In this document: one piece after another, positions 1-35,283 of the stretch
Layout: every line of letters starts with the position of its first letter
How positions within the stretch are numbered: position 1 is the first letter of the stretch
Virus record (IMG/VR): IMGVR_UViG_3300025084_001960
Span: 1 to 35,283 of that record
Source: a virus
Lineage: Duplodnaviria; Caudoviricetes
Reading direction: 5' to 3' (one strand)
Length of the DNA: 35,283 nt
Translations under genes and position numbers: made by a program
Notes under the pieces: generated by a model
Databases searched by the model: none
Seen by the model: the letters and a program-made list of their open reading frames with translations, nothing else
What the model was told of the DNA's origin: nothing

Positions 1-475
1 ACCTAAAAAAGATGAAGAAGAAAATGCAGGACAAGTTGGAAATGATGACTCTGATGACAATATTCTTGACGTCGATTACCTCGCTTATGACGGTTTAGAC
101 ATAGACTATTTAGAAGAAGACTTATCGTTCAACGAACTAGACATAGATTACCTAGATGTAAACTTTCTCGAAGACTTACTAGAAGTTATCGAAGAATTAG
201 ATGCACTTGCAATAAAAGAGCAAAGAGGTGCACAAGCTTTCTCAGAGTTTGACGTACAAGGTACATTATTTGGGCAAGACCCAACAACACAGATTTTAAC
301 ATTTGGAGACGCAGAAAAGATTACTCTTATTCGTAGCGTCATCCAATCAGTACAACTAGAGCTCAACGGTGAGACAAGCTACAATATAATAATAGAGCAA
401 GATGGTAAAACTTATAACATTATTCTTAATTCTGGTGACAACTCCACTATTCGCATCCGTCAATCTTCAGGTTGA
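1..475 (+). CDS. 5'-truncated CDS: acidic C-terminal part of a probable FecR-domain protein (missing from the ORF track)
   Basis: Frame 2 is open from 2 to TGA 473-475: PKKDEEENAG...LDIDYLEEDLSFNELDIDYLDVNFLEDLLEVIEELDA...NSGDNSTIRIRQSSG*. The FecR label is inferred from the recalled acidic LDxDYL/FLEDLL tail and from adjacency to a CHASE2 cyclase. The FecR domain itself would lie outside the window. Confidence 0.55.
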   Translation, partial: PKKDEEENAGQVGNDDSDDNILDVDYLAYDGLDIDYLEEDLSFNELDIDYLDVNFLEDLLEVIEELDALAIKEQRGAQAFSEFDVQGTLFGQDPTTQILTFGDAEKITLIRSVIQSVQLELNGETSYNIIIEQDGKTYNIILNSGDNSTIRIRQSSG

Positions 476-830
476 TATTCCCTGGGACTACGATCAAATA
501 GAAATAGACGGCAAACTCATAGAGCGTAGTGAGTTTACTATGAGATTAGATTGGGAAAACCCAATTCATAAATACTACGTTGTAATCAATGCATTAGATG
601 TACTAACTACTTATCATGCAGTACAACAAGGCTACGCAACCGAAGCAAATCCTTTTCTGCCTGACGACCCTTCTTTGACAAGGCTCGTAGCACATAAACT
701 AGTATGGGGTGAGATTGCACGTCACGGAGGTTTATTCTGGGAAGAAGATGAGAGTTTCTTATACTTCGCAAACTTTTTAGTAACTGTAGCCGTAGTAAAT
801 AACACTTGGATTATTATAGAGAATGAATAA
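402..830 (+). CDS. Exported/membrane protein, DUF5658-like (D-x-x-TT...EANP motif)
   Basis: N-terminal signal peptide (MVKLITLFLILVTTPLFA), NALDVLTTYHAV...EANPF motif and a hydrophobic C-terminal helix. Overlaps both neighbouring genes. Confidence 0.6.
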   Translation: MVKLITLFLILVTTPLFASVNLQVDIPWDYDQIEIDGKLIERSEFTMRLDWENPIHKYYVVINALDVLTTYHAVQQGYATEANPFLPDDPSLTRLVAHKLVWGEIARHGGLFWEEDESFLYFANFLVTVAVVNNTWIIIENE

Positions 831-2607
831 ATTAATCACAATTATACTTGCAATGGGACTACTTATATGGAATCCCTATCCTTTTCAGATTTTAGAACTC
901 AAAACATTTGATTACTTAATTATGAATACTGAACCAGTACAGAATGAGAACATACTTGTAGTAGACATAGATGAAGAGACAGTAAGTACTTACGGAGGCT
1001 GGCCTCTACCAAGAAGTGTTTACGGAGACGCTATAACACAAACCCAAGCAGTACCAGGAATTACAGTACTGATGCCAAACAAAGACCTACGAGGTCCAAT
1101 GCAAGATACATACTTTGAGCGAAGACTCGAAGTAACACCAACAGTGTTAGCCTACGCGGCATCAACACAAGTGCGCAACACAAAAGCCCCTCATGTAGGA
1201 ACTGCGCAGCTAGGAGAGGATCCATTACCATGGCTATACGAGTACCCAGGAATTATACCTACAGAACCCACGCTGGAATCAAAAATAAAGGGAATCGGAG
1301 TAGTAACCGCTACACCGGAAATAGACGGGGTTACTCGTCGTATTCCCCTAGTCGTAAACGTAGGGTCAAAACTCTACCCGAGTTTCGCCTTGGAACTCTT
1401 AAGAGTCGCAGTAAACGATCCTTCGTACCAGCTAAAAACAACAAGCGAAGGCGTTTCTTGGGTTAGAATACCAAACTATCCACTTATGAACACTGATGCA
1501 AATGCTCGTATCTTTCTTAACTGGAACACAACCTTCTATAAACAATCATTACTAGAATACTTACAAGAACCGATCGATGCACCTTTTGTAATCTTCGGCA
1601 CGACTGCAGAGGGAATAACAAACCCTGTGCCGACCCCTGCGGGGGCTAAATACCCACATGAAATACAAGCAAACATTTTACACAATCTTATCACAGGTAC
1701 CGCACCGTCTGCTCCAGCGTGGACTCTTTCTGGCAAGCTTGCCTTCGGTTTACTTAGCCTCACCTTATTGGCTCTTACGGTTAGTAGAGTCTATATTTCT
1801 ATAATAGCTTTAGTACTAGTAATAGTAGGTGCTATGTATGGTATGGGGTATGCTTATAAATCTTCCTACTTACTTAACCTTAATGGTGTCGTAGTAGTCT
1901 CGATTCTTTATTGGGGCTATCATACTTTCCTGAGTTTCCTTTCCGAGTATCGTCAGAAACTTCAAATCAAACAACAATTTGGGACGTACGTAAGTCCAGA
2001 CTTAGTAAAAAAATTACAGGAAGACCCAACATTACTGAGACTCGGTGGGTCGACCGAACAACTAACTTTTCTTTTTTCTGACATCAGAGGATTTACACCG
2101 ATTTCAGAAAAATATCAAAAAAATCCACAAGGACTTACGAGCCTCATTAATCGTTTCCTTGACAATCAGACTGAGATTATTCTCAAGCATGGAGGTACAA
2201 TAGATAAGTATATGGGAGATTGCATCATGGCTTTCTGGGGAGCTCCGCTTCCTGACGAGAATCATATAGAGAATGCAACAAAAGCGGCTATAGAAATGAG
2301 AATAGCCTTAGAGGAACTAAATGAAACACTTCGAGAAGAGGGCCTTGATCAAATTAATACAGGCGCTGGAATCAATTCCGGGCCGTGCGTGGTGGGTAAC
2401 TTTGGTAGTACTACACGCTTTGACTACAGTGTTCTGGGCGATGCTGTTAATCTGGCTGCTAGACTAGAATCAAGTTGTAAGAATTATGATGCGGATTTAA
2501 TTATATCCGAACACAGTTTAGTAGATGGTTATGAGTATGAGTTTCTAGACGAGGTAACTGTAAAAGGCAAGTCGGAACCAGTTAAAATCTATACCATACG
2601 AAAATAG
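823..2607 (+). CDS. CHASE2-domain transmembrane class III adenylate/guanylate cyclase (ATP-specific residues)
   Basis: CHASE2 motifs (VVDIDEE, GGWPLPR, DGVTRRIPL, YPSFALE, HEIQANIL), three TM helices, then a cyclase domain: FSDIRGFT, IDKYMGDCIMAFWGAP, GINSGPCVVGNFGS..RFDYSVLGDAVNLAARLES, VKGK. Both metal-binding Asp, the Lys/Asp adenine-specifying pair and the Asn/Arg catalytic pair are present. Confidence 0.93.
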   Translation: MNKLITIILAMGLLIWNPYPFQILELKTFDYLIMNTEPVQNENILVVDIDEETVSTYGGWPLPRSVYGDAITQTQAVPGITVLMPNKDLRGPMQDTYFERRLEVTPTVLAYAASTQVRNTKAPHVGTAQLGEDPLPWLYEYPGIIPTEPTLESKIKGIGVVTATPEIDGVTRRIPLVVNVGSKLYPSFALELLRVAVNDPSYQLKTTSEGVSWVRIPNYPLMNTDANARIFLNWNTTFYKQSLLEYLQEPIDAPFVIFGTTAEGITNPVPTPAGAKYPHEIQANILHNLITGTAPSAPAWTLSGKLAFGLLSLTLLALTVSRVYISIIALVLVIVGAMYGMGYAYKSSYLLNLNGVVVVSILYWGYHTFLSFLSEYRQKLQIKQQFGTYVSPDLVKKLQEDPTLLRLGGSTEQLTFLFSDIRGFTPISEKYQKNPQGLTSLINRFLDNQTEIILKHGGTIDKYMGDCIMAFWGAPLPDENHIENATKAAIEMRIALEELNETLREEGLDQINTGAGINSGPCVVGNFGSTTRFDYSVLGDAVNLAARLESSCKNYDADLIISEHSLVDGYEYEFLDEVTVKGKSEPVKIYTIRK

Positions 2608-2639
2608 TACTTGACACCAGGTATAATTTTTGATATAAT
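2601..2639 (+). promoter_or_regulatory. Consensus sigma70 promoter (TTGACA-17-TATAAT, extended -10 TG)
   Basis: TTGACA 2611-2616, 17-bp spacer, TG 2631-2632, TATAAT 2634-2639. The upstream AAAATAGT motif is shared with the promoters at 7827 and 32869. Confidence 0.9.
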
Positions 2640-2650
2640 TTGGATAAAGA

Positions 2651-2666
2651 TGTGGAAACTTCCACA
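2651..2666. promoter_or_regulatory. Palindrome TGTGG-N6-CCACA just downstream of the -10 box (operator or 5' RNA hairpin)
   Basis: TGTGGAAACTTCCACA is an inverted repeat with 7-bp arms, 12 bp after TATAAT. Confidence 0.45.
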
Positions 2667-2683
2667 AGCAAAAGGGGAATAAC

Positions 2684-2914
2684 ATGCAGGAAATTGAGCA
2701 GGTAGCTGCGGAATTAGCAAAACACGAAGCTATTTGTGCTGAACGCTGGAAGACGGTATTTAATAATTTAGAGAATATGGAGAAAGGAGCTGATAATAGA
2801 TTTAATGGAATTGACGATCAAGTCTCAAGAATAGAAACTATATTATTAGGATGCGCAGGGTTTTTACTCATGTCATTAATTGGCATCGTAGCAAGTATGT
2901 TTACAATTATGTAG
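2684..2914 (+). CDS. Small coiled-coil protein with a C-terminal TM helix (HEAICAERW type)
   Basis: SD AAGGGG upstream, heptad-like N-terminus and a hydrophobic C-terminus (ILLGCAGFLLMSLIGIVASMF). Confidence 0.75.
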   Translation: MQEIEQVAAELAKHEAICAERWKTVFNNLENMEKGADNRFNGIDDQVSRIETILLGCAGFLLMSLIGIVASMFTIM

Positions 2915-2923
2915 GAGAAAATC

Positions 2924-3103
2924 ATGGAAATGGATTACAAGAAAAAAGATATAACAAAAGCACCTAAGATGAAAAAGGTTGTTAAGAGAGAAGTACCAGA
3001 AGGATGGGAACTTTATGAAAAAAGAGGTATGTGGCATTTAAAAGGCACTAGCCTTGAAATATTTAAAACTAAGGAGTTAGCACTAGAATGGGTAAACAAA
3101 TAA
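2924..3103 (+). CDS. Hypothetical 59-aa protein (not in ORF track)
   Basis: SD AGGAG at about 2913, ATG 2924, MEMDYKKKDITKAPK...ELALEWVNK*, TAA 3101-3103. Fills the gap between coupled genes. Confidence 0.7.
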   Translation: MEMDYKKKDITKAPKMKKVVKREVPEGWELYEKRGMWHLKGTSLEIFKTKELALEWVNK

Positions 3104-3240
3104 AAGACGCACTACAAGATGCAGTGGAGAAAGAAAATGACTCTCCAGAACTTTCAGCAAGGGTAAAGAAACTTTTAGCAAGAAAGAAGAACCTAAGAAG
3201 AAAATCACATAACCCAAAGCGTATAAGACGTGATAAGTAA
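3088..3240 (+). CDS. Hypothetical 50-aa protein with a basic C-terminus (not in ORF track)
   Basis: SD AAGGAG 3071-3076, ATG 3088, MGKQIKDALQDAVEKENDSPELSARVKKLLARKKNLRRKSHNPKRIRRDK*. Overlaps both neighbours. Confidence 0.7.
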   Translation: MGKQIKDALQDAVEKENDSPELSARVKKLLARKKNLRRKSHNPKRIRRDK

Positions 3241-3733
3241 AGAACAACTAGCAAACGAATATACTTGGGTTCATGAGAACACTACTACAATGAGTGGTAG
3301 AACAACTATAAAGAACAAAGAAAAAATACATGAGGTGATTAAAAAAGTAAATCCTTACAATGTATTAGACTACGGATGTGGTAAAGGTTGGCAGTATACA
3401 AGACAAGAAGTCCACAAAGAGTGGGGTATACCAATGCCAAAGCTTTATGACCCGTATATGAAGGAGTATGCAAAGTTACCGGGAGTTAGTTCAAAGTATT
3501 TTGATTTAGTACTCTGTGTAGATGTTATGGAACATATACTACCAGATGAAGTAGATTCAATACTACATGAAGTTTTCTTTTTAGGAAATTTCTGTTACTT
3601 TCATATAGATACTAAACCAGCAATCAAAACGTTTAGTGATGGTACTAATTTTCACGTTAGTATACATTCACAAGATTGGTGGATAAATAAACTAAATGAG
3701 TATGGAACGAATTACCACGCAGACTTCGACTAA
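3230..3733 (+). CDS. Class I SAM-dependent methyltransferase
   Basis: Motif I VLDYGCGKG, YDP, and FDLVLCVDVMEHI. GTG start overlaps the upstream stop. No DNA-MTase motif IV (DPPY/NPPY/PC) seen. Confidence 0.85.
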   Translation: MISKEQLANEYTWVHENTTTMSGRTTIKNKEKIHEVIKKVNPYNVLDYGCGKGWQYTRQEVHKEWGIPMPKLYDPYMKEYAKLPGVSSKYFDLVLCVDVMEHILPDEVDSILHEVFFLGNFCYFHIDTKPAIKTFSDGTNFHVSIHSQDWWINKLNEYGTNYHADFD

Positions 3734-3884
3734 AAAGACACACGAAGAACGACTAAAGATATGTCAAAAATGTCCAAACTATAGTAAGTTTTGGAAGACT
3801 TGTAAGATATGTCATTGTTTTATGCCCCTCAAAACTAAATTAAGATGGGCTGAGTGTCCAGACGAGCCACCTCGTTGGACTTAG
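3696..3884 (+). CDS. Small Cys-rich metal-binding protein (DUF6171-like)
   Basis: RLKICQKCP...CKICHCFMPLKTKL...CP...W: CxxC, CxxCxC and a terminal CP..W pattern. Confidence 0.7.
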   Translation: MSMERITTQTSTKKTHEERLKICQKCPNYSKFWKTCKICHCFMPLKTKLRWAECPDEPPRWT

Positions 3885-3893
3885 GAGAGAGAG

Positions 3894-4049
3894 ATGCCCA
3901 AAGGCAAAGGAACTTACGGCTCTAAAAGAGGCCGACCAAAGAAGAAAGGCGGAAAGAAGAAAAAGTCAATGGGAGGCTTAACAGCTGCCCAAAAGAAACT
4001 ACCTAAGAAACTACAACAAGCGATCTTAAAAAGAAAGCGCAAGAAGTAA
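3894..4049 (+). CDS. 51-aa very basic protein with an AT-hook motif (not in ORF track)
   Basis: SD AGGAG at about 3883; MPKGKGTYGSKRGRPKKKGGKKKKSMGGLTAAQKKLPKKLQQAILKRKRKK*. 22 of 51 residues are K/R, there is no D/E, and it contains KRGRPKK. Confidence 0.8.
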   Translation: MPKGKGTYGSKRGRPKKKGGKKKKSMGGLTAAQKKLPKKLQQAILKRKRKK

Positions 4050-4781
4050 CCTGAGGAGGTGATCAAAGTTTAGGACTGGATGACCTTATACTAAGCTAAA
4101 GAGCATGATATTATATCATGACACGGAAAAATATCGAGGGGTCTCCAGTCCGCCCTTAACTAAAATTATGCAGAAAACACCATACGAAATATCAAGAACA
4201 TACTACTACGATAATGCAGTCCCAAGGGATAGGGAAGTGCCTGTATACTATGGTCAGATATTTTCTAGAAAAGGCAACACTAGATTCTTCAAGAAAGATA
4301 CTTGGGAAAGACTAGAGAACGAAGGCAGAGATAACTTTGGAGTTATCGGATTACAACCCTTCTGTATCTGGGCAGATGCACACACAATTAGCGTTCAAGA
4401 TGAAGTAATTACGATCACTCGAGACGCAACTAATAGTGTACGAAAATTCCAATATGGATTAGATAAGTTTAATACTATCTGCGTTAAAAATTTAGAAGAA
4501 GCAAGAAAGTTAGAAAATAATAATGCTAACTTTGGAGGTTTATATTGTGTAGATTTTAGCACTAAAAACCTTTATAGATATACTGTAAAAATAGAAAATA
4601 AAACTAGACTCGAGAGGATCTTGAATACTTATGTAACTGGACTACCGTGGTTTTACAGCCATGGCGGTAAGGTAAATAAGCAATCAATTTGGCGTGGTAA
4701 ATTAAACACGTTAAATGATAACCCTGGTGGCCAAGGCTACTAGGACGCGTATACATCGCAAGGAGTACTTTTTAGTACGAT
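4050..4781 (+). ncRNA. Candidate large structured RNA (about 730 nt) overlapping the 212-aa ORF
   Basis: More than 10 stems found by eye, including nested long-range ones (4073-4087/4138-4151; 4220-4226/4301-4307; 4394-4401/4618-4625). Several contain G-U pairs that work on the + strand. No family recognised. Confidence 0.5.
4105..4743 (+). CDS. Hypothetical 212-aa protein
   Basis: A long ORF that is unlikely by chance in AT-rich DNA. However, there is no SD next to the ATG, the ATG lies within a hairpin, and no motif is recognised. Confidence 0.55.
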   Translation: MILYHDTEKYRGVSSPPLTKIMQKTPYEISRTYYYDNAVPRDREVPVYYGQIFSRKGNTRFFKKDTWERLENEGRDNFGVIGLQPFCIWADAHTISVQDEVITITRDATNSVRKFQYGLDKFNTICVKNLEEARKLENNNANFGGLYCVDFSTKNLYRYTVKIENKTRLERILNTYVTGLPWFYSHGGKVNKQSIWRGKLNTLNDNPGGQGY

Positions 4782-4792
4782 AGGAGATAAGT

Positions 4793-4969
4793 ATGTTAGG
4801 ATTCTTTGAATGGTTAACAGCTTGGATAGCAGTATTACCGACAGTGGTAATGATCTGTTCTCTAATAGCAGCTTTGACTCCAACCCCTATAGATGACGGT
4901 TGGATGAAGAAAGTCTACATGTTAGTAGACTGGTTTGCCTTAAATGTTGGTAAAGCTAAAGACAAATAA
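4793..4969 (+). CDS. 58-aa membrane protein (TPTPxDD...ALNVGKAK type; possibly holin-like; not in ORF track)
   Basis: SD AGGAG 4782-4786; MLGFFEWLTAWIAVLPTVVMICSLIAALTPTPIDDGWMKKVYMLVDWFALNVGKAKDK*. Confidence 0.8.
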   Translation: MLGFFEWLTAWIAVLPTVVMICSLIAALTPTPIDDGWMKKVYMLVDWFALNVGKAKDK

Positions 4970-4979
4970 CATTTCGGGG

Positions 4980-5007
4980 GTATAGTGGGCTGAAATGCCC
5001 ACTATGC
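4980..5007 (+). other. Intergenic 11-bp hairpin without a U-tract
   Basis: GTATAGTGGGC-TGAAAT-GCCCACTATGC, immediately before the SD GAGGAG of the next gene. Confidence 0.65.
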
Positions 5008-5021
5008 ATTGAGGAGATTCA

Positions 5022-5219
5022 ATGGCAAGAAAAAGAAAGAAGGCCGCTAAGAAGCGTCCAGTACCTACAAACCCTACTCTTTATGCTAGAGTAAAAGCAC
5101 AAGCAAAGAGAAAGTTTAAGGTATACCCATCAGCGTATGCTAATGGATGGCTAGTAAAAACTTACAAAGCCAAAGGCGGAAGGTATCGTATGGGTACTGG
5201 ACGTAAAAGAAGGAAGTAA
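5022..5219 (+). CDS. Highly basic protein (YPSAYANGWLVKTYK..GG.Y motif, DUF5872-like)
   Basis: SD GAGGAG, no acidic residues, K/R-rich termini. Family assignment is from recall. Confidence 0.8.
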   Translation: MARKRKKAAKKRPVPTNPTLYARVKAQAKRKFKVYPSAYANGWLVKTYKAKGGRYRMGTGRKRRK

Positions 5220-5506
5220 TGGCAAAACCTAAAGGTGGATTAACTAAATGGTTCAAAGAAGGATGGGTAGACATCTCTCGTAAGAGAAAAGGTGGCGGAC
5301 ATCCTCCGTGTGGAAGAAAATCTGCACGAAGCAAGGGAGGCTATCCCAAATGCGTACCAGCTAGTAAAGCCCGTAGAATGACTTCGGCGCAGAAACGATC
5401 TGCAGTAACACGCAAGAGGAGAGCAGGTAATCCTGGCGGCAAGCCAAGGAATGTATCTACTTTTGTAAAACGAAAAAGAAGAACAACTAAGAGAAGGAGA
5501 AAGTAA
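5219..5506 (+). CDS. Highly basic protein (GGLTKWFKEGWVD...CGR...YPKCVP motif)
   Basis: TAATG-coupled to the previous gene. K/R-rich with two Cys. Confidence 0.8.
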   Translation: MAKPKGGLTKWFKEGWVDISRKRKGGGHPPCGRKSARSKGGYPKCVPASKARRMTSAQKRSAVTRKRRAGNPGGKPRNVSTFVKRKRRTTKRRRK

Positions 5507-5507
5507 G

Positions 5508-5705
5508 ATGACCAATCGTGCACTTGACCAGAAGTTTGAAATGACGCAAAGGTTGGCACAGATTGAGATATCAGTAGCAGCTCTTATAATAAAGAGACGC
5601 AGAACACTTTCCAATCTAATAAAACTGAAAAACTACGCTACTATGAAGGAGTGTGATTTTCGAGATAAGCAATTGAAAAAGCTTATAGGAGACAAAAATG
5701 GCTAG
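5508..5705 (+). CDS. Hypothetical helical protein
   Basis: SD AAGGAG upstream; tightly packed in the operon. Confidence 0.65.
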   Translation: MTNRALDQKFEMTQRLAQIEISVAALIIKRRRTLSNLIKLKNYATMKECDFRDKQLKKLIGDKNG

Positions 5706-5967
5706 AACAGGATCATTTTTAAGCGGACCTACTGGTGTACACAACACTCAAAAGATTCGTAAACATAAATTAAAGAGAGGTGTCACTAGAGACATGAACT
5801 CAGCTGCAGGTGCTACTGTAAACAGTAAAAACCCTAACAGTATGGAAGCTCTCAGATATGCCGCAGGAGCTAAAGCAGTTGGACCAAGATTTGGTAAGAC
5901 TACTAAGCCTAAGCGAGCAAAATTTAGTAAGAAAGGAGCAGGTAAGATACTTCGTAAAAGGAGATAA
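5698..5967 (+). CDS. Highly basic hypothetical protein
   Basis: SD AGGAG, only two acidic residues in 89 aa. Confidence 0.8.
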   Translation: MARTGSFLSGPTGVHNTQKIRKHKLKRGVTRDMNSAAGATVNSKNPNSMEALRYAAGAKAVGPRFGKTTKPKRAKFSKKGAGKILRKRR

Positions 5968-5969
5968 TC

Positions 5970-6260
5970 ATGCCACGTAAGCGCGACCCTAGACTAAAAA
6001 GAGCAGGTGTAAGTGGATTCAATAAGCCCAAACGAACACCTGGCCATCGTACTAAGTCACACATTGTAGTGGCAAAAGTAGGAAACAAGATTAAAACTAT
6101 ACGTTTTGGACAGAAAGGAGCTAAGACAGCAGGGAAACCTAAAGCTGGAGAGTCTCGTAGAATGAAGATGAAACGTAAAAGTTTTAAAGCTAGACATAGA
6201 AAGAATATTGCCCGAGGCAAGATGTCAGCAGCTTATTGGGCAAATAAAGTTAAATGGTAA
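5970..6260 (+). CDS. Highly basic protein (IRFGQKG...FKARH...SAAYWANKVKW, DUF5754-like)
   Basis: SD AAGGAG; FG.G / F.ARH / YW...W pattern. Family assignment is from recall. Confidence 0.8.
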   Translation: MPRKRDPRLKRAGVSGFNKPKRTPGHRTKSHIVVAKVGNKIKTIRFGQKGAKTAGKPKAGESRRMKMKRKSFKARHRKNIARGKMSAAYWANKVKW

Positions 6261-6272
6261 AAAGGAGATAAT

Positions 6273-6509
6273 ATGGGAATTCCCAAAATTGATGGCAGAA
6301 AAGTATGGTTAGATGAAGGTCAAATCCATGCTAATAACTTTTTAAGTAAAATGATGGAGATGCAAGATAAGCGTACTCTTTCCAAAGCCGAGAAAAACTT
6401 AAAACAAGTGTCAGCCTCCTTTTTATACCTTTACAATAAGTGTCAAGAAGCAGGACTTTTTGATAACGAAGACGAACTATTTGAATTTTTTAACGAGACT
6501 ATACATTGA
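6273..6509 (+). CDS. Hypothetical protein coupled to terL
   Basis: SD AAGGAG; its TGA overlaps the TTG start of terL. Confidence 0.75.
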   Translation: MGIPKIDGRKVWLDEGQIHANNFLSKMMEMQDKRTLSKAEKNLKQVSASFLYLYNKCQEAGLFDNEDELFEFFNETIH

Positions 6510-7804
6510 TAACATTAAGCAGAAAAGATATACTTAGTACTAACCTAATGGAGTTTGATGAGAATAAATTTATCAAACTACCTATAGGTGATTACATGGA
6601 GTTATTAGGTGTAAGTCCAAATTCTTCCCAGACAGCGTTAATCAACGCTATCAACAATCCCAAATACCGTTTTGTCTGTGCTGCGATCTCTCGTAGACAA
6701 GGCAAGACATATATAGCAAATATAATCGGTCAATTAATCACTTTAGTACCAGGTTCTAATGTATTATTAATGTCACCGAACTATTCATTGTCTCAAATCT
6801 CTTTTGATTTACAAAGACAATTGATTAAACATTTTGATTTAGAGGTTACTAGAGATAATGCAAAAGATAAAGTTATTGAACTATCGAATGGTTCTACAAT
6901 CCGTATGGGTTCTGTTAACCAAGTGGATTCAGTTGTGGGTAGATCTTATGATCTCATCATATTCGACGAAGCAGCCCTTGTTGACGGCAAGGATGCTTTC
7001 AATGTTGCGCTCAGGCCCACACTAGATAAAGCAAACTCCAAAGCAATCTTTATATCTACACCTAGGGGTAGAAATAACTGGTTTGCAGAGTTTTGGCACA
7101 GAGGATTTAGTGATGAATTTCCAGAATGGGCATCAGTTAGGGCAACTTACCACGAAAATCCAAGATTATCTGACTCTGATATAGCAGAAGCTAAGAAAAC
7201 TATGTCAGAAAACGAGTTTAACCAAGAATATTTGGCTGACTTCAATGTATTTGAAGGACAAGTATGGAATTTTAATCATGAAACACAGATTTCGGACTTA
7301 GCAGAGCTAGAAACTGGACGTATGGATATATTCGCAGGAATGGACGTAGGGTATAAAGACCCCACAGCTTTCTGTGTTATTGCATATGACTGGGATGCTG
7401 AAAAATTTTACTTAGTAGATGAGTATCTTAACAGTGAAAGGACTACAGAGCAGCATGCTATTGAAATACAGAAGCTTATTAACAAGTGGGACATAGATTA
7501 TATTTATATTGATTCCGCAGCCCAACAAACAAGATTCGATTTTGCACAAAACTATGATATTACTACTATCAATGCCAAAAAGTCAGTACTAGATGGTATA
7601 GGATGTGTAGCTACTATAGTAGACAACGATCAACTTTTCGTTCATCAGTCGTGTAAAGAATCTCTACTGTGTTTAGATCAGTATCAATGGGATCCAAACC
7701 CTAACTTATTAAAAGAAAAACCTAAACACAACTATGCATCTCACATGGCCGATGCGATACGATACGCGATGTATTCGTTTGAGACAAGTGCCACTACATT
7801 CTAA
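6506..7804 (+). CDS. terL: Terminase large subunit (T5-like)
   Basis: Walker A SRRQGKT, Walker B LIIFDEAA, coupling motif ISTPRG, RNase H-like nuclease GMDVGYKD...IDSA...HMADAIRY. Confidence 0.96.
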   Translation: MITLSRKDILSTNLMEFDENKFIKLPIGDYMELLGVSPNSSQTALINAINNPKYRFVCAAISRRQGKTYIANIIGQLITLVPGSNVLLMSPNYSLSQISFDLQRQLIKHFDLEVTRDNAKDKVIELSNGSTIRMGSVNQVDSVVGRSYDLIIFDEAALVDGKDAFNVALRPTLDKANSKAIFISTPRGRNNWFAEFWHRGFSDEFPEWASVRATYHENPRLSDSDIAEAKKTMSENEFNQEYLADFNVFEGQVWNFNHETQISDLAELETGRMDIFAGMDVGYKDPTAFCVIAYDWDAEKFYLVDEYLNSERTTEQHAIEIQKLINKWDIDYIYIDSAAQQTRFDFAQNYDITTINAKKSVLDGIGCVATIVDNDQLFVHQSCKESLLCLDQYQWDPNPNLLKEKPKHNYASHMADAIRYAMYSFETSATTF

Positions 7805-7814
7805 TTATACCTAT

Positions 7815-7855
7815 CAAAAATAGTTCTTGACATGAGTTTAAATTTACGATATAAT
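7815..7855 (+). promoter_or_regulatory. Consensus sigma70 promoter for the head operon
   Basis: CAAAAATAGTTC, then TTGACA 7827-7832, 17-bp spacer, TATAAT 7850-7855. Confidence 0.9.
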
Positions 7856-7875
7856 TCTATTATACGAGTAGGTTT

Positions 7876-8247
7876 ATGACTTTAAAGAGAGATTTAGTTA
7901 AATATGTTCGTGACAAGGCGAAGTCTAAATATAAAAAAGGAACGGAGTGTCACATTTGCGGAAGTACAGAGAATCTGGACTTTCATCATTTCAACGGATT
8001 AACCGAGTTATTAGAATGGTGGATGAAAAAGGAAAAGGTCATCATAGAAACCGAGGAAGAGATATTAGCACTTCGTGAAGATTTCATAAAAGAAAACTAT
8101 AACGAAGTTTATAACCAAGCTGTTACTTTATGTCATATGCATCACATGAGATTGCATACAATATACGGAAAACGACCCAAACTACAAACAGCGAAAAAAC
8201 AAGAAAAATGGGTGGAGATACAGAGAGACAAATATGGCATGGTATGA
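7876..8247 (+). CDS. HNH endonuclease between terL and portal
   Basis: CHICG...LDFHH...VTLCHMHHMRLH: zinc-ribbon HNH pattern. Confidence 0.8.
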   Translation: MTLKRDLVKYVRDKAKSKYKKGTECHICGSTENLDFHHFNGLTELLEWWMKKEKVIIETEEEILALREDFIKENYNEVYNQAVTLCHMHHMRLHTIYGKRPKLQTAKKQEKWVEIQRDKYGMV

Positions 8248-9442
8248 TAGATTTATAGGCAGAAACGACGAGGAGAAACTAAATCCTTCGCAGTATGTTA
8301 TATCTCGCGACCAAGGAATGACCATTGATAGTCGTGAAAATCCTACTAATTACAGACAAGCATACGAAACATTAGAAGTAGTAAACAGGTCAGTCAACAT
8401 GATAGTGGACGACGCAGCTGAAGTACCTTTTGATGTTGGAGAAAAAATACAGGGCATAAGTCCTATAAAGAAAGAAATAAGAAGAACTAGAGTAGACTTG
8501 TTATTAAACAAAGAACCTAATCCATTTCAAGACGTAAGCAGCTTTAAAAGAAATCTTTTGATAGACTTAATTATTGATGGTAATATCTTTGTATATTATG
8601 ATGGTAGACATCTTTACCATCTTCCAGCACAGCATGTAACTATTTATAGTGATGACAGTACTTATGTAGAAAAGTATGTTTATGATAACACTATAGAGTA
8701 CTCGCCTAGTGAGATAATTCATATTAAAGAAAACAGTTTTAATTCCATTTATAGAGGAGTACCGAGGCTCAAACCAGCTTTTAGAACTATGCAGTTACTA
8801 ACAAGCATGAGAAAGTTTCAGGATAACTTCTTTAAAAATGGCGCAGTACCAGGATTGGTACTAAAATCACCAAATACTCTTTCTGAAAAAATTAAAGAAA
8901 GAATGTTACAGGCTTGGGTTGCTAGATACAATCCACAGTCAGGTGGAAGGAGACCATTGTTCTTAGACGGTGGTTTAGAAGTGGAAAACTTAACAGAAGT
9001 TAGTTTTAAAGATTTAGATTTTCAAGAAGGCATTAGCAATAATGAAAAGATAATCTTAAAAGCGTTAGGTGTACCACCAATCTTAATGGATAGCGGTAAT
9101 AATGCTAACTTAAGACCAAACCACAGATTATATTACTTAGAAACCATACTTCCAATTACTAATAAAATTAAGTGTGCTTTCGAGAGATATTTCGGTTTCA
9201 AACTAGATGAAAATATTGCAGGTATTCCTGCTTTACAACCAGAGTTGAGAGACCAAGCAAGTTACTTTGCTACTCTTGTTAATTCTGGTATAATGACACC
9301 GAATGAAGCAAGGGAGGCATTAAGACTTGAAGAAATCACAGGATTTGATCAACCAAGAGTTCCTGCAAATATCGCAGGTTCAGCCTCAAATCCAGAAGAA
9401 GGTGGCAGACCGCAAGAGACCCCACCAAGCGAGGAAGAATAA
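8234..9442 (+). CDS. Portal protein (HK97/T5 pb7 family)
   Basis: LLNKEPNPFQ, DGNIF, EIIHIK, FFKNGAVPG, LGVPP, GIMTPNEAR motifs; 402 aa; follows terL. Confidence 0.95.
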   Translation: MAWYDRFIGRNDEEKLNPSQYVISRDQGMTIDSRENPTNYRQAYETLEVVNRSVNMIVDDAAEVPFDVGEKIQGISPIKKEIRRTRVDLLLNKEPNPFQDVSSFKRNLLIDLIIDGNIFVYYDGRHLYHLPAQHVTIYSDDSTYVEKYVYDNTIEYSPSEIIHIKENSFNSIYRGVPRLKPAFRTMQLLTSMRKFQDNFFKNGAVPGLVLKSPNTLSEKIKERMLQAWVARYNPQSGGRRPLFLDGGLEVENLTEVSFKDLDFQEGISNNEKIILKALGVPPILMDSGNNANLRPNHRLYYLETILPITNKIKCAFERYFGFKLDENIAGIPALQPELRDQASYFATLVNSGIMTPNEAREALRLEEITGFDQPRVPANIAGSASNPEEGGRPQETPPSEEE

Positions 9443-9444
9443 TT

Positions 9445-9726
9445 ATGACAAAAGACATGATGGTAAAGGCTTTATCCGATTTCATAGCCAGCAAAGGCGT
9501 TGAAAAAATGGATTTAGTAACATATAAAAGCTTCGGCAACGATGTACCAGTAAAAGACTTTATGCTTAGACGAGCATTTGGATCTTGGAATAGAGTATGT
9601 GCAGTTGTCAAGAAACGATATCCTGTCCAAGTAGTAGTAAAAGAAGCACCGAAAAAGGTAACACCTAAGAAAGTAGCTCCTAAGAAAGTAACTACTAAAA
9701 AGGAAGTTAAAGATGTCAAAAAGTAA
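9445..9726 (+). CDS. Small protein with an FGSWN (HNH-associated repeat-like) motif and a Lys/Pro-rich tail
   Basis: RRAFGSWN; C-terminus APKKVTPKKVAPKKVTTKK. Confidence 0.75.
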   Translation: MTKDMMVKALSDFIASKGVEKMDLVTYKSFGNDVPVKDFMLRRAFGSWNRVCAVVKKRYPVQVVVKEAPKKVTPKKVAPKKVTTKKEVKDVKK

Positions 9727-11767
9727 CGAAAAGATATATCAATGGACTAGCACTTTTAAATCATTAGGTGAAACTGATGATGGTGGAATTAATATTAAAG
9801 GTTCTGCAAGTACAAATGGACTAGATAGAGCTGGTGATATTATCGAAAGCGAAGCGTGGATGAAAGGTGGATTGGAAAACTTTAAAGGTAATCCAATTAT
9901 TCTTTTTAACCATGACTATAATAAACCAATTGGTAGAGCCACTGGTTTAGAAGTGACCGATAAAGGCTTAGAAATATCTGCAAAGATATCAAAAGCAGCA
10001 GGTGATATAACCCAATTAGTTAAAGATGGTGTTCTCGGAGCATTTTCAGTAGGATTCAGATGTAAAGACTCTGAGTATATGACTGATACCGATGGGTACA
10101 AAATAAAAGACGCGGAACTATTTGAAGTGTCTGTAGTGTCAGTGCCTTGCAACCAAGGGGCAACCTTTGGATTAGCAAAGTCATTTGATAGTATGGAACA
10201 GTACAGAGAGTACCAAAAACAAATTTTACAGGCTAACTCAACCGCAGCAGCAGACGCTGTTAAAATTGAGCAGCCAAGCGAGGAGAAATCCTCATCAACG
10301 GAGACTGATATGTCAGAAGAAAGAAAATCTCCTGAAACTTCAATCGACCTTGAAGCATTTGCAAAAAAAGTAGCAGAAGATACTGCGACTAAGATTGCAA
10401 TGAAGCAAGCCGAAGCGAAGGCAGCAGAAGTAAAAGCAAATGAAGAAGCGGCTGAAAAGCAAGCATCTGAAGAAGCTACACAAAAAGCTGCTCAAGAAGC
10501 GAAGGAAATGGAAACAAAAACTATAGTGGAAGCTGGTTTGACAGGAGCTGAAAAGCTAATGAACGATCTAGAAGCTAGAGTTAACGAAAAAAATGAAGAC
10601 TTGAAAACAGTAGTCGACAGCCTAGAAAAACAACTAGCAGAAAAATCAGAGGAAATCATGAGCATTCGTGAGTCCAAAAGAACTTTTGCTAAAGGTAACG
10701 GCGGCGACTGGAAGAAAGACTTTGAAAACGACATCATTGATGCAAAATTTGCTGGTTTAGCTACTGGTAAAGGATGGAACAATGATTATGCACAAGGTGT
10801 GATGAAAGCAGTGAACGCTCACTCAGGTACTGAAGTATCATCAGCAGACTTTGAACAAATCGTTTCAACAAACATAGAAAGAGATATTCAAAATGAATTA
10901 GTCTTAGCACCTCTATTTAGAGAAATCGCTATGACTTCTGCTAACATGATTATCCCAATCTTACCAGACGCTGGTTATGCTGAATTTGCTTCAGCTCAAA
11001 CAGCATCAGGTTCATCACCACACGGTAACTTAGACCCAAGAGGCAACGCCCTAGGATCACCGTATACTGGTGTTAATTTGACTGAAAGAACTTTAAACAC
11101 AGTCAAGCTTATTTCACAATCATACTTAGGTAATGAAACTGAAGAAGATGCAATCTTACCGATTCTTCCTTTAATTAGAGAGTCTATGGTTAGATCACAT
11201 GCAAGAAGTATCGAAAATGCTATCTTAGCTGGTAACAGCTCAACAGACGGTGTTTATGGTTCAGGCGCATTTGAAGGTCTACTTACAGCATCCGCTGGAG
11301 ATTCAGACTTCACTCAGCCTACAGGAACATTTGCAGCAAGTGATGTTGTAGAAGCTTCAGACTTACTTGGAATGAGAAAGAACATGGGCAAATATGGAAT
11401 CAATCCTTCAGAAGTTGTATATATCGTATCGCAAGATGTGTATTATAACTTACTAGAAGATGCTGAATTCCAAGACGCTAACCTAGTTGGCGACATGGCT
11501 ACTAAGCTAAATGGTGAAATTGGACAAGTATTTGGATCAAGAGTAATCATGTGTGATGAATTTGCTACTAAAGCAGCTGGCAAATTTGGTGCTATAGCAG
11601 TATACCCAAGAAACTATGTAATGCCTAGATTAAGAGGTGTTACAATTGAATCAGACTACGAAGTAGCTAATCAAAGAAGAGTCCTAGTGGCTTCTCAGAG
11701 ATTAGGATTCACTGACTTAATTGACGGTGCAACTTCTAAGTGGGGATTAAAATACAAAGCTAGTTAA
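9713..11767 (+). CDS. Fused prohead protease - scaffold (delta) domain - HK97-fold major capsid protein
   Basis: N-terminal HK97-type protease (IKGSAS, DRAGD, ILFNHD..PIG, FSVGF, LFEVSVVSVPCN), a coiled-coil linker, and a C-terminal capsid region (ETEEDAILPILPLIRESMVRSHAR, GEIGQVFG, VLVASQR). No internal stop. Confidence 0.93.
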   Translation: MSKSNEKIYQWTSTFKSLGETDDGGINIKGSASTNGLDRAGDIIESEAWMKGGLENFKGNPIILFNHDYNKPIGRATGLEVTDKGLEISAKISKAAGDITQLVKDGVLGAFSVGFRCKDSEYMTDTDGYKIKDAELFEVSVVSVPCNQGATFGLAKSFDSMEQYREYQKQILQANSTAAADAVKIEQPSEEKSSSTETDMSEERKSPETSIDLEAFAKKVAEDTATKIAMKQAEAKAAEVKANEEAAEKQASEEATQKAAQEAKEMETKTIVEAGLTGAEKLMNDLEARVNEKNEDLKTVVDSLEKQLAEKSEEIMSIRESKRTFAKGNGGDWKKDFENDIIDAKFAGLATGKGWNNDYAQGVMKAVNAHSGTEVSSADFEQIVSTNIERDIQNELVLAPLFREIAMTSANMIIPILPDAGYAEFASAQTASGSSPHGNLDPRGNALGSPYTGVNLTERTLNTVKLISQSYLGNETEEDAILPILPLIRESMVRSHARSIENAILAGNSSTDGVYGSGAFEGLLTASAGDSDFTQPTGTFAASDVVEASDLLGMRKNMGKYGINPSEVVYIVSQDVYYNLLEDAEFQDANLVGDMATKLNGEIGQVFGSRVIMCDEFATKAAGKFGAIAVYPRNYVMPRLRGVTIESDYEVANQRRVLVASQRLGFTDLIDGATSKWGLKYKAS
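10280..10312 (+). promoter_or_regulatory. Internal translation start for scaffold-capsid protein (GNRA hairpin, SD, ATG Met200)
   Basis: GAGGA-GAAA-TCCTC hairpin 10280-10293, GGAG 10300-10303, in-frame ATG 10310. Confidence 0.65.
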
Positions 11768-11784
11768 TAGCTAATTACGGTTTT

Positions 11785-11812
11785 GGTGGGTTACCTATAA
11801 CCCACCCTTTTT
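11785..11812 (+). terminator. Rho-independent terminator after the capsid gene
   Basis: GGTGGGTTA-CCTA-TAACCCACC followed by CTTTTT. Confidence 0.85.
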
Positions 11813-11816
11813 AACT

Positions 11817-12413
11817 ATGGCAGACTTAATAACAGTAGCAGAATATAAAGACGCAGAAGGCCTTCGAGGGGAGAAGGATGATGATCGTCTTGCAGTTATA
11901 GTACCTCAGGTATCTGATTTAGTTAAAAAGTATTGTGGAATATCATTTGTAGATTATTTTAGTTCAGACAAAGTAGAAGTTTTTAATATTGACGACAACT
12001 TTACTAGTACTATAATCATGAGTGAAAGTCCATTGGTTAGTATTACTAAAGTAGAAGAAAGAACTTCTTACTCAGAAGCGTATCAAGAATTGACGACAGG
12101 TAAATACCAGTACTATGCAGATGTTGATACGGATGCAGTTGTAAGAACAAATGAGCAAGGACAATATGTAAATTGGGCACGAGGCTTAGGGTCAGTGAAA
12201 ATTACATATAAAGCTGGATATAGCACTTGCCCTAGAGATTTACAACTAGCACTCTTTGACTTAGTAAATTACTATATGAAAGACGAACACAAAGAAAGAA
12301 GATCATTAGGTGGCGCACAAGTACAGAATCAAGGAACTTCAGGTATAAGAACTTCCTCAGATTTTCCAGACCATATAAAAAGAGTGTTGGATTTGTACAG
12401 AGTGGTTATTTAA
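11817..12413 (+). CDS. Head completion / head-tail connector (T5 p144 / gp6-like)
   Basis: LITVAEYK, VSDLVKKYC, VKITYKAGY..P.DL.LA, FPDHIKRVLDLYR; directly after the capsid gene. Confidence 0.85.
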   Translation: MADLITVAEYKDAEGLRGEKDDDRLAVIVPQVSDLVKKYCGISFVDYFSSDKVEVFNIDDNFTSTIIMSESPLVSITKVEERTSYSEAYQELTTGKYQYYADVDTDAVVRTNEQGQYVNWARGLGSVKITYKAGYSTCPRDLQLALFDLVNYYMKDEHKERRSLGGAQVQNQGTSGIRTSSDFPDHIKRVLDLYRVVI

Positions 12414-13924
12414 TGATTCAATTAGTAAAAGACGAAATTACTAAGGCTATTAGAGCAGCAGACAGAGACGCGATAAACCAAGGCTATAGACACGAATTTA
12501 CAATAAACTTAAATGATGTAGAAAAGAATGTCAAAGAAGTTTGTAGAAGAGTGCTAAAAGATAATGGTTTAACAGTACCTGATAAAGATTTAGCCCGTAT
12601 AATAACAGGGCATGTAAGAAGAGGGTTTACAGGTGCACAGCATCAAAAAGAATACAGCGGCTTAGCAGGTGGCAAAATAGCTAGAAAATTAAGTTATCAG
12701 AGTAGTAGTAATACTTTACAGATTAACTTTCCTATGGAGGGGTATGGTAATAAACACACTCTAACATCAGGAGCAAAAAGTACATTTACTACTAACCAAG
12801 CGGCAATGGGGGCTATGCAAGGAACTGTTGTAAATAACGTTAGAAAAGATATAAATGAGTTAATAGGAAGTGGGTTAAGTGGTTCACAAATGCAAGAGGG
12901 CTATAAAGCAGACAAGAAAAAAGGTAGACAAGGAATTAGGTTAAGTGCTTTACACGGAACAAAAAGTAATAGAACAACAGTAGCAGCTTTTGGTGGTGCA
13001 GAAAAGATGAAGGAAAATGCGTCTGAAAGACACAGCGCTATAGAAGAAGGAAAGTTTACACAAGCCATAAATGCAGGACACAACATAAATAACCTATATG
13101 ACAGAGTTTACGAAGAGTATAGTAAAGCATTTTTAACAGAAGTAGGATTAGAACAATATCTTAATATGTCAGTAGAAGATATGAGAAAAAATCTTAAGGT
13201 TCAAATAACTTTTGACCCTGCTAATAAAAATGCTACAATGAAGGATTATGATAGTAAAGAACTTCAAAAGTTTATAAATAATTATGAAAGTTCAGTGATT
13301 AAAAGTTTATCTAATCAGCTTACAGATGAAGAGATGGAAACTTCTAGAAGCCCTAAACAACATTTAACAGCAGCAGCAGGAAAAATAGTAATAGAAAAAC
13401 TTTTAGGATTTCCACATAAGATACATCCTGACATGAGACTTAAAGTTAATAAAAAAATGCTAAGTGATGCGAGAACAGTCAAAAGCAACCAAAGAGACAA
13501 AATTAGAGCTAAAAAAGGTAAAGTAACAAAAAAACAACAAAGAAGAAAAAATGTTAAAAAAACCTCGGGATATGGCAGAGGTATGGGACATGTTGAAAAG
13601 AAAGCAGGGACAAATCCAATGGCTTTAAAAGCACTGCTTAATGAAATGTTACCCGTACAAGTTGCAATGAATATGCACTCACCTGCACTTAATTATAGAA
13701 CAGGTAGATTTGCAAATTCGGTAAGAGTAGATAATATAACACAAGGGCCGAGAGGTGGTAATACAATGATAGAAACTAGTTACCGAAATGACCCGTATGA
13801 AACATTTGCAAGAGGGGGAAAAATGTATACTGCGCAAAGAGACCCTGAAAGATTAATAAAAACGTCAGTAAGACAAGTAGCCACAGGAATGTTAGGTGGT
13901 AGATTTGGAGTAAGAGTACTATAA
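12413..13924 (+). CDS. Neck / tail completion protein (T5 p143-like C-terminus, enlarged)
   Basis: C-terminal LNYRTGRFANSV...Y..DPY..F...RDPERLI..SVR; lies between connector and terminator. Confidence 0.65.
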   Translation: MIQLVKDEITKAIRAADRDAINQGYRHEFTINLNDVEKNVKEVCRRVLKDNGLTVPDKDLARIITGHVRRGFTGAQHQKEYSGLAGGKIARKLSYQSSSNTLQINFPMEGYGNKHTLTSGAKSTFTTNQAAMGAMQGTVVNNVRKDINELIGSGLSGSQMQEGYKADKKKGRQGIRLSALHGTKSNRTTVAAFGGAEKMKENASERHSAIEEGKFTQAINAGHNINNLYDRVYEEYSKAFLTEVGLEQYLNMSVEDMRKNLKVQITFDPANKNATMKDYDSKELQKFINNYESSVIKSLSNQLTDEEMETSRSPKQHLTAAAGKIVIEKLLGFPHKIHPDMRLKVNKKMLSDARTVKSNQRDKIRAKKGKVTKKQQRRKNVKKTSGYGRGMGHVEKKAGTNPMALKALLNEMLPVQVAMNMHSPALNYRTGRFANSVRVDNITQGPRGGNTMIETSYRNDPYETFARGGKMYTAQRDPERLIKTSVRQVATGMLGGRFGVRVL

Positions 13925-14385
13925 TGGAAGCGTCACTAGCAAGGAAACATACCACGCGTAGACGAGCCATAGTAGAAGCTTTAGCAACAGAGCTAGAGCA
14001 AATTAATGGAACTCCACCTTTTAGAACAGCAGTCTCAAATGTAGAAAGAAGACTAAAGTTTTGGGATGAAGTAAACGAATTTCCTACCATCCATATTGGA
14101 GCAGGTACAGAAACTCGTGAATATGACGGCGGTGGATTTAGATTTAGATTTTTAAGAATAACGATTCGATGTTACGTTTCAGATGACAATGATGTTATCG
14201 AAGCACTTGAAGAGTTGTTAGAAGATGTTGAAACAATACTAGAGGATAAAGATCCCTTAACGTATTACGATTCGACAGGAGCATCTCAGTCTACAGTACA
14301 GACAACAATCGGTACAGTAGATACAGATGAAGGAGTATTGGAACCTCTTGGTGTAGGAGAAATCACCATTGAGATTCGGTACTAA
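13924..14385 (+). CDS. Tail terminator protein (T5 p142-like)
   Basis: FWDEVNEFPTI, DTDEGVLEPLGVGEI; 153 aa; directly before the tube gene. Confidence 0.8.
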   Translation: MEASLARKHTTRRRAIVEALATELEQINGTPPFRTAVSNVERRLKFWDEVNEFPTIHIGAGTETREYDGGGFRFRFLRITIRCYVSDDNDVIEALEELLEDVETILEDKDPLTYYDSTGASQSTVQTTIGTVDTDEGVLEPLGVGEITIEIRY

Positions 14386-14398
14386 ATAGGAGAAAATA

Positions 14399-15649
14399 AT
14401 GGCATTTTTCTTTAGTAGAGATACCAAAGTATTTATGACGCATAGCCTAGACGGAACGAGCGCTAAAGAGGCTCTATATGAGATCCCTGTATTAGACGGT
14501 TTTAGTTTTAGTCAAGGAACAAACACTTCAGAGATTACTCTGAATGAAGCGGCATCATCAACTGGGTACTCTAAAAGAGGTAGAGCGATGTTTACTGATT
14601 CTTTTGCACCAGCAGAATGGTCATTTTCAACGTATATGCGACCTACAGTGTCTGCTTCAGGAGCTCCGTCCGTTATAACAAGCGGCGTGAGTAACAAGCA
14701 ACACGCAGGTAGTGCGAAAAAGTTTGCAGTAGAAGGGCCTTTATGGTCTGCGATGTCTGCGAGTAATTATGATGACGGTACAGGATCCGATTCTACAGGA
14801 ACTATGACTGATTATGAGCCAAATGTTTTTAACTTTGAAAACTCAAATCAGGTAACTCTTGGAGTATTTGATTTGTTTTTTGTACTTGGAGCATCAAAAG
14901 ATAGTACACCTGGAACATATTCAACTGGTTCAGGCATAACTATATATAAAGTATCTGATTGTTCAATTGGTTCAGCTTCCATAGACTTTGATATTGAAGG
15001 ATTAGCACAAATTGCTTGGTCTGGAAATGGTAAACAAGTAGAAGAAGTGGCAACTTTAGTTACAGATGCAGGTGGTGAAACAACACTTGGATTAGTAGAT
15101 GAAGGTATAAGTTCAACAAGTAACTTTATAAGACAAAAGTTAACAGACTTAGCTATGACTTTTGATGTATCAGAATCAACAGGTACATTAGGAGCATTAG
15201 ATGTTGACAGCGGGTCTGACTATAACTATGGTGTTACATTAACAGGTGGTAATATTACAATTGAAAATAATCTTACTTATCTAACTCCAGAAACACTAGG
15301 TACAGTCAACCTTCCATTAGGACATGTAATGGGAACAAGATCAGTTTCAGGTAACTTTACTTGTTATCTAAACGACACAGCAAATGGGTCATTAGACTTA
15401 TTTGAAAGACTACAAGAGTCTAGAGGCGTAATTACTAACGCATTTGATTTAACATTCTCTATCGGAGGGTCTGCAAACAGCCCACGATGTAATGTTGAAG
15501 TACCAAAAGCACATTTAGAATTACCAGCTCATAGTTTTGAAGATGTAGTATCAGTAGACGTAGCCTTCCACGGCTTAGCAACTGATTTATCTTCAGCAAC
15601 TAAGACACAAGCTGCAAACGAAGTAAAACTTACTTACCACGCTAGCTAA
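14399..15649 (+). CDS. Major tail tube protein (T5 pb6-like)
   Basis: SRDTKVF, VLDGFSFSQ, APAEWSFSTYMRP, IDFDIEGLAQIAWSG, NNLTYLTPETLG, GTRSVSGNFTCYL. Confidence 0.88.
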   Translation: MAFFFSRDTKVFMTHSLDGTSAKEALYEIPVLDGFSFSQGTNTSEITLNEAASSTGYSKRGRAMFTDSFAPAEWSFSTYMRPTVSASGAPSVITSGVSNKQHAGSAKKFAVEGPLWSAMSASNYDDGTGSDSTGTMTDYEPNVFNFENSNQVTLGVFDLFFVLGASKDSTPGTYSTGSGITIYKVSDCSIGSASIDFDIEGLAQIAWSGNGKQVEEVATLVTDAGGETTLGLVDEGISSTSNFIRQKLTDLAMTFDVSESTGTLGALDVDSGSDYNYGVTLTGGNITIENNLTYLTPETLGTVNLPLGHVMGTRSVSGNFTCYLNDTANGSLDLFERLQESRGVITNAFDLTFSIGGSANSPRCNVEVPKAHLELPAHSFEDVVSVDVAFHGLATDLSSATKTQAANEVKLTYHAS

Positions 15650-15658
15650 AACAAACCC

Positions 15659-15686
15659 GAGAGGGCTTCGGCCCTCTCACTTTATT
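15659..15686 (+). terminator. UUCG-capped hairpin (probably a leaky terminator) after the tube gene
   Basis: GAGAGGGC-TTCG-GCCCTCTC followed by ACTTTATT (weak U-tract). Confidence 0.75.
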
Positions 15687-15696
15687 AGGAATAAAA

Positions 15697-16131
15697 ATGA
15701 CGGAAGAAAAAAGTAAACAACCAGTATCGCTTAAGAGTTTATTAACTCCAAGCAAAACAGTTGAGATAGATTACCCAGGATATACAGGTTTCGCAGTATC
15801 TCTTTGCTACTTAAGTAGAGAAGAACTTGTCAAACTAAGAAATAAGTGTTTAAAGCAAAAGTTTAATAAAAAGACTAGAGCCTTTGAAGATACGCTAGAT
15901 GAAGATCTGTTTATGGTAGAATACGTCTCAGCGATAATAAAAGGTTGGAATGGATTAAAATACAAGTACCTAGAAGAGTTTCTATTGGTGGATGTATCTC
16001 AACTAAATCTAGATGATGAACTTGAATACACACAAGATAACGCTGAATTATTAATGAGAAATTCAGGTGATTTTGACCAATGGGTAACTGATACTGTAGG
16101 AGATCTGGAAAATTTTACGCAGAGCAAGTAG
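15697..16131 (+). CDS. Tail assembly chaperone (gpG equivalent)
   Basis: Between tube and tape measure; IKGWNGL motif; ends just after a slippery heptamer. Confidence 0.85.
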   Translation: MTEEKSKQPVSLKSLLTPSKTVEIDYPGYTGFAVSLCYLSREELVKLRNKCLKQKFNKKTRAFEDTLDEDLFMVEYVSAIIKGWNGLKYKYLEEFLLVDVSQLNLDDELEYTQDNAELLMRNSGDFDQWVTDTVGDLENFTQSK

Positions 16132-16511
16132 AACAAATACTTGCACTAATTAAGAGAACTTTCGTAGACCAGGGCATAGATGTTGATAAATATCTTGCTG
16201 TCTGCGAACAGTTAAATCAAGAACCAGACCCTAAAAAAATGCCTCCAGAGATGAGCTCTTATCCTTTAGAAGTTCAAGAGGCGTTTTTCCTACATAGAAT
16301 GTTATCGGATAAGTGGGACGGAATGAGTGGTTATTATCAAGGCAAAGATATGACTGCACTTAGTACATATATAAAAGTGTATGAAATTTCAAATCCACCC
16401 CAAACTTTATATTTTTTAAAGCATATAGAACATGAACATGCAAATATGTTAAATGACAAAGTGAAAAAACAACACGAGGCTGAAAGAAGAAAGGCAAAAA
16501 GTAGGAAATAA
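16110..16511 (+). CDS. -1 frameshift extension of the chaperone (gpGT equivalent; includes ORF 16239-16511)
   Basis: A AAT TTT at 16110-16116. The -1 frame is open from there (FYAEQVEQILALIK...CEQLNQEPDPKKMPPE...WDGMSGYYQGKD) to 16511. Confidence 0.8.
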   Translation, partial: KFYAEQVEQILALIKRTFVDQGIDVDKYLAVCEQLNQEPDPKKMPPEMSSYPLEVQEAFFLHRMLSDKWDGMSGYYQGKDMTALSTYIKVYEISNPPQTLYFLKHIEHEHANMLNDKVKKQHEAERRKAKSRK

Positions 16512-19500
16512 TGACAAAAAAGAAAAAAGGCGCAATTATAAGTTTTGAGGTTACTGATGACGGTACTCTTAAACAGGTAGGAAGACGAGCAAAAACAGCC
16601 AGTAAAGATATAGCTGGTGTAGGTAAATCTGCGGGTGATACTCGTAGAAATTTACAATCTATGTCAGGACGTACAGAATCTGCGTCAAAATCTTTTTCAC
16701 GTTTACAACAAGGTACTGGTGGCCTTGTACAATCATATGCGATTCTTGCATCAACAGTCTTTGCTGTTACAGCAGCTTTCAGAGCGTTAGAAAATGCACA
16801 AAATATTCAACAACAAATCAAAGGTTTTGAAACACTTACAAAAGTTACTGGTACATCCTTACTTACTATAACAAACAGAGTTAGAGAAGCAACTAATGGA
16901 TTACTTGATTTTCAAACAGCAGCACAACAAACAGCTATAGCAACAGCAGCAGGTTTTAGTGCAGATCAAATTGAAGGACTAGCAGAAGGAGCAAAACGAG
17001 CTTCAGTTGCATTAGGTCGAGATATGACAGACTCATTCAACAGATTGATTCGTGGTGTGACAAAAGCCGAACCCGAACTACTAGATGAATTAGGTATCAT
17101 TTTAAGACTAGATATCGCAACAAGAAACTATGCAGCAAGTATAGGGGCAAGTGCAGACAAACTTACCATTGCTCAAAGAAGGGCAGCTGTGTACAACGAA
17201 GTTAACAAACAGCTAGAAGGCAACTTTGGAGCCATTGGAGACGATGCTAATAATTTAACCAATCAAATCACCGCATTCACAACATCTTTAGGAGATATTG
17301 GAATAGCAATTTCAGGGACAATTCTTCCCGCAATCAACACTTTTATATCTTTCTTAGATAGAAATAAACCAATACTATTTGGAGTTTTAGGTATCTTTGC
17401 TTTAAGATTAACAAATGATATTATGCCTGGACTAAAAGGAGTAGGTGTTGCAACAGAAAACTGGGTTAATAATTCAAAATCAAGAATCACAGAATTAAAT
17501 ACACAATTAGACGGTAATAGTAAAAAATATAAAAAATTAGGAATCGAACAGAATAAAACTACATCAACAGTTTCAAAAGCTTTTAAACAATCTTTAAAGA
17601 AAAGAGGAATGGCTGAAAAAGAGTTTTTTGAAAAATCTGCTGCTAACCAAAAAAGGTCAATATCAGCACACATTAACGCATTAAAAAAACAAGAAAAAGC
17701 TACTGGTGTAAGTACGAAAAGACAAGTTGCAATTCAAGAGGCCGCTTACAAAAAAATTGTTGCAATGTCTAACGTTACAGGAAAAAAAGTAGGTCTAGGA
17801 TTATCTTCAGGACTTTTACAAGCAGAAAAAGGTTTAATTAGAATTAAATTAATAGGACAAAATGCAATGGCTAAGTTAGCTCAAGGAGCTGCTAAAGCAG
17901 GGCCTGCATTTGCAGCTTTAGGTGGAATAATAAATTCCGCATTTAGTGTATTTATGTTCTTGTCAATTGCTACTATGTTTTACGATATGATTCCTGGCGT
18001 AGCAAAAGCAAAAGAAGCCGTACAAGACTTAAAAGACAAACTAGAAGATTCTGAGTCAGCAGCAGGGGAATTAAACAACGCTATCGTAGGATTTAATGTA
18101 GAAAAATTAAAATCCATAGGAGATTCTATTAGAGAAGGGGTAGAACCTATGATGGAAATGGCAAAAGCAGTTGACCATTTAGCCAATATTCTAAAAACCG
18201 CAGATATAAAAGAAATGGGTACTAAGCTAGTAGAAACCGTAGAGTCAAGTATAGTAGATGGGGGAAAGAAAACACAAAAAGCTTCAGTACCTTTGGCAGT
18301 TATGGAAATGATTAGAGCTTCTCAAATGGGCATAGCTGCAGGTGGCGGAGACGAAGTACAGTCCGCATTACTAGCATTTATGCAGACTGCCAGTTTGAAG
18401 GAAGACAAACAAGGTGATATGACTGGGTATCTTACTAAAGAGTTTATTGAAGGTATGACAAACAACATAATGAAGGAACTTACTTCTATGGGGTCTGTGG
18501 ACAAAGATACTACACAGTATTCCCAAAGTTTAGATAATATAAGAGAACATTTTAGAATGTTAAAAATAGATTCAAGAGACTTTTTTGACGTAACCGAGGA
18601 AGGAGGCAAAACAGTAGTAAATGCTACTGACCAGTTTGATTCTTTCTTTGAGTCTGTTGATGAAGGAACAGCAGCGGCAAAAAATGCTATTGTTTCTCTG
18701 TCAGATATGTCAGAACCTTTAGACAACCTAATGGAAGCTATAAAATTAAGTATGCCAAAACCTACTGCTTTTGCAACAATGTCAGCAAATTTATCACAAG
18801 TATTTAATCAGTATGATGCAGCACAGAAAAGCATAGCAGAAGGCAAGAAAAATGGTGCAGACCTCGAGAAGTTAATCTCAAAACAGTTAACACAAGAAGA
18901 ACGAGATTTAGCAAAAGAAAAAGGATTTAATTTAACAATAGATACCGCAGCTATCTTTAAGATGATGCATAAATTAAATATATCAAAAAAACAAGCAGAA
19001 CTACTATTAACCGAAAGAAACCTTCTAGTAGATATTAACGACGAGTTAAATAGAGCTGTTCTAATGCAAAAAGCAAGAAAAAATTTACAAAATGCAGAAT
19101 TACTACTTATAAATCAGCTAGGTGATAGACATAGTAAAAGACTTGCAATGAATGTAAAATTCAACGCACTACAAGCCGAGCATTTACTTTTGCAAGGAAA
19201 AATTTTAGAAAGAACTGTAGAAACAAATGGCAAGAACCAAGCAGGACAAGTTGTACATGATTTAACAACTCAAGAACTTATAACTCAGAAAGAAGTAATG
19301 GACGCACAACTAGAAGTTCTTGGAAATCAATTAGATAGATTTCATGAAATTAGAAAAGCTACAATTGAAACTTTTGATGCTGCAGGAGGAGATGCTCTTC
19401 AATCAATACTTGACGGTGGAAGTGGTGGAGATGCTCTTAGAGGAATGGCCGAAAAGTTGAAAAAAGTTGCAACAGGTTCTATGTCAGATATGATTATGAA

Positions 19501-20251
19501 TCCTATAACTGGAGGATTTAAAAAAATGCTAGGTATGGGACCAGATAGTATAAAACTAACTCCAGAAGCAGAAGCTATACAAAAAGTACATACTGACCAC
19601 GTTACCCAACTATCAAAAGTACTAACATCACACTCAAACGCTTTTGGTCATTCTATGGATATATCTACTGGTGGAACTGATGAAGAAGGCAATCTAATTA
19701 GTTTGTTTAAGGGAAAATTACTAAGTAAAGATGGATATGGTGGTATTAGCAGTGGAACAGGCGGATCAGATGACACATTAGATGCTCTTAAAGATGGCGG
19801 TTTCAAGACCATGTTTCAAGATATGTTTGGTGGGCTTTTTGACAGTATAGGAGGAATGTTCTCAGGACTCTTCGGCGGAAAGGGCGGAGGCCTTCTGTCT
19901 ACACTAGGAGGCTTCTTTGGATTAGAAAGAGGTGGAGTTATTGGTTTAGCAAAAGGTGGTATAGCTAGATATGCGAAAGGTGGAATAGCAAAACAACCAA
20001 CATATCTTGTAGGAGAAGGAAAACAAAATGAAGCAGTAGTACCATTGCCTGATAATAAAAGCATCCCTGTAGACTTAGGAAGAGGAGCAAACTCCACAAA
20101 TAATACAAATATTAGTGTAAACGTATCAGATGGCGGTGTATCTACAAAAATGGAAGCTGACGGAGCTAAAGAAATGGCAAGCGCAATTAATATGGCAGTA
20201 CTAGCCGAAATAGAAAAACAACAAAGACCAGGCGGATTACTAGGAGCATAA
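16511..20251 (+). CDS. Tape measure protein
   Basis: 1246 aa, Ala/Gly-rich and helical, KAEPELLDELGI motif, hydrophobic segments, C-terminal GG...GE...EAVVPL; follows the chaperones. Confidence 0.93.
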   Translation: MTKKKKGAIISFEVTDDGTLKQVGRRAKTASKDIAGVGKSAGDTRRNLQSMSGRTESASKSFSRLQQGTGGLVQSYAILASTVFAVTAAFRALENAQNIQQQIKGFETLTKVTGTSLLTITNRVREATNGLLDFQTAAQQTAIATAAGFSADQIEGLAEGAKRASVALGRDMTDSFNRLIRGVTKAEPELLDELGIILRLDIATRNYAASIGASADKLTIAQRRAAVYNEVNKQLEGNFGAIGDDANNLTNQITAFTTSLGDIGIAISGTILPAINTFISFLDRNKPILFGVLGIFALRLTNDIMPGLKGVGVATENWVNNSKSRITELNTQLDGNSKKYKKLGIEQNKTTSTVSKAFKQSLKKRGMAEKEFFEKSAANQKRSISAHINALKKQEKATGVSTKRQVAIQEAAYKKIVAMSNVTGKKVGLGLSSGLLQAEKGLIRIKLIGQNAMAKLAQGAAKAGPAFAALGGIINSAFSVFMFLSIATMFYDMIPGVAKAKEAVQDLKDKLEDSESAAGELNNAIVGFNVEKLKSIGDSIREGVEPMMEMAKAVDHLANILKTADIKEMGTKLVETVESSIVDGGKKTQKASVPLAVMEMIRASQMGIAAGGGDEVQSALLAFMQTASLKEDKQGDMTGYLTKEFIEGMTNNIMKELTSMGSVDKDTTQYSQSLDNIREHFRMLKIDSRDFFDVTEEGGKTVVNATDQFDSFFESVDEGTAAAKNAIVSLSDMSEPLDNLMEAIKLSMPKPTAFATMSANLSQVFNQYDAAQKSIAEGKKNGADLEKLISKQLTQEERDLAKEKGFNLTIDTAAIFKMMHKLNISKKQAELLLTERNLLVDINDELNRAVLMQKARKNLQNAELLLINQLGDRHSKRLAMNVKFNALQAEHLLLQGKILERTVETNGKNQAGQVVHDLTTQELITQKEVMDAQLEVLGNQLDRFHEIRKATIETFDAAGGDALQSILDGGSGGDALRGMAEKLKKVATGSMSDMIMNPITGGFKKMLGMGPDSIKLTPEAEAIQKVHTDHVTQLSKVLTSHSNAFGHSMDISTGGTDEEGNLISLFKGKLLSKDGYGGISSGTGGSDDTLDALKDGGFKTMFQDMFGGLFDSIGGMFSGLFGGKGGGLLSTLGGFFGLERGGVIGLAKGGIARYAKGGIAKQPTYLVGEGKQNEAVVPLPDNKSIPVDLGRGANSTNNTNISVNVSDGGVSTKMEADGAKEMASAINMAVLAEIEKQQRPGGLLGA

Positions 20252-20252
20252 T

Positions 20253-20630
20253 ATGGCAATAGGATTTAATGTAGGAGGCACACTTGGAGTAGTCGCACCA
20301 GATAAAGGATTTACAAGAAGTAATAAACCTGTAGTATTTGTACAAAAATTTGGTGATGGGTATGAGCAACGTATAGCAAATGGTATAAATAACTTAGAAC
20401 AACAATTTAGTCTTAACTTTGCAACTAGACCAAAAGATGAGATAGATGATATAATTGCTTTTTTTGAATCTAAAAAAGGAGTAACTGCATTTGATTATAT
20501 CTTCTCAGATACAAATGCGGGAAGCAATGAAGAAACAGTAAAAGTAGTTTGCGAGGATTGGAGTCAAACCTGGGACTATGATGATTATTACAGCTTAACG
20601 GCTACATTTAGGAGAATATACGAAGCATAA
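20253..20630 (+). CDS. Distal tail protein, lambda gpM-like
   Basis: KFGDGYEQRIANGINN, FF....GV.AF, LTATF. Confidence 0.88.
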   Translation: MAIGFNVGGTLGVVAPDKGFTRSNKPVVFVQKFGDGYEQRIANGINNLEQQFSLNFATRPKDEIDDIIAFFESKKGVTAFDYIFSDTNAGSNEETVKVVCEDWSQTWDYDDYYSLTATFRRIYEA

Positions 20631-21826
20631 TGTCAAATATAGTAGAAGATGTACAAAAGCTAGACCCTGCCTCAGAACTAATACATTTATTTGAAATAGA
20701 AGTATCTAAGGGAGTGTTTGCTTACTTTTCAGGAAGTGGAGTAGAGTCAAATCTAGGCAATCTTAAGTTTAGAGATTACGATTCTCCTAGTACAATCAGA
20801 ACATATCCTCCTATACCAATAGAAGCGCAAAATTTTGAAACAAAAAATGATGGAGCAATGGCAAGACCAAACGTTACTATTGCAAATGTTACTAATGTTC
20901 TAAGCAGTGCTACAGGAAGTATTAACTACCATAATCTACTAGGATTAAAACTAATTAGAAGAACCACCTTAAAAAAATATTTGGATGATGGTTCTGGAAA
21001 TAGTGCAAATCCTCCAGTAGAGTTTGCAAGACAAGTCTGGATAATAGACAGAATTAAAGCAAGAAGTAAAACAGCAGTACAGATGGAACTAGTTTCTCCA
21101 TTTGATATAGAAACAGTACAGATACCTGCAAGAAAAGTATATGCAGATAGATGTTCTCATAAGTACCAAGGAGCAAGTCCTCATTTAGATAGATGGAAGA
21201 AAGCACAGAGCGGATGTCCATGGGCTATAGACGGATCATACTTTGTAAACGGTACTTCTCATGTAGTTTTTGTAAATCAAGACAACGAGTATGTAATACC
21301 TAGTTCAACTACTTTTACACTATATACTTCTGGTAGCATAGTAAAAAATGCTTATTACAAGACGACTAAAACAACAACAAGATTTAACGCAGATGGAACG
21401 AGTAGTTCTGTAACTATAAATAATTATTGGCAAGCTGTGTTTGCAAGTGATAGCCCTGGAACTCCTACAGACTCAAATACAAATTTCAAAAGAGTACGAA
21501 TATACAGTACTTACAGTGCTAGTACAGAATACTACACTTATTTAGATGATCGAGATAATGACTATGTAGTATACACAGATGCTGTTTCTTCTTCTGAAAA
21601 TTATAACAAATCATTATTATGGAAAGTTGAACAAGCTAATGAAGGGCAAACACCGACCTATGGAGAATTTTGGGAAAAAGGAGATGCTTGTAGTAAGACG
21701 ACTACAGCATGCAAAATGAGATTCGGGTGGATAAAAAATGGAAGCACAAATAACGGAAGCGTAACAACAGACACAAGAGTTGTACTACCTTTTGGAGGAT
21801 TCCCAGCAGCAAGGACATTTAAGTGA
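20630..21826 (+). CDS. Tail tip protein, lambda gpL-like, with an insertion
   Basis: IHLFEI, RP.VTIAN, RRTTLKKYLD, ELVSPFD, C..Y...C, DACSK....CKMRF, LPFGGFP (four conserved Cys). Confidence 0.88.
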   Translation: MSNIVEDVQKLDPASELIHLFEIEVSKGVFAYFSGSGVESNLGNLKFRDYDSPSTIRTYPPIPIEAQNFETKNDGAMARPNVTIANVTNVLSSATGSINYHNLLGLKLIRRTTLKKYLDDGSGNSANPPVEFARQVWIIDRIKARSKTAVQMELVSPFDIETVQIPARKVYADRCSHKYQGASPHLDRWKKAQSGCPWAIDGSYFVNGTSHVVFVNQDNEYVIPSSTTFTLYTSGSIVKNAYYKTTKTTTRFNADGTSSSVTINNYWQAVFASDSPGTPTDSNTNFKRVRIYSTYSASTEYYTYLDDRDNDYVVYTDAVSSSENYNKSLLWKVEQANEGQTPTYGEFWEKGDACSKTTTACKMRFGWIKNGSTNNGSVTTDTRVVLPFGGFPAARTFK

Positions 21827-22140
21827 TAGAACAAATATATGAGCATGCGGCGGAGTGTGCACCATTAGAATGCTGTGGACTTATTGTAAAGGATGGTAAT
21901 AACAAACGATATATTCCGATGGAAAATATTTCTGAAAAAGAAAATTACTTTGAAATGGACGAGTTAGCTTTCGCATCCTTTCAAGCTATTTTCAAAATAT
22001 TATATGTAGTCCATAGTCACTATGAGCAAAAATCTTGTCCAAGTGACCTTGACAAAACGAACTGTAACAATCTTGGTATACCATACTTTATCGTATCGTA
22101 CCCAGACAAAGAATACACAATTTTAGAACCAAATGAATAG
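21823..22140 (+). CDS. JAB/MPN-domain tail assembly protein (gpK N-terminal domain only)
   Basis: ECCGL, VVHSH, PSDLD JAMM motif; 105 aa; GTG start. Confidence 0.85.
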   Translation: MIEQIYEHAAECAPLECCGLIVKDGNNKRYIPMENISEKENYFEMDELAFASFQAIFKILYVVHSHYEQKSCPSDLDKTNCNNLGIPYFIVSYPDKEYTILEPNE

Positions 22141-22774
22141 AAAAATAATACTAAAAGGACAAATGGGAAAACTGTTTGGAGAAGAACATAATTTAAATGT
22201 ACGAAGTGTGCAAGAAGCAATGCATGCTATAGATGTTATAAAGGGAGGTCTTCGTAGATACTTAATGGAATGTACAGACCAAGGAACAGTATTTACAGTA
22301 CAAAAAGGAAAATCAGTAAAAGACTACACAAAAGAAAATATGCCTGACTTTTTATCGGGAAACGAATTAAGTTTTATAGAAGACGAAGATATAATCATTA
22401 CACCAGTACCTTCAGGGGCTGCTAGTAAATTAGAGAGCTGGGCTAAAATTGTTATAGGAGCTATACTTATGGTTTTATCCTTTTTTGTAGACCCTACTGG
22501 TGGTACAGCTGCAGCTCTATTTAGTACTGGTATGCAATTAGCTCTAAAAGGAATCATAGAATTAACAACGCCAGATCCTGATAGTAATAATGAAGAATCA
22601 GCAGCTTTGTTCAATGGCCCTGTAAATACTAGTAAAACAGGAGTTCCGATACCGATGGCTTATGGCAAAGTAGCAGCAGGTGGAGTTGTAACTAACTTTG
22701 CCTTCACAAAATCAAGAATACAAAACTCAGCAGGCTATAGTAAAAGTGCCTACGGATATAACTGGAATTTATAA
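22133..22774 (+). CDS. Tail assembly protein, lambda gpI-like
   Basis: LKGQMGKLFG, IIITPVPSGA, hydrophobic middle, FNGPVNT...GVPIPMAYG. Confidence 0.88.
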   Translation: MNRKIILKGQMGKLFGEEHNLNVRSVQEAMHAIDVIKGGLRRYLMECTDQGTVFTVQKGKSVKDYTKENMPDFLSGNELSFIEDEDIIITPVPSGAASKLESWAKIVIGAILMVLSFFVDPTGGTAAALFSTGMQLALKGIIELTTPDPDSNNEESAALFNGPVNTSKTGVPIPMAYGKVAAGGVVTNFAFTKSRIQNSAGYSKSAYGYNWNL

Positions 22775-25700
22775 TGGCTATAAGAATAATAAACGATAAC
22801 GAAAACGAACCTGTTGTTGGTGGAGATTTACCCACTACTTCCTCTAATGGAATGACAAGAGAGCAAACAGCTATTATATATGATACTTTATCAGAAGGTC
22901 CAATCGAAGGATTAGTAGATCAAGGAGCTAGTATAAAGCTTAATGGTAACCCCGCGTATAACTATGGAGATAAAGACATAGTAGCTATTCTAGATAGTAA
23001 TGATATTAGTTATGTAGCTTCGACTGGAGTAATCACCGATAATAATAATCCTAGTTTTATAGACTCAGCAAATATAGACCAAGGCTCAAGAGATATACTT
23101 ATTGTAGGTGGATCAAAAGCAGGTACAATTACTACTACTATTGGAAGTACTACACTCACAAGCGCTTCTGGATTTACCTTTGCAGCTAGTGATGTTATTG
23201 GTGAAGGAGAAAAACGATTACAACCACAGATTAGAATAACATCAGCAGGAATAGATGGTTCAGATTTAATTACCACAATTACAGAATTTATTAGTAGCAC
23301 ATCAGTTAAAGTAGCTTTAGCACCCTCTGCTAGTGTATCAGGAACAGCAGTTGAATTAGACTATGTTGGTACAGTAAGTAGCTATGACAACTCAAACAAC
23401 AGAGTAACAATTACAGCAGGAGGAAGAAACGTAAGTAATGTTTCAGCAACTTTAAGTACCCCCGAAAGGACAGAAGAACAAGCCCCTTTAGCAAAATATG
23501 ATAACTTTTTATGGGCATTTAGAAATGGAGAAAGAGACCAATCATACTTACCTACACCTTCAGGAGTTGGTAGTGGTTCTGCTGCTTATTCAGTAAATGG
23601 TGGAGATTTAAAAACAGTTCCTAATACAGGATATCCTACATGGAGTCAATTAAGAGTAAGTATAGGAGATAACCCTGCGTACTCTGGCACTACAAAAACT
23701 GTAACAGCAGATGAAATGGGTATTGATAATCCTGGAGAAGTTGATTTAATAAGATGTACTTTCAATTTTCCACAAGGATGTTACAAATGGAAAGCAAAAG
23801 ATAGTACTTTAAGACACGCAGGTGCATTAATTAGAATTAAATTTCACTATCAAAGAGGCAGTAATGCTTACAAAACCGTTATTGTAAACGGAGCTTCATC
23901 ATATTCTAACTTACGAAGAAAAGAAGGGTATACTCCAGATGACGGTCATTATGCTACAGGAGGATTTAGTAATAGGACAAAACAAGGATTTAACTATTTA
24001 TTTGAATTTGACATAAGTAAGTACGGCCCTTTTGATGACTACTATTTAACTTTTGAAAGAATAAATGAAGTTGGCGGGGAGTATGGTAACTGGGTAGTAC
24101 AAAATAATGCAGTATTAAAAATTGTAGAAAATATAGTGATGGATAGATTAAGTTATCCTTACTCTGCTTTTGGAGCAGTGATTGTAGATGCACAAGACTT
24201 TTCCTCCATACCAAAAAGAAGTTATGAGATAAGAGGACTAAAAGTACAAGTTCCAACTAACTACTTTCCAAAAGATGAATTAATACAGGGAAGCTCTATA
24301 AGAAGAACAACTCCTTCGTATACAAGAAATGTTAGTACTGGTGCAGATACTTCAAATTATGTAGATTGGGATGGTAATTTTAGAGGAGATATAAAAACTT
24401 TTGCTCCAGGCAATGCAAACTATGATACAGTTTATACTAGTAACCCTGTTTGGATTTTTATGGACTTAATGACTAATCCAAGATATGGACTAGGACAATA
24501 TATTAATCCCGATTTCGATTTTTCACAAATAGACAGATACACACTATATGGATTAGCAAAATACTGTGACGAACTCGTACCAGATGGAAAAGGCGGACAA
24601 GAACCTAGATTTGAGTGTAATGTTTATATTCAAAAATCTACTAGTGCTATAAAAATATTAAAAGATTTCAGTTCTACAATGAGAAGTATGTTAATCTGGT
24701 GGAATGGATCAGTTACTTTAGGAGCCAACATACAGAAAGGTGCAGTTTATACTTTTACAAAATCCAACGTTATGGACGGTACATTTAATTATGCAGGAAC
24801 TTCAACTAGATTCAAACATAATCAAGTAATAGTAACTTGGACTAATCCAGAAAAACAATATAAACAAGATAATGTAGTTATTGAAGATAGCAGTAATATT
24901 GCTAAAACAGGGCAAGTTAAAACAAAAAATGTTACAGCATTTGGTTGTACTTCTAAAGGACAAGCAATGCGATACGGTAAATGGCATTTATTTTCTGAAC
25001 TAAATGAAGAAGAAATCGTTAGTTTTAGCACTGGTATAAACGGAGCTATGCTAAGACCTGGAGATGTAATAAATATACAAGACCCAGATGTACACGACGT
25101 AGTAGCAAGTGGAAGAGTTACAACAACATCTAGTTCTAGTTCTACAGTCATAAAAACAGATAGAGATATAAGTAGTTTCTTAAATACTACTGATAATTTT
25201 AATCTTCATTTAATATACCCTAAAGGTGGAGCATATTTAACTCAACAGAGTGCAACTATAAATAGTATAGATTATAAACAAGGAGATTTAGTATTACTAG
25301 ATGAAGCCGGAGCAGCCATAGATACAGATACCAAAGCTTCTAATGTACGAGATGATTCAGGCTCTATAGTTCAATTATTCTGGTCAGACCAAGTAAGAGT
25401 TGAGACTAAACCAATATCTTCATTTAATACTACATCAGTAACTGTTAGTTCAGCTTTCTCTTCTGCACCAAATGCTGAAGTTATCTATACAGTATCAGGT
25501 CAAGAAGAAGATGGTGGTAATGTAGCAGGAAGCTTAAAAGAGTACATCGTAACTTCTATAAAAGAAGATATTACAAGTTTAACTTTTGCAATAAGCGCAC
25601 AAGAGTATAAACCAGAAAAATTTACAAAAATTGACAGAGGATATATAATACCAGATATTCCAACAGTAATGCAACCACCTAAAGATACTGATGCAGTTCC

Positions 25701-28700
25701 AGAACCTACAAGTGTAGCTCTTGAGATGGTAGCTTCAGGATTTGGGTCAGAAGTAGGGTCTACCACAGATAGAGACTTGTTAATTTCATGGCAGCATCCT
25801 GTAACAACAAGAGTAGATGATAACGGTAATAATATTAATGATGTCTATGAACATTTATCAGGATATGAAATTGCTTACAGACATCCAGGAGTAGACGATC
25901 CAGACAAGTTCATAAGAATAACTATTCCTAGTTTAAATACTACTTCCCACACTCTTGCAGAAGTTAGTGGAAACGGTGAAATAATAGTTAGGGTTAGAAC
26001 AATAAATACTTTAGGAATTACTTCTTCTTGGGAACAAAGAAGACTTACTGTGAATGAAGATAAGATTCTACCGTTTGGTGTACCTACTTTAGGAGAGGGA
26101 CTAAATGGCGGAATAATGAAGGGCGGTATATTATCTTGCCCTATAAATATAGAATCTGCAAATGGTACTGTAACTTTTGCAACTAGTAGTTACACATTTG
26201 ATTCTCCTAGTTCAGAAGAAGAAAGTACAATAACAGTTAGTTCTGGAAATACAGCATTTACAACACAAGCAGACTTTGATAACTTATCAGACGGACAAAC
26301 TGGATATTTATTATTAGACCACGATGGTAGTTTATCACGAGGAGCAACTCGTACTGATTTATTACAACCTATTGTATTCCACACAGAAGAAACAACAACA
26401 GATATAGACGGCAATGAAAATTATTTTAAATATGTAAAAAGACTTGGAGAATCAAACGAAGATTTCGTACAAGCAAGTGGTACTATAACTTTATCAGCAA
26501 ATTCAACAGAAGTTTCAGGAAGCAGTACAGCATTTACAACAGACTTTGAACCAGGAGATGTCATAATAATAGACACTGCTGGTGCGACTAGATTCTTTTC
26601 TACAGTAAGTCATATAACAAGCGATACCGCACTTAGCCTATCCACAGTTTCAACAAGATCATATAGCGGTAAGAATGTATTTAGACAAGCTCTCAGAATA
26701 TCAAATGCAGAAGATTGTATATTAGGTTCAGTAACTAATACATCAGGTGTCTACTCCTTTATAAACTTTTCTAGTGGGAACAGAGGAATAGATGCTTATA
26801 GTATAAATGGTACAAACGAAAACCATAACTTTCCTTCAAATGCAGCAGGAGTTGTTAGTGACTTCTCAAGTTTTTCAAATTCATACACAGTCAATAAAGG
26901 CACTATAAGCTATACTTTTGCAAGTAGCGGCTCAGCAACAAACACTTTCGGACTGTCTACTGCAGATACAAACTGTACTACAGTAGTAAACTCTAGCACG
27001 GGTGCTATTACAGTTACAGCAATAACAGCTGATACAGCTTCTTTCGTAGTTACACTAACAGATAGAGGAACTAATGAAACCATAGGAACAAGAGTAGTTT
27101 CTTTAGGTAAAAGTATTCCAGGAGCAACAGGAGCAGGTACAGACTCAAGAACAGTAAATTTAACAGCAAGTGATTACTCAATAACCTATGCGGCAGACGG
27201 AACAACACCGAGCCCTAGTGGAACAATTACATTAACAGCAACATCACAAAACTTTAGTGACCCTTATTTTAAATTTACAGGAGATGGTATATCTGATGAA
27301 ACAAGTTTCACAGATGGTTCAGGCGCATCAGATACCTTTAGTTTTAGCATACCTTCTACTATAAATACTAATCCAAGAACAATTAAAGTTGGAGTATCAG
27401 AAGCAAACCAAACAGAACTTGCGTTTGATACAATCACAATCACTTCTCTACAACAAGGTAGTCAAGGTACAGACGGTGCACCAGCTTATACAGCTATCGT
27501 TACAAATGAAGCCCATACGTTCCCTTCTTCTAACACAGGAGTTGTAAGCAGCTTTGCAGGATCAGGCACAAAAATAGAAGTCTATAAAGGAGCAACTCAA
27601 CTTACTCCAGTAGCAAATACTGGTACTCCTGGAACAGGTCAGTATGATATAACTACTACAGCAACTAATATAACTGTAGGAAGTTTTACATTAAACACGG
27701 GAAGCGAAAAAAATATTACAGTCGCAGACCATAGCGGTGTTGCAAATGGTACTGATAACTCAGAAATAGAATATAGCATAAATATAGAAAATAATGTAAC
27801 ACTCACAAAAGCACAAACATTTACAAAATCTAAAAAAGGTACTGATGGAGAAGATGGAGACACAGGTAGAAAAGTAAAAGAGTTAATTTTATACTATCCA
27901 GCGTCATTCAATAATAATACGTTTACAATACCAACAACACCTACATCGGGAGTATATCATTTTGGCAATAATGTTATAGCAAGTATAGCTGCAGGTTGGC
28001 AACAAGCATTACCAGAAGATTCTGATGGAGCACTCTATTGGACATCAGAAGCTCTCGCTACAGAAAGTTCAACAGCTAATACTTCTGGAAGTTTATCTTG
28101 GTCTGCACCAGGTAATTCTAAGTTCCCTGTCAATCAGGTAGAGTTTATATTTATAAGAAGTGCAAATCAACCCGCAACTCCAAGTGCAACAAACTACCCT
28201 GCTTTACCAAATCTTTGGTATGATGATATAGGAGATGTACCTTCAGGAGCTAATCCAATATGGGTAGCAAAAGGAACAACAACATTTAGTATTGCAAGTG
28301 GAGTATATAAATATATAACTACTTGGCAAGCCCCTACAAGAATAGAAGGCGCGGATGGAACAGACGGAACAGATGGAGATGACGGAGATGATGGAGCATC
28401 AAACTTTACAATCTTCCAAGAGTCTGCAAGTCAACCCGCTACTCCAAGTGCAGGAACTCCAAATCCACCAACAAGTAGTTGGTACTCTACTCTTACTGCC
28501 GCAAGAAACGCAGTATCTGGAAATGGATTAGTATGGTTCTCTGTAGGTACAAAACCAGGAACAAGTAATACAATTACTTGGAGTGTACCTATAAGATATG
28601 TAGAACTATATGACCATGTAGGCGGAACAAAACCACCTGAAGATGCTAACAAATTTACAGTACCTACTAATACTACGGATGGTATATTTAGTTTTGATAT

Positions 28701-30228
28701 AAATGGAGTTACTGATACTTACGAAGTATTTGATTCAACAAGTAGAACTCGTTTTGGCCTTTTAAGAGCTGGACAAGACCCTTTAGATAGCACTAAATCA
28801 ATTAGAAATGCAGGTATAACTCTAACGAGCGCCGGAGCATTATCAGGAGCAGGTGGAGGAACACTAGACCTTGAAGATATAAATGATACAGGTAATACTA
28901 AAACAGGTGCTTCGAGAGGATTTGCAGGTTTAACTTCAACTGGAGATGTATCTAGAACAGTCCCAGTAAGCGTAGGTGGAACAGGTCAAACAAATACAAA
29001 TAAATTCTTAAATAGTGGCATAGCGATTAGTCAAGGAAACTCTGGTGTATTTACACTAACAAAAGGAGACGGTACAACTGATACCACTACTATAACAAAA
29101 GCCAAACTAGGTCTTTCATACACAGATGGCGCTGATATTACTGGAGATAACACTGCTAATGATGTTACCAATGTAAATGGCACAGCAGCCTCAACAGTTC
29201 AAGGAGGAGCTGCAAGAGCTACTGCAGGTTTAACTTCAACTGGAGATGTAAATAGACCAGTACCTACATTGAAAGGTGGAACAGGGCAAACAAACACAAA
29301 TAAATTCTTAAATAGTGACTTAGGAATTAGCTTAGACGGTACTACTATTACACTTACAAAAGCAGGAGATACTAACTCAACCGATACAGTACCTTCTACA
29401 CTCAAAAACTCTACTATAGCAATTAATGCTACAACAGGAGTTATAACTGGTATTACTGGAGATGGTATTGCTATAAGAAATGATAAGACTACTGCAGCTC
29501 AAGTTGGATTAGGCAACGTAGATAATACAAGTGATGCAGATGTTGTACTAGCAGCCAGGGCAGCTACAACAGCGGCTGATGTTGGTTTAGGTAATGTAGA
29601 CAACGCAAACACTGCCACCATATTATCAGGTGATCTAACTGGTACTGTAAACGGTACTGCAGTAGCTACTATTAAGTCTGGAGCAGCCGCAGGTGCTACA
29701 GCTAACCAAGACTCTACAGCCTCTATATTAGCGGGTGATCTAACTGGTACTGTAAACGGTACTGCAGTAGCTACTATTAAGTCTGGAGCAGCCCTAGGTG
29801 CTACATCTAACCAAGACTCTACTAGTGCTATACGAGCAGGAACTACTAAAGCCAATGTAGGTTTAGCATTAGTACCAAATCTTGATATGAGTAACGCGAG
29901 TAATATAACCTCAGGCTCCATACCTATCGCTAGAACACCTACTACGGTTAGAAATTCTAGTATTAGTTTTAGTAGACCGACTACAGGAACTTTAAGATTA
30001 AACAATGGCTCAAATAACGATATAACACTAACAGCAGCTGATGCTCAAATAACATCAGATTCAAGTGGTATCAAAGTAGCTAATGTAACAAAAGCAACAC
30101 ATAATGGTACTGCTATAAATTCATCAGGTAACGTAACCTCAAGTATGAGTGTTGCCTCTGGCGGAAGTATAGTAGTAGGAAATATAACAATAGATGGAAC
30201 AAACGGGAGAATTTTAATTACAGACTAA
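22774..30228 (+). CDS. Central tail fibre / tip attachment protein, lambda gpJ-like, 2484 aa
   Basis: LSEGPIEGL, LSYPYSA, WDGNF, SNPVWIFMDLMTNPRYGLG, YCDELVPDGKGGQEPRF, AFGCTSKGQAMRYGKW, LRPGDVI; then FnIII/Ig-like and fibre repeats. Confidence 0.92.
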   Translation: MAIRIINDNENEPVVGGDLPTTSSNGMTREQTAIIYDTLSEGPIEGLVDQGASIKLNGNPAYNYGDKDIVAILDSNDISYVASTGVITDNNNPSFIDSANIDQGSRDILIVGGSKAGTITTTIGSTTLTSASGFTFAASDVIGEGEKRLQPQIRITSAGIDGSDLITTITEFISSTSVKVALAPSASVSGTAVELDYVGTVSSYDNSNNRVTITAGGRNVSNVSATLSTPERTEEQAPLAKYDNFLWAFRNGERDQSYLPTPSGVGSGSAAYSVNGGDLKTVPNTGYPTWSQLRVSIGDNPAYSGTTKTVTADEMGIDNPGEVDLIRCTFNFPQGCYKWKAKDSTLRHAGALIRIKFHYQRGSNAYKTVIVNGASSYSNLRRKEGYTPDDGHYATGGFSNRTKQGFNYLFEFDISKYGPFDDYYLTFERINEVGGEYGNWVVQNNAVLKIVENIVMDRLSYPYSAFGAVIVDAQDFSSIPKRSYEIRGLKVQVPTNYFPKDELIQGSSIRRTTPSYTRNVSTGADTSNYVDWDGNFRGDIKTFAPGNANYDTVYTSNPVWIFMDLMTNPRYGLGQYINPDFDFSQIDRYTLYGLAKYCDELVPDGKGGQEPRFECNVYIQKSTSAIKILKDFSSTMRSMLIWWNGSVTLGANIQKGAVYTFTKSNVMDGTFNYAGTSTRFKHNQVIVTWTNPEKQYKQDNVVIEDSSNIAKTGQVKTKNVTAFGCTSKGQAMRYGKWHLFSELNEEEIVSFSTGINGAMLRPGDVINIQDPDVHDVVASGRVTTTSSSSSTVIKTDRDISSFLNTTDNFNLHLIYPKGGAYLTQQSATINSIDYKQGDLVLLDEAGAAIDTDTKASNVRDDSGSIVQLFWSDQVRVETKPISSFNTTSVTVSSAFSSAPNAEVIYTVSGQEEDGGNVAGSLKEYIVTSIKEDITSLTFAISAQEYKPEKFTKIDRGYIIPDIPTVMQPPKDTDAVPEPTSVALEMVASGFGSEVGSTTDRDLLISWQHPVTTRVDDNGNNINDVYEHLSGYEIAYRHPGVDDPDKFIRITIPSLNTTSHTLAEVSGNGEIIVRVRTINTLGITSSWEQRRLTVNEDKILPFGVPTLGEGLNGGIMKGGILSCPINIESANGTVTFATSSYTFDSPSSEEESTITVSSGNTAFTTQADFDNLSDGQTGYLLLDHDGSLSRGATRTDLLQPIVFHTEETTTDIDGNENYFKYVKRLGESNEDFVQASGTITLSANSTEVSGSSTAFTTDFEPGDVIIIDTAGATRFFSTVSHITSDTALSLSTVSTRSYSGKNVFRQALRISNAEDCILGSVTNTSGVYSFINFSSGNRGIDAYSINGTNENHNFPSNAAGVVSDFSSFSNSYTVNKGTISYTFASSGSATNTFGLSTADTNCTTVVNSSTGAITVTAITADTASFVVTLTDRGTNETIGTRVVSLGKSIPGATGAGTDSRTVNLTASDYSITYAADGTTPSPSGTITLTATSQNFSDPYFKFTGDGISDETSFTDGSGASDTFSFSIPSTINTNPRTIKVGVSEANQTELAFDTITITSLQQGSQGTDGAPAYTAIVTNEAHTFPSSNTGVVSSFAGSGTKIEVYKGATQLTPVANTGTPGTGQYDITTTATNITVGSFTLNTGSEKNITVADHSGVANGTDNSEIEYSINIENNVTLTKAQTFTKSKKGTDGEDGDTGRKVKELILYYPASFNNNTFTIPTTPTSGVYHFGNNVIASIAAGWQQALPEDSDGALYWTSEALATESSTANTSGSLSWSAPGNSKFPVNQVEFIFIRSANQPATPSATNYPALPNLWYDDIGDVPSGANPIWVAKGTTTFSIASGVYKYITTWQAPTRIEGADGTDGTDGDDGDDGASNFTIFQESASQPATPSAGTPNPPTSSWYSTLTAARNAVSGNGLVWFSVGTKPGTSNTITWSVPIRYVELYDHVGGTKPPEDANKFTVPTNTTDGIFSFDINGVTDTYEVFDSTSRTRFGLLRAGQDPLDSTKSIRNAGITLTSAGALSGAGGGTLDLEDINDTGNTKTGASRGFAGLTSTGDVSRTVPVSVGGTGQTNTNKFLNSGIAISQGNSGVFTLTKGDGTTDTTTITKAKLGLSYTDGADITGDNTANDVTNVNGTAASTVQGGAARATAGLTSTGDVNRPVPTLKGGTGQTNTNKFLNSDLGISLDGTTITLTKAGDTNSTDTVPSTLKNSTIAINATTGVITGITGDGIAIRNDKTTAAQVGLGNVDNTSDADVVLAARAATTAADVGLGNVDNANTATILSGDLTGTVNGTAVATIKSGAAAGATANQDSTASILAGDLTGTVNGTAVATIKSGAALGATSNQDSTSAIRAGTTKANVGLALVPNLDMSNASNITSGSIPIARTPTTVRNSSISFSRPTTGTLRLNNGSNNDITLTAADAQITSDSSGIKVANVTKATHNGTAINSSGNVTSSMSVASGGSIVVGNITIDGTNGRILITD
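28924..29317 (+). repeat. Imperfect direct repeat, 300-bp period, within the gpJ-like gene
   Basis: GCAGGTTTAACTTCAACTGGAGATGTA...AATAAATTCTTAAATAGTG at 28924-29017 and 29224-29317 (AGLTSTGDV.R.VP...GGTGQTNTNKFLNS). Confidence 0.9.
29629..29822 (+). repeat. Near-identical tandem repeat, 105-bp period, within the gpJ-like gene
   Basis: 60 identical bp at 29629 and 29734 (GDLTGTVNGTAVATIKSGAA), continuing with few mismatches. Confidence 0.92.
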
Positions 30229-31142
30229 TGGCAAATCGAATATTATTAGGAGATATAGGAAGTACTTTCGGACTCAAAGTATCTAGAGAAGGTACTGATG
30301 TTACCACTGGAGCAGATAAAGATATGCTCTTTGACTCTAGAAAAAATAGAACAGGTCAGATATATGGAGGAGGAGCTGGTATAACATTTGTAACCGATTC
30401 TTCCGATCAAGAAGTATATATAAGAGGAACAACTAATATGTATGCTACGGCATTTTTTAATGCAGTAAACCTTACAGGTAAAAAAATTATAATAGATGGC
30501 ACAACAGTAACTCTTAGTACAACAACAACAAGTTTTGGAGTTACTTTTACAACAGCAGAAAATGTACGAGATGATATTAATAATGCAAATATTACAAATA
30601 TTACTGCATCTGTTAGTAACTTAGGTGCAAACGACAAAAGAATACGACTAGAAAAGACAAATTCTGATATGGTAATAACTTATCCTGCTTCAAACTCCTT
30701 AGAAACAATAGTAGGAATACCTGGAGCAACGTATGACTATCCTGATTTAGCTTCTACGGGAGTAAACTTTTTAACTGCTTCAGGAACAACTAAACCTAAT
30801 TTAGGATATATACCTTTAGTACTTTTATCAGAGCAACATGCAGGGGGATATGAAGGAGAATACGACGATGAGGAACAATTTTATGAATCTGTAAATAGAC
30901 TCAATCTATGGAAAACTACTTCTAGTACTATACACCCAGTAGCCGCACAGGCAACTCTTCCTGCTGATCAATCTGTTCAGGGTACGGCTGTAGGCGCTCC
31001 TGTAAGTACAGGAAGATTTTATGAATATAGTGATGCAGACGAAGACAATCCTACAGAAACAGAAATGGTTAATGCAAGTTTCTTTGTAATAAGAATACCT
31101 TGTGCATATGGATATATGACAACTACTTATTTTGGAACATAA
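30228..31142 (+). CDS. Tip-associated protein, paralog 1 (MANRILLG family)
   Basis: TAATG-coupled to gpJ; MANRILLG...FGLKVSREG.DV......FDS. Confidence 0.75.
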   Translation: MANRILLGDIGSTFGLKVSREGTDVTTGADKDMLFDSRKNRTGQIYGGGAGITFVTDSSDQEVYIRGTTNMYATAFFNAVNLTGKKIIIDGTTVTLSTTTTSFGVTFTTAENVRDDINNANITNITASVSNLGANDKRIRLEKTNSDMVITYPASNSLETIVGIPGATYDYPDLASTGVNFLTASGTTKPNLGYIPLVLLSEQHAGGYEGEYDDEEQFYESVNRLNLWKTTSSTIHPVAAQATLPADQSVQGTAVGAPVSTGRFYEYSDADEDNPTETEMVNASFFVIRIPCAYGYMTTTYFGT

Positions 31143-31144
31143 TT

Positions 31145-31624
31145 ATGGCAAATAGAATAATACTAGGAAAGAACACAAACAGTAATCATGGACACAGTTC
31201 AGGTACTCCAGGATTTGGACTTTACATATCAAGGCCTGGAAAAGATGTAACTACTTGTACTGCAGATGAATTAATTTTTAATACTGATAACGGAACAGGA
31301 ACAAGTTTAGGAAGAATAATATCTATGTACCAACTTGCACCAATACCACAAGCAGGAGGAGGAACAAATACCACCACCACTTCCAGTATAGCAGCAGGAA
31401 ATGCAGTAACTTTAGACTTAAGTAGTATAGACTTTGGTGTTGGTTTTGGATTCATAGGGTTCGGACTTTTAGCTCCGACAACATACGGAGGATCGGGAGC
31501 TCAGTCTTATAATTATAATGTAAGTGAGTCTTTGGAAACAATAACTATCGAAAATACAGGAGCAGCATCTTTAACTGTAAAATCGTTTGTAGTACCTAGG
31601 TACTCTAATCTGGCACTATTCTAA
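31145..31624 (+). CDS. Tip-associated protein, paralog 2 (start revised from 31100)
   Basis: ATG 31145 gives MANRIILG...FGLYISRPGKDV.....FNT, matching its paralogs. Confidence 0.75.
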   Translation: MANRIILGKNTNSNHGHSSGTPGFGLYISRPGKDVTTCTADELIFNTDNGTGTSLGRIISMYQLAPIPQAGGGTNTTTTSSIAAGNAVTLDLSSIDFGVGFGFIGFGLLAPTTYGGSGAQSYNYNVSESLETITIENTGAASLTVKSFVVPRYSNLALF

Positions 31625-32241
31625 TGGCAAATCGAGTATTACTAGGGAAAAGAGGAAGCACAGATTACGGGTTATTTGTATCTAGATCAGGACAAGATGT
31701 ACTAACTTCTACTGAGCCTTTAGGGTTTGATTCAAGAGCCGCAGAAAGTCTTATTGTACATTCAGCATCACAAGGAATATTAGTTCCAAATGTTCAAAAT
31801 AGCTCAGGAACACAAGTTAGCTTTGTATTTAATGGAGTAACCTATAATCAACATACTGAAACTATTACACATAATTTAGGTTATGTACCTTGTTTTGCAG
31901 TACGATTTTGCACTTATAATCAAATTACTAGTGGTTTAGCAACTGAGGTCTATCCTCCTTTTTCATATTACATAGATAAAAGCGCTTATACTGAAGAGGG
32001 AGACGAAGAAGGGGAAGAAATAGAACATCCAGGAAGCACTGCAGAAAGTGGACTACTAGTAAGCAGCGTAACAAATAATACTATAGTATTAAAAAACACG
32101 GTAAGAATGCATCATGACGATGATACAAGTGAAACAGCAGCAGGGTATATGACAGGAACAATTCCTTTTACTGATTCTAGATATTTTTGGAGTTGTGTAA
32201 TATTTACAGCAGAAAATTTTTTAAACGGAGAAAGTTTATGA
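31624..32241 (+). CDS. Tip-associated protein, paralog 3
   Basis: MANRVLLG...YGLFVSRSGQDV......FDS; HNLGYVP. Confidence 0.75.
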   Translation: MANRVLLGKRGSTDYGLFVSRSGQDVLTSTEPLGFDSRAAESLIVHSASQGILVPNVQNSSGTQVSFVFNGVTYNQHTETITHNLGYVPCFAVRFCTYNQITSGLATEVYPPFSYYIDKSAYTEEGDEEGEEIEHPGSTAESGLLVSSVTNNTIVLKNTVRMHHDDDTSETAAGYMTGTIPFTDSRYFWSCVIFTAENFLNGESL

Positions 32242-32657
32242 TATATAATATATTTTATGATAATAATAAAAGCATAGTGTGGTCTACTACAGGACTAATT
32301 AATGACGCAATAAAAAGCGCACAAGCAGATTTAGGAAACAGTCATGTTGCCTTAGAATCTGAAAATATACCTGATGGCAATTTCTATGTAAATAGTGATG
32401 CAACTGCTTTAGTCGAGAAAAGTATATTTAACTGTGTGTTTTCAACAATAAATCCTGCTCTTGATGAAGTAGTCAATGTAACAGGTGTTCCCGCAGGTAC
32501 AGAAGTATTTAAAGATGGAGAGTCTGTAGGAGTTATGACAGATACTACATTAACACTTACTACTCAAGAACCTGGTCAGTATATAATAAAATTTAAAAAG
32601 CTTCACTATAAAGAACATAGTGGAACAACAATAACAGTAAAGAGGTATGGACAATGA
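32238..32657 (+). CDS. Hypothetical tail-associated protein (start revised from 32187)
   Basis: SD GGAG 32227-32230 and ATGA overlap at 32238; VTGVPAGTEV...PGQY.I beta-rich C-terminus. Confidence 0.7.
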   Translation: MIYNIFYDNNKSIVWSTTGLINDAIKSAQADLGNSHVALESENIPDGNFYVNSDATALVEKSIFNCVFSTINPALDEVVNVTGVPAGTEVFKDGESVGVMTDTTLTLTTQEPGQYIIKFKKLHYKEHSGTTITVKRYGQ

Positions 32658-32839
32658 ATATAAATTTAAGCAAAGGAGAAACTCCAGCACAACAAAGAGC
32701 TAAGTATTATACACAACTAAAAGAACAGTTAGATAATTTATACCACGATATTGATTCTGGTAAGTTTGGCGATACAGCAAAAACTGGAGAATTTTATCTA
32801 GCTAGGAAAGCTGTTAAAGACAAATTCCCAAACTCGTAA
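32654..32839 (+). CDS. Small tail-fibre-associated protein (EQLD.LYHDI...VKDKFP type)
   Basis: ATGA-coupled; recalled as a motif common beside fibre genes of aquatic phages. Confidence 0.7.
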   Translation: MNINLSKGETPAQQRAKYYTQLKEQLDNLYHDIDSGKFGDTAKTGEFYLARKAVKDKFPNS

Positions 32840-32856
32840 GTCGAGCGTATACCGCT

Positions 32857-32897
32857 CAAAAATAGTTCTTGACACCACCTCATATTTTTGATATAAT
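32857..32897 (+). promoter_or_regulatory. Consensus sigma70 promoter for the side-fibre module
   Basis: CAAAAATAGTTC, then TTGACA 32869-32874, 17-bp spacer with TG 32889-32890, TATAAT 32892-32897. Confidence 0.9.
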
Positions 32898-32917
32898 TTA
32901 GCATATAGGAGTATAAT

Positions 32918-33256
32918 ATGGCAGCAGGAAATTATGATATAGTTATCGATCAAGGATCGGACTTTAGCTTAGAATTCGCACTATCAGAAGACGGAGAAGC
33001 AATACCAATCAGTACACACACTGTTACGGCACAGCTTCGCCCTACCCCCTCATCCACTACTCTTACAGCAACATTTACTTGTGTAGTAACAGACGCATCT
33101 AATGGTAAGTTCACTATGAAACTTGGACATGCCGTTACTGCTAATATTGCCGCAGGTAAGTATTATTATGATACTGAAATTTTCAATTCTAGTGCTAATA
33201 CAATTACTAGACTTGTACAGGGTGTAGCGAGAGTTACTCAAAACGTGACAAGATAA
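32918..33256 (+). CDS. Beta-sandwich fibre collar/adaptor (T5 p132/LtfC- or BppU-N-like)
   Basis: SD AGGAG; YDIVIDQGSDF...AQLR...GKYYYD.EI...TRLVQG..V...VTR. Confidence 0.7.
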   Translation: MAAGNYDIVIDQGSDFSLEFALSEDGEAIPISTHTVTAQLRPTPSSTTLTATFTCVVTDASNGKFTMKLGHAVTANIAAGKYYYDTEIFNSSANTITRLVQGVARVTQNVTR

Positions 33257-33636
33257 TGGCAACAACTATATCAATTACTCCACAAAAACAAACATTAAGC
33301 GCTACCGCCCAAACTACTACCTTAACCATATCAAATGCAGTAGGTGGTGATGTTACAGACGCCGCAGGAATTACACTTACTTCCCCAGTAGGTACACTTA
33401 CAGGCAAAGAAAACGTACAAGATGCTCTAAATTTTTTAGCAAATCAATTTTTTGTATCAACAACAGCTCCTACGTCAAGTACAACAGACTTGGCAGAAGG
33501 AGATTTATATTATGATACTGATGACAATCAGTTAAAGATCTACCGAGAAATAACAACTGGAAACTTTGAATTTGTTCCTATAATGATAGGTAACAACTCA
33601 GCGGACTCAGACACGGTAGACGCAGGGAGCTTTTAA
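33256..33636 (+). CDS. Small fibre-module structural protein
   Basis: NVQDAL, APTS...EGDLYYDT...LKIY, C-terminal DAGSF. Confidence 0.7.
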   Translation: MATTISITPQKQTLSATAQTTTLTISNAVGGDVTDAAGITLTSPVGTLTGKENVQDALNFLANQFFVSTTAPTSSTTDLAEGDLYYDTDDNQLKIYREITTGNFEFVPIMIGNNSADSDTVDAGSF

Positions 33637-33654
33637 GCTCGATAGGATAAAATC

Positions 33655-35226
33655 ATGGCACAAACCATTAAAATCAAAAGAAGTAGTAGTACCGCCGCTC
33701 CAACTTCACTAGGTGCTGGTGAGTTAGCGTATTCGTCTAATTCTAAAAAGCTCTTTGTAGGACACCCAAGTTCTTCAGCAGTAACAACAATAGGTGGAGA
33801 CTTATTTGTTGAAATGCTTGACCATACAGCTGGTACACTTACAGCAAGTTCAGCTATAGTAGTTGATACCTCTAGTAAAATAGATCAGTTAAAAACTGGA
33901 AATATTGTAGTTACAGGTTCAAATAATACTATTAGTACAGCATCAGGCAACTTAACTATTAAACCAGCAGGTTCATTAATAGTACAACATGGCGGAACAG
34001 TAAGTTTAGCTAATCAAGCAACCTCTCTAACTATACAAGATAATGAAGCAGCAGCTTTAGACATAAATGAAGGCGGAACTTCTTATGTTAAATTTATCAC
34101 AACTAATGGTTCAGAAGAAGTAGAGATTGGGAAAAATGTAGACTTGAATGGAGACTTAGATGTTTCAGGAGCAGCAACTTTAGGTTCTGCAGCAGTCACA
34201 GGAAACTTAGTAGTAAACACAGACAAATTCACAGTAGCAAGTGGTACAGGTAATACATTAGTAGCAGGTACTTTAGATGTAACTGGAAATACAACTTTAA
34301 CAGGTAATTTAGAAGTTGACGGTTCAACACAATTAGATGGAAACGTTACTTTAGGAAATGCTAGTGGAGACACAGTAACAGTTACAGGAACTGCAACATT
34401 CACAGAGTCAGCAGACTTTGATGGAGGCTTTACAGTAGCTGGATCACAGACAGTCAATATGGGCGGTAACAAAGTTACTAATATTGGTACTCCAGTACAA
34501 GCAACAGATGCTACAACTAAAGCATATGTTGATGCAGTAAAACAAGCACTTGACATTAAAGATTCAGTAAGAGTAGCTACAACAGCTAACTTATCAACAG
34601 CATATAACAATGGTACTAGTGGTGTCGGAGCGACACTAACCGCAGACGGAAATGGGGCTGTAACAATAGACAGCGTTGCATTAACTTCTGGAGATAGAGT
34701 ACTTGTTAAGAATCAAACAACAGGAACAGAAAACGGTATCTATAAAGTAACCACAGTAGGTGATGTTGGAAACCCATACGTTCTTACTAGAACATTAGAC
34801 GCAGATAGTTCAGGAGATGTTACTGGAGGTATGTTTACCTTTGTAGAAGAAGGATCAGCAGCAGATGCAGGTTTTGTACTTTCAAATGTAACAGGTTCAG
34901 CAACAATTGGAACAACTACGTTAACATTCACGCAGTTCTCTGGAGCGGGTTCAGTCACCGCAGGTTCAGGACTTGCCAAATCAGGTAATACTCTTTCAGT
35001 CAATGTAGATGATACTACAATCGAAATCAACTCAGACACATTAAGATTAAAAGGAGTAAGCTCATTACCAGAAGGCGTATTACTATACGGAGCAAATGGA
35101 GGATCTTCTTTTGCTTCTTTATCAATAGGTACATATGACAGCACAAATAGTGTTGGACAGGTTCTTCAAGTAGGAGCAAACGGAACAATAGTATGGACAA
35201 ACACTTTAGACGGAGGTACCTTCTAA
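33655..35226 (+). CDS. Tail fibre protein
   Basis: N-terminal IKIKRSS..AAPTSL..GELAYS, Gly/Thr/Val beta repeats, DATTKAYVD, KDSVRVATT, GDRVLVKNQ...NGIY, C-terminal LDGGTF. Confidence 0.85.
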   Translation: MAQTIKIKRSSSTAAPTSLGAGELAYSSNSKKLFVGHPSSSAVTTIGGDLFVEMLDHTAGTLTASSAIVVDTSSKIDQLKTGNIVVTGSNNTISTASGNLTIKPAGSLIVQHGGTVSLANQATSLTIQDNEAAALDINEGGTSYVKFITTNGSEEVEIGKNVDLNGDLDVSGAATLGSAAVTGNLVVNTDKFTVASGTGNTLVAGTLDVTGNTTLTGNLEVDGSTQLDGNVTLGNASGDTVTVTGTATFTESADFDGGFTVAGSQTVNMGGNKVTNIGTPVQATDATTKAYVDAVKQALDIKDSVRVATTANLSTAYNNGTSGVGATLTADGNGAVTIDSVALTSGDRVLVKNQTTGTENGIYKVTTVGDVGNPYVLTRTLDADSSGDVTGGMFTFVEEGSAADAGFVLSNVTGSATIGTTTLTFTQFSGAGSVTAGSGLAKSGNTLSVNVDDTTIEINSDTLRLKGVSSLPEGVLLYGANGGSSFASLSIGTYDSTNSVGQVLQVGANGTIVWTNTLDGGTF

Positions 35227-35229
35227 GAA

Positions 35230-35283
35230 ATGTCCCACGTAATAAAAGTCAAAAGGTCGGAAACAGCGAGTGCCACCCCAGAT
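35230..35283 (+). CDS. 3'-truncated CDS: next fibre-like protein
   Basis: ATG 35230, MSHVIKVKRSETASATPD..., the same IKxKRS N-terminus as 33655. Confidence 0.65.
   Translation, partial: MSHVIKVKRSETASATPD

Follow-up and report, generated by a model that had tools for sequence, protein, structure and literature searches.

The question raised by this locus is what is encoded, and what is folded, between positions 4050 and 4781 of a virus record of 35,283 nucleotides (the whole record is called the window below). The initial annotation took this stretch for a new multi-domain non-coding RNA of about 730 nt, or a dual coding/structural RNA, lying across a 212-aa open reading frame. Our answer is that a new structured RNA very probably does exist, but its size is about 90–105 nt and it is placed before the gene rather than under it.

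The window (35 kb) carries terminase, portal and protease-capsid genes together with T5-type neck and tail genes. Its terminase is 46–48% identical to those of the 109–122 kb Serratia, Vibrio and Providencia phages, which we take to be T5-like. A complete relative, G001 (105 kb, with direct terminal repeats), encodes the ribosomal protein bS21; no tRNA and no Rfam family match was found in this genome, and ARAGORN reported neither tRNA nor tmRNA. The bS21 matches and the SD type point to a proteobacterial host. The G001 bS21 gene (L543 2026–2256) is of the proteobacterial type and is located beside Hsp20 and lysozyme genes; CsgG, FecR, IscA/NifU and cytochrome c are also encoded there.

The gene block containing the stretch under study is headed by a phage-encoded CHASE2 adenylate/guanylate cyclase gene (823–2607). 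Near-consensus sigma70 promoters with a common AAAATAGTTCTTGACA-like upstream part are found at 2611–2639, about 7830–7856 and about 32870–32897. Very basic genes of 50–96 aa (DUF5872-like and others) are clustered before the terminase at 3894–6260, their order being shuffled among relatives. The slot itself is marked upstream by a six-cysteine DUF6171-like gene (3696–3884, + strand; Pfam DUF6171 E 3e-4, below the cut-off), which is present upstream in loci carrying the element. It is followed by a gene for a 51-aa basic protein (3894–4049, + strand), one of several interchangeable upstream genes, which ends directly before the leader described below. The downstream end of the slot is a gene for a 58-aa hydrophobic protein (4793–4969, + strand; phrog_9685, family F6 in our gene maps). 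The spacer before it (4745–4792) is conserved and holds a GTACT/AGTAC hairpin with a variable 4-nt loop, kept in 11 of 23 homologous loci, its folding z being just −0.78. A strong intergenic hairpin (4970–5021, z −5.25) precedes the SD of the next, 65-aa basic gene.

The stems proposed by the initial annotation can all be located in the sequence, most of them also appear in the minimum free energy (MFE) structure, and 4050–4781 as a whole folds better than its dinucleotide shuffles (z −4.63, 0 of 20). The supposed special density of stems did not hold up. Against synonymous-codon shuffles the coding part reaches z −3.3, a value equalled or surpassed by four of 18 equally long control segments from genes (portal −7.2, protease-capsid −6.0 and −3.8, terminase −3.6); 200-nt windows with z below −4 are found elsewhere in the first 12 kb, too. 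The 3′ half of the portal gene (8810–9385) and the 5′ part of the protease-capsid gene (9713–10864), from which the values −7.2, −6.0 and −3.8 come, fold more strongly against codon shuffles than the 4050–4781 region.

Evolutionary comparison indicates that 4168–4743 (+ strand) is a protein-coding gene of 191 aa belonging to a phage family without annotation (F14). Compared with 22 homologues, its dN/dS is 0.14–0.54 and the changes fall mainly on third codon positions. The frame starting at 4168 is kept in 23 of 23 full-length copies (185–216 aa, selected as open frames), and the family alignment extends down to 18% identity, with further members found by protein search. The gene had been read as 212 aa from 4105. 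In close relatives 4050–4165 is nearly invariant, yet insertions of +1 or +2 nt occur just before the ATG at 4168, and in database proteins, as in gene predictions, the leader is translated in two different frames. By this comparison translation begins at 4168; the starts given in databases as “212-aa” and “MTRKN...” are shadows of the leader RNA. The absence of an adjacent SD, noted earlier for the longer frame, was confirmed for this gene.

The stems lying under the gene do not persist. We scored 12 of them in the 22 homologues, with registers fixed and hairpin 4723–4744 left out; they were paired in 36–80% of cases, a few unpaired positions included in two hairpins lowering the figures of those two. 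The best kept, CTCGAG, was 79.5% paired with zero compensatory changes. Over 4168–4743, then, the protein is conserved among homologues and the stems are disrupted. Since the gene is real by dN/dS and its internal stems are not kept, we reject a 730-nt RNA; the folding energies given above are what speaks for it, while strong selection at the protein level, equally well folding control segments and the occurrence of the leader before unrelated genes make it very improbable. GOLLD and ROOL are large, ornate, phage-borne structured RNAs of 600–800 nt with unknown function. The leader differs from them in its size of ~90 nt and the lack of an Rfam match, and the rest of the stretch is coding. At E≤1 the window matches no Rfam family, so that neither an RNA of this type nor a dual coding/structural RNA over the gene is supported.

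The part of the initial proposal that was fully borne out by covariation is its first element, a stem formed by 4073–4087 and 4138–4151 which encloses the hairpin 4104–4120. We interpret it as the core of a conserved folded leader RNA at 4053–4157 (+ strand throughout). The leader begins with an extended SD-like 12-mer, GAGGAGGTGATC (4053–4064), complementary to the 3′ end of 16S rRNA; no start codon follows it, and it is located 13 nt before the stem P1. The 5′ arm of P1 (4073–4087) consists of 8 bp, a bulged U4081 and 6 bp, and pairs with the 3′ arm at 4138–4151. The arms enclose a large bubble. Its 5′ strand (16 nt, 4088–4103) contains a near-invariant AUACUAA followed by a possible 2-bp GC/GC hairpin, while its 3′ strand (17 nt, 4121–4137) includes the invariant ACACGG, both as judged from the alignment columns. 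Between the two strands lies hairpin P3 (4104–4120), CAUGA/UCAUG with an AU-rich variable loop, and the alignment shows a conserved pyrimidine tail, GCCCUU (4152–4157), behind P1.

Among the 43 aligned variants, 97.8% of cells in the 14-bp P1 are paired and eight of the 14 pairs have changed on both sides; at six pairs at least three pair types or a clear GC/AU exchange are seen. P3 is 96.5% paired, with an A-U/U-A exchange at one pair, and its closing C-G is replaced by U-A in the distant member L626. The GC/GC helix of the bubble is 93% paired without double changes. Over the whole structure nine pairs have a double change; these counts refer to sequences and not to events. The fold score was reached by none of 500 shuffles, and slid registers were only 37–58% paired. 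In P1, U-G wobbles are exchanged for U-A or A-U, which favours the + strand, as had been suggested from the G-U pairs. ACACGG is invariant in 43 of 43 variants, which is partly an effect of the search patterns, and it recurs in L626; in this member, detected through its protein alone and without RNA patterns, the bubble invariance is almost fully kept. The leader core remains 0.86–1.0 identical in close and mid-range relatives, in which the adjoining gene is near silent-site saturation (dS up to 1.8), and 0.75–0.83 identical in the three most distant relatives. The upstream SD could pair with the 3′ tail, but no covariation was detected between them over 33 distinct pairs (p 0.91), and no alternative leader fold with covariation was found.

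The signals for ribosome binding around the leader are unusual. GGAGGTG occurs once in the window, ordinary genes of which use AGGAG, and GGAGGTGAT is unique in the 105-kb G001, where it is located at the leader element. The computed duplex with the 16S 3′ end is −22.5 kcal/mol for the upstream site vs. −7.3 kcal/mol for an ordinary AGGAG site. GGRGGTGR is present in 56 of the 72 scorable contexts (77 contexts in all). The upstream site alone is found in 32 of these 72, both the upstream site and an own SD of the next gene in 24, an own SD alone in 16, and neither in none. The Fisher p of 2e-5 overstates this contrast because few lineages are involved: nearly all cases without an own SD belong to one protein family, and SD loss is largely restricted to one small-gene family, so the pattern is suggestive only. 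By eye, no own SD was seen near the starts of the 191-aa family within the printed 30-nt upstream stretches, and no small ORF with a common frame or a standard start was seen behind the upstream SD. In contexts lacking the upstream site, an upstream gene usually ends with a TAG stop at the P1 foot (mostly at position −7).

The start codon follows P1 at a distance of 13–22 nt in 51 of 51 SD-bearing variants. In the window the SD and the AUG are 108 nt apart, and extra pairs in the window MFE bury parts of both. With P1 closed, 26–33 unpaired nucleotides (37–45 in six variants) separate SD and AUG. In the split ribosome binding sites of T4 genes 25 and 38 (PMC3014915), a small hairpin shortens spacings of 27 and 22 nt to 11 and 5 nt, respectively. 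The leader resembles these sites in that a conserved RNA structure separates the SD from a start codon which has no adjacent SD. It differs in having 108 nt between SD and AUG and invariant loop bases, and since the 26–33 unpaired nucleotides are far above the 5–11 nt of the T4 genes, too many for their mechanism, a direct alignment of SD and AUG is not accounted for.

The leader is widespread in viral sequences. A 19-base leader pattern matched 47 viral loci, including loci with unrelated genes downstream, and further scans gave 47 distinct cores, of which 43 were aligned and four slightly differing ones left out. Loose patterns mostly returned chance matches and were filtered with a stricter pattern and a profile. 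The genes behind the leader form five clusters: the 191-aa family, a 42–64 aa dockerin-like peptide, a GT8 glycosyltransferase, a methyltransferase and a 48-aa peptide. G001 contains one copy of the leader, and G002 (104 kb) has one strong match and one weak one (16.4 bits, E 0.075; G002:C1:97125–97217, L628). The leader was not found in cellular genomes, where 10 of 10 pattern matches were attributable to chance, as were both matches in annotated phage records; the best Rfam matches to 4030–4200 (E 3.7 and 7.8) were far under the gathering scores. Contigs covering the leader are present in four metatranscriptome sets; such contigs are silent on RNA ends, strand and level, and the gene gaps in them may be strain variation. 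PeSL cassettes of T4-type phages are repeated units of a sigma70 promoter and a stem-loop, and the leader, with its single copy and without a −35 box, differs from them. The motif has no curated family, and we did not find it described in the literature; it is absent from the part searched of PMC10690425, the most extensive catalogue of candidate phage RNAs, the remaining part of which may list it.

The distribution of the 191-aa family is nested inside that of the RNA. Selection on either partner was avoided by fetching loci via the upstream DUF6171-like gene, the best 80 of 489 being used. Both RNA and protein were present in 19 of these 80 loci, RNA only in 7, protein only in 0 and neither in 54. 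In other words, the RNA model had 26 strong matches in the best 80 of 489 loci, and the protein accompanied 19 of the 26 and 0 of the 54 others; the best 80 include many near-duplicates. Over all the loci examined, 61 of 63 distinct protein-hit rows, most of which originate from RNA-pattern searches, have the RNA 21–778 nt upstream, and the other two have no upstream DNA. Conversely, of the 67 RNA contexts with enough DNA, 50 carry the protein and 17 do not, so the protein is not required for retention of the RNA. A blind test was provided by P0046, a distant member detected through its protein alone: its RNA was located 88 nt upstream (58.4 bits, E 8e-15), the upstream SD was present, and one further compensatory pair was seen. 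Part of this co-occurrence could be due to close linkage. It outlasts insertions and a divergence of the protein to about 25% identity.

The predicted structure of the 191-aa protein is mostly beta (pLDDT 77). The protein matched no Pfam, PHROG or PADLOC family, a sequence search against PDB gave nothing better than E≥0.7, and its Atlas matches were under 0.8. Foldseek gave E≥0.03 and no clear fold match, and the best VIA match (Z 3.3, the N-terminal beta domain of Cas1 over ~73 residues) is too weak to use, so that no recognisable RNA-binding fold was found (best Z 3.3). The family has an invariant C-terminal GY-stop (4732–4743 in the window; also L026, L032 and L085). This invariance likely comes from an overlap with the start of the small basic gene that follows (MATKKW..., family F18), which is absent from the window.

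We propose, with a probability of about 0.4, that the leader is a translational control element, possibly bound by the 191-aa protein. The 30S subunit would bind the strong upstream site, and ribosomes would be loaded there for the SD-less 191-aa gene. The stem, bubble and hairpin would form a protein-binding switch with the protein sitting on the conserved bubble, and the partner may be the 191-aa protein itself, as suggested by the co-occurrence, making the control autoregulatory. Genes inserted behind the leader would hand the control on to the 191-aa gene via translational coupling. Several points speak against this model: the upstream site is kept in the 24 contexts in which an own SD precedes the next gene, the unpaired stretch between SD and AUG is long, 17 of 67 contexts lack the protein, and the protein has no recognisable RNA-binding fold. 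The autogenous translational operators of T4 genes 32 and 43 (PMC3014915 for gene 43) share with the leader a structured RNA placed just before a start codon (13–22 nt here) and a product that may bind it. Here the binding is putative and deduced from co-occurrence, the protein has no known fold, and the leader also serves unrelated inserted genes. Two further ideas concern its partners: the invariant CACGGA may contain a putative CsrA-type GGA site, and, as a conjecture, the leader may be linked to the bS21 encoded by the phage.

Another reading, which we consider unlikely, is that the RNA acts in trans or as an RNP with the 191-aa protein, for instance as an antitoxin-like nuclease inhibitor or a decoy, after processing from a late transcript. 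The protein is never seen without the RNA where upstream DNA is available, while the RNA is sometimes alone, an asymmetry like that of toxin-antitoxin systems; other genes can be inserted between the RNA and the protein gene (21–778 nt), and a specific partner is suggested by the bases that are unpaired yet invariant. The type III systems toxIN, cptIN and tenpIN (PMC12283969) likewise have an RNA upstream of a gene of 150–200 aa which is not seen alone. They differ from the leader, in which no repeats, pseudoknot or terminator were found, and ToxN, CptN and TenpN were not among the matches listed for our protein. The leader is single-copy without tandem repeats, there is no terminator-like site between it and the gene (4150–4168), no pseudoknot was found by eye (consensus folding cannot predict one), and no ToxN/HEPN-type family or fold appeared among the protein matches; moreover, action in trans would leave the fixed distance to the start codon and the upstream SD unexplained. 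The leader might also work like a STAB-SD, a parked ribosome and the stem protecting late mRNA or marking a processing site and the neighbouring gene being incidental. In the STAB-SD of Bacillus thuringiensis cryIIIA (PMC3997798), too, the 5′ leader contains a strong SD that no start codon follows, and where the upstream SD is missing, the usual stop of an upstream gene at the TAG at the P1 foot would put a ribosome at the same spot. However, STAB-SD is described for Bacilli and includes no large conserved fold, and our leader is operon-internal. According to PMC3997798, such protection at a distance is much more effective in Bacilli than in E. coli, and the likely host here is a proteobacterium. 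The invariant bubble and the protein link are also left unexplained, and we regard this reading as quite improbable.

We give equally little credence to an undescribed class of small-molecule riboswitch or self-cleaving ribozyme. Invariant junction bases in a covarying frame 5′ of start codons would fit either, but the downstream genes (GT8 glycosyltransferase, methyltransferase, dockerin-like peptide and products without assigned function) share no common metabolism, and the chance-only matches in cellular genomes, the lack of a covarying alternative fold and the absence of Rfam matches better than E 3.7 argue against both. The bubble could also mimic or hold a promoter −10 element, as in a 6S-like RNA polymerase decoy or an in-hairpin promoter like those of T4 genes e and soc. 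The hexamer at 4087–4092 varies among TATACT, TATAAT, TACACT and AATACT with positions 2 and 6 fixed, its first base belongs to the last P1 pair, and a bubble of 16×17 nt lies between two helices. There is, however, no −35 box, while the promoters of the phage are of the form TTGACA-17-TATAAT; the computed accessibility of the start region is equal with and without the 5′ arm (0.62 vs. 0.60, 59 variants), and the arms of 6S RNA are much longer than those of the leader. This reading seems to us a little less credible still. A minus-strand promoter-like site at 4137–4110 falls in the variable loop and was taken as chance.

Besides the translational control proposed above, the origin of the leader deserves attention. 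Three weak matches to the RNA model (17 bits, E 0.22; L597, L599 and L614, all of one lineage) are located within an intact WSHP-family gene; in other phages this family is the upstream neighbour of the element. In L597 (1752–1859) this diverged gene has GGAGGTGATC, outside the model, followed at a distance of 13 nt by a 15-bp stem that shares the bulge of P1 and by a similar tail, and the element-like fold has z −3.7. Compared with shuffled controls, gene segments of the L597 sub-type are more similar to the element in 30 of 42 pairings (p≤0.05), while the WSHP sub-type located beside the stand-alone element does so in just 2 of 42. All four lineages with W-E-V-I spell it GAG GTG ATY, though in the window GAG makes up 20% of the codons for Glu and GTG 7% of those for Val. 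When L597 was left out, no signal came from a profile of all gene segments; the likeness is thus modest, and the descent may have run in either direction. A similarity of the WSHP gene to DUF1415 received no Pfam support. We tentatively suggest, while holding it for rather doubtful, that a new RNA-protein module arose here: a protein of unmatched fold and a 90-nt RNA born from the neighbouring gene, in which the W-E-V-I codons became the strong ribosome binding site and the D-D-L and W-S-H-P codons the outer stem, relatives such as L597 still keeping the fold within the intact gene. If this were true, it would be a traceable case of a regulatory RNA derived from a protein gene with the intermediates in hand.

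For the annotation of these phages, the immediate correction is that the start of the 191-aa gene moves to 4168. With its pairs defined for mutation and a candidate protein as partner, the leader has a function that is testable in reporter and binding assays. Overall, the leader adds a well-supported RNA motif without a curated family to widespread uncultured marine T5-like phages.
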